Source: a virus. Taken from it: a stretch of 64,000 nucleotides of DNA. This document shows positions 1-64,000 of the stretch, one piece after another. The DNA is taken from positions 9,638 through 73,637 of the IMG/VR virus record IMGVR_UViG_3300036670_000256; one strand, written 5' to 3'. The translations under genes and the position numbers were made by a program. The notes under the pieces are model-generated. The model was given only the letters and a program-made list of their open reading frames with translations. It was not told the origin of the DNA and did no database searches. How positions within the stretch are numbered: position 1 is the stretch's first letter; the number at the start of each line of letters is the position of its first letter.

Positions 1-1
1 T

Positions 2-3000
2 TTTTCCACTTTTTTTAATTAGATTTTGTTTTTCAATTTTTTCGACAATTTTATTTATAAATTCTCTTTTTTCTCTAGCATCTGAAAATTCATCTGGCGC
101 TTGATCTTTGTCAAAAACTTGTTTAAAATCAGGAATAATTTCATCATCAGTATTATCTTCAGTATCTAAGTTTTGATCTTCGGAAAGTTGACGAATAAGT
201 TCTTTATCTTCATCGCTTAAGTTTTCGTTTTCTTCTTGTTTAATTTTTACTAAAGCATCAATTTCTTTTTTATTTTCTTCGTAAAAAACTTTAACGTCTC
301 CTTTTGGTTCTACACCTGCAGCAATAGATTCAGCAGTTTCATCAATTGCTTTTTCATTTTTTGCATTTGTAGTTTTTGCTTCTGGCTTTTTATTTGATGT
401 AAACTTGACTTTTTTACCAGTAGCTTTATCAGTAATGTTACCATCTTTTGAAACTAATACAGTTCCTAAAGATTTAAATGGAACTGCATTTTTTTGAAAT
501 TCTGCAACTTTAGCTAAAGCTTCATTTTTGTCTTTGGTCCAGTTAACTTGTCCGTCACTATCTACATCAACGTATTCAGTATTGCCATCTTTATCAGTAG
601 CAATAACTGTCATTCCTTTTGTTTTATCTTCCGCTGTACTATAAACTAATGTGCTAGGAGTTTCTATTTCGTAATCAATAGATACAGAACCATCTGTACT
701 TGTATTTAAACTTTGACCAAAAACTTTTCTATCTATACCATCAATGTTTATTATATCATCTGTATTAGCATTTCTAAGTTCATCTAAAGGATCTACACTA
801 GTTTGATCTTGTTTGTTTATTCCTAAAACTTCTGAAATAGTACTACCAATTCCTTGAATTTTATTCCATACTTGATTTCCAAGTTTACTTAAAGTTTTTG
901 CTTTTAATTTAGCTTTTTCTAACTGATTTCTGATTTCTTCTTCCGAACGTGATTCTTGTTCTTCAGTAGTTTCAAAAGATTCTTTTTCTGTGTAAATTGG
1001 ATTTCCTTGTGGATCAATAGTTACATCATAAGAAATTGGATTTGCTTTTTTTCCAATCAATAAGTTTTTTTGATTTTCTTTAGTTTTACCAATCATATTA
1101 GCTAATGGAGTAACTTTAGATTTATAAGTTTCTACCTCTTTTTTGATAGCTGTAGCTAAATCATTTTCATCGTCAATTGTAGCTTTTAATACATCTACGT
1201 TTTTATTAAAAATTTCAGTTTCTTCATCAACTTTAGTTTGTAAATGATCTTCTTCCATAAAATTAACTATGTAAGCTTTTTTACCATTTATTTTTAAATC
1301 TTTAATTGCATTTTGTTGAGTAGATGCTTTATCATAAATGGCACCATACTTATCAAAATCTTCTTCAGTAATTATTCCTTGATCCTTAAGTCCTTTAGCA
1401 AAATCTACAAATTGCTCTCCTTTACCTTCAAACACAAGTTCTGCCATTTGCGCTCTAATATGATAATCTTGAGTAGCTTTTTCGTCTGTTCCTTTTTCTT
1501 GAAACTTACTTAAACTTTCTGATCTACTTTCAAATTTTTGAGCTATATCAGCTTGTTTATTTACTAATGTTTTTAAGTTAAAAGCACCACCGGCCATTGC
1601 TCCCATTGCAGCAGAAATAACTCTAGTAGCTTCTGAATCTTTTGAAGTGTAAAAATCCATAAACCCACCATCAAAAATTCCAAGAACTCCTTGACTAGTA
1701 TCGTAATTTTCAGTTGCTGGTCCTTGATATCCTTCTAAGCTACCATGAACATCAGCATAGCCTTTCATTTTAGACCATTCTTCGTATGTTTCTTGAACGC
1801 TTTCTTCTAATCCCTCAAAAGCCATTTTACCTCCAATAGTTGCTAATTTTTTAAACACTGGAGAAATTGAATTTACAGCTAACGCAGAACCTTTTTTTGC
1901 TAAATTTTTTGCAGCTAATTTACCGCCAAGAGTTTTTAGCATACCACCACCTTTTCCGAAAGTCAATCCCCAAGATAAAATATCAGCGGCAAAATATTGT
2001 GAATTATTTAAAAAAGTTCCGGCTGCCATTTGTCCTAATTCTTCTTCCGAAAACATTGGTATTTCTTTTCCGTTTTCGTCAAGTACTACATTTCCATTTG
2101 CATCTGTTTGAGAAACTCCTTTGTAAGTGTTGTAAACTTCTCCAGCATTAGCCAAAGAAACGCGTAAATTACTTATCAAACCTCCAGCTGTTCCTTCAAC
2201 CATTTCTCCAAAGGTTTTTGTTAAAGTACCTCTATCAGTCATTACTCTACCCAATAAACCTTTTGCTTTTCCAACTTCGTTAATCCCTTCTGCACCACGA
2301 AATGCTCCGGATGTAGTTGCTCTAAGTTCTCCACGCAAAGCACTAGTTGCTGCTTTTTCTCCAACAGCTTCTCCTGCAGCAATAGCACCCGCACGTTTTG
2401 CACCAGCTTCTATAGTTCCTTTTAAAGCTCCCTTTAATCCAGACTGAACTAAGTTTTTTACACCACCAGCGGCACCATAAGTAGCCGCAATTTCCATAAG
2501 TTGAGGTAAAAACCTACCACCATGAGTAGACCAAAATAAAGGATCGGTTAAAGTAGAAAGTTTAAACTCAGGATTTAATATTTCTTCTGGCGCCCAAGTA
2601 GTATTTTCTGCTTGCATTTGTTCGCCTTTTTCTTGTAATGCTTTAGAAACCCAGTTGCCTTCATACATATCAAGATATCCACCTGTAAAAGCAGAACCAA
2701 GTACTTGAGCAATGTTTCCATAATCTCCAATCATTTGACCTAAACCAAACATCATATTGGTTTGAGTATTTTTAACAAAACCATCATTTACAACAGATGG
2801 CGTCCATTCTGATTTGTCTTTTTCAGCAATATTAGATTCTTGAGCGGCCATGCTTGTAAGAGGATCAAAACGTTCTGCATTACGGTCGTTTAATTCTTCT
2901 GCTTTTTGCGTTGGATCACCGGACATTTCTCTAGATAAATCAGGAATTATTTCTTGATTTTTTCTTTTGACTTCGTTTTGTGCAAAAGTTTCATTTAACC

Positions 3001-3109
3001 TTTGAGCATCGTTTTTTTCTTCTTCCGGAACAACACCTATTTGTTCTGGATTTTCTCTAAGACTTCTTTCTTGTTTAAGCTTTTGGAATAATTGATTTAT
3101 ATCTGGCAT
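2..3109 (-). CDS. N-terminal ~1036 aa of a giant virion cargo/ejection protein (runs off the window's left edge)
   Basis: ATG at 3109 (MPDINQLFQKLKQ...), frame appears open to the edge; Gly/Ala-rich segments; follows other cargo genes as in crAss-like phages. Confidence 0.7.
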   Translation of the reverse strand, partial: MPDINQLFQKLKQERSLRENPEQIGVVPEEEKNDAQRLNETFAQNEVKRKNQEIIPDLSREMSGDPTQKAEELNDRNAERFDPLTSMAAQESNIAEKDKSEWTPSVVNDGFVKNTQTNMMFGLGQMIGDYGNIAQVLGSAFTGGYLDMYEGNWVSKALQEKGEQMQAENTTWAPEEILNPEFKLSTLTDPLFWSTHGGRFLPQLMEIAATYGAAGGVKNLVQSGLKGALKGTIEAGAKRAGAIAAGEAVGEKAATSALRGELRATTSGAFRGAEGINEVGKAKGLLGRVMTDRGTLTKTFGEMVEGTAGGLISNLRVSLANAGEVYNTYKGVSQTDANGNVVLDENGKEIPMFSEEELGQMAAGTFLNNSQYFAADILSWGLTFGKGGGMLKTLGGKLAAKNLAKKGSALAVNSISPVFKKLATIGGKMAFEGLEESVQETYEEWSKMKGYADVHGSLEGYQGPATENYDTSQGVLGIFDGGFMDFYTSKDSEATRVISAAMGAMAGGAFNLKTLVNKQADIAQKFESRSESLSKFQEKGTDEKATQDYHIRAQMAELVFEGKGEQFVDFAKGLKDQGIITEEDFDKYGAIYDKASTQQNAIKDLKINGKKAYIVNFMEEDHLQTKVDEETEIFNKNVDVLKATIDDENDLATAIKKEVETYKSKVTPLANMIGKTKENQKNLLIGKKANPISYDVTIDPQGNPIYTEKESFETTEEQESRSEEEIRNQLEKAKLKAKTLSKLGNQVWNKIQGIGSTISEVLGINKQDQTSVDPLDELRNANTDDIINIDGIDRKVFGQSLNTSTDGSVSIDYEIETPSTLVYSTAEDKTKGMTVIATDKDGNTEYVDVDSDGQVNWTKDKNEALAKVAEFQKNAVPFKSLGTVLVSKDGNITDKATGKKVKFTSNKKPEAKTTNAKNEKAIDETAESIAAGVEPKGDVKVFYEENKKEIDALVKIKQEENENLSDEDKELIRQLSEDQNLDTEDNTDDEIIPDFKQVFDKDQAPDEFSDAREKREFINKIVEKIEKQNLIKKSGK

Positions 3110-3120
3110 AATTATTTTTA

Positions 3121-5097
3121 TTAATACATTTTGCTGTAAATTGCTAACCACTTTTCAGAAAACCCTTTTTGTTGTTCTTCTGAATTTTCTAATATTTTTT
3201 GAATAATAGAAATATCTGAATATTGTTTGTCGTCATTTCTAAGTTGTTTAGAATAATCAGTGTTTCCTTCTAATTCTGCAGAACGCATGAATTGAGTAAA
3301 AGCTTGTTCTTTAGAACCATCTTCATATATGTTTGGATCTCCTTGACTTTGAGAGGCAGCCAAATAAAATGATTTAACAAGGTTTGCTCTATTTCCACTA
3401 TCTACATATTTTGGATTAGTAATGTAACTAGAATTTATTTCAGAACGAACATGAGAAGCTGCTTTTTTGTTTCCATTAATAATTTGTTTGTATTGTTGAA
3501 TTTCTTCTTGTTCAATATCAGTAATTGCTTTTGTGTCTGCAAATTCTCTTTTACGTTGGTCACCAGTATTTAAAATATCTGTTTCATCATCTACGTTATT
3601 TGGATCATGATAAATTGCGTTACTTGCATTATCCCAACCTATATCGTGATAAAATATATGTCCTTCTGCGTCTTTTAAAACCATAACTCTTTTTGGTACA
3701 ATTTGAGATTCACCTAAAAGTTCATTGTATTTTTCTTGTCTTTCATTATGAATGTTTTTGGTAGGATCTCCTTTCCAGTTTCCTTTAACATTATCCATCA
3801 ATAAAAAGTCTTTGTTATTTTTATCAATACCACCACCCATCATAACAATAGAATCTACTGTTAAATCATATTTCTCTCCAAATACATCATCATCATCATT
3901 ATCGGAAATTCTTTTACCAGAAGGATCAAAAAGCCTTGTTGATGCAGAAAGAGTTACACCTTTAATTACATTTCCTTCTACTGATTCTCCTAATGAAGCA
4001 CCCCAGCTTTTAGCTGCTTGAGGAATGTTTAATTTAGTGTATCTAGCACCTCTAGGTTTGTAACCATTAGCCCATAAATTACTTTTATCACCATCGTTTC
4101 CGTCAATAAAATCATCTGTAGGAACGTCGTAAACAGAACCTAAATATTGCGATGCTTGATCTCCTAATTGATCAAATACATTACTGTTCCATTCTGTAGC
4201 TTTTATTTTTTGAGGAAGTCTTGACATTATTTCTGTAAGTCCTGTAGAATGAAAAGCTTTATAGCCTTTAGAATTTGGTCCTAATTCTAATTGTTTTTCA
4301 GCAACTTCTTTTTCTTTTTTAGTAGCTGCTATTTTAGCAAGTCTATCTAAACTTTCTTGTTGAAACTTTCTGTAAGCTAAATCTCTTTGCCAATCAGAAC
4401 CTCGTCCTTTGTATTGAGAATTAGTAAATGCAATTAAATCTTCTCTACTAGGATTTTGATTTTCAGGATAGGTCATTAAATAATTACCTAAAATTTTAGC
4501 GTAATTTTCTTTATTATAAAGAATATCTTCTGTTGGAATTTCTTCATCATAATCGTACTCACTAGCTGGAGGCATTTCAATTTCTGACATTTGTCCACTA
4601 TATGTAACAATACCACCTTTGTTTTTTTCGTAGTCTTGTAAATTTGCTTTGTCTTTAGGATTTAGTAAATGACCAAAACCTTTCATTTGCATATCTACAA
4701 TTCTGTCCATATTTTTTTTGTTGTCTAAATATTGACTAGATTCTTCTGAATTGGTGATGGCGCTTTTATAATCTGCCATTACTCTATGTCCACCATTTTC
4801 TAAAAACTTACCCATATTGCCGCCAAAAGTTTTGATATTTTCACGAATACCAACAGCCATATCTTTAGCTTTTCTATTTATTTTGTCTCGATCGGGCGCA
4901 AGTAAAGTATCAGAAAATTTAGAAACTTGTTCCATATAAGCTTGTTGCTTAAGTTGGTCTTGTTCGCTTTCTAATTTTTCTTTATCAAGTTGCTGCTGCA
5001 TTACGCCAAGCATCCCAAGTTCTTCTTTTTGAGATTCTCTTTTTCTTCCGGTATCGTATAAAGCGGAATAACCCATTCCTATAGCCCAATCGTTCAT
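3121..5097 (-). CDS. Putative virion cargo/ejection protein (658 aa)
   Basis: Long helical, Q/K/D-rich ORF in the cargo position downstream of the tail stabilization gene. Confidence 0.55.
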   Translation of the reverse strand: MNDWAIGMGYSALYDTGRKRESQKEELGMLGVMQQQLDKEKLESEQDQLKQQAYMEQVSKFSDTLLAPDRDKINRKAKDMAVGIRENIKTFGGNMGKFLENGGHRVMADYKSAITNSEESSQYLDNKKNMDRIVDMQMKGFGHLLNPKDKANLQDYEKNKGGIVTYSGQMSEIEMPPASEYDYDEEIPTEDILYNKENYAKILGNYLMTYPENQNPSREDLIAFTNSQYKGRGSDWQRDLAYRKFQQESLDRLAKIAATKKEKEVAEKQLELGPNSKGYKAFHSTGLTEIMSRLPQKIKATEWNSNVFDQLGDQASQYLGSVYDVPTDDFIDGNDGDKSNLWANGYKPRGARYTKLNIPQAAKSWGASLGESVEGNVIKGVTLSASTRLFDPSGKRISDNDDDDVFGEKYDLTVDSIVMMGGGIDKNNKDFLLMDNVKGNWKGDPTKNIHNERQEKYNELLGESQIVPKRVMVLKDAEGHIFYHDIGWDNASNAIYHDPNNVDDETDILNTGDQRKREFADTKAITDIEQEEIQQYKQIINGNKKAASHVRSEINSSYITNPKYVDSGNRANLVKSFYLAASQSQGDPNIYEDGSKEQAFTQFMRSAELEGNTDYSKQLRNDDKQYSDISIIQKILENSEEQQKGFSEKWLAIYSKMY

Positions 5098-5107
5098 ATT
5101 ATTTTAT

Positions 5108-7933
5108 TTAATGTATTGTGGGAAATTTATAAGCCAATTGTCTAGTGTCTTCTTGAATTTTACCAATAGTAGATTCTAAAATTTCATTATTATATTCTGA
5201 ATTTAAAATTTCTTCTTCTGCTTTAAAATTAGTGTTTTCTAAAACAGTATTTGTACTTTTCATTCTTTGCATTTCTGCTTGACTTTCTTCATTTATTTTT
5301 AAAGTTTCTTTATTAATATTTGCAATTCTTTCTTGAGCTGCAACAATTTCTGGATCTTTAGAATTTAATCCATTAGTATTTGTAGTTGGAAAAGCTGTTT
5401 GAACGTTTGGATTAGTATTTACTAATGGAGGAATTACAGTTTGTGGTAAACCACTTTCAGTTTTTGTACTTTCAACCTCTACAATATCTCCGTTTTCGTT
5501 GGTTTTTGGAGCTTGAGGGAACAATAAACTTAAGTCTTTACTAGAAGATGCTTCTTGAAGTTTTGATTCGTCTAACGCAGTATTTATTTTATTGTCATAT
5601 ACATAGTCTATCAAATTTCTAGTAATTTCAGAACGCGCACCATGCTTGGCTGAAAATTCAGACAACATATTTAATTGTTGTGGATTTAATGCTAATGCTT
5701 TTTTCTGAGTTTCCTTGTTTTTTGTAGTAACGGCTAAAGCTTCTGATTGTACTTTTTTCTGATAAGATAAAGTACCGTAAGTATCTCCAAGTCCATTATC
5801 TTTAATAGCTGGATCGATATTGAACATTTTTAAATACATGTGACTTTTAAAAGCATGATTTATACTACCAGGTTTATTGTCTTTGTAATATTGCACATTA
5901 TCTAATAATGATTTTATACTTCCAGCTACAAGCTCTCCACCGGCTCTTTTAGTAAGCATAGTATCCTGATACTTTCGTTCGTTATTTGCAATATCTCTCC
6001 TAGAGTCAAACTCATTTATGTATTGCATTATTTGACCGTACTTAGCTAAATTTTCATTTTTGGCCGCAGCATCACCTAATGCGAGATTTATTAATCCTCC
6101 TTGTTTTTGTGCATCTAATCTACCTAAATTTCCAAGTACTGTATTTCTGTTACCACCAGAAGCTTTAGTTATTTGCTCAAGTCCACTTTGGTAAACTTCG
6201 CTAATCATAGTTTTAGCTTTAGCTTCTTCTTCAGGTCGTAATCCAATTTGAGATAGCTTTGCTAATTCGGCAGCGTAATTCCTTACAGCACCCGAAACTT
6301 GTTCGTCACGTAATGGAATGTCTTTATTTGCCATTTTACTACCAATAGCAATACCAGCTGCAGAACCTAAAACATCTGCAAAAGGAAAGTCGTTTTTGTA
6401 GTTATTTGGATCGTAAGTTTTTTGGTCCGGATCAAGTATTTCCTGATTCCAATTATCAGTAAAATTACTTTCAGTTTCTTGTTTTCTGAATTCTTCTTGT
6501 AGTAGTTTTTTTTCTCTAACATCAATTTCAGATTGCTTAACTTCTTCTTCTTTTTTTACTGGAGTTTCTTCATTTGAAGTTTCTTCGTTTTCTTTAATAA
6601 CAATTTCTTCTTCTTCAATATCCCAATCAGCAATTGGAATTATTTGATTTGATTCTGATTTTTTAACTTTTATATCTTTAGGTAAATCAATTAATTTTCC
6701 ACTATAATTTTTACCTCCAGTTACTTTATTTAAAAGTATATTTTCATTATTTAAATCAATTTTCATGTCTTTACCTCGGTAAACATTTCCTTTGCTATCA
6801 AATTTAACAAGTTGAAAATTTTTATCTCCGGTAACATCTCTATACATTTCTTGGGTTTCTTTTAAATAATTATTTAAACTAAACTCTTTAAAACCTATTT
6901 CTTTTTGTTTTTTGTTCCATTCAATATTTCCTAAATCTTTTTGTTTACCATTAACACCATTAAAAGTTTCTGGTCTAGGAACAAACAAGCCTTCTTTTTT
7001 TAAATCTATTTCTAATTCTTTCTCGGTATCTTTTCCGAAATCTTGAACTGTATATTTACCTAATCCAATTAATTTGTTTGATTTTTTTCCTGTTTTAACT
7101 TTAGTAGTAGGATCTAGTTCTTCTCCTTCTATTGTGCTAACTGAATAGTTACTTAGAGTTTCAAGTCTAAAATTTAAATCATTTCTTTTTGAATTTAATT
7201 TATTGTTTTCAAATTCATTATTTTCTGTAATAAATTCATTAAACATACCAGCTGGTTCTCCTTTTGGACCAACTTCAATTAAACCTTTTTTGTAATATTT
7301 TTTATTTAATTCTTGAATTTTTAAAGCTTGTAAACTTTCAGAACTATCATTGTTTAAAATACTTTCTTTTTCTTTTTTGTAATTTTTAAATTCTCCAAAA
7401 GCTTCTCCTCGGTCCCATTCTTTTTTTAATGGAGAAAGATTGTTTTTTTTCAATCCAGAATTAAATCGATTTACATATTCCGACATAGAAGGATTTACTT
7501 TTGTAGATTCTCTGTCTTGATTATTTACTACAAATTTATAAGCTGCCTTTGGTTCAAAATGAACCATACCAGCAATAACATCATCTGTGTATTTAGTTTT
7601 TGGATTTGCTTTTTTTATAGCTTCTACTTGAGGTTTTACAAAGTTTTTAGCATAGTGTTCAAAGTATTCTTCTTGCAAAACTTTGTCATCTAAAAAGTCT
7701 TGATATGTAAGCATTTTTTTTCCTTTACTAGCGCCAAACTCTTGAATTCCTTTTACATTACTTGGAGTGTCTTTACTTTTCCACCAGTATTTTGGAACAA
7801 ACTGATATTTACCTAATGCTTGTTTTGTTTTATCAGGAATACTGTCGTTAGTTTGATCATATCTAGAATTTTCAGAACCATCTAAACCAGCTCTAAAATT
7901 TCTTAACCATTTTTCGTAATCTATTTTTGGCAT
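5108..7933 (-). CDS. Virion cargo protein with N-terminal lysozyme-like (muramidase) domain
   Basis: N-terminus SENSRYDQTN...ALGKYQF...W...FLDDKVLQE resembles phage lysozyme-like domains; the rest is coiled-coil and Gly/Ala-rich. Confidence 0.6.
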   Translation of the reverse strand: MPKIDYEKWLRNFRAGLDGSENSRYDQTNDSIPDKTKQALGKYQFVPKYWWKSKDTPSNVKGIQEFGASKGKKMLTYQDFLDDKVLQEEYFEHYAKNFVKPQVEAIKKANPKTKYTDDVIAGMVHFEPKAAYKFVVNNQDRESTKVNPSMSEYVNRFNSGLKKNNLSPLKKEWDRGEAFGEFKNYKKEKESILNNDSSESLQALKIQELNKKYYKKGLIEVGPKGEPAGMFNEFITENNEFENNKLNSKRNDLNFRLETLSNYSVSTIEGEELDPTTKVKTGKKSNKLIGLGKYTVQDFGKDTEKELEIDLKKEGLFVPRPETFNGVNGKQKDLGNIEWNKKQKEIGFKEFSLNNYLKETQEMYRDVTGDKNFQLVKFDSKGNVYRGKDMKIDLNNENILLNKVTGGKNYSGKLIDLPKDIKVKKSESNQIIPIADWDIEEEEIVIKENEETSNEETPVKKEEEVKQSEIDVREKKLLQEEFRKQETESNFTDNWNQEILDPDQKTYDPNNYKNDFPFADVLGSAAGIAIGSKMANKDIPLRDEQVSGAVRNYAAELAKLSQIGLRPEEEAKAKTMISEVYQSGLEQITKASGGNRNTVLGNLGRLDAQKQGGLINLALGDAAAKNENLAKYGQIMQYINEFDSRRDIANNERKYQDTMLTKRAGGELVAGSIKSLLDNVQYYKDNKPGSINHAFKSHMYLKMFNIDPAIKDNGLGDTYGTLSYQKKVQSEALAVTTKNKETQKKALALNPQQLNMLSEFSAKHGARSEITRNLIDYVYDNKINTALDESKLQEASSSKDLSLLFPQAPKTNENGDIVEVESTKTESGLPQTVIPPLVNTNPNVQTAFPTTNTNGLNSKDPEIVAAQERIANINKETLKINEESQAEMQRMKSTNTVLENTNFKAEEEILNSEYNNEILESTIGKIQEDTRQLAYKFPTIH

Positions 7934-7944
7934 GATTTATTTTT

Positions 7945-8712
7945 TTAATTAAGATAATTTAATTGATTTTTTCTAAGCTCGGTAAGATTAGCAATAGATT
8001 CTTCTCCATCTCTCATTCGTTGCTCTTGCTTTCTAACCGTTTCTCCTTTTAAAAGCATGTCTTCATACCTAGTTCTAACATCTCTACTGCGTTTTTTAGT
8101 ATCGCCAATATAATCTACAACACCTATAGTTGCTCCAATTGCGCCTCCTACAGCTGCACCAACTGGACCAGCAACAGACATTCCTGCTTTTGCACCGGAC
8201 ATTGTTAGGTTTAATCCATTCATTATTGATTCTCCTTCACTTTCAGAAGTTGACGATAAAGCGCCATAAGCACCTTTTCCAAACCCTAAAATTGATTCGG
8301 TTTCATTTTCTCCTTGAGTTCCTAAAAAATTACTTTTAGGCTCTTTTTCAATATTAGTATTAGGACCTGAACCAGCACCTTCTGAATAACCGCTATATGG
8401 ATTATCTCTTTGGTCGTCAGTAAGATTAATTGTTCCATCTGAATTAGAAGTTACAGGTTCTGTATTTGGTTTAGTTTTTTCTTTTCCGCTAAACATGTTT
8501 AAGACTTCTCCAAAAATATCTTTTTTAGGAGCTTTATCAGAAACTTTTATTTCTTCTTCTGCTTTTTGTCCTAAAGCTTTCATTTTTTCAAGTCCTTTTT
8601 GTTCCTCAATTTCTTGATCAAGGTCTGATAAAGATTTTCGACCTTTTTCTTCAAAGTTTTTGTAGTTGTTTTTAAGATCATCAAAACCACTCATAAAATC
8701 ATATAAAGCCAT
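7945..8712 (-). CDS. Small cargo/ejection protein with Gly/Ala-rich membrane-inserting segment
   Basis: GAKAGMSVAGPVGAAVGGAIGATIG glycine-zipper motif. Confidence 0.6.
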   Translation of the reverse strand: MALYDFMSGFDDLKNNYKNFEEKGRKSLSDLDQEIEEQKGLEKMKALGQKAEEEIKVSDKAPKKDIFGEVLNMFSGKEKTKPNTEPVTSNSDGTINLTDDQRDNPYSGYSEGAGSGPNTNIEKEPKSNFLGTQGENETESILGFGKGAYGALSSTSESEGESIMNGLNLTMSGAKAGMSVAGPVGAAVGGAIGATIGVVDYIGDTKKRSRDVRTRYEDMLLKGETVRKQEQRMRDGEESIANLTELRKNQLNYLN

Positions 8713-8723
8713 AATTTAATTTT

Positions 8724-11700
8724 TTATTGGTACGAATGTCGTACAAAGTTAATAAAAGAAAACACATCTACTTTTTTGTCATTTTTGCTTTCAATTTCAA
8801 ATTCCATTGTAGCCCATTCTCCACGCAAATCATCCCAATCATTTCTGTTTTTATAAGGAACGTTGTGTTTGCCTTCTTGTATTTGATAACGATGGTGTAA
8901 ATCGTCAATTACTCTAACTTGTCCTAAACTAGTTTTAATAGTTATTTTTTTAACAGGATAACTAATATTTATGTTTGCGGCCCAAGCTTTAAATATTTTT
9001 AGCATTTCTGGGTTTGGACTACATGTAACTAAAATTTTCATTATTTTTTGTTCTTCAAAGAAGTTCAAATAAATACCTTTATTTAATTCATGTAATTTAT
9101 TGGCAAGTATTGGACTAACTAATTTTGGTGCATAAACTCCATCGTTCCATACAATATAAATATCTTCGTTGTAATCAATAAATCCATTAAAAATCATTAG
9201 TTTTTCATTAAAAGAAATAGTGTAAGATTTTTCTTTTTCAGTTCTTAAACGAATATTTGTTTCTTTGTATTCATCGTCGTAATAACCTTCTGTATCTATA
9301 ATTTTGTCGTTTTCAAAAAGTTCTCTCATTTTTAAATGAAGCTCTCTTTCAATAAAAAATGGTTGATTCATTTTTATCCATTCAATTCTTTTTTCATCAA
9401 AAAATGTAAATCCACTCATTTTACTTCCAGAAATCATTTCTATTACAGATCGTCTTATTGAAGTTCCGTAATCTGAAATAATCTGATGATTTGTAACTCC
9501 ATCACCATTTCCTTGTTGCATTGATATTTCTCCTTGAGAAGTAGGTATCATTACGTTTTGATTAATTAATAATTTTGAACTTTGATGTTCTTGCATAACA
9601 TATAAATCGTTTAGATGTTTTGCCAAATTATAACCAACTCCTTTATCGCGTTCTAATTCGTAAAAGTTATTTACTTTAAATTGTGACCATTTATCTACAT
9701 AATCACCGTTTAATTTTGTTTCAGATACGGCAACAATATTACCCATGTTTGGATCGTCTCTAAATTTAAAAGGTTGAGGTATGTAACTTCTAAGTGTGTT
9801 TTCTTGAAGATAAGCTTCGTTTAAAAATTCATTCCAAAGTTGTAACCAATCAAAAGGTTTTCCGTTTTTGTAAAAACTTTCATTGTGATTCCACTTTGAC
9901 TCAACAGCAGTTTCTAAAACAACAGCATAACACCAGGCACCGTTTTTACGTTCTCCAACTTCTTGATTTTTTATACAATTTTCTGCATTATTTACAGAAA
10001 AACCACCTTCAACAGGATCGTTGTTATATTGGTTTTTGTTTCTAATGTACAAAGAAGAATAGGTATCTCCGTAAATTTTAAATACTTGAGTATTGTTTGT
10101 TTTTTTTAATACTGGTATTGTTTTACCTAATGGCACATATACGTTTTTAGAAAAGCTTAATTCAGTTCTCCCACCATAAACATTTTCTCTATTATTCATT
10201 ACAATATTTATCAACCCATGAGTATCATAGGTTTTTAAATTAGCATTGTAAGGATCAACTATTTCAGGATTTACAGTTATAGGAATTTGACCTATAAACT
10301 CATTTGTGAAAATATTTTCGCTGCATTTTATTACAACTGTTTTAAACCCAGGAGAGTAATTTGTTGTATTAAATATTTCAGAACGCGCACCATTTTCTAT
10401 ACCACATTTAGAAGACCTTCTGCCAAAAGCAGAATAAAACCAAGCTTCTTTTTGCATAGTCATAGCATTATTTGAAACTTCTTGACTTAAATTAAATTTA
10501 GATGCTGAAACTATTTCTCCGTAGTTTAATTCTTGAGCGTGATCAATTGGAATGCTATCATTTAGATATCCATTTCTTTCAAGAAAAACCGAAACGTTTA
10601 TTGCGTAGCTTTTTCGATTATCTACTCCAGCATGTTCTGTTTTGTAAATTTTTCTACTAAAAGCAGGATATACTTCTCCGGTGCTTTGTCTTATTGAATT
10701 TCTAGAATGATCTGTATTTAATCTACCTACCCTACTAATTGAACCGTTGTTTAATTTTGTAGTAGAAACTTTATTATAGATTATATCTGGAGAATCAAAA
10801 TAAATTAATTTTCTGCTTGTTGTAACTCGATTTTGCCACTCAACATTTTCAATACTATTTGGATCTTCGTCAAACCTTTCTAAACCCTTTTTATCATAAG
10901 TTGGTCCACCATAATAAGGCAAACACCACTTGTTTGCAACTGGTTCTGGTATTTGAACATTTTCAGAATGTTTAAAACTATTTACTCTTTCCATTGGTGC
11001 TGAAATACCTTGACAAAGAATTGTTTTATTTTCTTCTTCTCGTTCTACATAGACTAATTGATACATTGAAATTAGCTTTTGAACTTCACAATTTAAACGA
11101 ACTTCTACTTTTAAAGTAGTTCGTTCTGCCATTAGTTTATCTCCAATTACTCTTGAGTTAGCGTATGTTTGATTAATGATTATTGCATTTCCAGCATCGT
11201 TAATATATTTTTTAGGTTCATTTAAAGCCGGAACCATAATATCACCTAATGGAATTACAAATAATTGATATCCGTTTTTGTCAAATATTTGCAATCCTAA
11301 ACGATAAATTTCTCCTTTTAAAAATCCTTTTTTTCCTGATGGAGCTTTAATATTTAATATTGGTTCTGCGGTAGGAAATTTAGCTGTAGCTTTTTGTAAA
11401 ACTTCTTCTAATTCAGTTTCGTATGTCACTCTAATTCCGTTGCCTTGATTAAAACCTAAGCTTTCTGCGCCGTAAACTAAAGGACCATTAACGATTAAAT
11501 TTACAAACTGAATATCTTCTTCGACAGCTTCTGTTACTTGTTCTGTAGAATACTCAAATTTATAAAAATCCATATCTGTATTTACAGTTGAATCAATTGG
11601 CGAAAACAATAACTTGTTTTGAATTAACTCAATTTTTAAATTAGGAAAGTAGGATTGAAATAAAGGCGTTAGTTGAATGTTATTTAGCCAATTGTATACT

Positions 11701-13268
11701 TGTGTCAAATATTCATTATAAACCAAATTTGACGTTCCTATGGAGCTATTTATTATGTTTTCTCCAGTCTGAGTGTTTTTTATTTTAATTGTAAAATTTT
11801 CAAAAACTTGAATTGAAGTATATAGCTTTCTTTTTAAGAAAAACATTTTTGCATTATTGGTAATGTCTATGTATCGATATTTCCAAGGTTTAGAATTTAT
11901 TAAACAATTATGTGTTTCGCCATTTACATCCCATCCATGCAAAGTAAAAGATTTATTTAAAGTACTTATTTCAGAAGGAATAGGTTTGTTTCTTAATCCT
12001 ACAGCTACTAGCTTATTGTAAACAGAAGATATATCTGAACAATATTGCCAAGTATTTTGTCTTTCTAAAATTTTACTTAAACTTAAATCAGAATCAAATT
12101 CACTTTCATTTCCAAAGTGTTTAAAATCTACAATTAAATTTGCTTTTTTTGTACCTAAACTTCTAATTGCAGTTGGAGAACCTAAAGCTTCATACTCAAT
12201 TGCAATACATTGAATTTCGCTAAAGTTTTTAAAGTTAACAACATTACATCTTATGCTAACTGATCTATCTGTAATTTCTGATATGTCACCTCCTGAATAA
12301 TTTAAACCATCAGTGTTTTCTAATATTTTTACGGTTTCTGAAAACGGACTAAATTCAGTTACTTGTCCATTGTCGGTAAATAATCTGTAAGCATAAAAAG
12401 TACTTCCGGCTTTTATTTGTCCATCATTATTTATTGATATAATTAATGGTTGAAGTAATACAGAAGACTGAAAATTACTTAGTTCTTCTGCGTTTCTGTT
12501 TAATAAATTTGTGTCTTTTAAATTAATTACTTTGAAAGAATTTAAATAATCTGTAAAATATATTTTTTTAAAAAAATTATTTTCAAAAATTCCATGTGCG
12601 CAAATTTTTCCATTTAGCGGCCAATTAAGTAAACCACTCCAAATTAATCTATCAGTAATGTTTCCTTGATTGTCTTTTTTTAAAGAGTAAATTAAATCAA
12701 TGTATACAGCGTTATTTTCAAACGATTGGTCTCCTTCTAACTGACAAACTTGAAAATTAGCATTACTTAAAACTTCTTCGTAATATTCTGATAAATCTAT
12801 TTCATCAGCCGGGTTTTCATCACACGAAAAAGGAATTTCAAATTCTAAAGGATTTTGTACTTGGCTATATATTGGCAACTCAAAAGTTGTAAATACTACA
12901 TTAGGTTCTAAATCAATTGTTATACTATTTGTTGTTTCAGAAACTGAAAAAGAATTAGCTACTAAATTATTTACAGTTTGATAAGTTACTGTTGTGTTTC
13001 CTATACTTCCAATTGGTAAATTTCCTTTTACAAAAATTATAAGCTCGTCTTCAAAAGCCCAATATCCTAAGTATTTTACAATAGAATTATTTACGTAAAC
13101 TTCTTTAGTTCCTTTTATGGATGAAAAAGAAATTGCTCCGTTGTGAGAGTAAAGTCTACCATTTTTAGAGTCTTGATAACTGTCTTTTGATTCTGCATGT
13201 TGGTCAAAATCTCCTTTTAAACCTTCGACAAAATGATGTAAATATTCGTAATTTTTATTATTTTCCAT
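8724..13268 (-). CDS. Tail stabilization / muzzle protein (crAss-like, P22 gp10-like)
   Basis: ~1514 aa; YFTDYLNSFKVIN and GFLKGEIYRLG motifs typical of crAss-like Tstab; ATG 13268 just downstream of a promoter. Confidence 0.75.
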   Translation of the reverse strand: MENNKNYEYLHHFVEGLKGDFDQHAESKDSYQDSKNGRLYSHNGAISFSSIKGTKEVYVNNSIVKYLGYWAFEDELIIFVKGNLPIGSIGNTTVTYQTVNNLVANSFSVSETTNSITIDLEPNVVFTTFELPIYSQVQNPLEFEIPFSCDENPADEIDLSEYYEEVLSNANFQVCQLEGDQSFENNAVYIDLIYSLKKDNQGNITDRLIWSGLLNWPLNGKICAHGIFENNFFKKIYFTDYLNSFKVINLKDTNLLNRNAEELSNFQSSVLLQPLIISINNDGQIKAGSTFYAYRLFTDNGQVTEFSPFSETVKILENTDGLNYSGGDISEITDRSVSIRCNVVNFKNFSEIQCIAIEYEALGSPTAIRSLGTKKANLIVDFKHFGNESEFDSDLSLSKILERQNTWQYCSDISSVYNKLVAVGLRNKPIPSEISTLNKSFTLHGWDVNGETHNCLINSKPWKYRYIDITNNAKMFFLKRKLYTSIQVFENFTIKIKNTQTGENIINSSIGTSNLVYNEYLTQVYNWLNNIQLTPLFQSYFPNLKIELIQNKLLFSPIDSTVNTDMDFYKFEYSTEQVTEAVEEDIQFVNLIVNGPLVYGAESLGFNQGNGIRVTYETELEEVLQKATAKFPTAEPILNIKAPSGKKGFLKGEIYRLGLQIFDKNGYQLFVIPLGDIMVPALNEPKKYINDAGNAIIINQTYANSRVIGDKLMAERTTLKVEVRLNCEVQKLISMYQLVYVEREEENKTILCQGISAPMERVNSFKHSENVQIPEPVANKWCLPYYGGPTYDKKGLERFDEDPNSIENVEWQNRVTTSRKLIYFDSPDIIYNKVSTTKLNNGSISRVGRLNTDHSRNSIRQSTGEVYPAFSRKIYKTEHAGVDNRKSYAINVSVFLERNGYLNDSIPIDHAQELNYGEIVSASKFNLSQEVSNNAMTMQKEAWFYSAFGRRSSKCGIENGARSEIFNTTNYSPGFKTVVIKCSENIFTNEFIGQIPITVNPEIVDPYNANLKTYDTHGLINIVMNNRENVYGGRTELSFSKNVYVPLGKTIPVLKKTNNTQVFKIYGDTYSSLYIRNKNQYNNDPVEGGFSVNNAENCIKNQEVGERKNGAWCYAVVLETAVESKWNHNESFYKNGKPFDWLQLWNEFLNEAYLQENTLRSYIPQPFKFRDDPNMGNIVAVSETKLNGDYVDKWSQFKVNNFYELERDKGVGYNLAKHLNDLYVMQEHQSSKLLINQNVMIPTSQGEISMQQGNGDGVTNHQIISDYGTSIRRSVIEMISGSKMSGFTFFDEKRIEWIKMNQPFFIERELHLKMRELFENDKIIDTEGYYDDEYKETNIRLRTEKEKSYTISFNEKLMIFNGFIDYNEDIYIVWNDGVYAPKLVSPILANKLHELNKGIYLNFFEEQKIMKILVTCSPNPEMLKIFKAWAANINISYPVKKITIKTSLGQVRVIDDLHHRYQIQEGKHNVPYKNRNDWDDLRGEWATMEFEIESKNDKKVDVFSFINFVRHSYQ

Positions 13269-13286
13269 AGTGTAAAACTTATTTCT

Positions 13287-13294
13287 CAAAGATA
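13287..13294 (-). promoter_or_regulatory. Bacteroidota sigma70 -7 element TATCTTTG
   Basis: Matches TAnnTTTG just upstream of the muzzle gene. Confidence 0.6.
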
Positions 13295-13321
13295 ATTATT
13301 AATAAAAAAAAAGACTAAACT

Positions 13322-13351
13322 AAAAAAGCGCACTATTTGTACGCTTTTTTT
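13322..13351. terminator. Intrinsic terminator, possibly bidirectional
   Basis: AAAAAAGCGCAC-TATTT-GTACGCTTTTTT. Confidence 0.7.
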
Positions 13352-14017
13352 TTATTTTGTTATGTAATATATTGTTATTCCTCCAGCTATAAAGTAAGCT
13401 AACTTGGATTGGTACCAGGGAACTTTTAACTGTACTTCATAAGAAAGTACTTCGTCGGTATTAATATATGGATTTGTAAAAGTAATATCTGAATGATACG
13501 TATTTTTACCTAGGATCCATTTTCGTTTAAACCCATCTACTCTTTTGATTTCTGTCCAAGTATTAAAAGGTTCTATTGTCAAACTATCTTGAGTAACAAC
13601 GTATCCGAATTCATACCATTTAGAAAAATAAGCTCCGTTTCTTTTAAATTCTAAAACGCCTTCTGGAGTAATATCTTCTTTAGTAATTGGTTTATCAAAA
13701 GCAACTGTAGTTTTGGGTATTGTAGTAGTTGTTTTGATTTTTTGAATAGCAGTTACTTTTGAAAATTTACTGGCCATTTCTTTAATTTCAGCATCTTTTT
13801 TTATGATCTGTTCTTTAAGAACTGACTTTTCTATTTTTGCAATTTGACTACTTGTTACTAATTGATTGTTTTTTAGCTTATAAGTAGTTATCTGTGATGT
13901 TAAAGCGTTTTGAGTTGCTTTGTTTTCTCTGTTGGATTTACATTTATGTAAACTTAATAAAAGGATTATTATAAGTAATCCAATAATAGCTCTCCAAAAT
14001 ATTTTTTTACTTATCAT
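13352..14017 (-). CDS. Putative spanin-like lysis protein
   Basis: N-terminal TM helix, coiled coil, hydrophobic C-terminus; directly downstream of the endolysin; ATG 14017 preferred. Confidence 0.5.
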   Translation of the reverse strand: MISKKIFWRAIIGLLIIILLLSLHKCKSNRENKATQNALTSQITTYKLKNNQLVTSSQIAKIEKSVLKEQIIKKDAEIKEMASKFSKVTAIQKIKTTTTIPKTTVAFDKPITKEDITPEGVLEFKRNGAYFSKWYEFGYVVTQDSLTIEPFNTWTEIKRVDGFKRKWILGKNTYHSDITFTNPYINTDEVLSYEVQLKVPWYQSKLAYFIAGGITIYYITK

Positions 14018-14018
14018 T

Positions 14019-14393
14019 TTACCAACGTGCTTTAGTTCCTCTGATATCATAATGAACAAATCCTTTATAGATACCAATTCCTCCTTGTTTCATTTTTCCT
14101 TCTGCAATTAAATTTTCAATTTCTTTTGCTAAATCTGAAGGTGTATAATTCCTTGCATTAATGTCTGCAGCTGAAGCTGTAAGATGTTGACTTAATTTTG
14201 CACCACCTACTTTTTTATTGTGAGAAATTGTTCTGTAACCACTTCCTGTAATCATTACTGATTCTTTAATGTGATCTCTAAGTATTTGCAAATTTTTTGC
14301 TACTTCTTTTACGTTTTTAATGTAAATTTCTGGAACAATAGTTCCATCATTACAATCAAATTCTTGTCTAGTAAAATTTTTAGTAAGTTTCAT
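14019..14393 (-). CDS. Endolysin, Peptidase M15 (zinc D-Ala-D-Ala peptidase-like)
   Basis: SGYR...HNKKVGGAKLSQH...AADI...GIGIY..FVHYD motifs. Confidence 0.9.
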   Translation of the reverse strand: MKLTKNFTRQEFDCNDGTIVPEIYIKNVKEVAKNLQILRDHIKESVMITGSGYRTISHNKKVGGAKLSQHLTASAADINARNYTPSDLAKEIENLIAEGKMKQGGIGIYKGFVHYDIRGTKARW

Positions 14394-14794
14394 TTTTGAA
14401 TTTTTGTTAGTTTATATTCGGTAAATAAATAAATAATTTCAAAAAACATAAAAAGTCTTATTACGTTTCCAAGATCCCATAAAGATTTTGATATTGGACT
14501 GTAGTTAATTTTTTTAGCATTTATAAAAAAATCAAAAACTTCATTAGATGATGCTAAAGCATAAATTGCAGAAACAATAATTACCGATTTTAATGGTAAA
14601 TACTTGTAAGTGTAAATAGAAAGCATCAGAGAAACAACAAAACAAACAGCGCTAATAGCGCTCATTATAGCAGAATTAGTATGCCTACTAATAAACCAAT
14701 AGGTTGTTATTAATAAAATTATAGAAATTACAGAAAGTGCTTTTTTCATTTTCATTTTATTTTCTAGGCTAATTTTAATTGTTTTCATTTTCAT
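14390..14794 (-). CDS. Multi-TM membrane protein, holin/antiholin candidate
   Basis: About 4 hydrophobic segments, adjacent to endolysin. Confidence 0.5.
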   Translation of the reverse strand: MKMKTIKISLENKMKMKKALSVISIILLITTYWFISRHTNSAIMSAISAVCFVVSLMLSIYTYKYLPLKSVIIVSAIYALASSNEVFDFFINAKKINYSPISKSLWDLGNVIRLFMFFEIIYLFTEYKLTKIQK

Positions 14795-15188
14795 CTTTAT
14801 TTTTATTTGTTGTTATATGATTATTAACTTTAGTTTTTATCACTTCCCACAAAAATACTGGTGCATTTTTGTATATAAGAACTAAAAGTATTTCGCTTAT
14901 CATTGCAGAAAGTATAACAAAAACAGACCTCCAGGTTATGTAATTAAAATTAGTCATACTTTCGAATGTCAAATAACCTGCAGTAAAGGAAAAAAAGAAT
15001 ATGAAAAAACTTCTTTTAATATCAATTTCTTGTTTTAAAACAACTTTTCTAATTCCTATTTGTGTCATTGTTCCTATTAAAATCCAAACAAAAAAAGCAA
15101 TAATTTTTACTACATTTTCTTTTGTAGTTAATTCGTCTAACGCTATTACTCCCGTTAAGACTAAAAGTATATATATTTTATTCATCAA
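14775..15188 (-). CDS. Holin candidate
   Basis: 3-4 TM segments, charged C-terminus, lysis module context. Confidence 0.55.
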   Translation of the reverse strand: MMNKIYILLVLTGVIALDELTTKENVVKIIAFFVWILIGTMTQIGIRKVVLKQEIDIKRSFFIFFFSFTAGYLTFESMTNFNYITWRSVFVILSAMISEILLVLIYKNAPVFLWEVIKTKVNNHITTNKNKDENENN

Positions 15189-15307
15189 TGTTTATATTAT
15201 TTTATGTGGCTTTTACATTATTGCAAATTATATTCTAATTTTTTTTTTCAAATTTATCAAAACAATATTGTTCAAAAAAATAATTTTTGACATTTCTATT
15301 TTAGCGG

Positions 15308-17167
15308 TTATGGTAATTTGATGTATTTTATGTCTACAATATCATAATATTGTAAATCAAATTCAATATACATGTTTTCAGTTAATACTAGCGAACTGAA
15401 TTGTGGCACATTTTGTAAGGCATTGTCGTGATAAAAAACCATTGTTCCGTTAATATATCGAAATTCATGTAAAACAGAAGTACTTATGTAGTTGACTAAA
15501 AAAGCCATAGTTACAGGTAATGCTCCGTTTACATAATACCTTCCTCCTGTTCCAGTACCATCTCTGAATATAGTAGTAAAAACTTTAGCTGCACTATCAC
15601 TAAAATTTCTTAAAGTAAAAGTATCAATTCCAGGATAAGTAGTAGTTTTTACGCCTAATGGACTTGTTTTTAATCTAAATCTTATACTAAAATTAGATGT
15701 GTAATCCACAGGAATATTATACTTGGCACCAATTCTTAAACCAAATGTTGTTAGTTTTATTTCACCATTATCAGATAAATTAGGCGTACCTCTTATAACA
15801 GTCCAATCAAGTTGTGTTGGAATATAAACAACACCTAAATTAATAGGTAAAATCCCACTAAAAACAACTGTTGTACCGTTACTTATAGTAATATCTACGT
15901 TTTCTTCTAATGGGCTTGTGGTAACAGATAAAATTAATTTACCTTGATTAACGAACTCAACCGAATTAATTACTTGATTTTTTATTGTTACCACTGTAGC
16001 TGGTGTAAAAAAAGAACCATTAATAGTTAATTGCGCTGTGTTACTTGGTAGCAAAGATGTTGGTACTAAATTTTGTAAACTTGGTTTTGGATAAACACTT
16101 AATGAATTTGAAATTTTCATAAAGTATAATCCATTTTTTATGAATTTAATTCTTATTTCGTTAACGTCTGAACCTTTGTAAGTTCCTACAATATTTAAAA
16201 GCCATGCCGCTGGAAAAGTTGGTATAAAATTACCTGTTATATACAAAACAATTTCTTGTGTGTTTTTTCCGGTTGCTGGTAAGTTTCTTTCTGTAAATGT
16301 TGTATTGCTAGTCAATACTAAATTATACGTGTCTTGTAACCAATCAATCTGGTAATTTCCCGATACAGTCGTGTCTACAAAATTTTCTAGCGCTGTATCT
16401 GGCAAACCAATATTACCTATCCACAAGCATTTTTCATTATTTGCTGAAAGATTTGGTATAATTGTATTTGCTAAAGAAGAATCAATTTGTCCATTAACCT
16501 TTATTTGACAAGAGTTTAATTGAAACAATTCTTTCTGTAAAAATACACTTGAATCAAAATTAGTTAAAATTGCACCCGTTGGTAATGATAAATTTGCATT
16601 AACAAAAAATCTATTTAAGAATGTTGTAGTAAGTCCTTTTTTAAATAAAGTTCCGGTACTTGCAAATCCAAATAGATTTGATGAAATAATTTTAAACCCA
16701 TTCCAAGCGCCTTCAAAGATTAAACCATCTTGTACTCCGTAAAAACCAATATCATCTGCTGTGCCTTGTCTATATCCATCAATTTTACCTAAAGAAACAT
16801 TACTTTGAAAGTTTACGCTTTTAAAACTTACTTCAAAATTATTAGTTTCATCTTTTAAGTTAAAAGTTTTAGATCCAATTCCTGTGTTAGAAATCTCAAG
16901 TCCAATTAGAGTTAAATTTCCAGAACCTCCAACTGGCGATTTAAATATAGTTGCATTGGCTTCTGTTGTTTTTATTTTTGTAATATTAAATCCTGCACCT
17001 ACAAGAGTAAGTCCTCCAGCTGGAACAATAATGTCTTTAATTTCTTCAGTAGTATCGATATAATATCTTCTATTGGAAACTAAAACTTTATTTTGAATAT
17101 CGCTAGCTGATTTTACGATAATATCTATAGTTTTAGAACTTGAACTTATTGAATTTTGTAGTGGCAT
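15308..17167 (-). CDS. Tail fibre/spike, receptor-binding protein candidate
   Basis: Beta-helix-like N-terminal region, IPT/TIG-like segment (PKPSLQNLVP...LTINGSFFTPATVV), beta-sandwich C-terminus. Confidence 0.6.
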   Translation of the reverse strand: MPLQNSISSSSKTIDIIVKSASDIQNKVLVSNRRYYIDTTEEIKDIIVPAGGLTLVGAGFNITKIKTTEANATIFKSPVGGSGNLTLIGLEISNTGIGSKTFNLKDETNNFEVSFKSVNFQSNVSLGKIDGYRQGTADDIGFYGVQDGLIFEGAWNGFKIISSNLFGFASTGTLFKKGLTTTFLNRFFVNANLSLPTGAILTNFDSSVFLQKELFQLNSCQIKVNGQIDSSLANTIIPNLSANNEKCLWIGNIGLPDTALENFVDTTVSGNYQIDWLQDTYNLVLTSNTTFTERNLPATGKNTQEIVLYITGNFIPTFPAAWLLNIVGTYKGSDVNEIRIKFIKNGLYFMKISNSLSVYPKPSLQNLVPTSLLPSNTAQLTINGSFFTPATVVTIKNQVINSVEFVNQGKLILSVTTSPLEENVDITISNGTTVVFSGILPINLGVVYIPTQLDWTVIRGTPNLSDNGEIKLTTFGLRIGAKYNIPVDYTSNFSIRFRLKTSPLGVKTTTYPGIDTFTLRNFSDSAAKVFTTIFRDGTGTGGRYYVNGALPVTMAFLVNYISTSVLHEFRYINGTMVFYHDNALQNVPQFSSLVLTENMYIEFDLQYYDIVDIKYIKLP

Positions 17168-17174
17168 ATTTTCT

Positions 17175-17798
17175 TTATCTTATAGTTGTTACTAAAAAAG
17201 TACCTGTTGTGCTTATTAATCTTATTGTATTTAAGATTGCTTCTGTTACTTCTACATTAAAATTTTGGCCTTCTGCTAAAACTATTAATGTACCTCCAAA
17301 ATTAAAAGTAAACGTTCCGGTTACTGACAATATAGAAATAGCATGTATTGTACCAGGATCAAATGTTAAAGGAAAACCAGTTGTTGTATTGTAATTAGAA
17401 ACAAAATTATAAGTTCTTCTTAACGCTAATAAAGCTTCGTTTTGGTCGGAAGTTAAACCTCCAACTGCTGCATTAGGAATTGTTTGAAAATTATTTACTC
17501 CATTTGATAAATACAAATGTACTTCTCCTGAATTTACATAAATTCTTCTTATGCTTGATGGATTGTTTTGTATTCTAGTTTTTTGAGAAAAATTAGATAT
17601 TAATGTAACATTAACTTCTAAAAATTCTGAATTACCATCATCATCATATATTGTAATAGAAGTATTTGATTTGTTTGGAACTACTGCCATAACAAGATGA
17701 ACAAAATCATTTGAAATTTCTTCGTCTTGTTTTAATACAACAAAGCCTTTGTGTAAAGCTTGTGCTTCTTTAAGTTCTTCTTGTGTTGTGATATTCAT
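17175..17798 (-). CDS. Tail-associated structural protein
   Basis: Beta-rich ORF in the tail cluster. Confidence 0.45.
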   Translation of the reverse strand: MNITTQEELKEAQALHKGFVVLKQDEEISNDFVHLVMAVVPNKSNTSITIYDDDGNSEFLEVNVTLISNFSQKTRIQNNPSSIRRIYVNSGEVHLYLSNGVNNFQTIPNAAVGGLTSDQNEALLALRRTYNFVSNYNTTTGFPLTFDPGTIHAISILSVTGTFTFNFGGTLIVLAEGQNFNVEVTEAILNTIRLISTTGTFLVTTIR

Positions 17799-17808
17799 TT
17801 TAATTTAA

Positions 17809-18765
17809 TTAAAAGTTAATGTTAATTACATATTCATTAGTTAAAGAAACCAATAAAGAATCTCCGTTTATTTCTTGAATTGTTATTGTTGCTGTTCCGT
17901 TTATAGGCAAATCAATGTTTTTAAAACTAGCTGTAAATTCTAGCTCTGCAATGCCTTTATTAGACAAAGGTATGTTGATTATCGTATCTCCATTTTGTTG
18001 TGTTTCTACAACTCCACCGTTATAAGATAATCTGACAATATTATTTGTATTAGTAGGAAAAGCACTGGCATTTAAATTTACATTCATTTTTACTTTTGCT
18101 ATTCCATTTACATGTCCTTCTTTTAATAAAATAGAACTTGATATACCATGAAAGCCATGTAAAGAAATGTCTGCACTAGATAATTCTCCAGTAAACAAAT
18201 GTTCTAAATAAGCTAAAGAATCTTTGTTTACAGTAACAAAATAAATTGTTGTTGAATAAGTTAATATGTTACCAACTTGGAAATATAATTTTTGATAAGG
18301 ATAACCTCCTCCGGCCAAAGCTTTAAAAATTAAACTTGGCAAATCATATTGCATTATAACCTGGTTTGGAAAAACAACAGTTCCAAAAAAATTAAATTCT
18401 CCTACATTGTTGGTGTAAGAAATTATTTTTATTCTATCAACAGCTGCGTTGTAATTTATTAGTTCTTCAAAGTTTTTTAATTCATCTGTAGACATCAAAA
18501 CAATTTCATTTGAACTTTCTGGATTTATTGTTTTGTCTGGAGGAAAATTTACAGTAATTAAACCGCTATTACTATTTATAGGACCGTTTGTTACATCGTA
18601 TTTTATCTGATCGTAAGGTTCACCTAAATGATTTGGATTTAATTTTTCAGTAGTTAAAACATCTGATTCGTCATACCAAATTCCAATAACGGCAAGAGCG
18701 CCATTTACTTTTGTAATCGCTCTTTGTCCAAGTTCTAAAATTCTAAAGTTTGTAAATACAGGCAT
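17809..18765 (-). CDS. Tail-associated protein with cadherin/Ig-like repeats
   Basis: RIKIISYTNNVGEFNFFGTVVFPNQVI...LIF pattern resembles cadherin-like repeats. Confidence 0.45.
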   Translation of the reverse strand: MPVFTNFRILELGQRAITKVNGALAVIGIWYDESDVLTTEKLNPNHLGEPYDQIKYDVTNGPINSNSGLITVNFPPDKTINPESSNEIVLMSTDELKNFEELINYNAAVDRIKIISYTNNVGEFNFFGTVVFPNQVIMQYDLPSLIFKALAGGGYPYQKLYFQVGNILTYSTTIYFVTVNKDSLAYLEHLFTGELSSADISLHGFHGISSSILLKEGHVNGIAKVKMNVNLNASAFPTNTNNIVRLSYNGGVVETQQNGDTIINIPLSNKGIAELEFTASFKNIDLPINGTATITIQEINGDSLLVSLTNEYVININF

Positions 18766-18777
18766 TTTTTATTTGAT

Positions 18778-19962
18778 TTATAGTGCGCCAAGGTATGGAG
18801 CTCTATTTGCTGTATCTGTGACAGCTATTGTAAATTCAATTTCATTACTCTGAATGCCTAAGAAATTAATTGCTCGATATCTAAACGTTGCTATATAATT
18901 TCCTCCAAGTCCGCTGTTATCAATTTTGTTTATCCACAATTTAAACGCACCACTTAACATTTGATTAAATGTAATTATTTTATTTGTTTGAAAAGCCATT
19001 GCATTTAAACCTAGTTCACCATTTTCCTGATTACTGAACTCACTATTAAACAATAATTGAGTAATAATAATTTCAGTCATTTGGTTTGAAGTTTGATTTA
19101 AAAGACCTTCAAGTAATGTTGCTTTTGTAAATATGTAAGTCGAAACAGCAGCGCTATTTGAAGAATCATAAGTAATTTCAATACGTTTTTTAGGTACGTA
19201 AAAAGAAGTGTTTGGAGCGTCAATACTAGTAAATCTAACTATGTACAAAATAACGTCTATATCTGTAAAAGAACCTTCTAGGTTTTGAAAATTAGTTAAG
19301 ATTAAACTATTTCCATTTTCTGCGTAAGAATAAGTATCAACTACATTGTTTTCAATAAGTTCTTTAGGACTTAGAGTTAACGGAAAGTTGGTGTTTCCAC
19401 CAGGCTTTAAAGGATAAGAAAATGTTTCTGAAATATATCTTTTTACATTAAAGTTGTGTTGTAATATTCCTCCGCTTGTTAGTATTTGTTGTTTTGTAAA
19501 AACAAATATTCTTTCTTGTATTGCTAAATTTGCATTTTGATCTATTAGCACTTGAGCGGTGTTGCCCGGAGGTCCAACTAAGCTTAAAAGCCATTGGTTT
19601 AAAGTTCCTGTGTAACCGTTTATTTGAGCTAGTTGAAATAGATTTAAAGGAACTCCACCAAACTCAATAAAATTAAAACTCAATCCTGAATAATTTGTAT
19701 TATCGTAAGTTGAACCAGTAGGATAAACAAAATTTGTAGGTAATAATTTTACTGTTCCAACAGGCAAAACATCTGTCCATTGATAATGTTTTTTTGTTTC
19801 ATGACAAAAAACCACCATGCCTCTATAATATCTGTAAGCATTTACATTTTGCTCTCCTAAATTTATTAGTTCTGCAATTGTATTTGCCATTGATTTTGCA
19901 TCTAAAGGTGCTTGTCCTTCTACCTGATAAGATTGTGCAACACTAGCGAAATTACTGTCCAT
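18778..19962 (-). CDS. Tail fibre/hub protein
   Basis: APLDAKS...YYRGMVV N-terminus and GYTGTLNQWLLSLVGPPG motif common in phage fibres; ATG 19962 overlaps the upstream stop. Confidence 0.55.
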   Translation of the reverse strand: MDSNFASVAQSYQVEGQAPLDAKSMANTIAELINLGEQNVNAYRYYRGMVVFCHETKKHYQWTDVLPVGTVKLLPTNFVYPTGSTYDNTNYSGLSFNFIEFGGVPLNLFQLAQINGYTGTLNQWLLSLVGPPGNTAQVLIDQNANLAIQERIFVFTKQQILTSGGILQHNFNVKRYISETFSYPLKPGGNTNFPLTLSPKELIENNVVDTYSYAENGNSLILTNFQNLEGSFTDIDVILYIVRFTSIDAPNTSFYVPKKRIEITYDSSNSAAVSTYIFTKATLLEGLLNQTSNQMTEIIITQLLFNSEFSNQENGELGLNAMAFQTNKIITFNQMLSGAFKLWINKIDNSGLGGNYIATFRYRAINFLGIQSNEIEFTIAVTDTANRAPYLGAL

Positions 19963-20953
19963 TATAATTGAATTTAAAAAAGATTGAACTTGTTGTTTTG
20001 TATTCCTTTGATACAAAAATAACTTTTCTTTTTGTAACATCGTAAAAGTAAAAAAGTGAACTATTCATTGACATATTTAAAAGATCAAATATTTCAATAG
20101 AATTTGGTCCAACATTTTCTATGCAAAAACCAATCTGACCAACGTATGGAAAAGAAAAAGTATATCCTCCAATTGCTTGTTGTAAAGTTATTTGTTCTTT
20201 TGTCGCCAAAAATGCATCTGTAATTTCAGAAACATCATCTATTTTCTCGTTAACATTAGGCATTTGCCAAAACCATAATTTATTTTCCATAGTTGTTTCG
20301 TCGCTTATTGAAGTTATACAATCACAAGATTTACAATAATCTTGTGCAAAAAATTTATCATATTCGGAAAGGTGTATACCGGCAAGTTGTCTCATTTTTA
20401 CTAAACTTTCCATACTAGGAAAGAAGTCAGAACCTGATGAATATCCGCAAAGATTTTCCCACTCTGTTTTGTATTCTCTACGTAATTGTTGTGAACCTTC
20501 TCCCATAAATACTTTTGGAGAATACAATTTAAAAACAATGTATGCAACTACAGCTGCAGCGTGATTGTATGTTGTTATTGGATTACCATCACCATCACAT
20601 TGTAAACCCCAATAAGTAAAAGTAATTTTTGTTCTTTCTACTTTGTCACACATAATAATATGTGAAATATTTTCAATATAATGACCTTGACAAATACCAT
20701 CATGGCAGCAACCAACTTTGTCTATCATTACAAAATCAGAAGGTTTTTTTATTTTTTTGCCATCAAAGTTTCCGTTACCTACATGAAAAACCATTTTTTT
20801 ATTTACAAAAAAACCAGCATACGGATTTATTTCTCTTTCGGCCTGAGCTATTAATAATCTAATAGTAGGATATTGATTTCTCAAATTTTCAATACCGGTT
20901 TCTTGTTTTACATCTTCAATTATTTGAGAGAAGCTATATAATCCTGAATTCAT
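19952..20953 (-). CDS. Tail ring/tubular protein with C-terminal extension
   Basis: Position after the IHF-like gene; helical N-terminus like crAss ring proteins. Confidence 0.5.
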   Translation of the reverse strand: MNSGLYSFSQIIEDVKQETGIENLRNQYPTIRLLIAQAEREINPYAGFFVNKKMVFHVGNGNFDGKKIKKPSDFVMIDKVGCCHDGICQGHYIENISHIIMCDKVERTKITFTYWGLQCDGDGNPITTYNHAAAVVAYIVFKLYSPKVFMGEGSQQLRREYKTEWENLCGYSSGSDFFPSMESLVKMRQLAGIHLSEYDKFFAQDYCKSCDCITSISDETTMENKLWFWQMPNVNEKIDDVSEITDAFLATKEQITLQQAIGGYTFSFPYVGQIGFCIENVGPNSIEIFDLLNMSMNSSLFYFYDVTKRKVIFVSKEYKTTSSIFFKFNYNGQ

Positions 20954-20957
20954 ATTT

Positions 20958-21404
20958 TTAGTTTTTAATAGTTATACTGCAATGCTGTTGGTGTACTAAA
21001 TTATTAACTGTAAGTAAATCGTCAACGTTTTTACTTTGTTTCCATTCGTTTTCTATTACAGGTAATCTGTTTGAAGAACCGGTTAGCTTTTTAATTTTCA
21101 TAGCATATTCAAATCTAAACGAAGGTCGATTATACCAAAATAAACCTATAGATTGAGAGGTTTTTATTAATTCGTTTTGAGTGTTTTTTTTCCAATTTTT
21201 TTTAATCCAATTTCCACATTTGTTTAATCGAATATTACCTCCAAATAAAAAGTACAAAGGTTTATTTAAAAAATAAACATCATAAAAATAAATGGTTAAG
21301 AATTTTAATAATATTTTCTTGTATAGACCAATGTTTATTTTATGATGTTTATTTTTTGAATATTCTTTATAAAAATATGATATTCTTATACTTTCTCTAT
21401 CCAT
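20958..21404 (-). CDS. IHF/HU-like basic protein of the crAss structural module
   Basis: Very basic; YKKILLKFL...LYFLFGGNIRLNK pattern; synteny. Confidence 0.5.
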   Translation of the reverse strand: MDRESIRISYFYKEYSKNKHHKINIGLYKKILLKFLTIYFYDVYFLNKPLYFLFGGNIRLNKCGNWIKKNWKKNTQNELIKTSQSIGLFWYNRPSFRFEYAMKIKKLTGSSNRLPVIENEWKQSKNVDDLLTVNNLVHQQHCSITIKN

Positions 21405-22128
21405 CTAATTCTTGTTCTGTTTTCTGATTTATACTGTCGTTTCTGCTATTCGAAATTTCATCTGATTTTGCTTGTGCCATAATTCCAAATTCTTTTCTTA
21501 AAAGCTGAGAAGTTAATTCTTCTAATTTTTCTGCAGGAAATGGATAAATATCGTTTTCCCAATCGTATCCTGGTTGATCGCTAGGATTTACTAAAACTCC
21601 AAAAAAGTCAACTGTTATTTTTTTTGTTTTAGATTCAGAATTTTGTATTTGTTGTTCGTTAAGTTCTTCTAAAATACTATCAATTAAAATAGCATTTTCA
21701 CCTTCTCCATTTAAACAAATGTCTTTTATGCCAGGATAAATACTCAAAGTGTTTTGCTCTGTTTTTGCTTGAACTAATTTTTTTCCAAAAGGATTTCTTT
21801 TACTTAAATTAAATTGTTCTGAAGTTACAATTGGTATTGAAATTCCATTTTTTTCTAAATAAAAACCATAGTCTTTTGTAAATCTTACTGTTTTTGGTAT
21901 TTGATTTTTAAATCCTATTCCAACGTTTCCTAATAGTTCTAATGGTATTTTTTGAAAAACTTCATCGTTTACAATAACTCCATCTTTATAGTATTTTCTC
22001 ATGCAATCCAAACGATAAATATTAATGTAGTTTCTCATTAATCTTTCTGTCGTTGGTTCATCGTTATTGTGTTCGGCATTTCTAACCGTATTTAATAAAC
22101 TATAAACTATTTCAATTTCTGTTTTCAT
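21397..22128 (-). CDS. Tail tubular/ring protein (P22 gp4-like)
   Basis: EIVYSLLNTVR N-terminus and GVLVNP...YPFP C-terminus; synteny. Confidence 0.6.
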   Translation of the reverse strand: MKTEIEIVYSLLNTVRNAEHNNDEPTTERLMRNYINIYRLDCMRKYYKDGVIVNDEVFQKIPLELLGNVGIGFKNQIPKTVRFTKDYGFYLEKNGISIPIVTSEQFNLSKRNPFGKKLVQAKTEQNTLSIYPGIKDICLNGEGENAILIDSILEELNEQQIQNSESKTKKITVDFFGVLVNPSDQPGYDWENDIYPFPAEKLEELTSQLLRKEFGIMAQAKSDEISNSRNDSINQKTEQELDG

Positions 22129-22799
22129 TATTTATTTCTTTTACCAAATGAATCTGCAAATTGGAAATTAGCAACTGCATCTGAATCTCCTGTACTAAAT
22201 CGTAAAGCGTTTGCTGTTTTTAAAAGAATTTTTTCAATAGACATATCTGGTAAATCCACTATTCTTTCAGTTAAATCATTTATGTCGCCAAAAGTTGGTT
22301 TTTTGATGTAAGCAATGAGTGCCTTTGAATAAACTACACTTGCGTCACCTACATTTACCTTAAACACATTTGAGTGTCTAAAAACGCTTGGATAGTCGTG
22401 GTTTGATTTTCGGAAAGGATCTCTTTCGTAAGAAAACTTTTGACCTTCTTTTTGAATGTCAACTTTTTTTGCTCTTTGCTCTAAACGATTTGTTTTGGTA
22501 TCTAAAAACAATGGAACCAGACTGACTAATCTAAGATAGTCGTCTGGCTCTATGCATGTCCATAGATACGGATAAATAGAATCTTGTACTAAGTTGAAGT
22601 TTTTTTCAACTAATAAAGGTTTTATATCATCGGAAATTTCTTGAGTAGCTTCTAAAACTATCGTGTTTTCTCTAATGAAATCTAAAGTAGTTGTAATGAA
22701 TCTGTTTAGTTTTATTGGTAAAGGAAAATAATCACTTCCCATTTTATCTAAAAGTTCATCTAAATATCTGTCGCAAAAATCTAAGTCGTATCTAGCCAT
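22128..22799 (-). CDS. Head-tail ring protein (conserved crAss structural gene)
   Basis: LDKMGSDYF, YIKKP and DLPD motifs; synteny after MCP. Confidence 0.55.
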   Translation of the reverse strand: MARYDLDFCDRYLDELLDKMGSDYFPLPIKLNRFITTTLDFIRENTIVLEATQEISDDIKPLLVEKNFNLVQDSIYPYLWTCIEPDDYLRLVSLVPLFLDTKTNRLEQRAKKVDIQKEGQKFSYERDPFRKSNHDYPSVFRHSNVFKVNVGDASVVYSKALIAYIKKPTFGDINDLTERIVDLPDMSIEKILLKTANALRFSTGDSDAVANFQFADSFGKRNK

Positions 22800-22809
22800 T
22801 GTTTTTAAT

Positions 22810-23616
22810 TTACATCATTACTTTTGTAAAATTATCTTTCACATCTTTTTGATGCTGCAGATAAAGTTCTTTGTTTTCATCATAATAATTTATGATGTGA
22901 TCAATACTAGCACCAACTGGTCTATCACCAATTTTATAAATACCACCGATATCCACAATTCTTTCCATATTGATTAATTCTCTAATATAGAATTTCATTT
23001 CAGTTTCGTTGATGTTATTAATGGCATCAGTAAACAATTTAATGTTTTTAACTTCTCTTTGAATAAACATATCAATAGACTCTTTCAAGATGATTTTATA
23101 TCTTTTTTCGTCTAAAATATTGTTTCTATAAACTATGCCAAAACTAGAGCATAACCAAATAAGTTTTTCTTTTGAAATTGACTTTTCAGTAGAAAACAAA
23201 ACGGCACGAGCTTCAATAAGTTTGATTTTAACATCGTAATTGTCCGTTTGAACTTTATCCATGTTAGTAATCATAAACTTTGATTTAGGACTTTTAATTC
23301 TTAGATCAACAAGTTTTTTATGGTCTGCATCACTCATTCCTCCAATTCTTACATCAGGATGTTGAATAAACACTTGAACATTGTGATGATCTAAAACGCT
23401 TTCGTCTGGTCTTAAACCTACACTTACTTTTGAAATTAATAAAGAATCTACGTCTCCGGCTTCTGTTTTGAATAGCATTTTACTTTCTGGTCCTTTACCA
23501 AAAGGTACAAATGCGTTGATGTTAGTTAAAGTAAATTTTTTAGCATCACGATTTACCGCGAATTTAAATCTACCAATTGTACTAACACTTAAATTTCCGA
23601 GATTTACATTTTTCAT
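22810..23616 (-). CDS. Conserved structural protein downstream of MCP (portal-vertex auxiliary-like)
   Basis: Synteny; YKIGDRPVGASIDHIINY C-terminus. Confidence 0.5.
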   Translation of the reverse strand: MKNVNLGNLSVSTIGRFKFAVNRDAKKFTLTNINAFVPFGKGPESKMLFKTEAGDVDSLLISKVSVGLRPDESVLDHHNVQVFIQHPDVRIGGMSDADHKKLVDLRIKSPKSKFMITNMDKVQTDNYDVKIKLIEARAVLFSTEKSISKEKLIWLCSSFGIVYRNNILDEKRYKIILKESIDMFIQREVKNIKLFTDAINNINETEMKFYIRELINMERIVDIGGIYKIGDRPVGASIDHIINYYDENKELYLQHQKDVKDNFTKVMM

Positions 23617-23643
23617 TTTTATATAAAATTTAATTAATATTCT

Positions 23644-23678
23644 AAAAAAAAAGCAAGCGAAATTGTTCCGCTTGCTTT
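23644..23678 (-). terminator. Intrinsic terminator after MCP
   Basis: AAAGCAAGCG-loop-CGCTTGCTTT with U-tract on the minus strand. Confidence 0.75.
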
Positions 23679-23696
23679 ATTTAATCTTTATTCAAA

Positions 23697-25403
23697 TTAT
23701 CGGATTGTTGGAAATCCTGAAAGCCCAGCATTACCAGCTAAAGCACCTCCAGCATATCTTCCATCTCCGCGAATAACAGCACAAGTATCTTCTACGTAGC
23801 ATATTGGGAACAATTCTGCTAAGTAGTGACAGAAACCTCCATCAAAACCTGAACTAGCAAACATTGATCCGTCTCTTGCTGGATCAAGTGAGTGCATACC
23901 ATCAACATATTTTTTCTTAAAGAAACGACCTTGACCTCTAGAGAATAACTCAAAGTTAGAAACTCCTTCGAATGGCGTAACGTTTAAGATATACATGTTA
24001 CCTGAACCAACTAATCCACCAGAACGATTATTTAAACCAGGGTGAGAGAACAATTCATCTTTCATGAACATGTACTCATTTCCTTTGTAGTAGTATGATT
24101 CTACTTCAAATCCTAATTTAACTTTTTCACCACCGGTAATGTTTTGAACAATGTTTGTATTATGAACTGCAGAAATAGAAGCACCGTTAGATACATTCCA
24201 TCCTAATAGTTTTTTCATTGCTGTATCCCAATTGTGATAAGCTAAATCATCACCTAAGACTACAAATTGATTTCCCGTAGAACCTGCTGGAGAATTACCC
24301 GCTAAAACGTTTCCAACTGACTCTAACAAGTGAGGACTGAAACCAGTATTTACATCGTAAGATAAATCAATAGTATCTTTAATTTGACGTACCCAACCAT
24401 CAGAAGTTCTTGGAGCAACAATACCAGCTTCTGGGTTCATGTGTGCAGATGTCAATAAATTTTTACCACTATTCTCAAACCATTGGTGAGTAGATGGATC
24501 CATTGAACTTACAGAAAAACGACAAGCCAATTCTAATGCAATTGCAAAGTTTTGATCGGCTAACCATTCTTGTTCGTACTGCCACATGTTAGATTCATTT
24601 TTATGACCTTGCATAGCGCCTGATGCTGATGCTGGATTTGCCCAAATTACTTTTCTTTGGTCTAATGCATTTCCTGTAAATGAAAGTGTGTAACGTGAAA
24701 TAAATGAATAAAAGATTTTCCAGTATGACTGGTCATATCTTTGGTAACCTCTCATAGAACCTTCTCCGTAGTAGTTACCACCTTCCATTAATACTTCATC
24801 TTCTGTTAAACCAGCTTCATCCCAATCATTAGGCTGTCCAATTACTTTGAAATCTAATATAAAATGATCTCCGGTAATTGATTCTCTAATTCTTTGGATG
24901 TAAAGCAAAGTACCTAAACCGCCATTTAAAACAACAGAATCTTGAGGATTAAATTTATCTCCATAAATTCCTTCTGCCGGGTTATGCTTAATAGCAAATG
25001 AACCAATCATGTCTGTTTGAACATTAGAAGAAGTTGCTGTACCACTGTAAGTAACTCCAGCTACTAAAGTCATGTCTGGTTTTGGGTTTGTTTCGTCAAA
25101 AAATTGACCCATAACACAAGCATTCATTGAAAAAGCAGGCTTAATGTTTAATGCTCTAAATTTTACACGATACGCGTTGTCGTGGACTTCTTTGTCCGCG
25201 CTTGGTCTCTTAATCCAACCGGCTTTTGTTCCACCATCAACACGACCTGTATGAAACAGAAACGATGTGAATTTAGTGTAACGCTCAAATCGGCTAATTA
25301 CTTTGTTGTGAACCGCAAAATCTTTATTCATTTGCGATGTTAAAGACAATTCCTCAGTGTGCATTTGAGGATTGAATGTTTCGGATGTACCTTTAAATAA
25401 CAT
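23697..25403 (-). CDS. Major capsid protein
   Basis: 568 aa; order portal-scaffold-MCP; followed by a terminator; RTSDGWVRQI and SSGFDGG segments typical of crAss-like MCPs. Confidence 0.8.
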   Translation of the reverse strand: MLFKGTSETFNPQMHTEELSLTSQMNKDFAVHNKVISRFERYTKFTSFLFHTGRVDGGTKAGWIKRPSADKEVHDNAYRVKFRALNIKPAFSMNACVMGQFFDETNPKPDMTLVAGVTYSGTATSSNVQTDMIGSFAIKHNPAEGIYGDKFNPQDSVVLNGGLGTLLYIQRIRESITGDHFILDFKVIGQPNDWDEAGLTEDEVLMEGGNYYGEGSMRGYQRYDQSYWKIFYSFISRYTLSFTGNALDQRKVIWANPASASGAMQGHKNESNMWQYEQEWLADQNFAIALELACRFSVSSMDPSTHQWFENSGKNLLTSAHMNPEAGIVAPRTSDGWVRQIKDTIDLSYDVNTGFSPHLLESVGNVLAGNSPAGSTGNQFVVLGDDLAYHNWDTAMKKLLGWNVSNGASISAVHNTNIVQNITGGEKVKLGFEVESYYYKGNEYMFMKDELFSHPGLNNRSGGLVGSGNMYILNVTPFEGVSNFELFSRGQGRFFKKKYVDGMHSLDPARDGSMFASSGFDGGFCHYLAELFPICYVEDTCAVIRGDGRYAGGALAGNAGLSGFPTIR

Positions 25404-25530
25404 TACTTTTGTGTTTGTGATTAAACTTCTTTTAATTTTGTTAATACAGAAAAAATGTTTTTAGAAGAATTCTTTTGACCTGTCAAAAGACAATTACTAA
25501 ATAAGTTTCCAAATACCCAACGACATGTCG

Positions 25531-26655
25531 TTATAAGTATTCTTTCACTAATCCAGCTGTTCTTCTATCTTTCATGTCTTCTTCTTTAACAACTGGCATG
25601 TTCCACGCAGATCTACCACTTTTTAATCCTCCTTGTCCTTTCGATGAATCAATATTCATTGCATTTTGAAGAGGTGATTTTGTTGCATTTTTGTTGTCGC
25701 CAGCTATCGCGTCAACTGCAGCTTTTACTCCTTCTCCATAAGTAGGCCCACCGAATTTCCCTATAAGTTCTTCTCGGTATTCATAATAAGTCGCGAACTC
25801 CGCAACAAGGCTTGGATCACTGTTGATAGTCTTAGAGAATTCTCCACTTCTAACTTTGTCATAAATTTTTTGAGCGCGTTCTGAATCTACCTGTAAACCC
25901 AGAATTCCGCTTTTCATAATTTCTTTTAGAGAGTCTTGAACTTTTAAACGATTGCCAGTTATTTTTTCTTTTTCAGATTTTTCTTTATCTGAAATGATTG
26001 TGTTTTTTTTGTTTTCGTTTTCAGTTACTAAATCTTTTAAATCTCTACGAACTGTATCCGCAAATAATTTTCTTAAAGTAGAGCTGTCTTCGTATTCTGT
26101 GTATTCTACTTCTAAATCAATATCAAATTCTTCACTACCAATCATGTTTCCTTTTCCGGCAGCTTGATACGTTCTAGCTAAATCACTTTTTAATTTTTCT
26201 CTAACAATAACTTCATCGTTTTGTTTTAAAAAAGTGTTTGCTTCGCTTAGAAAACTATCAATTCTTTTTAAATCTTCTTGTTGAACTTTACTTAAATCAA
26301 CTGTTTCTTTTTTTGAAACATCAAATCCTTTTTCTTTCAAACGAGCGATTAATTTTTCTTCGTCTTCGTCGTTTTCTTTTTCTTTGTTTTCAAAATTTTC
26401 TTTATCAATATCTTCATCAGAAAATCTAAATTCTTCATTTGAATTTTCTTTTTTAGCTTCGTCAATTTTTTGCTCTTGAAAGTTCTCTGTTTTTTCTACA
26501 GCCTCATTAGCGTTAAAATCATTGTTAAAACTTATGGGAATAAAATCTCCATCGTCTTCTGTTTGTAATTCAATTCCGTTTGCACCAAAGATGTCGTTTG
26601 AATTGTTGTCTTCTTGGGATATAAATGTATCTCCGGTATTTTCGTCTCCTAACAT
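25531..26655 (-). CDS. Scaffold-like acidic coiled-coil protein
   Basis: Highly acidic N-terminus, lies between portal and MCP. Confidence 0.6.
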   Translation of the reverse strand: MLGDENTGDTFISQEDNNSNDIFGANGIELQTEDDGDFIPISFNNDFNANEAVEKTENFQEQKIDEAKKENSNEEFRFSDEDIDKENFENKEKENDEDEEKLIARLKEKGFDVSKKETVDLSKVQQEDLKRIDSFLSEANTFLKQNDEVIVREKLKSDLARTYQAAGKGNMIGSEEFDIDLEVEYTEYEDSSTLRKLFADTVRRDLKDLVTENENKKNTIISDKEKSEKEKITGNRLKVQDSLKEIMKSGILGLQVDSERAQKIYDKVRSGEFSKTINSDPSLVAEFATYYEYREELIGKFGGPTYGEGVKAAVDAIAGDNKNATKSPLQNAMNIDSSKGQGGLKSGRSAWNMPVVKEEDMKDRRTAGLVKEYL

Positions 26656-26685
26656 AAATTTTGTTTTAAGTGATTAAATGTTTTA

Positions 26686-26693
26686 CAAAAATA
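26686..26693 (-). promoter_or_regulatory. TAnnTTTG promoter element (TATTTTTG)
   Basis: Upstream of the scaffold ATG. Confidence 0.5.
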
Positions 26694-26701
26694 AATTATT
26701 A

Positions 26702-28888
26702 TTATTTATTATCCGTTTTGTTCATTTCTGCGTTTTTAATTGTCATTTCTTTTTCAATATCAGCCATCTTTCTAAGATTTTGACCTCGTTCTTTTAATGC
26801 AGATTCATCTGCTTTATTGTTGGCATAAATTTTTGCAACATCAATATTATTTTGCAAACGTTCTCTGTCAAGTGCATCAACTTCTTCTTGACGTTTTACT
26901 TCTGCTTGTGCTGCTGCTTGTGCTTGTTCTTGAGCAAGTTTATTGTTTTCTTGTTTCATTTTCTCTAAAGCTTCAAGTCCTTTATCTAAAATTGATTCTG
27001 CTTCAGTAGAACTATCTGCATTGTGAATTTTAATTAAATCTCGGAAAGCTTGTTGAGAACCAACGTTTGCAAAAGCATTATCAGCCATTGTATCAACACG
27101 TTTTTTTCTTTCGTATTCTTGTCGGTTATCTCCAATATAAACTCCCATATCGTCCATAAAGAATTCAGGCATTACTTCTAAAAACTTTTGTTGATTGTCG
27201 CCGCCAAAATAAGAGAATACTTGATTTTCTTCGTAAACATGTTTTCCTTTTAAAACAATTCTTTCTTGTAATGTATCAACAAACGTATCGAAAATTCCAT
27301 ATATTTCTTCTAGTCTATCAGATGATCTACTTTCAGAAATTTCAGCTACAGTAGCTTTTTGATAGGGATTTTCTTGTGATGCTTTTACTCCAGTAATTTT
27401 AGTTGCTAAATCTTCAATTAAACCTAAAAGTTGTAGTAGTTCCGAACTTCTACCTTTTTGAGAAACGTTTACAGAAGACGCGTAAGGCGCGCTACGTTTA
27501 TCTTTAGAATTTATAATTTGCATTCTATCTCTTTTCAAAAAGAAATTTACTTTTTCTAAAGCTCTATCTGGACCAAGTGCAGCCCATTCTTTTGGTATGT
27601 TTGATAAATCGTAAACCATTACATTACCATCAACTTGTCTAGCATTCATTCTCAATTCATATAGAATTTCTGATGCAAAATCTTGTAGGTAAACTAATTT
27701 TTTAGCAATAGATCTAACCTCTCCAATACCTACGTTGTTATCGTCTATAACACCAACTACAGGTAAAAATCTTTTTTTAGGATTTCCAATTGTTTGCATT
27801 TGTTTATCTAGAGAACCCCAAGACAAAGTAACTTCTGGACCAACCATTGTAATGTGACGTACATCATCAATTTCCAAAGTTTTAATGGTATCGTTTCCTT
27901 TTGCTTTATCGTCTTCTTTTAGAATTTTATATTCTTCTTTTCCAGTAGTTTTATTTGTGATTACTTTAAATCTTCTTTTAATTCTAGAAACCCACATCAT
28001 AGAAGTAACTCTAATTCTAAATAAATTTTCGCTGTTTTTAAACCAACTAATGTCTGATGATTGTGATGGAGTAGAGGAATAACTTTGAATTATTTTTTTG
28101 TCTTTTTCAGTAATGTTATCAAACGTATTGAAAATTTCATTTATCGTAGAATATTTATCGTAGGTAAAATACTGTAAATCTTTTTGAACTTGTTCATGTG
28201 GATTTTGGTCATAATCACAATCTAAAGTATGAGGAACAAAAAAAGAAGGATGTCCATCTTTTTCATCTAAGTAAGTGTGAACTCTACCAGCAATACAGAA
28301 AAACCGAAGCATTTCATATATTTTTTCTTTTTCTTTTTTAACTAAAAGAACCTGGTACAAAATATCTTCTGCAATTTCTTCCGATACTGTTCTGAAATCT
28401 TTACCAAAAAATTCGTCAATGTTTTCTTTAACTTCTATTTCAGGATTTGGAGATTCTGGAACCATACCTAATTCCGGTTGCATTTCTTTATTTGTATCTC
28501 TAAGTAATTTTTCTAAAACCATATCGATTTTAGCATCTAGTTTTTTGATTACTGCCTTTTCATTATTTACAAGGCATTTTCTTTTTAAAGGTCTTCTTCT
28601 GTATTGAGATACAATTTCTTCTATTTGATTTTCAATTAAAGGATAAACGTAATATTGCGGACCAAAGTTTTGGCCGCAACGTTCAGTAATCATAGCTTTT
28701 ACTTTTTTCTCTCCTTCTGGAGTAAGCTTTGCAGAATAAGCATAAAACAAATCGTTTATTTCTTTTTTTCTGCTTATAAAATCTGAGGAACTAGCGTAAG
28801 ATAAATAACCTAAAATATGACTTTTATGCCATTCAATATCTTTTTGTTTTTCACTTATTCTCTGGTCTGGAAAGTTATAAATACTCAT
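26702..28888 (-). CDS. Portal protein
   Basis: FPDQRISEKQKDIEW N-terminus, 728 aa, coiled-coil C-terminus, adjacent to terminase. Confidence 0.85.
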   Translation of the reverse strand: MSIYNFPDQRISEKQKDIEWHKSHILGYLSYASSSDFISRKKEINDLFYAYSAKLTPEGEKKVKAMITERCGQNFGPQYYVYPLIENQIEEIVSQYRRRPLKRKCLVNNEKAVIKKLDAKIDMVLEKLLRDTNKEMQPELGMVPESPNPEIEVKENIDEFFGKDFRTVSEEIAEDILYQVLLVKKEKEKIYEMLRFFCIAGRVHTYLDEKDGHPSFFVPHTLDCDYDQNPHEQVQKDLQYFTYDKYSTINEIFNTFDNITEKDKKIIQSYSSTPSQSSDISWFKNSENLFRIRVTSMMWVSRIKRRFKVITNKTTGKEEYKILKEDDKAKGNDTIKTLEIDDVRHITMVGPEVTLSWGSLDKQMQTIGNPKKRFLPVVGVIDDNNVGIGEVRSIAKKLVYLQDFASEILYELRMNARQVDGNVMVYDLSNIPKEWAALGPDRALEKVNFFLKRDRMQIINSKDKRSAPYASSVNVSQKGRSSELLQLLGLIEDLATKITGVKASQENPYQKATVAEISESRSSDRLEEIYGIFDTFVDTLQERIVLKGKHVYEENQVFSYFGGDNQQKFLEVMPEFFMDDMGVYIGDNRQEYERKKRVDTMADNAFANVGSQQAFRDLIKIHNADSSTEAESILDKGLEALEKMKQENNKLAQEQAQAAAQAEVKRQEEVDALDRERLQNNIDVAKIYANNKADESALKERGQNLRKMADIEKEMTIKNAEMNKTDNK

Positions 28889-29175
28889 AAGATAGTTATG
28901 TTATGTTGTTTTTTAAATTCGTTCCAAGTCATTTCTTGCATGAAGTTTGGAAATATTTTTTCGTGATTACAAGATGTAGGTTCTGCTAAAACATCATTTG
29001 GATTACATTTGCAAAAATTACATTTTTTTTGAGCAATACAGCTTTTACAAATATACGCTCTAAATCTAATTTGTTCTATTTGTGTTTTTTTAAAAGGTCT
29101 GTTAGGATAGTCGTTTTTTACTTTTTCAAAAAAATCAACAAACTCTTTGTCTTCTAAGTTTAATATTAAATTCAT
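28885..29175 (-). CDS. Small Cys-rich (Zn-binding) protein between terminase and portal
   Basis: CxxC...CxxCxC...C. Confidence 0.6.
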   Translation of the reverse strand: MNLILNLEDKEFVDFFEKVKNDYPNRPFKKTQIEQIRFRAYICKSCIAQKKCNFCKCNPNDVLAEPTSCNHEKIFPNFMQEMTWNEFKKQHNITIL

Positions 29176-31412
29176 CGGTCTTGCATTCTTTTTTTCTCTT
29201 GCAGAAATATGTTATAAATAGTTGGATCAACTCCTAAAAATTTTACTTCTTTTTCAAATTCGCTTTGTCTTTTTAGAATATCAGTTTTTTTATTTACTTT
29301 GACATCAATATATTCCTTGTACTCTTGAGGGTTTAAATCTCTTTCTGGATGAAATACTTGTATTGGAGAATAATCATCATCGTAAACGTTATTCCTTAAT
29401 TTACCATCTGTATCGACGTAATAACTTCCTAAAGTTTTATCGTAATTATACATGCTTATTTCAGAAGAACCAACTTCAATATCTTCTGTTATTTCGTCAA
29501 AAATATCCATTCTGTGTAATAAGCAAATACCTAAAGTCATAGCTATATCCGTATTGCCATCGCCAAATTTAATTAGATCTAGAATTACATTTTCAAAATT
29601 ACATTTGAAAATGTTTTCTTTTACTTCTGATTTCAACATTTTAACTAGAACAGGTTTTACTTGTCCAGTCATTTTTACACCATCTTTGTTTTTGTGATTA
29701 GTAGTTCCGGCTTCTTCAATATCTGGTCTACCTTTAATATATTTATAAGCTTTAACATCGTAGAAGTATCTTAAAATATGAAATTTTGTATACTCAAATA
29801 ATATTTCTAAATCCCAATAAACAGCAAATTTTACAGCATTTTCATAAAATACATCATCATCAAAAGAACCATCGCCGCGCTCGTGTAATACTCCTACCGG
29901 TTTATTAAATTCTCTAGTTGGTCCTGAAAAACAACGATACGCCATTACGCAACCAGAAGATACTTGGTTTGTGTTTTTCTTGTCGTCGTCAACTTCTTCA
30001 TCGTAACTATCACAACCGCCAATATCGGGTTTGTAAGATAAGTGTAGAACCGATTGATTAATTGGTGATGCATCTTTCCAAACAGTTCCGTTTTCTTTGT
30101 CTTCTACAAATTTTACTTTTACGTTATGTGCAATTCTAATTTTAGTTTTTTCTTTTGTGTTTTTACATCGTTGAAGTAATCGAATAACTTCTTCCGTATC
30201 TACCCATTCTAATCTTCCTTGCAATACTGGTTCGTCAAATTGACCTAAACTAATTTCTTTTAATTGAAAGTTAAGTTTTGCTAAGTCTAAAATTCCACCT
30301 TTAGTTTTTAAGAAAACCTCAGCCGGTATCATTGGATAAGATTGAATATGTTTGATGTAAGTATCTTTAGCTTTAGAGGCTCTTTTTCTTTCTTCTAAAA
30401 TATATTTTTTGGCAACTTCGCGATCTGTAACTCCCGTTTCATGGTTAAAAAATGAAATTACTTTTCCTGTTTTTTCGTCAGGAATTCCATCACCAGGATA
30501 ATAATAATTTGCAGGAATAAATACTGGTTTCAAATTATAAGCTTCATGGTTATCCCACATTTCTTTGAAACCTTTTGCACCTTTGTCGATTTCTCCACCG
30601 GTTCCGTATACCATTGGAACACCAAACTGATTATGTCCATCGCGAAAACATGGTTCTGTTGCTTTGTAAGATGCTGTTGAATTTTCAAACAATCCCATTT
30701 CCTCAAAATACATTTTGGAATAAGAACCTCCTTCAAAAGCGGAACTATCAGCAAACATGGTTTTGATTCTCAATAAAGATTGAATACCACATTCTTTAGT
30801 TTGCTTGTTAATTAAATTTTTATAGCCTTGTTTTAATTCCTTATCGTTTTTTAAAATATTACCATTGTAATAAGCTGGATGCACATTTTCAAGTGAGAAT
30901 TTTAATTTATCATAAAACTCCTGAGCTTTATCTTCTTTACCAGCACATAATCCAATTAAATTATGTTGAAAAAATGTCATTTCATAATTTGCATCCAGTA
31001 CATTTATTTCTGACAAACCTACACGTCGAGGTTTTGTAATAATCATTCCGTAGCCATGATTTTCAGCGCCTTCCATTTCTAAAAACAACCAATGATCTAA
31101 ATCTCTATAAAATGGATTTATTGGCCTTTTTCTTTTTCCGCCTTTTGGCATACCAAGTATTTTGCAGAAGTTTAAATAATAAAAGTGCTTTCCTGTTATT
31201 CTAGGCATTCCTTTTGGTTGATATCCTTTGTAGCAATAGTAATCCATTTCATGCCAAAAATCATCGTAAGCTAAAGTACCTGGATTAAGTTCCGTAGATA
31301 ATTTTTTAATTCTTTCGTTGAATAATATTGGTTGATACAATTTAGGATTCCAGCCTGATTTTTTGCTTAGTCTAAAAATGTCTGGAATTTCTATGTTAGG
31401 GAATTGAGCCAT
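29172..31412 (-). CDS. terL: Terminase large subunit
   Basis: ITGKHFYYLNF, Walker A-like KPRRVGLS, Walker B YFEEMG, YGTGG, nuclease GGCDSYD. Confidence 0.92.
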   Translation of the reverse strand: MAQFPNIEIPDIFRLSKKSGWNPKLYQPILFNERIKKLSTELNPGTLAYDDFWHEMDYYCYKGYQPKGMPRITGKHFYYLNFCKILGMPKGGKRKRPINPFYRDLDHWLFLEMEGAENHGYGMIITKPRRVGLSEINVLDANYEMTFFQHNLIGLCAGKEDKAQEFYDKLKFSLENVHPAYYNGNILKNDKELKQGYKNLINKQTKECGIQSLLRIKTMFADSSAFEGGSYSKMYFEEMGLFENSTASYKATEPCFRDGHNQFGVPMVYGTGGEIDKGAKGFKEMWDNHEAYNLKPVFIPANYYYPGDGIPDEKTGKVISFFNHETGVTDREVAKKYILEERKRASKAKDTYIKHIQSYPMIPAEVFLKTKGGILDLAKLNFQLKEISLGQFDEPVLQGRLEWVDTEEVIRLLQRCKNTKEKTKIRIAHNVKVKFVEDKENGTVWKDASPINQSVLHLSYKPDIGGCDSYDEEVDDDKKNTNQVSSGCVMAYRCFSGPTREFNKPVGVLHERGDGSFDDDVFYENAVKFAVYWDLEILFEYTKFHILRYFYDVKAYKYIKGRPDIEEAGTTNHKNKDGVKMTGQVKPVLVKMLKSEVKENIFKCNFENVILDLIKFGDGNTDIAMTLGICLLHRMDIFDEITEDIEVGSSEISMYNYDKTLGSYYVDTDGKLRNNVYDDDYSPIQVFHPERDLNPQEYKEYIDVKVNKKTDILKRQSEFEKEVKFLGVDPTIYNIFLQEKKRMQDR

Positions 31413-31423
31413 ATATAAATTTA

Positions 31424-31457
31424 AAAAGAGTATTTACAAATTTATAAATACTCTTTT
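31424..31457. promoter_or_regulatory. Palindrome containing a TAAATTTG promoter element upstream of terL
   Basis: AAAAGAGTATTTA-CAAATTTA-TAAATACTCTTTT. Confidence 0.5.
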
Positions 31458-31480
31458 GATTTTTGTTTTACAAGAAAAAA

Positions 31481-31885
31481 TTATTTTTCTGCAGTAATTT
31501 CAGCAAATGCTTTTGCGAAACTGTTAACCTTGTTTTTCAAAGAATTGATTTTTTGGTCTGTCAATCTTCTCTTTACCATTTCGCTACTTAATTGTTTTTT
31601 TAAAAAAGAATTTCCTTCTTTACTTTTAAGAATGAAATCCACTTCTTTTGAAGTCAAATCTTTGGCTTCTCCCAATGGAGTAGTTTCTTTTAAAGATTGA
31701 ATTTCTTTGTCTTTTGATAAAGTAATGTCTTTTAAAGATTGAATTTCTTCGTCTTTTTTGTTGCAAAATTCCAACATAGTAACGATTTGTTCTTTAGTAA
31801 GATTTGTACCATCTTCTGCTCTTTCAATAAAATCTGTTTGCGCCAATTTATCTAATAATTCGGCTTTTGGAAGTTCAATCATCAT
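31481..31885 (-). CDS. Coiled-coil hypothetical protein
   Basis: Internal repeat KD(E/K)EIQSLK present twice. Confidence 0.6.
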   Translation of the reverse strand: MMIELPKAELLDKLAQTDFIERAEDGTNLTKEQIVTMLEFCNKKDEEIQSLKDITLSKDKEIQSLKETTPLGEAKDLTSKEVDFILKSKEGNSFLKKQLSSEMVKRRLTDQKINSLKNKVNSFAKAFAEITAEK

Positions 31886-31901
31886 AATGTAATTATTTTA
31901 G

Positions 31902-32501
31902 TTAAAAATTGTTTAATCCTAATTTATTAGGGTTTTCTAAGTCTTCTCCGTGGTTAACAAATTTACTATTTTTTTTGCTTAGTATTTCATTTTCAATTCT
32001 TGACAATTCGTAACCACTATTTGTAATCGCTTTTTCAACAATTTTTTTCTTTTCAAATTTACTATTGAATTTCTGTATAGCTTCTTCGTGTTTGTTTATT
32101 TGATTTGATAATCTAGATATTTCAGTATCGTCTTCAACTTGATTTGCTTCTGATATCTTTTTTAATAATCTGGTTTTAATTTCTGCATTAATTCGTTCCA
32201 GCTGCAGATCATTATTAAATTGCAATTCTAAATATTTTTCTATTGCATTTTGAACTAAAGGTTCTGTTTCTTTTAAAGCACTTCGCTTTGTGTAAACTTC
32301 TTCTACAGCTCTAGCAAACCTATCTGCTCTATCGTAGTAAGCAAATATTGATAAATAATCGCAACTCAAAGCTACAACAGTCATTGCATTAATTCCTTTT
32401 TTTGAGAAAAGTTCTCGAAATGCTTTTATAGCTTTCCAACCGGAATTAGATGGAGAATCATCAATCAAACCAGTTTCTTGATTTATCTGAATTAAATACA
32501 T
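31902..32501 (-). CDS. Probable terminase small subunit
   Basis: Helical 199 aa upstream of terL; DYLSIFAYY...R and AIEKYLELQ pattern. Confidence 0.5.
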   Translation of the reverse strand: MYLIQINQETGLIDDSPSNSGWKAIKAFRELFSKKGINAMTVVALSCDYLSIFAYYDRADRFARAVEEVYTKRSALKETEPLVQNAIEKYLELQFNNDLQLERINAEIKTRLLKKISEANQVEDDTEISRLSNQINKHEEAIQKFNSKFEKKKIVEKAITNSGYELSRIENEILSKKNSKFVNHGEDLENPNKLGLNNF

Positions 32502-32502
32502 T

Positions 32503-32853
32503 TTAAAGTCTTTGAGGTTCGTTTAGGTAAGACAATTTTTTAGATTGGTATTCGTCTAAAAGATTTTTAAATTGTCTGTACGTAAACCATAAGTTATATT
32601 GTTCCGATATAATTTCGTGCTTTTCTTCTTTACCTAAATTTGGGTAAATGTCAGTTAGTAAATCGTAAAGGAATCCAACCTTGTAATTTTTTTTATGCTT
32701 TTTAGCATCTATTAAAATTTTATTGTAATCGTTTGGAATCTTAAAAACACATAGTCCGTTTTTTAAATTTTCGTATAAATATTTTTTATGCTCCAAAGAA
32801 TCTGGCGCACTAGGTAGCTTTATAGTACATTCGAATTTTTCTATTAAAATCAT
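32503..32853 (-). CDS. Hypothetical protein
   Basis: ATG 32853 just downstream of a promoter. Confidence 0.6.
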   Translation of the reverse strand: MILIEKFECTIKLPSAPDSLEHKKYLYENLKNGLCVFKIPNDYNKILIDAKKHKKNYKVGFLYDLLTDIYPNLGKEEKHEIISEQYNLWFTYRQFKNLLDEYQSKKLSYLNEPQRL

Positions 32854-32870
32854 TGCTTTGTAATTTTTAA

Positions 32871-32897
32871 CAAAGATAGTAGAAAAAATTTCAACTA
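32871..32897 (-). promoter_or_regulatory. TATCTTTG promoter plus 21-bp operator copy
   Basis: Minus strand TAGTTGAAATTTTTTCTACTA sharing its last TA with TATCTTTG. Confidence 0.6.
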
Positions 32898-32923
32898 AAA
32901 AAAGCACCCTTTTGAGGTGCTTT
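32897..32923 (-). terminator. Intrinsic terminator
   Basis: AAAGCACC-CTTTTGA-GGTGCTTT with A-tract. Confidence 0.65.
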
Positions 32924-32987
32924 AATTAGGATAAAATGTAGAAAAAAATTGTAAAGTAAAAAATAGTAGTCAGGCAAATATATACTT

Positions 32988-33230
32988 TTATTCTACTTCT
33001 TCATAATTTACTGTTGAATTTTTTACTAGATTTTCTGATATCCAACCGCCTTTTGATTTTGATTTAAATATTTCGCCAAACTTTGTTTTTGAAACAGGAA
33101 AGTAATCATAAGTTTTTTTAGCAAATTCTATTCGCATTACTCCCGTTTTGTTTTCTTCATCATATTCCCAACCAACTTTGTTTACGTTAGATGAATGTAC
33201 GTTATACATTTTTCCTTTAAATTCACTCAT
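32988..33230 (-). CDS. KTSC domain protein
   Basis: VHSSNVNKVGW...RIEF...YDYFPVS...SKSKG signature. Confidence 0.85.
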   Translation of the reverse strand: MSEFKGKMYNVHSSNVNKVGWEYDEENKTGVMRIEFAKKTYDYFPVSKTKFGEIFKSKSKGGWISENLVKNSTVNYEEVE

Positions 33231-34336
33231 GATTTTTCTGTTTTAGTTTCTATAAAAATTGGCATTGACTTCATCTGTGATAATAATAATTTAATATCTT
33301 TTGTTGAAAAATCAAAATTCTTAGGTAATTGATCTATATCTAAAGTTATAACATTACCAACCACAATTCCTTTTTTGGTAATCTGCAGCTGTTCTAATTT
33401 TAAATTAAATCTAGAGAAGTTTTTATTTCCAGTTCCTCCAAATTCTTTAGCAATTTTTAATACATCTACTTCCGGTTTTGTAGTGTATAAATTTATGGAC
33501 CAACAACATGTTTTTGAATTGTAGAAATACATAAACACAAGGTCGTGTATGCTTTCAAAAAAGAAATTTTCGTAAGCTATAAAGTCTAGCTTATTTGAAT
33601 TAATAGCTATTGCTTTTAAATCATTAAAATCAAATTCTACTGAACTTGATTTTATCAATAAATCGTATTGCTTTTTTTGGTATTCTAACACATAACTACC
33701 AATACTTTTTATACTCTCAATATCGATGTTTTTTTCCCAATCATCTATATCAACTAATATATTATGTATTTGTTCTGGAGTAGATTTACTACTCATAAAC
33801 CAGTACATAGGCATTACTTCTTTTACCCAATCTTTATCCTTAATTATTTTGGTTTCTTCCGTATGTCTTAAGGTAGAATATTGTCCAATACAACTTACAA
33901 TATCTCTAGCATTTTTGCCAAGCTTCTGAGCGTAAAAATTAATCGCTATCTCACAAGATGATAGCGTTTCGGAATAATAATAAACCATATTCATTTTGGT
34001 AACTTCAAAGCATTTAATATAACTATTCAAGCTTTTTTCTCTCACTTCATATTCATTCAACTCACAATATGATATTAAATCTTCAAAGTTTCCTATAAAA
34101 TTATCTATCCAAATAAATTCTAAAGAACCTAATCCTAAAGTTTTCATTCTTTCCATTGGTAAAGAGGTTCCTACCATTACTGTCACTTTGCCTTTGTACT
34201 TCCTGGTATCTAAATCTTCTTCAAAACATAAAGGTTTTAGTTTTAAAGTATCCCCATATTGTTTTTGATGCGAATACAATACTGCTGCAGCTGTTATACT
34301 GTCTAAAATTTCTAAGTTGTAAATACAAAAATCCAT
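33227..34336 (-). CDS. DHH/DHHA1-family phosphoesterase homolog with degenerate catalytic motifs
   Basis: Motif spacing of the DHH family, but WIDNF replaces WIDHH and GGTGN replaces GGGGH. Confidence 0.7.
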   Translation of the reverse strand: MDFCIYNLEILDSITAAAVLYSHQKQYGDTLKLKPLCFEEDLDTRKYKGKVTVMVGTSLPMERMKTLGLGSLEFIWIDNFIGNFEDLISYCELNEYEVREKSLNSYIKCFEVTKMNMVYYYSETLSSCEIAINFYAQKLGKNARDIVSCIGQYSTLRHTEETKIIKDKDWVKEVMPMYWFMSSKSTPEQIHNILVDIDDWEKNIDIESIKSIGSYVLEYQKKQYDLLIKSSSVEFDFNDLKAIAINSNKLDFIAYENFFFESIHDLVFMYFYNSKTCCWSINLYTTKPEVDVLKIAKEFGGTGNKNFSRFNLKLEQLQITKKGIVVGNVITLDIDQLPKNFDFSTKDIKLLLSQMKSMPIFIETKTEKS

Positions 34337-34558
34337 TTATTGCTTTTTATTAGTTTTGGAATCAATTATTTCTTTTATTATTAAACATTCTAAATATAAT
34401 TCTTCTTCTTCATAACTAGCAAGTAAAAATTTTAAATTGATAATATCTCCCTTTGATAATTGATCTTTAAACGAATCGTATTCTGTAAATGTTTCTGTAA
34501 ATCTTTCTGCAGATAAAGTTTCTTGAAAAATTAAATCTATTTTTTCTAAAATTGCCAT
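34337..34558 (-). CDS. Small acidic protein with UVR-like hairpin
   Basis: EEEELYLECLIIKEII; ATG 34558 downstream of a promoter. Confidence 0.5.
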   Translation of the reverse strand: MAILEKIDLIFQETLSAERFTETFTEYDSFKDQLSKGDIINLKFLLASYEEEELYLECLIIKEIIDSKTNKKQ

Positions 34559-34573
34559 GTTAATTGTTTTTAA

Positions 34574-34600
34574 CAAAAATACATGAAATAACTTCAACTA
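34574..34600 (-). promoter_or_regulatory. TATTTTTG promoter plus 21-bp operator copy
   Basis: Minus strand TAGTTGAAGTTATTTCATGTA abutting TAnnTTTG. Confidence 0.6.
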
Positions 34601-34671
34601 TGCAAATTTACCAAAAAAAATAGGAACTATTTCTAATTCCTAATTTTCCGAATAATTATTAACCAAAATAT

Positions 34672-34962
34672 TTATCTGCATTCAAACCAATCATCCGATA
34701 ACATGTCTTCCGGATTTGGTATCCAACCTTCAGTAGTTACGCCATTGCAATTACACCGAAAATGTGGAGTTCTAGTTATTGTATTAAAATCACCTCTCTG
34801 AAATAAGTTTTCATCAATGTAGTCTAGTTTGCTTCCATTCGAAATATCAGTAGAATAATTTCCCTGAATCAAACTAATGATTTTATTGTGAGCATTTATT
34901 CTAGCCACTTCTTTGTTTTGTTTTAATAACTCTAAAGCAACACTAAAATTGAAATTTCTCAT
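34672..34962 (-). CDS. DUF2829 / Tad2-like (Thoeris anti-defence sponge) protein
   Basis: FNFSVALELLKQNKEVAR...GWIPNPEDMLSDDW signature. Confidence 0.75.
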   Translation of the reverse strand: MRNFNFSVALELLKQNKEVARINAHNKIISLIQGNYSTDISNGSKLDYIDENLFQRGDFNTITRTPHFRCNCNGVTTEGWIPNPEDMLSDDWFECR

Positions 34963-34976
34963 TTTATTTGTTTTTA

Positions 34977-35017
34977 CAAAGATAAAAAAAAAGCGAGAAT
35001 ATTAATTTCTCGCTTTT
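34977..35017 (-). promoter_or_regulatory. Terminator hairpin (AGCGAGAA...TTCTCGCT) followed on the minus strand by a TATCTTTG promoter
   Basis: Hairpin at 34985-35017; -7 element at 34977-34984. Confidence 0.6.
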
Positions 35018-35021
35018 AATT

Positions 35022-35339
35022 TTAAACTTCTTCTTCTCGTACTAATTCCAAAATTTCATCTTCTCGTAAAGAACATAAAGCTTCGGTTAGTCCTTCATTA
35101 TTAAAATTTTGAGAACCAAACACCGTTCCCGCGTGAGGTATGTGAGAAATTAAATCTCCTATTTTTACCCAATCAATACTTGTTCCTACCGCCAAAACTG
35201 TACCTCTTGATAACAATTTCTTCTCGTCTTTCTTTTCGATAATTCCAGATTTGTTTTCTTCATACAAACCCGAATCTTTTTCAACGTAAACTCTCAAAAT
35301 AATTTTATTTGGCGCGCATCCTACTGTCTTCTTTTTCAT
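35022..35339 (-). CDS. groES: GroES/Cpn10-like co-chaperonin
   Basis: KIILR...KSGII...RGTVLAVG...VKIGD...LREDEIL. Confidence 0.8.
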   Translation of the reverse strand: MKKKTVGCAPNKIILRVYVEKDSGLYEENKSGIIEKKDEKKLLSRGTVLAVGTSIDWVKIGDLISHIPHAGTVFGSQNFNNEGLTEALCSLREDEILELVREEEV

Positions 35340-35355
35340 AATCTAATATTAAATG

Positions 35356-35580
35356 TTATACAAATAAACTCTTAACTGCATACATGCAGCTTGTTTCTAA
35401 TTGGGTTTGTGCTAATGATATTTCTCTACCATTTTGACCGTTGTTCATAGTTTCTAATTTGTCAAACAAATTAGCATAGTCTTGTTTCAATTCTTCAATC
35501 TCTGGCTTTGCAGATGGATTGAAATTTCTTTGAACTCTTAATTCTCCTTTCGATACTGGTCTTTCGATTTTTCCACTCAT
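35356..35580 (-). CDS. Acb2/Tad1-like helical-hairpin nucleotide sponge
   Basis: FNPS...IEELK...REISLAQTQLETSCMYAVKSL signature. Confidence 0.7.
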   Translation of the reverse strand: MSGKIERPVSKGELRVQRNFNPSAKPEIEELKQDYANLFDKLETMNNGQNGREISLAQTQLETSCMYAVKSLFV

Positions 35581-35583
35581 AAT

Positions 35584-36444
35584 TTATAGTTTATTTAAAA
35601 ATTTATACAATTCTAAATTCCATTTTGCATCCGATAACGCATGATGCTCGTTTGATTTTTTTGGAAATAAAATATTATTTTTCTTTATTGATTCTACCGT
35701 TACTTTTGGCATCCCTTCCTTAAGATTTGTAGAATCATTTATCTTCATAATTTTCTGATCTAACATCTGCTTTAAATCTTTACAATACATCGGAAAACCA
35801 TTTGGCAAATTTATCATTTTTCCAAACAACCAACAAAACACTACCCAATCATAATCACCAAAATATGCGTAGAAATCTATCTCTCCCTTGAAATTAGCAA
35901 TTATCTTTCTAGTGGTTTCTATCTGATGCTTATTCTCATCATAACCCACAATTGCAAATTCATAAACAAATTCCTTTACCAATTCTGAAATCTGCTTGTT
36001 GGTCTTTCCATACCGTTCAATAAACGAACTCAAACTATGAATCGTAAATAAATCATCATGCAATCCAGAATCTAATTCTTTCTTGAATTCCTCAGCCTCT
36101 CTATTACTCAACATAATCGTATCGCAATCTGAAAATAAAAATAACTGCTTCCAAATTGGATATAATACATTATCGCGAATCCAATAAATCTTTAATGGAG
36201 GACAACCAGCTCGAATTTTCTCAGGACTTAATTCCTCTAAATCAAATCTATTCCAAGCTTCTTTTAAATTGAAATCTTTTGATACCTCATAAAACTCTCG
36301 GCCATCCTCAGAAACAATACCAATCGATATTAAATCAATTGTAGCCTTTGGTTTACCAATAATCCAATTGCCTAAACGACCTTTCAATATTAAACTACGC
36401 TCCGGAACTCCTTCTAAAAATTCCGTGTCTAAAAAATATTTCAT
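35584..36444 (-). CDS. 3'-5' exoribonuclease, DEDDh (Rv2179c-like)
   Basis: FLDTEF, LISIGIV, YDWV and HHALSDA motifs. Confidence 0.85.
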   Translation of the reverse strand: MKYFLDTEFLEGVPERSLILKGRLGNWIIGKPKATIDLISIGIVSEDGREFYEVSKDFNLKEAWNRFDLEELSPEKIRAGCPPLKIYWIRDNVLYPIWKQLFLFSDCDTIMLSNREAEEFKKELDSGLHDDLFTIHSLSSFIERYGKTNKQISELVKEFVYEFAIVGYDENKHQIETTRKIIANFKGEIDFYAYFGDYDWVVFCWLFGKMINLPNGFPMYCKDLKQMLDQKIMKINDSTNLKEGMPKVTVESIKKNNILFPKKSNEHHALSDAKWNLELYKFLNKL

Positions 36445-36445
36445 A

Positions 36446-36799
36446 TTATTCCTCTTTTTTAATTCCTATTGGAAAATCATTAAACGCATTCTTACCATAA
36501 TTATCCCCACCAGTTCCAAATATTATCGGAATATTTTTAATTCCTAAATCCCTTTTAGGAAAAGCAGCTTCCCAAGCTTTCTTAAAATCATCACGATTTA
36601 ATTCCATCGGAATTTTTAACAAAGGATTTAAACCACTAAACGAACTACCATTAACCCTTTTTTCCATATCTCTATTCATTTTTTCCGTTAACGCATCTTC
36701 ATCCGTATGCTTAAACCATAAGCTTTTAAGATCGCTAAATCCCTTAACGTTTTTAAAACAATCAGAGTCTTCACCACAAGCACTAAATAAATTATCCAT
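36446..36799 (-). CDS. Small protein containing a terminase-like FGTGG segment
   Basis: KKAWEAAFP...IPIIFGTGGD...GKNAF resembles TerL ASYKATEP...VPMVYGTGGE...GAKGF. Confidence 0.6.
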   Translation of the reverse strand: MDNLFSACGEDSDCFKNVKGFSDLKSLWFKHTDEDALTEKMNRDMEKRVNGSSFSGLNPLLKIPMELNRDDFKKAWEAAFPKRDLGIKNIPIIFGTGGDNYGKNAFNDFPIGIKKEE

Positions 36800-36803
36800 G
36801 ATA

Positions 36804-36830
36804 CAAATATAGATGAAGTTATTTCATGTA
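36804..36830 (-). promoter_or_regulatory. TATATTTG promoter plus 21-bp operator, start of the leftward arm
   Basis: TAGATGAAGTTATTTCATGTA abutting TAnnTTTG. Confidence 0.65.
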
Positions 36831-36923
36831 CCAATTTTTGAACAAAAAAAATTCTCACACGAAGTTATTGCAACAACCAAAAAAAAATAAAAAAAATATT
36901 TGCGCGGGTGTATCCACTAAACA

Positions 36924-36957
36924 ACCCCGTCTCGGAAATGAATTTCCCCGACGGGGT
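36924..36957. other. GC-rich hairpin at the divergence point of the two genome arms
   Basis: ACCCCGTC-TC-GGAAAT-GA-ATTTCC-CC-GACGGGGT. Confidence 0.7.
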
Positions 36958-37033
36958 ACTAGTGCGATAAACCACAAAAAGAGAGTCCGAATGACTCAAC
37001 AACATATTTATTAATCCATTAAAACAAATCAAA

Positions 37034-37282
37034 ATGGAAAATTCTAAAGCGTTAAACGCAACCAAAAGAGTAGCAGTATCAGTATTAGCAACAGCACATT
37101 ACATGGCTACACAATTCGCAGACAGCTGTATAACAGCGGAACACAAAATAGTAGGCGGCGACCTAAAAGAAGTATCAGATGCTAGACAACTAGCAACCTT
37201 CCAACGTCAATCCGACTTCGCACAAAAGATCAAGGCTATCAAAGATAGATCTCAAAACAACTTAACACCTAAAACAGTATAA
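37034..37282 (+). CDS. Early hypothetical protein (paralog of 37877..38245)
   Basis: A-rich leader; shares motifs with 37877. Confidence 0.7.
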   Translation: MENSKALNATKRVAVSVLATAHYMATQFADSCITAEHKIVGGDLKEVSDARQLATFQRQSDFAQKIKAIKDRSQNNLTPKTV

Positions 37283-37334
37283 TAACGAAACAGAAAACAA
37301 TTAAAAATGTCCAAGTAATGCTTGGCTAAAACTC

Positions 37335-37703
37335 ATGAAACAGACAGCTGTATTCGTGCTTATATGCGCGGTAGGAATTGGCATTGGCGGTCACTTAGCC
37401 AGTGCCTTATTCTTCGGAATCATTACGTTAGTAGGCCTTATAGCCTTAGTAGAAAACATACCAATAATTAAATGGTTTGTCTACAAAACTAACAACTTCA
37501 TTGACGTCATGCTATTCATCCTTGCGGTGATAGCTACTGTCAAAATGGGAGTAACTATAACTGCAGCATTAACTGTTGCCGGTCTTGGTTACACCATGTG
37601 CTACGCACCTTACGTTCGACGTAAGAAAAAAGAAAACCGCGAGGTCCACTCGCAAAACAAGGTAGTCAACGAAATACTATCTAAAAATAAAATTAATTAT
37701 TAA
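37335..37703 (+). CDS. Small multi-TM membrane protein
   Basis: About 4 hydrophobic helices, basic C-terminus. Confidence 0.75.
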   Translation: MKQTAVFVLICAVGIGIGGHLASALFFGIITLVGLIALVENIPIIKWFVYKTNNFIDVMLFILAVIATVKMGVTITAALTVAGLGYTMCYAPYVRRKKKENREVHSQNKVVNEILSKNKINY

Positions 37704-37718
37704 ATACAATAAATAACC

Positions 37719-37865
37719 ATGGAAAAATTCATCGAACTACTAGCATTCATTACTGTATGCGTAATCAAAATCATGACCTTCGCTATCTGCATACCTCTAG
37801 CTATCTGGATGGTTGCAAGCCAAGGTCTTAAAGAATTAACTAATTCAAATAATAATAATAAATAA
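37719..37865 (+). CDS. 48-aa membrane peptide (not in the ORF track)
   Basis: MEKFIELLAFITVCVIKIMTFAICIPLAIWMVASQGLKELTNSNNNNK; A-rich leader. Confidence 0.6.
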   Translation: MEKFIELLAFITVCVIKIMTFAICIPLAIWMVASQGLKELTNSNNNNK

Positions 37866-37876
37866 ATAACTCGATT

Positions 37877-38245
37877 ATGAAAATTAAAATGATCCTTAGA
37901 AAAGCTGGAAATGTAGTAGTAAACTCAACATGTTCCACAATTGGCGCTTTACATTTTGTAACAGACACAGCAAGTGACATCTTGCTACACGCCGAAGCGT
38001 GCATCATGCACCGCGTATATGGCGAAGACAAAGACGAATGTAAATTACGTCGATGTATTCAAACGTCAGTTTATCAAGGCCACGTTCTTGATAAGCTTGA
38101 CGCTATCAAAGATTTGAAAAATCAGGTAGCCAACAAGCTACCTTTCAAATCTAAAGAAGAATCGGAAGTTAATGAACTTCCACCTTTAGTTGTCGTAGAC
38201 ACAAAGTCCTACGACGAAATGATGTCTAACCTTAAACAAGCTTAA
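37877..38245 (+). CDS. Early hypothetical protein (paralog of 37034..37282)
   Basis: Shared H..D...AE..I..G.D..E...R..T..Q...K..AIKD pattern. Confidence 0.7.
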   Translation: MKIKMILRKAGNVVVNSTCSTIGALHFVTDTASDILLHAEACIMHRVYGEDKDECKLRRCIQTSVYQGHVLDKLDAIKDLKNQVANKLPFKSKEESEVNELPPLVVVDTKSYDEMMSNLKQA

Positions 38246-38247
38246 TC

Positions 38248-38403
38248 ATGGCAAATCTTAGAAGAAGAAAACGTTTCAATAGATACGTTAAATTGTTATC
38301 AGAAATCTATAACAGAGAGTATCGCGAAGTAATGCGCTATTGGGTAAAAGCCAATGGCGACATTGAACAAGTTCGCGTAGCTCTCAACCTAACAGCTAAA
38401 TAA
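38248..38403 (+). CDS. 51-aa basic protein (not in the track)
   Basis: MANLRRRKRFNRYVKLLSEIYNREYREVMRYWVKANGDIEQVRVALNLTAK; tightly packed between neighbours. Confidence 0.6.
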   Translation: MANLRRRKRFNRYVKLLSEIYNREYREVMRYWVKANGDIEQVRVALNLTAK

Positions 38404-38405
38404 TT

Positions 38406-38540
38406 ATGAGAGAATTTTTTCGAGAAATCTTTAAAGTATTCAAAGAAAACTTTAGAGAAGATCCTATTGGATCATTAGCTGACATTGCAATATGCGTAGG
38501 CATTGCTGCAACTTTAGCATGGTTAGTAGTATATCTATAA
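38406..38540 (+). CDS. 44-aa C-terminally anchored membrane peptide (not in the track)
   Basis: MREFFREIFKVFKENFREDPIGSLADIAICVGIAATLAWLVVYL. Confidence 0.6.
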   Translation: MREFFREIFKVFKENFREDPIGSLADIAICVGIAATLAWLVVYL

Positions 38541-38611
38541 ACCACAAAAACAAATCTTAATTTAAATCCTGATCTGATTGCAAGGACTTTAAAAACGTGC
38601 TACCATTTATT

Positions 38612-39217
38612 ATGAGCACTTCAATTGTAACTTACAACACTCCAGAAGCAGTAGTTAAAATCTCAAACATTTCTCTTAATCCTAAAGACCGTAAGGCAAC
38701 ACTTGTGTTGGCTACTAAAGAAAAAGGAAAACGGAAATTTATTGAAGAAGAAATTATTGTATCTCTTACAGCTGAGGTATACCATTGGTTTACCCAACTT
38801 AAAGACGATGTTGTAAAAGAAGTAGCTGACAATCCACAAGGGTTTGTCTACACAAAAACCGGAACTAAATCTACTACCTTTCAAAGATATTTGAAAAGAT
38901 TAGGTATCGAATTTGCTCCTGGTGTTTTACAAACTATGTCGTTTGAATCAGATAACAAATCTGAATCTTACGCTGATAATCCGTTTAGAATTATCAGATA
39001 TACTAATGGATCTAACAGTATCACATTGGTAAATGTACCTAGTAAAAAAACTGTCGAAAAGGTTGACTTATCCACCGGAGAAGTTAAATCATCATACTAT
39101 CAAAAGTATGGTAAATTGAATAACGGTCAAAACGTGAAGGCTTTCATTATGCCTAAAATGTACAGACGTCTTGTTATTCAAACAACTAGAGTCATTGTGG
39201 AATACGTTAACTCTTAA
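38612..39217 (+). CDS. Hypothetical protein, beta-rich
   Basis: ATG 38612; converges on the wHTH gene. Confidence 0.7.
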   Translation: MSTSIVTYNTPEAVVKISNISLNPKDRKATLVLATKEKGKRKFIEEEIIVSLTAEVYHWFTQLKDDVVKEVADNPQGFVYTKTGTKSTTFQRYLKRLGIEFAPGVLQTMSFESDNKSESYADNPFRIIRYTNGSNSITLVNVPSKKTVEKVDLSTGEVKSSYYQKYGKLNNGQNVKAFIMPKMYRRLVIQTTRVIVEYVNS

Positions 39218-39579
39218 TGTACTTCCGCTTGACTTTCTGCGTATTCAACCTGGTTCGTATGAAGCATTTCATTCTTGAAATCTTTGTACTGTAAATCAGT
39301 CATGTTGAGTATGTAATAATAACTTACAAGGTACGTGTGCTTACTAGTAGACGTATCTTTGTAAATTATTTCTAAATCCAAAAGCTCTTTGATTCCTTGG
39401 TAGAACTTGTTCTTACTTATAATTTTGTCCTTGACTAATTCATTCTGTATAATCTCAAGTCGTTGAGACTCCTTGTAGTCTTTACCAACTTTCAACTCCG
39501 CTAGGATGTAGTTGTAAATACATAGCCCTGAATAGGTCATTTTTGACATCATGTCTTTAGTTAAATAGACTCTTGGCAT
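39214..39579 (-). CDS. Winged-HTH (RepL-like) DNA-binding protein: candidate initiator or regulator
   Basis: LCIYNYIL...ISKNKFYQGIKELLDLEII...YLVS wHTH pattern; lone minus-strand gene beside a long non-coding region; upstream ATGs possible to 39663. Confidence 0.55.
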   Translation of the reverse strand: MPRVYLTKDMMSKMTYSGLCIYNYILAELKVGKDYKESQRLEIIQNELVKDKIISKNKFYQGIKELLDLEIIYKDTSTSKHTYLVSYYYILNMTDLQYKDFKNEMLHTNQVEYAESQAEVH

Positions 39580-39663
39580 AGCTTTTAATTTTTTATTTAA
39601 GTGTAAATTATTGTACATTTGTCTATATATATTCATAAAGGTTGTCAAGTCTTTTAAGGTCAT

Positions 39664-40214
39664 ATCTACTACTAATAGATATGGCCTTTTTTATTTCTAC
39701 AAACTTAATTATTTCACATATTATGTGCAAGAATTAACGTGTTTAATTTAACACAATATGGGAATAAACTGTAATATACTAGTATTTAGTGTTTTATAAT
39801 GTAACATATTATGGTAAAGAATATTTTTTAACGAATCCTTGTTAAGTACTATGTTTACTGGTGCTAACAAAGGTTTTAATTAAAAAAAAAGCAAATGCAG
39901 TTGCTATATAGAATCATATTATAATAACGTTGGTCACTTACGTGACTATAATAATAACTATAGTAGATAACCTTGCCTTGCTCACTGACCACTCCTTCGT
40001 CGTGTTCATTACAAGGCTTTGTGATAGACTTGTTGGTATTGTTATTATGGTATTATGACATGAGTAGACAATTAATATTGGTGTTGATATGGTATATAGT
40101 AGTTATTTACAGTTATTATAATTATGTAGATAATATGTTGATAGTTTATATCATTGGCATTTATGGTTATGAAGAATTTTTTGGTATTAGGTTTTTAACA
40201 ATTAAGTTTATATT
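39664..40214. other. Non-coding AT-rich region with multiple palindromes; candidate replication origin
   Basis: About 550 bp with no convincing gene, short inverted repeats, base-composition switch. Confidence 0.45.
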
Positions 40215-40505
40215 ATGAAAAAAGTATTTTTATTATGGCGTTGTGATGTTAATATATCTAGGGATAGTTATAGATTAATATACGTTGGTGAGAGTTTTGT
40301 AGAAGACATATCTTTTGGCAGAACTATGATGTTGGAGAAGATTATTGATGAGGCTAGACGTTATAGTTTAGGTTCTATAGATGGAGAGATGGATTATTTA
40401 GATTTACTTCAATTGAGGGATTTAAAGCAAACACAGGATAGGCAGGAGAATTATGTAATAGAAATGTTGGAAGTTGGGAAGATTTTAGAGAAAGTAATTA
40501 ATTAA
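40215..40505 (+). CDS. Hypothetical protein
   Basis: ORF with A/T-rich leader. Confidence 0.6.
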   Translation: MKKVFLLWRCDVNISRDSYRLIYVGESFVEDISFGRTMMLEKIIDEARRYSLGSIDGEMDYLDLLQLRDLKQTQDRQENYVIEMLEVGKILEKVIN

Positions 40506-40521
40506 ATAAATAAATAGTATT

Positions 40522-40830
40522 ATGTCAGAAGTAAAATTTAGTTTAGAGAATTTGCAATTGAATAAATTGGTTAAGAGCTTAGAAGACTGTAAGAAGTCTT
40601 GTAATGTTTTAACTATAGATAATGCAATAGTGTTAGTTGTTAATCATTTTAGTGATTTGTACGGTAATGAGTTGGTGTTAAAGAAGAAAGCTTTGTCGGA
40701 TTACAACAAGAAGTATAGACAAGATAATTTGGCTAAGATAAAACAGAAAGATCGTGATTATTATCTTTCTAATTGTGGTGTCATATTGGATAAAAGACGA
40801 GAGGAATATAAATCTAAAAAGAAAAAGTAA
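40522..40830 (+). CDS. Hypothetical protein with basic C-terminal helix
   Basis: YNKKYRQDNLAKIKQKDRDYY. Confidence 0.6.
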   Translation: MSEVKFSLENLQLNKLVKSLEDCKKSCNVLTIDNAIVLVVNHFSDLYGNELVLKKKALSDYNKKYRQDNLAKIKQKDRDYYLSNCGVILDKRREEYKSKKKK

Positions 40831-41060
40831 TGAGTATACGAATTGACAGAGAATTATTAATTATGGCATCAGTACGTGCTTATGATTTACTTCATAAAGA
40901 AGGGATAATTAAGAAAGGTGAGATTGGTGTTATATTAATAACTACAGATTTGGATAAGAATAGTATATTAGAACATGGTGTTGTGAATTATTCTAGTACT
41001 ATGCAACCTAGTGAAACGATAAAAGCTTTGAAGCAAATCATTAGACAGCTTGAAGATTAG
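40830..41060 (+). CDS. Hypothetical protein
   Basis: TAATG coupling with the previous gene. Confidence 0.6.
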   Translation: MSIRIDRELLIMASVRAYDLLHKEGIIKKGEIGVILITTDLDKNSILEHGVVNYSSTMQPSETIKALKQIIRQLED

Positions 41061-41069
41061 CTAACATAT

Positions 41070-41097
41070 TTGTTTTATTTTTTAATGGTTATTTTTG
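41070..41097 (+). promoter_or_regulatory. Bacteroidota promoter TTG-N17-TATTTTTG
   Basis: -33 and -7 elements upstream of 41134. Confidence 0.6.
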
Positions 41098-41133
41098 TAT
41101 TAAATAATATTAACAATTAAAAATGAAAACATT

Positions 41134-42006
41134 ATGGGTGTAATTTCTGCAAAAGGTCCTAATCCAAGAGTAACTGATCCTTTGGATCCACGTTATACGG
41201 ACCTAAGTAATTTTAACAAAAGGTTTGATATGGCAAATCTTATTGGAGAAGGTGATGTGTTTGCTGGCGCTGGTTATTCTAAAATAGAATCAGGAAGTAA
41301 GTTTGGAACAACTGTAAGAGATATCAAAATCAACGACCATGTTGTAATTGGTAACAGAACAGGTAGAATTTTAGAGGTATTTTCCGTAGGTGATCAAGTT
41401 GTTGGAGTAACTGTTTACGAAGACATGCGTTATTTGCCAAAAGATTACCGTTTAAATCCAGAAGCTTATGGTTACAATGCTGATGGTAGAGGTAGAACTA
41501 TTACTTATTGTTTAAGAAACGATTTAGACATAAGTGAAACAGATTTACTTTGGAATGGTGCAAAGGTAAATTTGTATCAAGGTAGTATGATGATTCTTCC
41601 ATCAACAACATCTAATCCTAAAACTTGGAGTAAAATTCAACAAGTTGTATCTGATATTAGCAATGTAGAGAATGAAATTTACTACACTACTTTGAAATCT
41701 AGAACAGGTTCTTCTCCAGAGGAAACCAATTTTTATGGTGTTAGTACACTTCAAGCAGATATTCTTTTTTCTAACGGAGTAGAAAATTCTTTGGTTTTAA
41801 TTTATGGTTCTACTAACAAGACTGTAACCAAAGTTCAAACTTTAATTAGACAGATACCAAATGGTGGTGCTTTAGTTACTGAATTTGACAACTCTGGTTA
41901 CGATGGTGTAAGCGGCAGAAAGATTAAATTTGATTATTACTTAAATGACGTTTTGACTAGCTTACCATTTGATGTTAAATTTGATCTGATAGTAGATTTT
42001 GAGTAA
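41134..42006 (+). CDS. Independently transcribed beta-rich protein, possible virion accessory/decoration protein
   Basis: Own promoter and terminator; Gly/Thr/Val/Asn-rich. Confidence 0.55.
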   Translation: MGVISAKGPNPRVTDPLDPRYTDLSNFNKRFDMANLIGEGDVFAGAGYSKIESGSKFGTTVRDIKINDHVVIGNRTGRILEVFSVGDQVVGVTVYEDMRYLPKDYRLNPEAYGYNADGRGRTITYCLRNDLDISETDLLWNGAKVNLYQGSMMILPSTTSNPKTWSKIQQVVSDISNVENEIYYTTLKSRTGSSPEETNFYGVSTLQADILFSNGVENSLVLIYGSTNKTVTKVQTLIRQIPNGGALVTEFDNSGYDGVSGRKIKFDYYLNDVLTSLPFDVKFDLIVDFE

Positions 42007-42026
42007 ACCACAAAATCAAATTAATT

Positions 42027-42055
42027 AAAAGCGTGCCGATTGGTACGCTTTTTTT
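42027..42055 (+). terminator. Intrinsic terminator
   Basis: AAAAGCGTGCC-GATT-GGTACGCTTTTTTT. Confidence 0.8.
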
Positions 42056-42180
42056 ATGCCTAGTTTTTAATAAAACACTTTTAGAAACAAAGAATACAAT
42101 TAAATAATTATTAACGCTTAAAACGGCTTAAAACAAAAAAGCCAAAACAAAAGAATTTTTAATCTTATAAAATAGAAATT

Positions 42181-42621
42181 ATGTTAAACACAAAATTAGA
42201 TTTGATTACTTTAAGAAAAGAAAAGTCTGAATTTAATAGAATTAAACTTACTTCACCAGAAGTTACGGCCGAGTATATTCGTCAATTTTATTCTGATGAT
42301 ATTGAAATATTTGAAAGTATGTTTATTTTAATGGTAAATAACAGCAATACAACCATTGGTTATGCTAAAATAAGTCAAGGTGGTATTACTGGAACCGTTG
42401 TAGATATTAGAATCATTTGCAAATATGCAATTGATTGTTTAGCTACCGGAATTGTGATTTGTCACAATCATCCTTCAGGAATTATGGTTCCTAGTGCTCA
42501 AGATTTACAAATAACAAAAAGGCTAATTTTAGCATTAAAAACTTTAGATGTAATTCTTTTAGATCATATTATTTTATGTTCAGAAGATTACTACTCTATG
42601 AAAGATAGAGGAGATATATAA
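42181..42621 (+). CDS. radC: RadC-like JAB domain protein
   Basis: ISQGGITGTVVD, CHNHPSG...PSAQD and LLDHII. Confidence 0.92.
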   Translation: MLNTKLDLITLRKEKSEFNRIKLTSPEVTAEYIRQFYSDDIEIFESMFILMVNNSNTTIGYAKISQGGITGTVVDIRIICKYAIDCLATGIVICHNHPSGIMVPSAQDLQITKRLILALKTLDVILLDHIILCSEDYYSMKDRGDI

Positions 42622-42827
42622 TGGCTTATTCATATTGGATGTACAAAAGAAAACGTGTTGAAATAATATCGAGATATACTCACACTTTTCTAATTCGGTT
42701 TGTAGATAATAGTTTGCCAGATGCATCTGTTTCTCGCGACTCTTTACTTCGAATTAAGGTTAAGGATAAAGAACCTCAACCACAAAAAAAAATTAATAAC
42801 AATAATCAAACAAATTTAGAATTATGA
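42621..42827 (+). CDS. Hypothetical protein
   Basis: Coupled ORF. Confidence 0.55.
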   Translation: MAYSYWMYKRKRVEIISRYTHTFLIRFVDNSLPDASVSRDSLLRIKVKDKEPQPQKKINNNNQTNLEL

Positions 42828-43297
42828 AAAATTTAAAACAAGAAGTAGATGGAATGAAATTGTATCAAATTGTAGAAGTAATGGTAGAATCTTTAAAAAA
42901 CCCGGTAATCAAAGTTGATATGAATTACTTCGGAACTGTACAAGATCAAGTTTGTTACGGTTGTGCTGCTACTAATGCAGTTTGCAAAATAGCTGATGCA
43001 AAATACGGTTTTAAAAACATTTCAAGATGTGAGTTAAGATCTAAATTTTTGAAAGTAGATTATGATTATTTGTCTTTTTTTGAAACAGCAATAGATAATT
43101 TAAGAATAGGAAACATAATGTCTTTTTATTCCAACATTTGCAGAGCTAAGGAAATCACTGTTGAAGAAAATACTTACAAATTTTTAGCTGACATTTACTT
43201 GAACATTCATTTGAAAAAATTGAGAAATGATTATGGAGAAAAAGACTTAGATGGTTATGTATTTCTTGCAGAAGTATTAAAAAAAATGAATTATTAA
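42824..43297 (+). CDS. Hypothetical protein with CYGCAATN motif
   Basis: Coupled ORF, CxxC. Confidence 0.65.
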   Translation: MKNLKQEVDGMKLYQIVEVMVESLKNPVIKVDMNYFGTVQDQVCYGCAATNAVCKIADAKYGFKNISRCELRSKFLKVDYDYLSFFETAIDNLRIGNIMSFYSNICRAKEITVEENTYKFLADIYLNIHLKKLRNDYGEKDLDGYVFLAEVLKKMNY

Positions 43298-43314
43298 TAA
43301 TTAAATAAACTAAA

Positions 43315-43746
43315 ATGAAAAAAACAATTCACGTTATTGTGCAAAGCACATCGAAAGAAATGAGCGTTCAAGGCTTATTACAAATTTTTACTAAAGAAGT
43401 AACAGAAAATTTTATTGAAAACTTTTCTATTCAATCTGTAGTAGATATTTATACAGATGGTTTAACAAAGGATTTTAAGAATTTAGTGTTTGACCAAAAT
43501 GTAAAATACCGATTGAATCTTAATGATTTAATTAGTTACGAACCGTTCATTGGAAAAACAGTTCAAGAAATCTTGTCGGAACTTAATCCGTATTTAGATT
43601 TTATTGATAAAAAATTGAATCAGGAGTGTGATATTTATGATGGTGTTGCTATGCAACCATTACTTGAAGTATCTGATTTACTTCAATACGAAAGCACAAA
43701 AGGATTTTATTTAGTAACAGTTAAAATAAATTACAATGGGAATTAG
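43315..43746 (+). CDS. Hypothetical protein
   Basis: ORF in operon. Confidence 0.6.
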   Translation: MKKTIHVIVQSTSKEMSVQGLLQIFTKEVTENFIENFSIQSVVDIYTDGLTKDFKNLVFDQNVKYRLNLNDLISYEPFIGKTVQEILSELNPYLDFIDKKLNQECDIYDGVAMQPLLEVSDLLQYESTKGFYLVTVKINYNGN

Positions 43747-44017
43747 ATATAAAATATTCTGGTGTAAGACCAGTAGTCCTAGAGGTTATTACGATGAGAT
43801 AAAAGATTTTAACGATGAGAAACATTTCGATAATTATATTGCTTACCAGGGCAGAAATGAAATGTATAAAAAAGTGGTTAGCTACGAAAAAGTTTATTCT
43901 GAATCTTTAACTCATAGTATAAACGATGTGAAAAAAGCTTTTGAAACAACCAAAGGAAAAGACTTCAATAATTTTGAAGAATGGTATGAAGATTATTTTA
44001 AAAAAACTTTAAATTAG
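43736..44017 (+). CDS. Hypothetical protein
   Basis: ORF in operon. Confidence 0.6.
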   Translation: MGIRYKIFWCKTSSPRGYYDEIKDFNDEKHFDNYIAYQGRNEMYKKVVSYEKVYSESLTHSINDVKKAFETTKGKDFNNFEEWYEDYFKKTLN

Positions 44018-44022
44018 AAGTT

Positions 44023-44307
44023 ATGAAAAGAATTAAATTTAAACATTGGGATTGCAAAATTGTTTTAACTAAGTACAAAAACAATGGCAGAACTTGCATA
44101 CAATTAGTCAACAATGGCGAACTTGTATTAGTAGCTACAACAAATTTAGAAGATATTGGTTTAAGCGTACAAGAAGTTATTATTAAAAATTATTCCGAGA
44201 ATAAAGGGATATATGAAGTACTTCTTGAGAACGATATTATAGGACCTGTTAAAAGATTTGTTGAAAATGGATTTGTTAAATTTTACATTTGTGATTTAAA
44301 AATATAA
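44023..44307 (+). CDS. DUF4313-like protein
   Basis: KYKNNGR.CIQL...ATTNL...IKNYSENKG...GFV. Confidence 0.55.
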   Translation: MKRIKFKHWDCKIVLTKYKNNGRTCIQLVNNGELVLVATTNLEDIGLSVQEVIIKNYSENKGIYEVLLENDIIGPVKRFVENGFVKFYICDLKI

Positions 44308-44309
44308 AT

Positions 44310-46856
44310 ATGAAAAAAGTATTATACAATCCGTTTCAATTATTAATCAACTTTGACGTAATTGAGAAAGATTTATTTTTACTTGGAGATTTGCATAACA
44401 TTAAATCGATGTTACCAAAATTATTTGAAACTCAACAAGAAGACGTTGCAGCTGCAGAGAATCGTTTTAAAGAAGGTAAAGGTTATCTTTTTACAAATGG
44501 AACTGGCACTGGCAAAACATACGTCGGTCTTGGTATTGCATTTAGGTTTTACACTAACAACAAAAAGAACATTATTATTGTTGTTCCTACAGATGAAAAA
44601 TCTAAAGATTGGGTTGAAGATGGTTTGAACATTGGTTTGAGTATATACAAACTTCAAGGAATACACGATGCTGGACATGAAATAACTGTTACTACTTATG
44701 CTAACTTTTATCAGAATGAAGCGATTAATAAGGTGAAATGGGATTTAGTTATTTATGACGAATCACATTACTTAGGTCAAAATGCAAATGGCGTTGAAAA
44801 TAGTTATTTGCAAAAACATAAGAACATTGCCAATCTTCCTTCTGCAGCAAGGTCTAAAGCGTTTGAACATAACGGAGTTTACGAAGATTATTATTGTGAA
44901 GATAGTGGTCTTGTAAAACAAAAGGTAAACAAAGAATTGTACGACAAAGTTTACAACGAATACATTGAAAGTACTAAAGTAGTTTTTCTTTCTGCTACGC
45001 CATTCGCGTACCATAAATCAATTAAGTATGCAGATGGAGCATTGTTTGAAATCAATGAAAAAATAATTCCGGATAAAGACACTTTTACATCATACAATGA
45101 TGGTGGTGCTTGGGAAAATTTCATGATGGATAACTTTGGTTACAGAATGAAGTACAATAAACTTACCATACCAGAAACAGGTGTGGACCAAAATTTATTA
45201 GAAAGAAGTTTCTTTGAAAGTTTTAAAGACAGAGGAGTAATGTCAACTAGACAATTAGAACTTGAGCAAGATTACTCAAGAGAATTTATAATAGTTGATT
45301 CTGAAATTGGAAAGTTTATTGATGATGGGTTAAATTTATTTCACGATACTGATTTTTCTAAAAGATATCCTAAGTTAAGTGAGTTTCATAAGAGAAAACT
45401 TAATTATTTGTTTATTAATCAATTGCTAGAATGTATTAAAGCAAAAGATATAAATGAAAGAATTAAGCAACATCTTTATTTGAATAGAAAAGTTGTAGTG
45501 TTTCATAATTATAATAACGCAAACATTACACATCCTTTTCAATTTCAAGTAAGAGAATTAATTTCTACTGATGAAGAATTTCATAAACATTCTGATGCTT
45601 TAAGAATTGAGATTTTAAAGTTTAAAGAAGAATATTCTCATTATTGGAATTTAGATTTGTCTGGTTTGTCTAACATTAGAAAAACTATCAAACAATGTTT
45701 TCCTGAAGCTAGAGAGTTTAACGGAACTGTCAGCAAAAAACTTAGAAGTAAATTTATAAAAGAATTTAATTCTGATTTTTCTATGATTGATATTATTTTA
45801 GTTCAAGTAAAAGCTGGACAAGAAGGTATTTCTTTACACGATAAAACAGGAATGCACCAAAGAGTTTTAATTAATTTAGGACTTCCTACAGCTCCGACTC
45901 AAGCTATTCAAACAGAAGGTAGAATTTACAGACAAGGTTTAAAAAGCAATGCAATTTACGAGTATGCCACAGTGCAAACTAGTACAGAAAGAATTGCTTT
46001 TGCTACAAAAATTGCTGAACGTTCTAAGACTGCTGAAAATTTGGCTATGGGTAATTTGGCTAGAGATTTAGAAACAGCTTTTAAAGAAGGCTATGCAAAT
46101 GCCAATGAAAACGAGCCAAACTTAGAACAAGGTGTTGGAGGTAAAGAATCTGATCGTTTCTTATTTACAATTAATGAGTATGAAAAAACAAAAACATTTT
46201 ATTGGAAAAGAAGAAAACGTAATTCTAAAACTAAAGCAAGAGAAGGTGTTGATTATTTTGCTACTCCTGAACCTTTAGGTTTTAAAATGGTAGAATGGTT
46301 AAAGCTTGAACCTAACCATAGATGCTTAGAACCATCTGCAGGTCATGGTGCTATTGCTAGATTTTTACCAAGCGATTGTGTTAATGATTTTATAGAACCT
46401 AGTTTTGAACTTAGTTCACAAATTGCTATTAATGCAACGGGAACTGTTATTAATAGTACTTTTGAAGATCATCACATAATTAATAAATATGAAGCAATTG
46501 TGATGAATCCTCCTTTTGGTTCTGGTGGTAGACTTGCTATGGAACATATTGCAAAAGCGTGCAAACATTTATCTACAGCACAAGGTGCTAAAGTAATTGC
46601 AATAATTCCTAACGGTTCTTCAATGCAAAAAAGACTTGATGAATTTTTTGCAGACGAAAAGAATAGAATGTTTCATTTAACTGGACAGATATACTTACCA
46701 TCTGTTTTATTTGAAAGAGCCGGAACAAACGTTTCATGTAGAATTATTAGAATAGAAACAGCTAGAAGTTTACGTTCTGAATACAATGAAATTGAACTTT
46801 ACGATTGTGCAACAATCGATGAATTCTTTGATAGAATAGAACATTTAGATTTTTAA
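44310..46856 (+). CDS. SF2 (strawberry-notch-like) helicase fused to a C-terminal N6-adenine DNA methyltransferase (DarB-like)
   Basis: GTGTGKT, DESH, SAT, AGQEGISLHD, QTEGRIYR; MTase LEPSAGHG and NPPF. Confidence 0.85.
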   Translation: MKKVLYNPFQLLINFDVIEKDLFLLGDLHNIKSMLPKLFETQQEDVAAAENRFKEGKGYLFTNGTGTGKTYVGLGIAFRFYTNNKKNIIIVVPTDEKSKDWVEDGLNIGLSIYKLQGIHDAGHEITVTTYANFYQNEAINKVKWDLVIYDESHYLGQNANGVENSYLQKHKNIANLPSAARSKAFEHNGVYEDYYCEDSGLVKQKVNKELYDKVYNEYIESTKVVFLSATPFAYHKSIKYADGALFEINEKIIPDKDTFTSYNDGGAWENFMMDNFGYRMKYNKLTIPETGVDQNLLERSFFESFKDRGVMSTRQLELEQDYSREFIIVDSEIGKFIDDGLNLFHDTDFSKRYPKLSEFHKRKLNYLFINQLLECIKAKDINERIKQHLYLNRKVVVFHNYNNANITHPFQFQVRELISTDEEFHKHSDALRIEILKFKEEYSHYWNLDLSGLSNIRKTIKQCFPEAREFNGTVSKKLRSKFIKEFNSDFSMIDIILVQVKAGQEGISLHDKTGMHQRVLINLGLPTAPTQAIQTEGRIYRQGLKSNAIYEYATVQTSTERIAFATKIAERSKTAENLAMGNLARDLETAFKEGYANANENEPNLEQGVGGKESDRFLFTINEYEKTKTFYWKRRKRNSKTKAREGVDYFATPEPLGFKMVEWLKLEPNHRCLEPSAGHGAIARFLPSDCVNDFIEPSFELSSQIAINATGTVINSTFEDHHIINKYEAIVMNPPFGSGGRLAMEHIAKACKHLSTAQGAKVIAIIPNGSSMQKRLDEFFADEKNRMFHLTGQIYLPSVLFERAGTNVSCRIIRIETARSLRSEYNEIELYDCATIDEFFDRIEHLDF

Positions 46857-46859
46857 ATT

Positions 46860-47369
46860 ATGAAAACAAATATTGTAATAATTATGATGTTGATATCATT
46901 ATCAGCAGCATCACAAAACTTTAGATTTAGCGAAAAGCAAGAGTTTAATGTTTCTTTTGCGGTAGAACCTTACTCAAGTTTTAAAGAAGAATCTTTGAAT
47001 TTTACTGCAGAAGTAGAATACGAATCTGGTTCTTTTTATATTAAAGCTGGAAGTCAAGTTTTAACGGGATTGCAAGGAGGTTATATTGATTTGGCTGGAG
47101 GTGTAGGACTTAGTTTTACTAGTGGTTATTTTGAAAGAATGAGATATACTGCTGGAATTAGAGCTGGTTTTATTAAGAGAGGATATACAAATAATGATCC
47201 TCAAACATATCCTCTTTTCGGTCAAGAAGTTTCTACTGTCTATAATTTTGATAGTGGGTTTTTTGTAGGTCTTAGATTAACAAATGATTTAAGAACTGAC
47301 TTTTTGTATTCTGGTGCCGAACCAGAATACCAACTTAACGGAAGCATTAAATTTGGTAAAAGATTTTAA
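46860..47369 (+). CDS. Small outer-membrane beta-barrel protein
   Basis: Sec signal ending in ASQ, alternating amphipathic strands, C-terminal Phe (IKFGKRF). Confidence 0.7.
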   Translation: MKTNIVIIMMLISLSAASQNFRFSEKQEFNVSFAVEPYSSFKEESLNFTAEVEYESGSFYIKAGSQVLTGLQGGYIDLAGGVGLSFTSGYFERMRYTAGIRAGFIKRGYTNNDPQTYPLFGQEVSTVYNFDSGFFVGLRLTNDLRTDFLYSGAEPEYQLNGSIKFGKRF

Positions 47370-47371
47370 TT

Positions 47372-47533
47372 ATGAATAGATACACATTTACAATAAAACA
47401 TGATAACAGTTCTCAAGAATTAACTGTTTACGCAAAAAATTTACATTCTGCAATCGAGCAAATTAAAAATGCAGAAGGTTGTCCAGAAAATGCAATTAGT
47501 AGAATTGAAACCAATAAAAAAAAACAGTTATGA
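47372..47533 (+). CDS. 53-aa hypothetical protein (not in the track)
   Basis: MNRYTFTIKHDN...AEGCPENAI; ATGA overlap with the next gene. Confidence 0.55.
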   Translation: MNRYTFTIKHDNSSQELTVYAKNLHSAIEQIKNAEGCPENAISRIETNKKKQL

Positions 47534-47721
47534 GCGATTATAAAGATGCAAAAGAAGTTTTATTAGAAACTGCAAAAAGAGTCAAGAGAAAATTTCCTGA
47601 TGATTTACCAATGATTATGATGACAATAAATGATGAAGCGGATAGTTTGTGTAAATTATATAATTTATCCGAACACTTAAGACATTTACTTGCCTTGTAC
47701 GCTTGCAAGCTACATCCATAA
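47530..47721 (+). CDS. Hypothetical protein
   Basis: Coupled ORF ending YACKLHP. Confidence 0.6.
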   Translation: MSDYKDAKEVLLETAKRVKRKFPDDLPMIMMTINDEADSLCKLYNLSEHLRHLLALYACKLHP

Positions 47722-47752
47722 CCACAAAAACAAATTATTTTATTTACTAATC

Positions 47753-47772
47753 AACCCGCCATAGTGCGGGTT
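47753..47772 (+). terminator. Hairpin/terminator
   Basis: AACCCGC-CATAGT-GCGGGTT followed by T-rich sequence. Confidence 0.6.
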
Positions 47773-47785
47773 TAATTTTATTTAT

Positions 47786-48253
47786 ATGGATTATTGTAAC
47801 ATAGGTGCAATTGGATTTGCACAATTCGGAACTGATGAATATTATTTAAAAAAAACAATTGAAAAAAAAGTATTGGAAGAATTTATAAAACAAGATGAAT
47901 TCAAAATACCAGAAGAATTTGAAGGCATGTGTTTTTATATTGTAAAATCATTTCCATACGAAGGAGATAGTTACAACGAATTATGTTTAGCATATCACGA
48001 AAATGTAACAGACTCTTGGTCTATTGCTCATGATGATTTGTATGAAGCTACCGATTTTGATAACCATGAAGACGAAGATTATTTTTCTACTTCTTATTCT
48101 AGATTTTGGGAATTTGTAAACAAATCCGAAACAATAGATTTAGAAACTGACGAACTTATGATGCAATGTAAAAAACTATACAGCATGAAAGTAATTCACA
48201 AAAAAAACGACAATAACGACGAAGAAGATAATATTAATTTAAAAGCAATTTAA
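47786..48253 (+). CDS. Acidic hypothetical protein
   Basis: D/E-rich 155 aa. Confidence 0.65.
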   Translation: MDYCNIGAIGFAQFGTDEYYLKKTIEKKVLEEFIKQDEFKIPEEFEGMCFYIVKSFPYEGDSYNELCLAYHENVTDSWSIAHDDLYEATDFDNHEDEDYFSTSYSRFWEFVNKSETIDLETDELMMQCKKLYSMKVIHKKNDNNDEEDNINLKAI

Positions 48254-48255
48254 TT

Positions 48256-48633
48256 ATGGGCTGGACATCATTTAATTACAGAAAAGCAACACATTCGGGT
48301 TTTAATAAACTTACAGCTGCAGATTTTATTACATCAGAATTTAGCAACTATGGTTGTGCAATGGCGCAATTACATAAAGATAGAGATCAACACGAACTCT
48401 ATATGATTTTGAGAAGTGCAAACGGAACTCCATTTATTTGTGTTTGTCTTGTTTCTATCAAGGACGATGAAATTTATTTTAAAGAAATGAGTGAATCTGA
48501 AGGACCATGTTATCACAATTGTCCTAAAGAATTTTTTAAATTTGTTTCTGTTCCTGATAGCGAATTTGCTAAAGAATGGAGAGATGAATGTATTAAACAA
48601 AATATTGTTTTAGATCAAATTAATTTCAATTAA
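48256..48633 (+). CDS. DUF6927-like protein
   Basis: MGWT...YFKEMSESEGPCYHNCP...EWRDEC. Confidence 0.6.
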   Translation: MGWTSFNYRKATHSGFNKLTAADFITSEFSNYGCAMAQLHKDRDQHELYMILRSANGTPFICVCLVSIKDDEIYFKEMSESEGPCYHNCPKEFFKFVSVPDSEFAKEWRDECIKQNIVLDQINFN

Positions 48634-48668
48634 TTTAGCAAAATTATTAATTTTAAATAGTAGAAAAA

Positions 48669-49037
48669 ATGAATTTAGAAGATGTTAATTATTTTTATCC
48701 TCAACAAGAAATTGAGGATTGGCAAAGATTAGGAACTCCATTATCACAAGAATTACTTGATGATGATCTTTGTTTTGTTAAGCTTTCAGATGATGGTATA
48801 AGATTGATTTGTTCAAAGCAAAATGCTTTTGCAAATATATTTTATATTGTTTTGATTTACAATAGTAATTATTCAGATGTAAAAGCATTGAATCCTGGAG
48901 AAGTTTATGAAGCTTCGGATTCTGTTGTAAATCTTTCTTTTTATAATAATGACGGAAACATTATTTTAAAATTTGGTTGTTTGTTTGTAACCTTCACCAA
49001 TATTGAATATGTGCTATCCGTTTTAAATGAAAGATAA
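48669..49037 (+). CDS. Hypothetical protein
   Basis: ORF directly upstream of dnaB. Confidence 0.6.
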   Translation: MNLEDVNYFYPQQEIEDWQRLGTPLSQELLDDDLCFVKLSDDGIRLICSKQNAFANIFYIVLIYNSNYSDVKALNPGEVYEASDSVVNLSFYNNDGNIILKFGCLFVTFTNIEYVLSVLNER

Positions 49038-50462
49038 ATGAATTATGATTTTAAGCAAAGAGATAAAATAGAAAATTCAATTTTAGGTTGTATTATATCA
49101 GATATTAGAAATCCCGTTTTTGAGGGAAATCCAAAAGCTCTTTTCGAAAAGCATTATTTTTTAGAACCCACTTACTTTAGAACTAAATTTAATCAAGATT
49201 TGTTTGGTACATTCCTTACTTTATGGGATAAACAGATTGAGATTGATTTGACTACAGTATGTAGTTATTGTCCTCCAGAGTACAAGATTGGTAATTCGTT
49301 TAATAGTTTTCAAATGAACTGCATTACTTTAACTCAGAACATAAGTTCCGCTTATCATATTGAAAATTACATAATGCTTTTAAAGCAATATGTTTTGATG
49401 GATTTTTGGAATAAAAAATCTTCTGAAATACTTGATAACTATTGGGATGAGCGCGACGTAATTGATGTGGGTAAAAACATTGTTGATGCATATACTATGT
49501 TGTATTCTGAATTTAATAAAATAGGTAGCAATAGTACGGGTTTACAAAGTAAAAAAGAACAGCTTTTGTCTAAGCATCAGAAGGTTCAAAACGGAGAAGT
49601 GATTACGGTTCCTATACCAATTTTTGATATACAAATAGCGACTGGAGGTTGGCAACCATCAGAACTTACTATCATTGGCGCAAGACCGGGTATGGGTAAA
49701 ACAACTGTTGCTTTAATTTTAGCAAAATATGCTTCGTTTGATTATAAAGTTCCTGGTATTTTTATTTCATTAGAAATGAGTAAATACAGTTTGATGAATA
49801 GAATCATATCAGAACAAACCGGATTAGATTACAATGACATTAAGAATTTGAAGATTACCAAAGAAGAATTAAATTTAGTTATTCAATGGTATGATTATTT
49901 TGAGAACACTTCAGATTTAAAGATTTTTGATGTCAATGATTGTAGAACTCTTACAGATATAGTTTCTAAAATCGATTTATTGAAACCTAAATTTGTTTTT
50001 ATAGATTACTTACAATTGATTAAACTCGACAAAACAATTAATAAAAATGGGAACAGAGAACAAGAAGTTGGTGAAATTTCAAGAAACTTAAAACTTGCTG
50101 CACTTACTTACGATATTCCTATTATAGCTTTGTCGCAGCTTTCTAGAAAATGTGAAGATAGACCAGGTAAAAAACCGATGCTTTCTGATTTAAGAGAATC
50201 TGGTAGTTTAGAACAAGATGCTGATAATGTTTCTTTCTTTTTTAGAGAGGCGTATTATAAAGAAAAAGAAGGCCAAACAGTACCTAGTATAGAAAAAGGT
50301 AATTTGCTTTGGATTTGGGCTAAGGGTAGAGAAACAGTTACAGACAATTATGAATGTAATGTGAATTTTACCAAGTACACAATTACTAACGGGTTTTTGT
50401 ATCATGGAATTGACGATCAAGATGAAATATTAAATCTTCCGCCACCTCCTCCAAAAACATAA
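49038..50462 (+). CDS. dnaB: Replicative DNA helicase, DnaB family
   Basis: GARPGMGKT, SLEM, IDYLQL, LSQLSR, LRESGSLEQDAD. Confidence 0.95.
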   Translation: MNYDFKQRDKIENSILGCIISDIRNPVFEGNPKALFEKHYFLEPTYFRTKFNQDLFGTFLTLWDKQIEIDLTTVCSYCPPEYKIGNSFNSFQMNCITLTQNISSAYHIENYIMLLKQYVLMDFWNKKSSEILDNYWDERDVIDVGKNIVDAYTMLYSEFNKIGSNSTGLQSKKEQLLSKHQKVQNGEVITVPIPIFDIQIATGGWQPSELTIIGARPGMGKTTVALILAKYASFDYKVPGIFISLEMSKYSLMNRIISEQTGLDYNDIKNLKITKEELNLVIQWYDYFENTSDLKIFDVNDCRTLTDIVSKIDLLKPKFVFIDYLQLIKLDKTINKNGNREQEVGEISRNLKLAALTYDIPIIALSQLSRKCEDRPGKKPMLSDLRESGSLEQDADNVSFFFREAYYKEKEGQTVPSIEKGNLLWIWAKGRETVTDNYECNVNFTKYTITNGFLYHGIDDQDEILNLPPPPPKT

Positions 50463-50476
50463 CCACAAAAAAAAAT

Positions 50477-50522
50477 AAACAGCGCACTTGAAATTTTTTC
50501 AGGTGCGTTTTGTTTATATTTG
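50477..50522 (+). promoter_or_regulatory. Hairpin containing the operator core TGAAATTTTTTCA, followed by a TATATTTG promoter
   Basis: CGCACTTGAAA-TTT-TTTCAGGTGCG; -7 element at 50515-50522. Confidence 0.6.
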
Positions 50523-50553
50523 TACCATAATTACAAACATTTAAAATTAAAAT

Positions 50554-50835
50554 ATGGATACAAGTGATATTATAAAAGAATGTCATATTCTTTTAAAAAA
50601 AGAAAACCTTTCAGACAATCTGAAAGACAGCAAAAAAATGTTCTACATATTTCGTGATGTTATTACTTCAAACATTGCTAATGGTAAAAAAGTAGAAATT
50701 TTAAATTTGGGAATTTTTACAAGCATTTACCGATTGTGCATTGATCCTTCAGATTTACAAAAAGAAAAAGTTCAAAGATGGATAATTAAGTTTTCATCTT
50801 CGGTTTCTTTAAGAAGAAGAATCAATGGCAAATAA
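50554..50835 (+). CDS. HU/IHF-like DNA-binding protein
   Basis: IANGKKVEILNLGIF...IKFSSSVSLRRRIN. Confidence 0.7.
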   Translation: MDTSDIIKECHILLKKENLSDNLKDSKKMFYIFRDVITSNIANGKKVEILNLGIFTSIYRLCIDPSDLQKEKVQRWIIKFSSSVSLRRRINGK

Positions 50836-51178
50836 AGTAACTAGTAGGAATGTTGGAATAATTAGAAAAAAGGTTCTTTCAATAGCAGGTAAAAATATTT
50901 CTAAAGAGAAATACCTTGCGTTAATTGAAGACCAAGTTTTTAACGACTCAGATTTTAAAAGACAAATTTTAGAAACTTCTATAAAGCTAAAATTAGATTA
51001 TGATTTAGTAGACAATGTTATTAAAGATTTCATTTATACTGCATGTGATTTATTAGTAAAAGTCAAAAAGATTTCTAGAAGAATTAGTATAATCGGTTTT
51101 TTTTATATCGATATACTTGAAGTAAAATACAATGTAAATTCAGTTTACAATAAGAAAAATCATAGTAAAAACAATTAA
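50825..51178 (+). CDS. HU/IHF-like protein
   Basis: LVDNVIKDF...RISIIGFF pattern. Confidence 0.45.
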   Translation: MANKVTSRNVGIIRKKVLSIAGKNISKEKYLALIEDQVFNDSDFKRQILETSIKLKLDYDLVDNVIKDFIYTACDLLVKVKKISRRISIIGFFYIDILEVKYNVNSVYNKKNHSKNN

Positions 51179-51188
51179 ATTTTTAAAA

Positions 51189-52292
51189 ATGGAATCAAAC
51201 AATTTCACAGCGCCTCAAGGGCAAATGCAAAGTTCTTTTACAGCTCCCGAAAGTAATGGAGGAAAAGAAAAACGTTCGGATATACAATTGTTACCTCCTG
51301 GTCCAAACTCAGGTGTAATATTTTGTGTTGTAGATTTAGGAACTCACATGGAATCTTTCGGAAATCAAGAACCTAAAAAGACCAGAAAAATTAAAATTGG
51401 TTACGAACATCCTCAATTAAAACAATTGTTTTATGAAGAAGATACAGAAATTCGAAGTAGTTCTACATGGACAGAAGGTACTTATGCAGTAAACGAAAAG
51501 TCTAATTTAAGAAAACTTATTGAAGCTGTTTTAGGCAAAAAGATTTCTGATCAAGAAGCTTACAATTTTGATTTAAGTAAATTAATTGGAAGTAAAGTTT
51601 TGGTAAACGTTTCACACGTTCAAGGTAAAAAAGATCCTAGTAAATCTTATGAAAAGGTTTTAGGTGTTATGCACCATGGACAAATGCCATTGCCAGCAAA
51701 TTTTAATCCAATGTCGGACCAACAATTGTTTTCAATAGACAAGAATGGCGATAATTTTACAACTCAAAATTTTGCTACTTTGTTGCCTTTTCTTAAAAAG
51801 AAAATAATGGCTTCAGAAGAAGCAATCGCACATGCTAGACGTGGAGGAAAATTTGCTCATATTGATAATAGTGCTAGTGCAACAAATGCACAACAGACTA
51901 ATAATTATAATAACCAGCAACAAAGTCAACCGCAAAATTCTGGTCAAAACAACGGACAAAACTTTCCTCCTCAACAAGGTAATGGAATTAGAAAATTTGT
52001 ATTAACAGATAATTCTTATACTTTGGAATCGTGGAAATCTGCGGGTTGGAATGAAGAAACTTTAGTTCAAAATGGCAAAGGACATTTTGTAGAACCTACT
52101 CCGCCAAGCGCTCCGCAAGGACCACCAAGTCCTCAAAACTTACCTCAAGGACCACCAAGTCCACAAGGTCCACCTCAGATGCAACAACAGCAGAGTAATA
52201 ACGTTGCTCAGCCTAATCAAAATTCTGGTTTCCAATCAAATAGTGGTTTTAATTCAAATTCAAATGAAGAAGATGATGATATGCCTTTCTAA
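51189..52292 (+). CDS. Single-stranded DNA-binding protein
   Basis: OB-like N-terminus (PPG...VVDLGTH), Q/N/P-rich linker, acidic EEDDDMPF tail. Confidence 0.75.
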   Translation: MESNNFTAPQGQMQSSFTAPESNGGKEKRSDIQLLPPGPNSGVIFCVVDLGTHMESFGNQEPKKTRKIKIGYEHPQLKQLFYEEDTEIRSSSTWTEGTYAVNEKSNLRKLIEAVLGKKISDQEAYNFDLSKLIGSKVLVNVSHVQGKKDPSKSYEKVLGVMHHGQMPLPANFNPMSDQQLFSIDKNGDNFTTQNFATLLPFLKKKIMASEEAIAHARRGGKFAHIDNSASATNAQQTNNYNNQQQSQPQNSGQNNGQNFPPQQGNGIRKFVLTDNSYTLESWKSAGWNEETLVQNGKGHFVEPTPPSAPQGPPSPQNLPQGPPSPQGPPQMQQQQSNNVAQPNQNSGFQSNSGFNSNSNEEDDDMPF

Positions 52293-52694
52293 ATGAAAGA
52301 TTATTTGATGAAATTTCAAGAAGATGGTACAGTTACTTTCTTTGATGAAAAAGACAGAGTGTCCTACGGGACACTCTTATCTTCAATAAAGAATTCAAGC
52401 GATAGATTTATTATGACAATTTCAGTTTATCAAAAAGAGGGAATTTCTCAAAAACAGAAAAAGTTATTTAAAGTCTTGATTAATTTAATCGCTAGCGAAT
52501 CTGGTAACGATGTTGATACAATAGAGGAAACTTTATTAAATTCTTTTAGAAAAGGAATCCGCAGTTTGGAAGACTTTAACCATAAAGATTTTAGTGATTT
52601 TTTAGAATGGTCAGTTTTATTCTGCCAAGAATTTTTTGATGTCAATATTCAAATAAATGATAATTATAATTTTGAAGTAAAAAAAATTAAATAA
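52293..52694 (+). CDS. NinB/Orf-like recombination accessory protein
   Basis: SQKQKKLF...IASESG...SLEDFNHKDFSDFLE. Confidence 0.5.
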   Translation: MKDYLMKFQEDGTVTFFDEKDRVSYGTLLSSIKNSSDRFIMTISVYQKEGISQKQKKLFKVLINLIASESGNDVDTIEETLLNSFRKGIRSLEDFNHKDFSDFLEWSVLFCQEFFDVNIQINDNYNFEVKKIK

Positions 52695-52848
52695 ATGTAT
52701 ATATACACAGTAATAATTACTTTTTGTAAAATAGGTGCTATATGGTCAAGAAACATAATAGTTAGAAAAAGTTTTCAATCAGGTTCTAGCATCTTTTTGA
52801 TGTTAGCATTAATTGAAAGTAAAAACAATAAAAACACAACAGAACGAT

Positions 52849-54285
52849 ATGAACGAAAACAAAATAGAAAAGTTCACGCCAAGTCAGATAGAAGCGTTGA
52901 AACTTCTGGAGGCTTTTCTTTTAAGTCCACGCTCGAATAAAATACAAGACAGAGTTTTTGTTTTAAAAGGAATGGCTGGAACAGGCAAAACTACAATTAT
53001 CAGATATGCTTTAGAACTTCTTTTGGAAAAAGATAGAGCTAATATTGATAAATATTCTGAAACAGATATATTTAATACTCCAAAGGTAATAGGCGTAACT
53101 ATGTCACATAAGGCAAAAAACGTACTTTCCAACTCTTTACATGTTGTAAAAACTTTTGCGTCTTATTTTGGGCTAAAACAACAATATGCAGAAGATGGTT
53201 CAATTTCTTTTAAAAAAGATGATTGGCTTTCTAGAGATGCAGATTGTAATACTGCCGTTGAAGTAGTAGTTCACGATGAATGTTCCATGTACGATGAAGA
53301 AATGGATAAAATGGTAGAAACAGATACTCACCCATATTGTAAAATTATTTACATGGGTGATCCTGGTCAACTACCACCTATAAGTACAAAAGGAGATTTG
53401 GATAGTCCAATATTTTCTAAGTACAAAAACAATTTCGAATTGAAGGAACGCTGCAGACAAGAAAAAGGAAATCCAATTGTTGAATTATCGGACTTTATTT
53501 ATCATGAAATATTTAGAGATTTTGACGAAAACAATGATAATAGATTAAGTACTGTTTTGTCGCACATTAAGAAAACTAATTTGATTGATAATAAAGGTTA
53601 TGAAACTATTACTTACAATGAGTTTTTAAAGCATTACAAAGAAAATACTAAAGATTATTTTCAATCTAAAGTAATTGCTTATCGTCGAGATCGAGTAGAA
53701 TTTTTTAACGAAACAATTAGAAAATTTGTGCATCAAAATCCTAACAAGAAATTTATTGATAATGAATTGTTTTACATGAATTCTTCTTTTCAAAACAAAA
53801 TTAAAGGAGACAAACATCCAAAATACATTTGTTTTAATTCAGACGAATATCAAATACTTTCTGTAAAAGAAGCTGTAATTGATGAAATTGATGTTTACCT
53901 TTTGTATATCGATACAAAAGGTCATAAGCATTTAGAATCAATACAATCACCTTACGTTCCAGTAGTTTCTGAAAAAGGAATAGTAGCTTTTAAAAAAGCT
54001 GCAAATGCTAGAAAGTATTATGCAACGAATGCTTATGGTTCCAAAAAAGGACAAGCATGGAAATATTACTATGATTACATAGGTCAATTCGGCGACGTAG
54101 CTTATGCTTATTGTTATACCGGACACAAAGCTCAAGGTTCTGGTTTTGATTTTGTTTACATTGATGTAAACGATATTATAACAGTTGGTCCAATTTCTAA
54201 CAAAAGAAAATTACAAGCTATTTATACTGCCTTAACTAGAGCAAAAATTAGAGCAACTTTTTTAAAATCAAATAACAATGAGTAA
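52849..54285 (+). CDS. SF1B helicase, Dda/RecD-like
   Basis: GMAGTGKT, DECSM, GDPGQLPP, HKAQGS, YTALTRA. Confidence 0.9.
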   Translation: MNENKIEKFTPSQIEALKLLEAFLLSPRSNKIQDRVFVLKGMAGTGKTTIIRYALELLLEKDRANIDKYSETDIFNTPKVIGVTMSHKAKNVLSNSLHVVKTFASYFGLKQQYAEDGSISFKKDDWLSRDADCNTAVEVVVHDECSMYDEEMDKMVETDTHPYCKIIYMGDPGQLPPISTKGDLDSPIFSKYKNNFELKERCRQEKGNPIVELSDFIYHEIFRDFDENNDNRLSTVLSHIKKTNLIDNKGYETITYNEFLKHYKENTKDYFQSKVIAYRRDRVEFFNETIRKFVHQNPNKKFIDNELFYMNSSFQNKIKGDKHPKYICFNSDEYQILSVKEAVIDEIDVYLLYIDTKGHKHLESIQSPYVPVVSEKGIVAFKKAANARKYYATNAYGSKKGQAWKYYYDYIGQFGDVAYAYCYTGHKAQGSGFDFVYIDVNDIITVGPISNKRKLQAIYTALTRAKIRATFLKSNNNE

Positions 54286-54637
54286 ACTAGATGGTAAACC
54301 AGAGATTGCAATCGTAAAAACGATTGAGCAAGAGAAAAGATTTGAAATGACATTTAAAATGATTTTTGAAGAACTTAAAGCTAAAGCTTATGATGATGAA
54401 AAAAAACTTCTTAAAGATGCAGAAGAAGGTTCTAAATTAAATTCTAAAGGAAGATATAATTTGCTATTCCCTATTTTAGAAAGTGTTAAAATTAATGATT
54501 GGGAAAAATTAAATGAAGAAGCTGATTTAGTTGATTTAAAAATTTCTAATTATTCTGCAAATATCAGAAATGCAATTATTGAATTGCACACATTATGTTT
54601 AATCAATAAACAATTATACGATGAAAAGAATTTATAA
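54278..54637 (+). CDS. Hypothetical protein
   Basis: Overlapping operon ORF. Confidence 0.6.
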   Translation: MSKLDGKPEIAIVKTIEQEKRFEMTFKMIFEELKAKAYDDEKKLLKDAEEGSKLNSKGRYNLLFPILESVKINDWEKLNEEADLVDLKISNYSANIRNAIIELHTLCLINKQLYDEKNL

Positions 54638-54941
54638 AGTATCGGTGACTCAACTTTTTACTAAAGAAATTGAAGTTGTTTTTGAAAAAGGTCTTTTTAC
54701 TGAAAATGGCAATGAATTTAAATTACTAGAGTTAATTAAAGAAAAAACTTTAAACTTTAGTCAAGAAGAACGTAAAGGAGAAGTTTTAATTGAAGTGAAA
54801 AAAAATGTTTCTGTTTTGGAAGAACTTGAAAAAATGATTACAAGACAATATTTAATTTGCGATAAAGAAAACAGCGAATTTATTGATTTAGAATTTTTGT
54901 TTTTCTTAGAAGAAAGATATAAAAGACTGCAGTATGTTTAA
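54621..54941 (+). CDS. Hypothetical protein
   Basis: Overlapping operon ORF. Confidence 0.6.
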   Translation: MKRIYKVSVTQLFTKEIEVVFEKGLFTENGNEFKLLELIKEKTLNFSQEERKGEVLIEVKKNVSVLEELEKMITRQYLICDKENSEFIDLEFLFFLEERYKRLQYV

Positions 54942-55824
54942 CAGCGAAAACAGTTTTAGTTTTGAATCTGCTTCTCCTAAACTTAGCACTGGCAGAGTGT
55001 GTTTAATTGATGCTGATTATGTGAAATATATAATTACATCTAGATTACATAAAGAATATGAAAAATCTCAAATTAGTGGAATTGCAGAAATTTATGTAAA
55101 AGAAGAACCTGTAATTGCTTACACAAAAGAATGGGTAAATGATTGGTTTATGAAAATTGAAGATCCGATTGTTTTTTGTTTTTCTGGAAAATCCTATAAC
55201 ACATTTCGTATGCATATTGCTATGGAAAAAGAGTACAAAGGAAACAGAAAAAAAGATTACAGTGAGTATCCTACAAAAATGGAAGACATGAATACTATCA
55301 TGAAATACATTCAAGATAATTATTCGACTTTATTGTTTTCTGAATTAGAAGCTGATGATGTTGTTTCAATGTTACAAGACAAAGAAAATACTTATATCGC
55401 ATCTAAGGATAAGGATTTAAAACAAGTACCAGGATATCATTATGATTGGGAAAGTAATTCTATTTATGAAATTAGTAACGAAGATGCTTTGTATAATTTG
55501 TCGTTACAATTATTAATGGGAGATAACACAGATAACATTCCTGGTATTAAAGGAATGGGAGAAGTTGGTGCTTTAAAATTTTTGTCGGAAGTAGTAGACC
55601 AAAATGGTAAACTAGCGCCAAAAAGTTTTATTGGAAAAATATTGAAAAAATACCAAACTACTTATGGTATATTCAAAGGAACTGATGCATTCACAGAAAT
55701 GTGGATGTTACTAAAAATGAGAGAAAATCGAGGAACAGAGTTTTTAAAAAAATATCAAAGGATGTTTGACTTAAAAGAATCGATGTTATTGGAAATTCAA
55801 AAAAGAAAACTTTTAAATCAATAG
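54934..55824 (+). CDS. 5'-3' exonuclease / flap endonuclease (T7 gp6/T4 RNase H-like)
   Basis: LIDAD, YKGNRK, EADD, DKDLKQVPG, GDNTDNIPG. Confidence 0.92.
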   Translation: MFNSENSFSFESASPKLSTGRVCLIDADYVKYIITSRLHKEYEKSQISGIAEIYVKEEPVIAYTKEWVNDWFMKIEDPIVFCFSGKSYNTFRMHIAMEKEYKGNRKKDYSEYPTKMEDMNTIMKYIQDNYSTLLFSELEADDVVSMLQDKENTYIASKDKDLKQVPGYHYDWESNSIYEISNEDALYNLSLQLLMGDNTDNIPGIKGMGEVGALKFLSEVVDQNGKLAPKSFIGKILKKYQTTYGIFKGTDAFTEMWMLLKMRENRGTEFLKKYQRMFDLKESMLLEIQKRKLLNQ

Positions 55825-55857
55825 ATGAAATTATTTCATCTAACTATTGTAAATTTG
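55822..55857 (+). promoter_or_regulatory. Perfect 21-bp operator palindrome plus TAAATTTG promoter element
   Basis: TAGATGAAAT-T-ATTTCATCTA (55822-55842); TAAATTTG (55850-55857). Confidence 0.65.
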
Positions 55858-55877
55858 TAAAACAAAATAATTTAATT

Positions 55878-57119
55878 ATGGCAACAGAAAAAAAGAAGAA
55901 AGAAGAAGTTTTAGAAGTAGAATTTATTTTTACTCCAGAACAATTAAAGAACAATCCTGATATTGCTTCTCACTATGATGAAAAAAGTCAGAAGATAAAT
56001 TACTCACTTGGAGATAATACTCCAAAAGATTTTAGAGAAGAATTGTTGGGTTTCATGGAAAACTCTAATGCTAAAGAAATTATTTCTTTTAATCCAATTA
56101 TGGAAGCATTGGTAACTCTAAACGATTTTAAGTCTTTAGAGTATAAGATTGGTTGTAAAGAATCAATTCAAGAATATAAAGATGCCAAAAAATTTATTGG
56201 TTCTTTTAATACTGGATTGACTGCGGCAAAGAAAACTTTAAAAGATCCGCATATTGAGTACAACAAAAAAGTAGATAAGCTTTACAACTTTTTTAAAGAT
56301 GAATCCGAAAACACTAAGTCTGCTTTAGATAATGGTTTTGAATTGTATTTATTAGAAGAAGAAGAAAAGAAGAAAGTTATTGAACAAAAAAAGAAAGCTA
56401 TTGAATTGGCAAGAATTGCAGAGTTAGAAAAATCTAACGAAGAAAATTCAAAAAAGATTGCTGCACAACACTTTCAAACTAGAATTTTAGAAATAGAATC
56501 TAAAATTAATAGTATTTTTTTCGAAGTAAATACTACTGCACCATCTTCAAACAAAGAAGGTTTGAATTTATTATCAAATAAAATAAGTCAATATAATTTT
56601 GAAGACTTGTTTTTGGAAAAAGACAATTTTAATGAAGAACAAAAAAATAACTTTAGAATCAAGTTTGATAGTTCTATTAAAAATAGTGGCATTACTATTA
56701 ATACTTTCATTAAAGCTTTGGATCTTGAACAAGATAATCTAAAACTAAACAATGAAAAAACCGTTTTACAGTCCAATAACGAAACACTTCAAGCAAAGTT
56801 ACCTAGTTCATTAGATAGTGGTCCAGAGGACATGCCGTTTGAACCTGCGGTTATTAATTTAAATACTCCACACGTTTTAAATAACGATTTGGAAAAATTA
56901 GAGTTAATGGTAAATGAGCTTATCGCATTGAAAGCTTGTGTTGAGGATAAAACAAATATTTTAAAATCTATAGGTTTTGAAGATAGAGAATTGACTAAAA
57001 TTCAATTTAAAGTTACAGAGAACTCTTTACCTCAATTGAATGAATGGTGTTTTAAATTAGTTAATTGGTCTACCCAGAAACTAAATGTTTACAAAGAATT
57101 TTTAACAACTAATAAATAA
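55878..57119 (+). CDS. Long coiled-coil protein (DUF1351/Gam-like)
   Basis: KKTLKDPHIEYNKKVD coiled-coil pattern. Confidence 0.5.
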   Translation: MATEKKKKEEVLEVEFIFTPEQLKNNPDIASHYDEKSQKINYSLGDNTPKDFREELLGFMENSNAKEIISFNPIMEALVTLNDFKSLEYKIGCKESIQEYKDAKKFIGSFNTGLTAAKKTLKDPHIEYNKKVDKLYNFFKDESENTKSALDNGFELYLLEEEEKKKVIEQKKKAIELARIAELEKSNEENSKKIAAQHFQTRILEIESKINSIFFEVNTTAPSSNKEGLNLLSNKISQYNFEDLFLEKDNFNEEQKNNFRIKFDSSIKNSGITINTFIKALDLEQDNLKLNNEKTVLQSNNETLQAKLPSSLDSGPEDMPFEPAVINLNTPHVLNNDLEKLELMVNELIALKACVEDKTNILKSIGFEDRELTKIQFKVTENSLPQLNEWCFKLVNWSTQKLNVYKEFLTTNK

Positions 57120-57125
57120 TAAATT

Positions 57126-57773
57126 ATGCTTTTTAAATTGCCAAAATTGAACACCCTAGTTTCAAACAGTAAAAAACTAGAAGAAGATGATCAAAGACAA
57201 TTCATTCACGTTATCAACGGTTATGGTATTGTTTCAAACGAAATTGTTGCAGTTGTAGATTTAAGAGAATATGTTAAATCTCAATGCAAGATTAGTGAAG
57301 ATGATCAACTTGAAACTTTAAAAGAAATTTTAGATTTTATGGAAGGTAAATCTTTTACAAAGGACTTTTGGTCAGAATTAATTGTAGAGAATTTTGTTAG
57401 ATTAAATGGACAGGGAAATCTTAATATAGAAAATCAAAACTATAATAAGATTTTAGTTTACGACCATATCGAAACAGACACTTTACAAGCTTTTACTTTT
57501 ATTACTGATAACATTGATAGAGAAGGTAAAAGCGTTCAAAGAATTGCTTTTGATGGAAAGATTATTGATTCTTTAAACAAAGCTTTCAAAAGTGAATTAT
57601 CAAATGACTCTTTGTTAATTGAATTTACCGGACAACAAAATTCGGCGAAATTTCAGTTAACCAAAAAAGATTACATTTTTGGATTATTGCCGACAAATTA
57701 TAATTCGGCAAACGAGATCACTTCTTTTTTGCAAAACGAATTGTTTAAAAAAACCTTGTTAAGTAGTATCTAA
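57126..57773 (+). CDS. Possible sliding-clamp (Pol III beta)-like protein
   Basis: C-terminal IAFDGKIIDSLNKAF...LIEF...IFGLLP resembles beta-clamp repeats. Confidence 0.35.
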   Translation: MLFKLPKLNTLVSNSKKLEEDDQRQFIHVINGYGIVSNEIVAVVDLREYVKSQCKISEDDQLETLKEILDFMEGKSFTKDFWSELIVENFVRLNGQGNLNIENQNYNKILVYDHIETDTLQAFTFITDNIDREGKSVQRIAFDGKIIDSLNKAFKSELSNDSLLIEFTGQQNSAKFQLTKKDYIFGLLPTNYNSANEITSFLQNELFKKTLLSSI

Positions 57774-57783
57774 TAATTAACTT

Positions 57784-57811
57784 AAAGCCAATCAGAAACG
57801 GTTGGCTTTTT
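57784..57811 (+). terminator. Intrinsic terminator
   Basis: AAAGCCAATC-AGAAAC-GGTTGGCTTTTT. Confidence 0.7.
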
Positions 57812-57824
57812 AATTACAATAAAA

Positions 57825-58493
57825 ATGAGTACAGAAATTAATGATTACGAAAGGTATTTTGAATGGTGGTTAAAAGAATTAAAAGATGTTGGTTTGGTTC
57901 TAAGTTATGAAAGAGAACCAGAACCATTTATTCTAAGGTCCAATTTACCTATATATTATCATCAGCATTATGCTACAAAAGGACCGATTGTAAAAAATTG
58001 GAATCTTTTTAATCCTATAACTTATACTGCAGATTACAGAGTAATATTTTCTTTTAAACTTGCATCTAAATTATTTGGTATTGTTTCTAAAAAAGACAAA
58101 ACGTTATATGATTTAGATTATAAAAAACCAGGTTCTGTTTATCAAGAAACTTTGTTTTATTCTGTTGTTGAAATTAGAGACAAAGGATTTATATCAGAAG
58201 GTGTTGAGGTTTGGTTTGATGTTAAACCTCCAGCAAAAGCAATACAGTTTTCGGGAAAACTTGGTAGTTCTAGAGAGTTTCCATACAACCAAAGATTGGT
58301 TTACGAGGAATACGATAAGATTGTAAATAAAGTAGTTCCTATTGGAGTTTCTACTTGTTTATTTGCAAAAACTTTTTTACCTGAAAGGTATTTATATACT
58401 GACAAATCGGGCGCACCCAGAAAACTAAAGCCTTATGAACAAAAGGCAAAAACATTGAAACAATATTTAGAATTAAAACAAATTGAATTATAA
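57825..58493 (+). CDS. PD-(D/E)xK-like nuclease
   Basis: YEREPEPF...ITYTADY...WFDVK. Confidence 0.55.
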   Translation: MSTEINDYERYFEWWLKELKDVGLVLSYEREPEPFILRSNLPIYYHQHYATKGPIVKNWNLFNPITYTADYRVIFSFKLASKLFGIVSKKDKTLYDLDYKKPGSVYQETLFYSVVEIRDKGFISEGVEVWFDVKPPAKAIQFSGKLGSSREFPYNQRLVYEEYDKIVNKVVPIGVSTCLFAKTFLPERYLYTDKSGAPRKLKPYEQKAKTLKQYLELKQIEL

Positions 58494-58496
58494 ATC

Positions 58497-58527
58497 AAAA
58501 AGCTAATCTTAACTGATTAGCTTTTTT
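58497..58527 (+). terminator. Intrinsic terminator
   Basis: AAAAGCTAATC-TTAACT-GATTAGCTTTTTT. Confidence 0.75.
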
Positions 58528-58540
58528 TAAATTAAAAATT

Positions 58541-59137
58541 ATGTCACAATTAAATCCATTTCAAGAAACAATTAAAAGTTATTTAGAAAAACGTGCAGAA
58601 GAAGATTCTCTTTTTGCTATAACGTATAAAAAAGAAAATAAAAGCATTGAAGAATGTTGTAATTACGTTATTAAATGTGCAGAACAAGGCGGTTTAAAAG
58701 GTTATACGGATCAACAAGTTTTTGGTTGGGCAGTTCATTATTACGATGAAGATACTATCAAAAACATTAAAGAAATTAAATGCCAAGTAGTAGTGAATAG
58801 AGAAGTAGAACTTACTGAAGAAGAAAAATCTGAGCTGCGAATTAAAGCAATTGAAATTGCTACTAGAGAAAAGTCCGAAGAAATTAAAAAAGATTTAATA
58901 GTCAATATTGAACTTTCTGCAGAAGAAATTGAAGAAGCAAAAAAGAAAGCAATTGATAAAGTCTTTGAAGAACAGAAAGCAAAAATGGTTGAAAAGAAAA
59001 AATCTAATTTAGAATTAGCTAAAAAAAAGCAATATACAATTGGAACTTTGATTCCTGATGAAGTTAAGAAAGTTGAAAAAAATGTTAAACAAATTGAACC
59101 AGTAGTAAATTCTAATGGTCAAATTTCATTCTTTTAA
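58541..59137 (+). CDS. pcfK: PcfK-like protein (family includes AcrIIA9)
   Basis: FQETIKSYLEKRAEEDSLFA...KSIEECCNY...VFGWAVHYYDED. Confidence 0.85.
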   Translation: MSQLNPFQETIKSYLEKRAEEDSLFAITYKKENKSIEECCNYVIKCAEQGGLKGYTDQQVFGWAVHYYDEDTIKNIKEIKCQVVVNREVELTEEEKSELRIKAIEIATREKSEEIKKDLIVNIELSAEEIEEAKKKAIDKVFEEQKAKMVEKKKSNLELAKKKQYTIGTLIPDEVKKVEKNVKQIEPVVNSNGQISFF

Positions 59138-59139
59138 TT

Positions 59140-60471
59140 ATGAAACCAAAAACTAAATTACAAGTAAGAATAATGGCACTTTCTAAGAATTTGCCAAAAA
59201 TCTATAAGGCTCAAGAAAAGTGGTCAAACAAATTACACTTGAGTTATTACACTAGACACTATAATAATTTTATTTGTCTTGAGTGTAATTTTAAATGGAA
59301 AGCTAATATGCCAGCTTGGACTGATGAACTTTCAGAAGCAAGCTGTCCTGGTTGTAAAAACAAAATAAAGTTAATCAAAGAAGCAAAACCTCGTTTTAAC
59401 TTTTATCATACATTTTCAATTGTAACAACAGTTGAAGAATTTCAAGTAGTTAGAAATTTTACGACTTGGAAAAATTTAAGTAAAGAGAGTGTTCCTAATT
59501 ATCACACTGTTGAAACCTTTCAAGAATGGAATACTGATTTTAAAAAGAAAACAGTTGTTATTGGTTTAAATAGAAACGGTAGTTATTATGATGATGGATT
59601 TCAATATGGTTCTAATTTTGACATAAAGAATGCTTACAATCCTTGGGGTAGTTATTGTTATCCTACAGTTGTGGATTTTGTTTATCCTAAAATTAATTTA
59701 CTACCTGTTTTTTATAGAAATGGATTTGATAACAATTTTTATAATTGCAATCCCAGACCTTTTTTAAAAACATTGATGACTAGTCAAATTTTTGAAACTT
59801 TAGTTAAATTAAAAAATGAAGAATTAATTGTTAGTTACTTTAAAAAAAGTGAATCCTTTGTTAAACGTTGGCAGCAAATTAAAATTTGTATAAAAAACGA
59901 TTTTGAATTTACTGATTTTTTATTGTGGAATGACTACATAGATTTTTTAGAATATTTAAAAATTGACATTTGTAATTTTAAATTTATTTGTCCTAAAGAT
60001 TTAAAAAAAGAACATAATTTTTACATGTTAAAAGTTGGAATTAAAAAAGAAAAACTTGCAAAAATTAAAGCTAAAGAAAGATTAATAGAACAAGAAAAAT
60101 CTAGAGAAGAAAATGCTAAAGCTTTGAAATTAAAGAAAAAATATTTCAAAGATTTTCAGATTGATAATGGAGAATTTAAAATAATTGTTTTGCACACTAA
60201 AAAACAATTTAAAGAAGAAGGTTTAAAGTTAGAACACTGCCTTTACAGAAGTGATTATTATGACAAAAAAGATTCTTTAATTTTGTCTGCTAGAATTAAT
60301 AACGAACCAATAGAAACAATTGAAGTTTCTTTAACACAATTACAAGTTTTACAAATAAGAGGTTTTGATAATGAACCAACAATTCATCATGATGAAATAT
60401 TAAAATTGATGAATTTTAATTTACCTAAAATTGGTAGAATTGTGAAAAAATTTCAAAAACAAACAGCTTAA
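59140..60471 (+). CDS. pcfJ: PcfJ-like protein
   Basis: MKPKTKLQ, CLEC...CPGC, ICPKDLKKEH, EEGLKLEHC, ETIEV...QIRG. Confidence 0.85.
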   Translation: MKPKTKLQVRIMALSKNLPKIYKAQEKWSNKLHLSYYTRHYNNFICLECNFKWKANMPAWTDELSEASCPGCKNKIKLIKEAKPRFNFYHTFSIVTTVEEFQVVRNFTTWKNLSKESVPNYHTVETFQEWNTDFKKKTVVIGLNRNGSYYDDGFQYGSNFDIKNAYNPWGSYCYPTVVDFVYPKINLLPVFYRNGFDNNFYNCNPRPFLKTLMTSQIFETLVKLKNEELIVSYFKKSESFVKRWQQIKICIKNDFEFTDFLLWNDYIDFLEYLKIDICNFKFICPKDLKKEHNFYMLKVGIKKEKLAKIKAKERLIEQEKSREENAKALKLKKKYFKDFQIDNGEFKIIVLHTKKQFKEEGLKLEHCLYRSDYYDKKDSLILSARINNEPIETIEVSLTQLQVLQIRGFDNEPTIHHDEILKLMNFNLPKIGRIVKKFQKQTA

Positions 60472-60473
60472 TT

Positions 60474-60914
60474 ATGATTAAAATAGATGAATTATATGCT
60501 AAACCTCCAAGTTATAAATTTAACAAAGAAGAACTTAAATTTATTGAAAAAAGTCTTAAAAATGAAAGACATAGATATAAAATTAAGTATGCTTTTTACA
60601 ATAAAAAATCAAATAAAGGAAAATATATTTGTTTTATTATTGATAGTTCTAATGGTAACAGAAAATCTGGTATTGAGAATAATTGGGAATATTTTGCAGA
60701 ACGAAGTATATCAGACATTGAATTTGGAGAAATTATAGAAAACTACGGAACCAATCATCGTAGGTTTCAAGTTTGGTACTACAAAAGCATTCAATCTTTA
60801 ATTGAAGATGATTTAAAATATCATATAGAAACTCCAATTAAATTTGTACAAGAATGCATTAAAAGAGGTTACAACGGTAACTTTCAAACATTAATAGATT
60901 TTGATAATTATTAA
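60474..60914 (+). CDS. Hypothetical protein
   Basis: Operon ORF. Confidence 0.6.
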   Translation: MIKIDELYAKPPSYKFNKEELKFIEKSLKNERHRYKIKYAFYNKKSNKGKYICFIIDSSNGNRKSGIENNWEYFAERSISDIEFGEIIENYGTNHRRFQVWYYKSIQSLIEDDLKYHIETPIKFVQECIKRGYNGNFQTLIDFDNY

Positions 60915-60924
60915 ATAAAATAAA

Positions 60925-61428
60925 ATGAAAAATATAGAATTAGAAAATCATCTGAAAGATAATTTAAGCTTATCAGATTATCAATTGTTGATTACAAGTG
61001 AAGAATTTTGTTATAAAGAAGGTAAATTAATTTTTGATGCTACAAAGTTTAAAAAGGAACTGATCAAGAAAATAAAAGAAAATTCTAAATTAGCTCAACA
61101 AAGAATTGATGTAAAATTAAATCTTTTAGTACCTACTACTGGAGATTTTTTAAAAATTGGCAAAGAATACTATAGATTAGTTTCTGTATTTCATTCACAA
61201 GGTATTTTTCAATATTGTCATGATGGTAGTTTTTACCTTAATGAGAATGGAAATTGCGGTTATTCTGGAGGATTTTGCTTTGATCATGGTAGTAATTTTA
61301 AAGCAGAAGAATTAAAGGTTACAAATAAATTTGAAATTGGTAGATTTTGGTTTTTTTCTCAAGACAAAGCCAAGGCACATAACGGAGTGTATTTTAACAA
61401 TAAATTTAAAGTATGGAAACTAAAATAA
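60925..61428 (+). CDS. DUF4121-like protein
   Basis: PTTGDF...GSFYL...YSGG...GRFWFF...AHNGVYF. Confidence 0.55.
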   Translation: MKNIELENHLKDNLSLSDYQLLITSEEFCYKEGKLIFDATKFKKELIKKIKENSKLAQQRIDVKLNLLVPTTGDFLKIGKEYYRLVSVFHSQGIFQYCHDGSFYLNENGNCGYSGGFCFDHGSNFKAEELKVTNKFEIGRFWFFSQDKAKAHNGVYFNNKFKVWKLK

Positions 61429-61433
61429 AAGCA

Positions 61434-61613
61434 ATGGCTTATCCTTACGATCACGATGATGATGGATATTTGGACAACGATTTTGAACAAGATTATATTC
61501 GAAACGATGACAATGATGATGATGATGATGATGATAACTATTATGATGATGATAATTTAGGAGGAACTGGACATGGCGACAAATCATATTCTGACGCTGA
61601 TAATTATTTATAG
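61434..61613 (+). CDS. Very acidic 59-aa peptide
   Basis: MAYPYDHDDD...NDDDDDDDNYYDDDN; (GAT)n run. Confidence 0.55.
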   Translation: MAYPYDHDDDGYLDNDFEQDYIRNDDNDDDDDDDNYYDDDNLGGTGHGDKSYSDADNYL

Positions 61614-61614
61614 T

Positions 61615-62034
61615 ATGAATATTTCTAAAAAACAAAAGAAAATATTTGCTGGTAAAATTTGTCCTTATTGCAATTCTAAGACTAAAAAAGTTTCTCAAGA
61701 TTTTGTTTACGGAAAAACTTATGGTAAAGGTTATGATTTAATAGTTTGCAATAACTATCCAAATTGTAATAGTTATGTTGGAACTCACAAGACTGGAATT
61801 GCTTTAGGAAGATTGGCCGGTTATCAATTGCGTATAGCAAAAAAAAAAGCACATGAATCTTTTGATTTGCTTTGGAAAAACGAATTAATTAAAAGAGAGA
61901 CAGCTTACAAATTGCTTTCAAAGCATTTACAGATACCTATCGAATACACACACATTGGTATGTTTCAGATATCAACTTGTTATAAAGTAGTGGATTGGTC
62001 AAAAGAATTATTATTAACTCTTAAAACACGTTAA
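61615..62034 (+). CDS. DUF3268-like zinc-finger protein
   Basis: CPYC...C..C.SYVGTH...LGRLA...AH..FD.LW...HIGMF. Confidence 0.8.
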   Translation: MNISKKQKKIFAGKICPYCNSKTKKVSQDFVYGKTYGKGYDLIVCNNYPNCNSYVGTHKTGIALGRLAGYQLRIAKKKAHESFDLLWKNELIKRETAYKLLSKHLQIPIEYTHIGMFQISTCYKVVDWSKELLLTLKTR

Positions 62035-62035
62035 A

Positions 62036-62278
62036 ATGAAAACATTTAAAAGAAAAAATTTAGAAGAAATTGTTTATCAAAACGAAACTTACAAAGTAAA
62101 CATTTCAATTAGCTCAAAATTAAAAGCTCCAAATGGTAGTTTAGAAAACGTAAAAATAGCTTTAAAAGAAAAAAATTTAAAAGCTATACAAGTTCATTGT
62201 ATGCATAATAATTTAATAGGAAAATCAGATTTTCATGGAAAACCTTATGTTCCTAATGTTTGGATATTTACAAACTAA
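62036..62278 (+). CDS. Hypothetical protein
   Basis: Coupled ORF. Confidence 0.6.
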   Translation: MKTFKRKNLEEIVYQNETYKVNISISSKLKAPNGSLENVKIALKEKNLKAIQVHCMHNNLIGKSDFHGKPYVPNVWIFTN

Positions 62279-62377
62279 TTAATTAGATTAGGCGGTTTTA
62301 CTTTGGTTTTGCCGCCATATTTTTTAACGTTTTGCAGCTAACTTGTATATATAAAAAACACTAACAATATTTTAATT

Positions 62378-62866
62378 ATGAAATACTTTAAAGTAAACAG
62401 AAAAAAAGAGAAGAATGACATCAAGAAATTGATTAAACTGCTAAAACCGATTATAACAAAAGATACTGTTATTGTAAATTGTAGTCCGGATTACTCGTCT
62501 ATTATTTCTCAGCAAGTGATTCACGCATATTTCGACAATCCTTTAACGATGATTAATTTTGAGATGCCGTTTCCTAATACTCCATTTGAATTAGAATATC
62601 CTGAATATTGCCGAAGATTTACTTTGAATTTATTAAGAAACAAGCATCATGTTTTTATTGATAGTGGCGTACTTAGAGGTAGAAACTTTAAAACGCTATA
62701 TGATACTCTTGTAGATTTTAGCTATACAAAATTTACATTCGCTTCGCTATATGTTCAAGATGATGCGATATTTACTCCTGAGTATTACGTAGAAAAATTT
62801 AATAAAAAAGACGAAGGAATGTTACTGTTCTGGTGGGAAAATAAAAAATGTACTTTATTTGATTAA
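62378..62866 (+). CDS. Type I phosphoribosyltransferase-like protein
   Basis: HVFIDSGVLRGRNF PRPP-loop-like motif, FASLY...PEYY, FWWE. Confidence 0.6.
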   Translation: MKYFKVNRKKEKNDIKKLIKLLKPIITKDTVIVNCSPDYSSIISQQVIHAYFDNPLTMINFEMPFPNTPFELEYPEYCRRFTLNLLRNKHHVFIDSGVLRGRNFKTLYDTLVDFSYTKFTFASLYVQDDAIFTPEYYVEKFNKKDEGMLLFWWENKKCTLFD

Positions 62867-62891
62867 TTATGATAAATACGAACATAAAAAT

Positions 62892-63158
62892 ATGATAGAT
62901 TTTAAAGAATACAGGAGAATTAAAATTGCAGAAATGCGAGAAGTAAGTGAAAAAGATATTAATGTTTTTAATAATCATGGATTTATACATATATCAGAAT
63001 ATCCATTTGGTTATAACATTTCTATTTCTAATGCGGACAAAGATAATGGAAGCCCTAAAATTGGCGATATGATAGCAAGGAATCCAAAAGACTATTCCGA
63101 CCAATGGTTAGTAGCTAAACAATATTTCAAAGATAATTTTGAGCAGTTTGTTGGGTAA
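62892..63158 (+). CDS. Small phage protein (GDMIARNP...WLVA..YF..NFE motif)
   Basis: Recognisable recurrent phage motif; ATG 62892. Confidence 0.65.
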   Translation: MIDFKEYRRIKIAEMREVSEKDINVFNNHGFIHISEYPFGYNISISNADKDNGSPKIGDMIARNPKDYSDQWLVAKQYFKDNFEQFVG

Positions 63159-63165
63159 GCTATCA

Positions 63166-63604
63166 TATAACGTTTGCGAGTTGTAGTAGTTGCAAAATTA
63201 ATCACAAATAACAACAAAAATTATGAAAAATGTCATTGAATTATTACTTGATAAGAAAAAAGAATGTGAGGATATTCTAATGTTTCTTAATGGAAACGAC
63301 AAGGAATGTGCAACATTAATTCCAGAAATAGACCAAGCTTTACAATTACTACAACCCGCTGTTGTAGGGCGAAGCGAACAGTGTGGCAAATGTACTGAAT
63401 CAACAGGTGAAACCAAATTATGGTGTTGCAACCACTGTGGCAGAAGAACAGAATCTTTCTAGCCACATTGCCTACAACGTTGTCGCGGCTTTGTGATGTT
63501 GCCGAAAAACACACACTAATTTTTAAATTAAAGACAAATGAAAAAAGTACAAAACAATACCAAAATTAAACAATTAACCCAACTATTGTATAACCGCGGT
63601 TAGC
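63166..63604. repeat. Interlocked attC-like inverted-repeat array
   Basis: AAC/GTT junctions with paired arms 63176-63192/63343-63359, 63361-63387/63462-63478 and 63484-63493/63589-63598. Confidence 0.65.
63223..63462 (+). CDS. Chimeric small ORF spanning an attC-like junction, C-terminal Zn-ribbon
   Basis: Helix, then LQLLQPAVVGRSEQ (encoded by the repeat), then CGKC...CCNHC. Confidence 0.65.
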   Translation: MKNVIELLLDKKKECEDILMFLNGNDKECATLIPEIDQALQLLQPAVVGRSEQCGKCTESTGETKLWCCNHCGRRTESF

Positions 63605-63638
63605 AAATCGTTGTGGGAATTTAAAACAAAACGTAATT

Positions 63639-63863
63639 ATGAACTCAAACAGAATTAAAGAAATACAAAAACAAACTGCTTATCCTGAAAGTAGAAGCGT
63701 ACATCAAGGATTATTACAAGTTTGGAATGAATGCCAACAAGAATTTAATAAAGACATTAGAGAAATGCTGATTGTTTACGAATTAAAGGTGAGATGTTGT
63801 AGTAACGAACAAGCTGAAATAATGGTAGATAGTTATTTAGCGGTTGAAAACTTTACAAAATGA
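63639..63863 (+). CDS. Hypothetical protein
   Basis: RIKEIQKQTAYPESRSVHQGLLQVWNEC. Confidence 0.65.
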   Translation: MNSNRIKEIQKQTAYPESRSVHQGLLQVWNECQQEFNKDIREMLIVYELKVRCCSNEQAEIMVDSYLAVENFTK

Positions 63864-64000
63864 TAAATATTATTCCAATAAACGATTTGGAAGAACACGA
63901 GGAATTTTCAACTTGCAAATGCTGTCCAAGTTTAATAATTGAAAACGGAGAAATGATAATACTTCACAATTCATTTGATAAGCGTGAGATAATAGAACTT
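63860..64000 (+). CDS. Small His/Cys protein, truncated by the window end
   Basis: MINIIPINDLEEH...CKCCP...HNSFDKRE; ATGA overlap. Confidence 0.55.
   Translation, partial: MINIIPINDLEEHEEFSTCKCCPSLIIENGEMIILHNSFDKREIIEL

Follow-up and report, generated by a model that had tools for sequence, protein, structure and literature searches.

What does a 117-residue protein, encoded at the head of a phage operon beside counter-defence-like genes, have to do with the large terminase subunit (TerL) encoded in the same operon? The large terminase is a main protein by which bacteria recognise tailed phages, via Avs1–3 and Upx. In the window, the 64,000-nt stretch of viral DNA analysed here, an initial annotation had read the C-terminal third of the small protein as a copy of a TerL ATPase segment and had proposed a decoy for terminase-sensing immunity.

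The mini-protein gene and its operon

The gene, P0001, lies where it had been annotated (36446–36799, minus strand, 117 aa), and it was correctly said to head its cluster, the upstream region 36800–37033 being a divergent intergenic region. The minus-strand operon runs P0001, RNase H-like, Acb2-like, GroES-like, Tad2-like and DHH genes, to TerL. P0001 is situated about 5 kb upstream of TerL in the same transcription unit and orientation, and the arrangement is likewise found in the phage record G001. The features are as follows.

36446–36799, minus strand: P0001, the mini-protein gene (117 aa and a stop codon), which opens the minus-strand operon
36731–36799, minus strand: N-terminal 23 residues of P0001, confined to this phage lineage and invariant in three alleles
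36602–36730, minus strand: hypervariable middle of P0001, residues 24–66, without counterpart in other family members
36449–36601, minus strand: conserved TerL-like core, residues 67–117 (LNRDDFKKAWEAAFPKRDLGIKNIPIIFGTGGDNYGKNAFNDFPIG...), carrying family membership and the TerL match
36809–36830, strand unspecified: 22-nt element, its core a palindrome (ATGAA-N5-TTCAT), lying 10 nt upstream of the P0001 ATG; candidate operator/promoter element
36809–36830 plus, 34580–34601 minus (1 mismatch) and 55821–55842 plus (2 mismatches): copies of the 22-nt element
35584–36444, minus strand: DEDDh-type RNase H-like/Rv2179c-like 3'-5' exonuclease, 286 aa (phrog_2259, E = 4.8e-42; PF16473, E = 3.3e-6)
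35356–35580, minus strand: Acb2/Tad1-hairpin protein, 74 aa (PF24729, E = 4.8e-9, 36.7 bits, model cut-off 27)
34672–34962, minus strand: Tad2-like protein, 96 aa (PF11195, E = 1.9e-9, 38.4 bits, model cut-off 25)
33227–34336, minus strand: DHH phosphoesterase-like protein, 369 aa (phrog_4771, E = 9.3e-10)
29172–31412, minus strand: large terminase subunit gene P0002, 746 aa (phrog_6681 'terminase large subunit', E = 2.1e-51); same operon as P0001
30513–30674, minus strand: TerL segment, residues 247–300 (ASYKATEPCFRDGHNQFGVPMVYGTGGEIDKGAKGFKEMWDNHEAYNLKPVFIP), aligned to the family core

P0001 starts with MDNLFSACGEDSDC and its C-terminal end reads ...FKKAWEAAFPKRDLGIKNIPIIFGTGGDNYGKNAFNDFPIGIKKEE; a gap of 1 nt separates its stop from the start codon of the next gene. 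The full-length ORF is intact in three alleles, namely P0001 and the sister alleles P0133 and P0134 (90–91% identity). Reading of the protein, together with its lack of any Pfam or NCBIfam family, bore out that Walker A, Walker B and a nuclease domain are all absent from it. A near P-loop, GGDNYGKN, was taken as chance because the family does not conserve it. An expression look-up for P0001 found five runs, and no RNA run was listed among them.

The Acb2-like and Tad2-like identities of the neighbours were confirmed by Pfam with the E-values listed above. The DHH phosphoesterase-like protein had no Pfam match at E ≤ 0.01. Chaperonin genes also lie nearby, GroES-like in the window and GroES/GroEL-like in relatives. 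At the related locus L032, an Acb2 domain occupies the C-terminus of a 237-aa protein; in P0011, the only family protein with a PF24729 match (E = 1.2e-6, 29 bits, cut-off 27), the family core precedes an Acb2/Tad1 hairpin domain within a single polypeptide. These two fusions suggest that module fusion is common at this locus.

P0001 had also been credited with its own promoter and operator. This is only partly supported. The 22-nt element recurs, with three copies in the window where 100 shuffles predicted 0, and next to it, reading along the minus strand, comes TATATTTG, a putative look-alike of the Bacteroidota −7 promoter box. Sigma-70-like promoter matches, on the other hand, were not in excess (three found, against a mean of 3.9 in shuffles). 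No tRNA was found in the intergenic region. The sole Rfam match, SAM-III (E = 0.59, 17.9 bits, below the gathering score of 45), lay inside a coding sequence and was rejected.

A divergent family around an invariant GTGG motif

Searches with P0001 itself returned few candidates. A near-length word-index search retrieved only the query, and phmmer against 1.84 billion representatives gave three proteins at E ≤ 0.001: P0001 itself, P0003 and P0004, the last two being repeat proteins judged spurious on reading. There was no tblastn match among 50,697 phage records, none of 307 pattern matches in viral contigs was confirmed, and an exact 20-mer of the core occurred 0 times in viral contigs. Pfam (at E ≤ 1) and NCBIfam placed P0001 in 0 families, with a match to neither PF24729 nor PF11195. 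Weak PHROG matches (phrog_9983 'tail protein', E = 0.0085, 16.4 bits; phrog_33473, E = 0.059) were not repeated in its relatives and were set aside.

Relatives surfaced only via the loci of the neighbouring RNase H-like gene, which has 126 relatives in viral contigs and is the syntenic anchor of the family. Profile searches then defined a family of nine small, highly divergent proteins of 70–235 aa, P0001 and P0005–P0012. A jackhmmer search seeded with P0001 recruits the loci L031/L032, L007 and L038. By BLASTP, P0001 matches P0010 over residues 67–99 (E = 1e-8) and P0011 matches P0006 across 103 residues (E = 9e-10); the family HMM finds P0001 among the window ORFs at E = 5.2e-16, with P0001 itself in the model. 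Searching viral contigs with the family alignment gave 101 pattern matches, 0 confirmed, when P0001 was the first row, and four loci when P0012 was first, three of them already known and one a TerL. The family search also returned two loci in metagenome contigs, both TerLs, and nine pattern matches, 0 confirmed, in genome contigs of 185,579 species. As only nine family proteins were found against 199 clade TerLs at E ≤ 1e-10, the family is either dispensable or too divergent to detect.

The conserved core can be written WEAAxP..(G)IPMIFGTGG..VFIP. The stretch common to all members measures about 45–50 residues, with 7–10 residues between WEAAxP and (G)IPMIFGTGG and about 20 between the latter and VFIP. 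Residues 76–98 of P0001 fit the pattern WEAAxP(K/R), 7–10 residues, (G)(I/K)(P/V)(M/I)I(F/I)GTGG. I-x-G-T-G-G is invariant across the nine members, while the remaining columns average 25% identity. The motif is thus present in 9/9, and the core of P0001 has a single substitution in 153 nt relative to the sister allele. No member has a Walker A-type motif on reading, and the C-terminal nuclease domain of TerL, with its RNase H fold, is also missing. Lacking Walker A, the catalytic acidic pair and a nuclease domain, the family cannot be a packaging ATPase.

Other blocks are peculiar to the family. MAKRDKKK, DPD, ESGPFP and DRNK are conserved among members and have no TerL equivalent; MAKRDKKK, DPD and ESGPFP are absent from P0001. 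Of the block (I/L)AE(L/M)NR...DPD, P0001 has MELNR only, and it does not carry the basic N-terminal MAKRDKKK block. DPD is conserved in most of the longer members at roughly the Walker B distance and could, speculatively, be the equivalent of the Walker B FEE of TerL. P0001 is the shortest full-length member and also the most divergent; judged from its sequence, it is an atypical, truncated member of the family.

Position is shared as well. The family gene lies upstream of RNase H-like and Acb2-like genes in the window and at L007, L032 and L038; this is so in the three other phage records that hold a member (G001–G003), whose TerLs are 48–50% identical to that of the window by tblastn and 47–48% by global alignment. 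A GIY-YIG gene directly follows the family gene in L038. Two database labels were not upheld: P0006, named 'QueC' by one source, has TGG(N/D/H)xx, not SGGxDS, and no QueC match in Pfam or NCBIfam at E ≤ 1; P0005 matched PglD_N (E = 0.024, 15.6 bits) below that model's cut-off of 23.4.

Likeness of the family core to TerL

The window TerL, P0002, is 21–25% identical to annotated TerLs of crAss-like phages. In its clade, a Walker A-type motif, KPRRVGLS, has K127, R129, G132 and S134 invariant, the Walker B FEE has F236, E237 and E238 invariant, and G270, T271 and G272 are shared by all of 28 TerLs compared. From the motif order KPRRVGLS, FEE, GTGG, our own reading is that GTGG would be the ATPase motif III (C-motif). 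The TerL profile had 0 relatives among PDB sequences at E ≤ 0.01, with one unrelated phosphatase at E = 0.029. In four TerL homologs, inteins are inserted exactly within the motif, at G|TGG.

The TerL stretch to which the C-terminal third of P0001 had been likened was correctly positioned (residues 247–284, nt 30561–30674). The likeness itself was upheld at the level of the family and not in pairwise comparison. Of 2000 shuffles of the mini-protein, 181 reached the Smith–Waterman score of 43 that P0001 and TerL obtain, which is chance level, and BLASTP paired only IPIIFGTGGD with VPMVYGTGGE (5/10 identical, 10/10 positive; E = 0.018 for a single comparison). However, when the nine-protein HMM was run against 5681 six-frame ORFs, all five TerL ORFs were the top non-family matches (E = 1.2e-6 to 2.9e-4), and the next match had E = 0.086. 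An HHpred-type comparison with hhalign agreed: the family aligned with 28 TerLs over 46 columns with a probability of 91.9% (E = 7.1e-7), placing P0001 residues 74–110 on TerL residues 247–300. Removing P0001 from the family gave 94.3% (E = 9.6e-8), and P0001 alone matched weakly (31.6%, E = 5e-4, 12 columns). The controls failed, with reversed TerL at ≤ 0.5% and the best of 20 column-shuffled TerLs scoring 19.6 against 56.9 for the real profile. In the reciprocal search with a TerL HMM, the first non-TerL matches were family members (E = 0.004 and 0.0074), P0001 itself not being among the matches listed.

The family and TerL share three blocks in matching order and spacing (a.eP.f / FG.P.I.GTGG / VFIP). 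A tblastn search with P0012 reached TerLs of a second clade, bearing IGIPIIFGTGGD, and TerLs of the two clades were the sole significant non-family matches. The alignment covers TerL 247–300 only, leaving the Walker A and Walker B regions outside it. The helix after GTGG, xIxKGxKGY, is highly conserved among TerLs and not in the family, and therefore the family does not track the TerL surface past the strand and loop. At the DNA level, the core and TerL share 21/30 nt, with third positions 4/10, and the idea of a DNA-level copy or homing site was rejected on these figures. Since the likeness is found at the protein and not at the DNA level, it is old and maintained, and no recent copy.

We consider it very likely, from these comparisons, that P0001 is a real coding gene of a small accessory family in a distant crAss-like phage clade and that the family core is homologous to the TerL ATPase segment running from after the FEE strand, via the strand ending in GTGG, to the next strand. 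Of the initial interpretation, the following stands: a stand-alone small protein whose core copies the TerL ATPase segment around GTGG, without P-loop or nuclease, in an anti-defence neighbourhood.

AlphaFold2 gave no confident fold and predicted no sheet, either for P0001 as a single sequence (mean pLDDT 37.6) or for P0012 with the nine-row family alignment (pLDDT 52.4, pTM 0.18). The ESM Atlas model had a pLDDT of 0.39, with feature matches ≤ 0.82 and TM ≤ 0.42, all under the tool's bars. The low pLDDT may merely reflect the shallow nine-row alignment. A complex prediction of P0001 (family alignment) with TerL 90–420 (28-row alignment), run without controls, scored 0.00, 'no answer', in both runs, which counts neither for nor against binding.

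Evolution and possible functions

Compared to the X2/X3 sister allele, P0001 carries 15 substitutions, 13 non-synonymous and 2 synonymous (pN/pS 1.44), whereas the RNase H-like gene next to it, with an equal pS of 0.031, has a pN/pS of 0.14. Codons 24–66 (129 nt) hold 13 of the 15 changes, 12 of them non-synonymous (Fisher p = 7e-5 versus the rest of the gene), and this hypervariable middle evolves faster than the synonymous rate of the neighbours (Poisson p = 3e-4). The N-terminal 23 codons have one synonymous change only, and residues 67–117 account for the single core substitution given above. Among G001–G003, identity is 77–82% for TerL, 57–59% for the RNase H-like protein and 31–34% for the family protein, whose length in that comparison varies between 102 and 192 aa. 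A pN/pS above 1 over 15 changes is also expected from relaxed constraint or a recombination patch.

In phage counter-defence, trigger-mimicking decoys are harmless copies of a sensed molecule that occupy its sensor. It is possible, if doubtful, that the family protein is such a decoy, a non-activating TerL fragment occupying a host terminase sensor. It would then work by protein–protein interaction, as a surrogate for the TerL core strands, and would be made at the operon head, upstream of TerL. The invariant strand-GTGG unit would serve as bait, while the arms race would play out on the hypervariable middle and the variable termini. A fragment with TerL strands could equally trigger a sensor rather than block it.

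Hydrobacter penzbergensis belongs to the Bacteroidota. A Upx from this species was among those tested, and TerL is reported to be sensed by Avs1–3 and Upx, the ATPase domain alone activating Upx (Evans et al. 2026, PMC13601566). In the same source, Avs2 and Avs3 envelop the folded ATPase domain with its ATP, whereas AlphaFold 3 models thread unfolded TerL strands beta1, beta4, beta5 and beta6 through Upx, for which binding of beta-strands disengaged from the TerL ATPase core, via beta-augmentation, is predicted and not seen in a solved structure (PMC13601566). We infer that an Upx-type sensor would suit the anatomy of the family better than Avs1–3, because the TerL ATPase domain reportedly sets off Upx, whose predicted mode is to thread the disengaged core strands of that domain (PMC13601566). 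Avs would be a poor fit because Avs2 and Avs3 envelop a folded ATPase (PMC13601566) and the shared stretch is about 50 residues with no confident fold. A more specific proposal is unlikely in our estimate: that the family is the first counter-defence derived from the sensed molecule itself, an unfolded piece of the ATPase core jamming an Upx-like sensor while chaperonins shorten the time for which TerL is unfolded. The fragment would be translated ahead of TerL and would thread into the sensor of unfolded or nascent terminase strands; lacking the Walker A strand, it would jam that sensor short of the activating geometry. Chaperonins encoded nearby by the phage would cut the time that TerL spends unfolded. 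Among the listed full-text matches on terminase sensing, Avs, Upx and ksap1, there was no terminase-derived decoy or Upx inhibitor, and 'decoy' in two literature matches meant mass-spectrometry databases.

Other functions are conceivable. The fragment might act on the phage's own packaging machinery, binding TerL or its partners (portal or TerS) during folding or afterwards, and either keep the ATPase/nuclease inactive until proheads are ready or tune motor assembly in a dominant-negative manner. The conserved part does copy TerL's own core, and the gene shares a transcription unit and orientation with TerL about 5 kb downstream, as in G001; the GroES-like gene of the window and the GroES/GroEL-like genes of relatives suggest that TerL folding might be a local theme. 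We nevertheless regard such a regulator as decidedly unlikely, since it should evolve slowly and be present clade-wide, yet the family shows 31–34% identity against 77–82% for TerL, a pN/pS of 1.44, nine members against 199 TerLs and lengths of 70–235 aa. The TerL strands that the family copies are buried within the folded ASCE domain, so that folded TerL offers no obvious docking site, and the fusion partner observed is Acb2, not a packaging protein. Alternatively, the protein could serve anti-defence or host takeover unrelated to terminase sensing, with the TerL-derived strand-loop-helix as a reused scaffold; its loop could contact phosphate or nucleotide and, together with the Acb2, Tad2, DHH and DEDDh proteins, act on the nucleotides of immune signalling. 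Gly-rich strand-loop units are phosphate binders in many folds, and an operon that pairs two sponge-type proteins with two phosphoesterase/exonuclease genes, the Acb2 fusion in P0011 and the C-terminal Acb2 domain of the 237-aa L032 protein, and the fast evolution of the family are consistent with this, as are the name 'QueC' for P0006 and the weak PglD_N match of P0005 (E = 0.024). Pfam, NCBIfam and PHROG, however, lend a nucleotide-binding fold no support, neither QueC nor PglD_N was confirmed, AlphaFold2 gave no confident fold, and the significant similarity is specifically to TerL, reaching the second block, VFIP, at matching spacing. This use of the scaffold is likewise unlikely.

Two further explanations are decay and convergence. 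Were the gene a decaying relic of a TerL duplicated or copied ectopically, for example via a homing endonuclease, and open by chance without function, its pN/pS of 1.44, mutation-dense middle and undetectable fold would follow, P0001 is the shortest full-length member, and homing elements are around (the GIY-YIG gene in L038; the inteins at TerL G|TGG in four homologs). Decay should be even, yet a single change in the 153-nt core contrasts with 13 in the adjoining 129 nt, and neutrality does not give a middle that outpaces the synonymous rate of the neighbours (Poisson p = 3e-4). The invariance of I-x-G-T-G-G in nine members whose other columns average 25% identity, the ORF intact in three alleles with a 1-nt gap to the next gene, the conservation among members of MAKRDKKK, DPD, ESGPFP and DRNK, blocks absent from TerL, and a DNA-level identity no greater than the protein requires all make a relic most improbable. 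Convergence on a generic hydrophobic strand and glycine-rich loop, as in Rossmann-type, PP-loop and P-loop folds, with no common descent, would account for pairwise similarity at chance level (181/2000 shuffles), for the 12 columns that P0001 alone aligns, for the look-alike annotations (the QueC name, the weak PglD_N match) and for reciprocal TerL-to-family E-values of only 0.004–0.007. Against it stand a profile–profile probability of 92–94% (E = 1e-7 to 7e-7) along 46 columns, for which the negative controls were clean, the three blocks a.eP.f / FG.P.I.GTGG / VFIP matching in order and spacing, and the TerLs of two clades as sole significant non-family matches, with no other Pfam, NCBIfam or PHROG family; we judge convergence very unlikely.

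The family is a natural minimal TerL-like protein, conserved over about 50 residues to either side of and including the GTGG strand, encoded in an Acb2/Tad2/phosphoesterase operon and evolving at arms-race speed. If it blocks a sensor as a decoy, it would reveal which part of TerL the sensor needs, bear directly on whether Upx reads TerL in its unfolded or nascent state, and represent a new counter-defence logic in which bait is made from the trigger. An action on TerL instead would make it a packaging regulator of a new kind.

Stand-alone phage proteins resembling the TerL ATPase have been described, namely vs.8, Ksap1 and Ksap2; all three are Avs2 activators, their function is an acknowledged open question, and an anti-defence role was raised by the authors (PMC13601566). 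Like the family, T4 vs.8 is a phage accessory protein apart from TerL, homologous to the ATPase domain of its own TerL, limited to one phage lineage and discussed around terminase-sensing immunity (PMC13601566). It differs in keeping Walker A and B, in its likeness to the whole ATPase domain and in activating EcAvs2 (PMC13601566), whereas the family retains only about 50 residues around motif III, without Walker A or a confident fold. Ksap1 and Ksap2, non-terminase activators of KpAvs2 (Bechon et al. 2024, PMC11564622), are by description also small and lineage-restricted, with a terminase-ATPase-like secondary structure, but are folded, with a central 4–6-stranded sheet and flanking helices, and act as triggers, not inhibitors (PMC13601566). 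The whole ATPase-like fold of the vs.8/Ksap type was not found in the family (no Walker motifs; pLDDT 37.6 and 52.4). With the ATPase domain of crAss-like TerL, the family shares the segment a.eP.f, FG.P.I(F/Y)GTGG, helix and VFIP at the profile level; the family differs in having no Walker A, FEE pair or nuclease, in its length (70–235 against about 725–750 aa) and in evolving several-fold faster. With the sponge-type Acb2 and Tad2 proteins, P0001 has no sequence similarity (0 Pfam matches), yet it resembles them in being small, fast-evolving and encoded in the same operon, and the Acb2/Tad1 hairpin is fused to the family core in P0011.

The P0001 gene and its surroundings

The virus record is 73.6 kb long and carries direct terminal repeats; the window covers 64 kb of it. 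The mini-protein P0001 is encoded by a real ORF that, as the initial annotation had it, heads a cluster containing Acb2- and Tad2-like genes. A long minus-strand block opens with this gene, with a divergent intergenic region beyond; the stop codon of P0001 lies 1 nt ahead of the start of the next gene, and both partner genes are matched by their Pfam families.

Features of the P0001 block
36800-37033, divergent intergenic region
36446-36799, minus, P0001 mini-gene, 117 aa
35584-36444, minus, DEDDh RNase H-like / Rv2179c-like exonuclease (phrog_2259, E 4.8e-42; PF16473, E 3.3e-6)
35356-35580, minus, Acb2/Tad1-hairpin protein (PF24729, E 4.8e-9)
35022-35339, minus, GroES-like protein (phrog_3188, E 1.8e-5)
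34672-34962, minus, Tad2-like protein (PF11195, E 1.9e-9)
33227-34336, minus, DHH phosphoesterase-like protein (phrog_4771, E 9.3e-10)
downstream of P0001, minus, three further, unassigned ORFs
29172-31412, minus, TerL, the large terminase (phrog_6681, E 2.1e-51)

The stretch 33227-36444 on the minus strand is a dense run of genes directed at immune signalling nucleotides (DEDDh, Acb2/Tad1-hairpin, GroES-like, Tad2-like and DHH), and two proteins of the sponge type share one operon here with two genes of the phosphoesterase/exonuclease kind. A 22-nt element with the palindromic core ATGAA-N5-TTCAT occurs in three copies with at most two mismatches (0 expected from 100 shuffles), all intergenic and varying in orientation relative to the downstream gene:

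36809-36830, plus, 10 nt from the mini-gene ATG
34580-34601, minus, 244 nt upstream of the DHH gene
55821-55842, plus, 36 nt upstream of the 55878 ORF

A phage regulator could use this element as its operator. Three terminator-like GC-rich hairpins (0.7 expected) occur in the AT-rich divergent intergenic region, at 36925-36997 and 37311-37325 on the minus strand; these stand upstream of the mini-gene and on the same strand as it, an odd arrangement for an operon head, and no Rfam family or tRNA was found in the region that bears them. Divergently transcribed are a small membrane-like protein (37335-37703, plus) and an '...LHAEA...' protein (37877-38245, plus). Since this pair seems, by eye, to be mirrored at the same relative position in the related viral locus L007 (1067-1384 and 1820-2125, minus), the clade as a whole may have kept the divergent promoter region. 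Elsewhere in the window, an 848-aa protein (44310-46856, plus) matches phrog_10691 (E 7.3e-287) over only part of its 3925-position profile, with helicase-like and methyltransferase-like sub-matches; giant phage proteins may have a fragment-sized relative here.

The family and its relation to TerL

Searched alone, P0001 retrieved no protein but itself in a near-length protein search, and itself plus two repeat proteins only in a scan of 1.84 billion representative proteins; there was no match in 50,697 phage records, no relative in viral contigs and no family in Pfam or NCBIfam. Relatives were reached by synteny, using 80 viral loci obtained via the RNase H-like gene next door, for which 126 of 151 candidates were confirmed. 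Against the six-frame ORFs of these loci (5304 ORFs), P0001 gave weak matches (E 0.055-0.61) in L007, L031/L032 and L038, in every case in a small ORF that precedes the RNase H-like gene, and always within the same motif; jackhmmer from P0001 converged on these ORFs (3e-12, 4.6e-12 and 0.0032). A four-sequence profile run against a 5.8-billion-protein collection returned, from 3214 candidates, nine proteins at E <= 0.1, namely P0001 and P0005-P0012 (70-235 aa). Membership is solid pairwise (P0001 and P0010, E 1e-8, 18 of 34 residues identical; P0011 and P0006, E 9e-10 across 103 residues). The tally of nine members against 199 TerLs comes from a word-index search, which misses divergent proteins.

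The longer members share, in order, MAKRDKKK at the N-terminus, (I/L)AE(L/M)NR...DPD, xLWEAAxP(K/R), (G)IPMIFGTGG, VFIP, ESGPFP and a variable tail. In P0001 the blocks are limited to MELNR, WEAAFPK and IPIIFGTGG, with DFPIG as a possible remnant of VFIP, and its N-terminal 66 residues are unique. Six columns (P, I, G, T, G, G) are invariant in all nine members. Reading of the member sequences finds no Walker A, FEE or nuclease domain in the family, and bears out the earlier statement that P0001 is devoid of Walker A/B and nuclease domain; because three of the four features that define a TerL are absent, the family is no TerL, nor an enzyme of that type. AlphaFold2 gave no confident fold (pLDDT 37.6 for P0001 alone; 52.4, with pTM 0.18, for P0012 with the family alignment), and the ESM Atlas model has a pLDDT of 0.39. 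Such values may reflect disorder, folding on binding, or just a shallow alignment. QueC, one source's name for P0006, and PglD_N, a weak match of P0005, were not confirmed by Pfam or NCBIfam and are generic strand/Gly-loop look-alikes.

Whether P0001 resembles TerL depends on the level of comparison. BLASTP against the window's TerL aligned 10 residues (IPIIFGTGGD / VPMVYGTGGE; 5 identical, 10 positive, E 0.018 in a single comparison), and a shuffled mini-protein reached the observed Smith-Waterman score of 43 in 181 of 2000 trials; the pairwise likeness is not significant. Of the 35-residue alignment initially proposed, no more than about 20 residues could be recovered. At the level of the family profile, the proposed TerL-derived segment is confirmed. 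An HMM built from the nine proteins was run unfiltered against 5681 six-frame ORFs, drawn from the window and from all loci; after the family, it returned all five TerL ORFs present (E 1.2e-6, 2.8e-5, 3.4e-5, 2.6e-4 and 2.9e-4; next match 0.086). HMM positions 50-106 align to TerL residues about 250-315, including the second block, VFIP, some 20 residues past GTGG. In hhalign, the family matched an alignment of 28 TerLs of the clade (taken from 199 with E <= 1e-10) with 91.9% probability (E 7.1e-7, 46 columns), and with 94.3% (E 9.6e-8) when P0001 was left out; P0001 alone gave 31.6% (E 5e-4, 12 columns). A reversed TerL gave at most 0.5%, and 20 column-shuffled TerL alignments scored at most 19.6 versus 56.9 for the real one. 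In the reciprocal TerL HMM search, family members were the first non-TerL matches, at E 0.004-0.0074 only, and P0001 was absent among the matches listed. A tblastn search of viral and metagenome contigs with P0012 found 740-756-aa proteins, with portal-sized ORFs after them, that read IGIPIIFGTGGD; these are TerLs of another clade. The family is related to TerL, with good statistics. At the DNA level, the core shares 21 of 30 nt with the window's TerL and only 4 of 10 third positions match, so the likeness is maintained at the protein level and is no recent copy.

The matching TerL segment follows an invariant FEE and holds the invariant G270-T271-G272. From the motif order KPRRVGLS, then FEE, then GTGG, we infer that it is ATPase motif III; among PDB chains, no solved TerL was close enough in sequence for a check. 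No sequence relative of the window's TerL turned up among PDB chains, though 199 homologs exist in metagenomes, and the clade's TerL is structurally uncharted. Annotated TerLs of crAss-like phages (75 matching records) share 21-25% identity with the window's protein, so 'crAss-like' applies in a distant sense only. Against Pfam, this TerL matched no terminase family and hit only RRP14 (E 0.15, spurious). Four TerLs of the clade (P0070, P0095, P0106 and P0121; about 1100-1133 aa) bear intein/LAGLIDADG Pfam domains. The N-junction, ...(V/L)YG|C, is present in all four; the C-junction, ...HN|TGG, was found in P0095 and P0121 (inteins of 360 and 364 aa), and its regex had no match in P0070 and P0106. 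The intein sits exactly inside G|TGG, the motif copied by the mini-protein family, which fits this being the most constrained site of TerL.

Variation at the family-gene slot

In the sister alleles P0133 and P0134 (90-91% identity) the full ORF is intact and, apart from P81S in one allele, every amino-acid change falls within residues 24-66. Substitutions were counted between the window and contigs of sequencing runs X2 and X3.

Substitutions in X2/X3 contigs relative to the window
Mini-gene: 15 in 351 nt; 13 non-synonymous, 2 synonymous; pN/pS 1.44, pS 0.031
RNase H-like gene: 8 in 858 nt; 3 non-synonymous, 5 synonymous; pN/pS 0.14, pS 0.031
Acb2-like gene: 4 in 222 nt; 3 non-synonymous, 1 synonymous; pN/pS 0.70, pS 0.024

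Codons 24-66 (129 nt) hold 13 of the 15 mini-gene changes (Fisher p 7e-5 versus the rest of the gene; Poisson p 3e-4 versus the neighbours' synonymous rate), in small counts from X2 and X3 that represent the same allele, hence are not independent, and in a pattern that a single recombination patch could yield. The TerL-like core has one change in 153 nt. In G001-G003, three other phage records with a family member, identities are 77-82% for TerL, 57-59% for the RNase H-like protein and 31-34% for the family protein, whose length ranges from 102 to 192 aa. The family consists of an invariant core and extremely fast-changing surroundings.

In each of L007, L032 and L038, the family gene has an RNase H-like gene downstream, along with an Acb2-hairpin protein (PF24729, E 3.7e-8, 2.9e-9 and 1.1e-9), after which come KTSC-like, GroES-like and GroEL-like ORFs. 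The slot itself is plastic: a small 'MECKGFD' ORF stands before or after the family gene, L007 has extra small ORFs, and in L038 the family and RNase H-like genes are separated by a GIY-YIG homing-endonuclease-like ORF (3216-4016, plus; PF01541, E 4.4e-8), which overlaps the start of the RNase H-like gene. Mobile and accessory genes have a hotspot in this slot. On a 1.5-kb contig, the family core and, after it, an Acb2/Tad1 hairpin (E 1.2e-6, 29 bits versus a cut-off of 27) are joined in one protein of 235 aa, P0011. A 237-aa protein of L032 (4786-5499, plus) also carries this hairpin as C-terminal module; its N-terminal part is unassigned and, by eye only, looks in part Tad2-like. The three records with a family member each have a TerL 48-50% identical to the window's, a look-up made only in member-holding records that says nothing on family frequency across the clade.

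Possible functions

The family represents a fragment of the TerL core, conserved and non-catalytic; it sits in a neighbourhood of anti-defence genes and its evolution is arms-race-like. Its reading as a copy of a TerL segment is supported. That it acts as a decoy of some terminase sensor is a tentative reading, possible rather than probable. The Avs decoy first proposed is possible and would fit poorly: according to Evans et al. 2026 (PMC13601566), Avs3 reads active-site residues and bound ATP of the folded terminase, and Avs2 wraps the folded ATPase domain together with a bridging ATP. The same paper reports that the TerL ATPase domain alone activates Upx, one active example of which comes from Hydrobacter; that in AlphaFold 3 models (ipTM about 0.8) Upx threads the disengaged core strands beta1, beta4, beta5 and beta6 by beta-augmentation; and that its authors ask whether Upx catches nascent terminase (PMC13601566). 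Kin genes of this phage match Cellulophaga phages and one TerL homolog is labelled Flavobacteriaceae, which suggests a Bacteroidota host. Hydrobacter is a Bacteroidota genus. An unfolded polypeptide with the GTGG strand and the next strand would resemble a competitive ligand for a Upx-like sensor; P0001 would be made from the first cistron of an operon that later yields TerL and, being without the Walker A strand, might bind the sensor with no activation. A decoy aimed specifically at a Upx-type sensor seems unlikely. Counting against a decoy, the Upx threading mode is itself a prediction and the known TerL-like small proteins Ksap1, Ksap2 and vs.8 are described as activators (PMC13601566); past GTGG, the family also fails to follow the TerL helix, which is conserved.

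Use of the strand-loop merely as scaffold by an anti-defence protein, perhaps together with Acb2, would suit the fusion in P0011; beside the match that extends to VFIP, we regard it too as unlikely. Regulation of the phage's own packaging motor, for which the TerL relationship speaks and the fast evolution of the family does not, is unlikely. Convergence of a generic Gly-rich loop could account for the chance-level pairwise score and is improbable beside the profile match and its controls; a decaying relic, for which the many changes in the middle of P0001 might speak, is improbable beside an intact ORF and a nearly unchanged core. The decoy function is now a sharper question and directly testable.

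A listing-level search of the literature turned up no terminase-derived decoy or Upx inhibitor. Its nearest known counterparts are T4 vs.8 and Ksap1/Ksap2, described in the same source as stand-alone, lineage-restricted, TerL-ATPase-like proteins for which the authors float an anti-defence role (PMC13601566). Compared with these descriptions, the P0001 family has neither Walker motifs nor the whole-domain fold and is therefore not a member of the vs.8 or Ksap groups. It is a fragment-type variant of the already known stand-alone terminase-ATPase-like phage proteins.

Follow-up and report, generated by a model that had tools for sequence, protein, structure and literature searches.

Sedentary chromosomal integrons carry homogeneous attC sites, such as the VCRs of Vibrio. 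Phages of the CTX type possess a single-strand hairpin of ~150 nt with a bulged centre, on which the Xer tyrosine recombinase of the host acts, an enzyme that is absent from the phage. Clusters of attC sites without an integrase (CALINs) were also described in virulent phages, with 17 found among 10,705 phage genomes; for Polaribacter phage P12002L two methyltransferase cassettes were reported, and one attC site was recombined by IntI1 (PMC9892861). The available main text of that article never mentions Flavobacterium. The PeSL cassettes of T4-type phages consist of a promoter and a terminator hairpin and recombine by homology, and mini-circles were reported in the available portions of the articles on them (PMC2839356, PMC4122927). 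Moreover, Baltic phages of Flavobacterium differ in their methyltransferases and small accessory genes, and the methyltransferase content was linked by the authors to plating efficiency (PMC7077304); the words intergenic and hairpin are absent from the available portion of that paper. No literature on the hairpin family described below was found for Flavobacterium phages or chromosomes, and the supplements of PMC9892861 and PMC7077304 may already list some of the phages or sites.

The window analyzed in this study, which is the whole stretch of 64,000 nucleotides, comprises bases 9638-73637 of a 73,637-bp virus genome whose ends repeat over 127 bp. Through this terminal repeat, the right end of the window continues into genome position 128. 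Weak DNA matches of the window indicated Flavobacterium and Cellulophaga phages. The locus is found among the final small genes of a plus-strand block, and it is probably a small array of attC-type cassette junctions, decayed in part, on which a candidate host recombinase would act in trans. Similar to the CALINs as characterized in the available text, the locus and its relatives have integrase-less attC-type sites between small genes, often those for DNA methyltransferases, in lytic phages of Flavobacteriia. Different from the description of CALINs in the available text of PMC9892861, however, the present family features start codons in the loops, flipped polarity, natural breakpoints and arrays in the host. 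The system is a flipped, loop-coding version of the known integron-like kind of cassette, and its recombinase is a candidate on the host side. The original prediction, in which the region was interpreted as a cassette-shuffling system, was supported, mostly by related DNA, including the breakpoints, the covariation, the differing halves of a homologous locus and the host arrays.

Hairpin units and modules in the window

Unit A (63168..63364, + strand) is a hairpin of the family type, as identified by inverted-repeat pairing, a foot-stem-foot scan and predicted folds. Its 5' side consists of the foot TAACG (63168-63172), a bulge (63173-63175) and an arm (63176-63196), and its 3' side consists of an arm (63339-63359) and the foot TGTTG (63360-63364). 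The two arms were paired at 18 of 21 positions and, when read by eye, had a G.T wobble at the position where it occurs in the family. The loop of 142 nt contains an ATG at 63223 and, different from attC sites, Unit A reaches ~197 nt owing to this loop. Unit A, with its long loop, was missed by the family covariance model. In the foot-stem-foot scan, whose pattern was a foot, 3-5 nt, a 20-nt arm, a loop, an arm and a foot, Unit A had 18 of 20 stem pairs, which were reached by 1 of 100 Markov-simulated genomes (p ~0.01). Folding of both strands, proposed with the original prediction, placed the stem in the MFE and centroid folds of each strand (z -1.7 to -2.0). The sequence features were at the predicted places.

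Unit C (63473..63602, + strand) is recognized as a family member at the sequence level by the covariance model, a profile and its similarity to relatives. Its score was 77.3 bits (E 7.6e-15) against the covariance model, which was built from related copies with the window excluded, and it was the only significant match of this model in the window. The 5' side of Unit C is composed of a foot (63475-63479) and an arm (63485-63504), and the 3' side is composed of a worn arm (63578-63597) and a foot (63598-63602). The feet are TAACG/TGTTG in Unit A and CAACG/GGTTA in Unit C. By eye, the stem of Unit C retained 15 of 20 pairs, including 4 wobbles, and its fold was no better than those of shuffled sequences. 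It had been described beforehand as a more degenerate unit of the A type, and its ends, score and worn stem are in line with that description. The ATG in its loop, at 63538, opens a frame of only 21 amino acid residues with a stop at 63601-63603. Unit A and Unit C belong to a large hairpin family that bounds genes in Flavobacterium phages and chromosomes.

Between the two hairpins lies a body module, or Unit B (63361..63478, + strand, GTT to AAC), which was recognized by homology to the IMG/VR locus L142 of another phage and by its complementary ends (8 bp plus a wobble). The pairings of Unit B were as first described: GTTGTAGG (63361-68) is exactly inverse to CCTACAAC (63471-78), and a second pairing of 9 nt has 8 matched positions. 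The first helix fits an end-complementarity rule found across the family, and the second helix was absent from the single homologue L142 when read by eye. At the level of the hairpins, 63360-68, which is the 3' foot of Unit A with its flank, pairs with 63471-79, which is the 5' flank and foot of Unit C. The first foot pair between the 3' foot of Unit A and the 5' foot of Unit C shows a compensatory change.

ORF 63223 (63223..63462, + strand, 79 amino acid residues) spans Unit A and the body module and, as predicted, reads across the junction as LLQPAVVGRSEQ. Its codons 1-46 come from the loop and 3' arm of Unit A, and its C-terminal 33 residues, which are Cys-rich, come from the body module, in which no separate start codon is present. 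The body module is ~80% identical, by eye, to L142. The homology begins at the 3' foot and ends at the next AAC, and L142 has an unrelated hairpin with an unrelated N-terminal half upstream and unrelated DNA downstream. Given that the body module is common to two loci with unrelated flanks, ORF 63223 is, by sequence comparison, a hairpin/leader module fused to a body module. The assembly of this ORF across the junction, as originally claimed, is borne out by L142, in which the homology is confined to the segment between the 3' foot and the following foot, and the different N-terminal half of L142 indicates that the halves vary combinatorially.

The module after Unit C (63603..64000, + strand) contains ORF 63639-63863 (74 amino acid residues) and the ORF starting at 63860. 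The latter crosses the end of the record and stops at genome positions 143-145, followed by a foot-like TAAC at 146-149. In Flavobacterium phages that are otherwise unrelated, intergenic DNA was found with 81-90% identity to the intergenic stretch 63463-63638.

Upstream of Unit A, the results differed from the original prediction, which had included an AAC/GTT junction at 62323 as one of three related junctions. This doubtful junction (62325..62353, + strand) has a TAACG foot and then a stretch that resembles the start of an arm; its covariance model score of 13.5 bits (E 1.7) was not above chance, and no complementary 3' arm was found with the foot-stem-foot scan. The 17-nt string at 62337-62353 recurs past the genome wrap, at genome positions 160-176. 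Upstream of the 62325 foot and after ORF 62036-62278, there is a terminator-like GC hairpin with a T run (62291..62325, + strand), which is outside the cassette family. Two ORFs, 62378-62866 (162 amino acid residues) and 62892-63158 (88 amino acid residues), are located on the + strand between the doubtful junction and Unit A. No Pfam family was found for these two or for any of the four cassette ORFs.

Metagenome contigs were also compared with the window; the parts they leave uncovered are uninformative, and circle junctions are invisible in contigs. ORF 62378-62866 is found in these contigs in a different order and with a different 5' end, and the similarity of contigs to the window ends at 63485, 63588 and 63604/5. 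The sole indel seen in the phage's own lineage is a 991-nt skip that joins 62868 to 63860 in one metagenome contig (depth 2.9). Its junction is a 10-nt repeat at two gene starts rather than a foot. In this phage, the array is likely to be a remnant or to work only now and then.

Scans of the window for other elements were negative. Rfam yielded no match at the gathering score and only two matches at the chance level, no tRNA gene was detected, and exact k-mer and direct-repeat scans identified no repeat family. Profile search and the foot-stem-foot scan found no additional full hairpin copy in the remainder of the 73.6-kb genome. A foot-stem-foot candidate at window position 39926 with 17 of 20 pairs was rejected as being at the chance level, as 17 pairs were reached in 8 of 100 simulations.

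The hairpin family in related phages

The 18-mer at 63487-63504 of the window was present in 54 IMG/VR contigs. Around it, ~130 nt were near-identical from TAACG to TGTTA, and the flanks then diverged wholly into different genes. A profile made from sequence only identified several full but more divergent copies per contig, all on the same strand, with one ahead of each gene of the accessory arrays in Flavobacterium phages. The family plan comprises a TAACG foot, a 4-nt bulge, a covarying stem of 20 stacked pairs, a loop usually with a start codon, and a TGTTA foot, of which TAACG and TGTTA form a 5-bp helix. Among 31 divergent copies in a sequence-only alignment, the stem pairs were Watson-Crick in 78% and G.T in 11%, compared with 22-30% Watson-Crick when the partner was shifted.

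Covariation of the stem arms, whose absence had been named as an argument against the prediction, was evident in the relatives. When 82 copies were aligned with MAFFT, covariation was seen at 17 of 20 stem pairs. Changes on both sides of a pair occurred in 137 cells compared with 30.5 +/- 3.9 in shuffles, and none of 500 shuffles was as high. The covariation score of these copies was 0.231 and fell to 0.02-0.08 with a slid partner. Three stem positions that were not Watson-Crick (G.T, C.A and G.T) were nearly invariant, and the TAAC...GTTA foot pairs were retained in 79-81 of the 82 copies. Similar to integron attC sites, the hairpins have conserved AAC...GTT ends and an imperfect palindrome that is kept by structure rather than by sequence, and their size of 51-130 nt is also alike. 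In attC sites, an unpaired central spacer and extrahelical bases determine the choice of strand. The spacer of this family is a one-sided 4-nt bulge, and the invariant G.T, C.A and G.T positions seem to take the place of classical extrahelical bases, which are absent; the sense strand folded slightly better in 4 of 6 copies.

The behaviour of the hairpins was assessed in 10 Baltic Flavobacterium phages, which are 95-100% identical around the indels and have in common a leftward arm that carries methyltransferase genes and small genes. The original prediction was that modules would be gained or lost at AAC/GTT. In these relatives, 89 of 93 distinct breakpoint contexts were no more than 30 nt away from a 5' foot (at random, 14.7 on average and 26 at most), and only 8 of 93 were near a 3' foot (random mean 15.4). 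Three events were read base by base, and all three junctions were within the 7-nt TAACGTT, which resembles the crossover in the AAC/GTT core of integrons. In the recent Baltic events, the crossover was at the 5' foot, and hairpin and gene moved together. The 3' foot was used for exchange less often or longer ago than the 5' foot.

The module ends were also compared. The 8 nt that follow a 3' foot and the 8 nt that precede the next 5' foot were perfectly complementary (8/8) in 14 of 53 consecutive pairs, compared with 0.7% at random, and 13 different 8-mers were involved. The two flanks of the same hairpin had a complementarity of 3.91, equal to the random value of 3.90. Thus, the sites within an array are hybrids, following the logic of integron cassettes in which the cassette's own ends are complementary; in the window, these ends are 63361-68 and 63471-78.

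Host arrays and a candidate recombinase

The original prediction noted no integrase in the window and placed it elsewhere in the genome or in the host. No tyrosine recombinase (including PF00589), serine recombinase or Y1 transposase was found in the complete phage genome, and the same was true of four near-complete phages that bear arrays. Different from a complete integron, in which intI, attI and Pc adjoin the array, the phage without a PF00589 match possesses sites only, as in CALINs. Another candidate, a phage-encoded nuclease of the NinG/Rap type, was dropped because it was matched in 0 of 5 records.

The hairpins are also found in bacteria. A scan of bacterial sequences with the 18-mer had suggested that the hairpin was restricted to phages, given that only 7 of 47 matches were genuine and all of these were on small MAG contigs; this was abandoned when the covariance model matched 123 of 151 Flavobacterium genomes. 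At three host loci, 23, 20 and 5 co-oriented copies of the hairpin adjoin a recombinase gene. These tyrosine recombinases are 345-364 amino acid residues in length and located 0.8-1.6 kb from the end of the array. Their scores were 220-221 bits for NF040815, 'tyrosine recombinase/integron integrase', whose cut-off is 220. A tyrosine recombinase beside arrays and near-identical sites joined to unrelated genes are likenesses to integrons. Different from integron integrases, however, the host recombinases scored 202-206 bits for TIGR02249, below its cut-off of 265, and the alignment covered only model positions 2-176 and 238-315, leaving 177-237, which include the IntI-specific insertion, unmatched. 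Among 301 genomes from the genus Flavobacterium, only one had a match above the cut-off of the classical integron-integrase model.

Homologs of the array-linked recombinase (E <= 1e-80) were found in 64 of the 151 genomes, fewer than the 123 with hairpins. Among the matches listed, at least 8 genomes had a recombinase homolog within 11 kb of a hairpin, and the co-occurrence of recombinase and hairpin across genomes, which include draft MAGs, was weak by eye. Given the arrays of these hairpins next to an integron-integrase/Xer-like recombinase on Flavobacterium chromosomes, it is plausible that the recombinase for the phage array is supplied by the host.

The orientation of genes differs between phages and hosts. 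At the host locus L155, the five longest ORFs of the array are encoded by the strand complementary to the modelled one, which is the usual layout of integrons. The phage hairpins are always on the sense strand. Different from integrons, the phage genes are flipped, with the site upstream and a start codon in the loop.

Similar to the Xer sites of CTX-type phages, the phage hairpins would be folded single-strand sites on which a tyrosine recombinase of the host, absent from the phage, would act. Different from these sites, they bound cassettes and do not serve genome integration, and their arms are unlike a candidate dif of Flavobacterium beyond TAA. This candidate dif is a 19-mer that was identical in 18 of 26 genomes searched, and its flanks were viewed at 11 loci. 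The idea of a host Xer/dif system was rejected on account of the dissimilar arms.

Mechanism and alternative explanations

In the mechanism that we propose, each junction is a hairpin folding in one DNA strand, which is the sense strand in the phage. The two ends of a module complement each other and not their neighbours, so that a full site forms only once these ends come together, as they do in an integron cassette after excision. A host recombinase would act in trans on the folded single-stranded phage DNA and cut within the TAAC foot. Because the genes of the phage face the opposite way to those of the host arrays, the hairpin would be upstream of the gene and its loop would provide a start codon and a leader, so that exchange at the 3' foot would create new protein fusions, such as ORF 63223.

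More broadly, we tentatively consider that Flavobacteriia and their lytic phages may share one integron-like system of gene capture, driven by a host Xer/IntI-like recombinase. The phage arrays would be flipped and devoid of an integrase, the hairpin would have a second role as a transferable start of translation with an N-terminal leader, and anti-restriction kits would be reshuffled and fusions built during infection by exchange at the one foot or the other. If a host recombinase does reshuffle these modules, this would explain the rapid swaps of methyltransferases and small accessory genes among lytic Flavobacteriia phages. It would also bring a recombinase that is not of the classical IntI family into integron biology and reveal a recombination site that also encodes protein starts. 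The system can be tested, as phage-host pairs have been isolated, the junction sequences are known and there is a candidate for the enzyme.

One alternative, which is compatible with the cassette reading, is that the hairpin acts chiefly at the RNA level, as an element of a polycistronic early transcript, either holding an A-rich start region in its loop or serving as a processing site, with gene turnover as a by-product of copy choice or microhomology at the foot. The constant sense orientation of the phage copies agrees with it. Of 59 common-type copies, 55 have a reading frame that starts at the loop ATG and continues beyond the 3' foot, as would be expected of such an element; three frames are used (49, 4 and 2 copies), suggesting that conservation is at the nucleotide level. 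In addition, the stem was the MFE RNA fold in all four copies tested from outside the window, and the wobbles favour the sense strand. Single copies with long loops count against the cassette reading in that they are weak hairpins as single-stranded DNA (z -0.95 for a common copy), and the RNA fold was at least as good. At L155, however, the opposing ORFs would leave the hairpin outside the sense transcript in that form. P12002L contains hairpins of the same plan, which may or may not be the published sites, including compact forms of 51-58 nt between methyltransferase genes, and such compact copies have no start region in their loops. Neither the crossovers in a 7-nt core without flanking homology nor the recombinase adjacent to the host arrays is explained by an RNA element, and we regard a mainly RNA-based role as unlikely.

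The repeats might also be conserved intergenic elements of the PeSL kind, with modules exchanged by ordinary homologous recombination and no site-specific enzyme. In the available descriptions, PeSLs are likewise repeated intergenic elements bounding shuffled small genes in plastic regions of lytic phages. The repeats of this study are ~130 nt and often more than 85% alike between phages, some breakpoints are up to 30 nt inside the 5' arm, and the one indel in the lineage of the phage used a 10-nt repeat, all of which homologous recombination would accommodate. However, the parental copies of the first indel have TAACGTT alone in common with no other flanking homology, and the left ends of homology accumulate at foot position 0. 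Homologous recombination also does not predict module ends that are complementary through 13 different 8-mers. PeSLs have a strong early promoter of the sigma-70 type and, behind it, a terminator stem-loop. A pair of sigma-70 type promoter and terminator was not recognized in the consensus by eye; motifs of the -33/-7 type are 23-31 nt apart by eye, and the stem encloses the start codon and has no terminal T run. Different from PeSLs as described in the available text, the start region lies within a long-range covarying stem, and the crossovers are in a 7-nt core. Exchange by homology alone is very improbable as the explanation.

Compared with the cassette reading, chance inverted repeats together with ordinary promoters and terminators in AT-rich intergenic DNA deserve practically no credence and are already refuted for Units A and C: the hexamer AACGTT was not enriched (28 in the window vs. 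20.6 +/- 4.9 expected), the 62323 unit was not significant and the fold of the whole 451 nt had only a modest advantage over shuffled sequences (z -1.9 and -1.8), all in keeping with chance, but the E value of Unit C from a model built without it, the p value of Unit A and hundreds of covarying relatives are not accounted for.

Finally, short stretches at the end of Unit C and in the next module resemble other phages. With Lillamyvirus phages, the identity is 90% over positions 63588-63637, and with Cellulophaga phage phi13:2 it is 84% over positions 63636-63742.

Indel and patchy similarity around the two hairpins

A single metagenomic contig (run X2, depth 2.9) passed directly from window position 62868 to 63860, skipping 991 nt. 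The two gene starts joined by this skip were identical in their first 10 nt. Thus, the contig represents a relative that lacks ORF 62892, both hairpins (63168–63364 and 63473–63602) and ORF 63639 as one block. The DNA of ORF 63639–63863 was 84% identical to that of Cellulophaga phage phi13:2 (window 63636–63742), and positions 63588–63637 were 90% identical to Lillamyvirus phages. The remainder of the 2.5 kb gave no comparable match.

Compact hairpins of a Polaribacter phage

Two compact hairpins that share the family's feet, bulge and stem were identified on the minus strand of Polaribacter phage P12002L, at 30008–30058 and 38035–38092, and are flanked by methyltransferase or Mom-like genes. 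Their total lengths ranged from 51 to 58 nt and their loops from 2 to 9 nt. Therefore, the hairpin family includes short forms without a start codon. In the window, a foot-stem-foot candidate at 39926–40140, within a 396-nt intergenic region at the head of the plus-strand block, formed 17 of 20 pairs; as 17 pairs were also reached in 8 of 100 simulations, it was at chance level and was rejected as a further copy.

Other repeats and a candidate dif site

An exact 17-nt repeat was found at window positions 62337–62353 and genome positions 160–176, the latter just beyond the window end, past the point where the genome wraps. A foot-like AAC stands ahead of both copies, and a gene start comes 25–45 nt after each. 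The repeat could represent either another type of junction or a promoter. Of the 26 Flavobacterium genomes searched, 18 contained the same exact 19-mer, which was surrounded in the loci read (L129–L139) by a 28–31-nt consensus; together they are a candidate dif site, at which chromosome dimers would be resolved.

Additional features of the window

An (A)CCACAAAAACAAAT-like box, often with a GC hairpin downstream of it, lies immediately 3' of the stop codons of several genes on the plus strand (38541, 42007, 47722 and 50463), with a weaker copy, likewise directly after a plus-strand stop codon, at 63463. Finally, a 66-residue ORF very rich in Asp is situated on a (GAT)n-like run at 61413–61613, opposite which the other strand has a His-rich frame.
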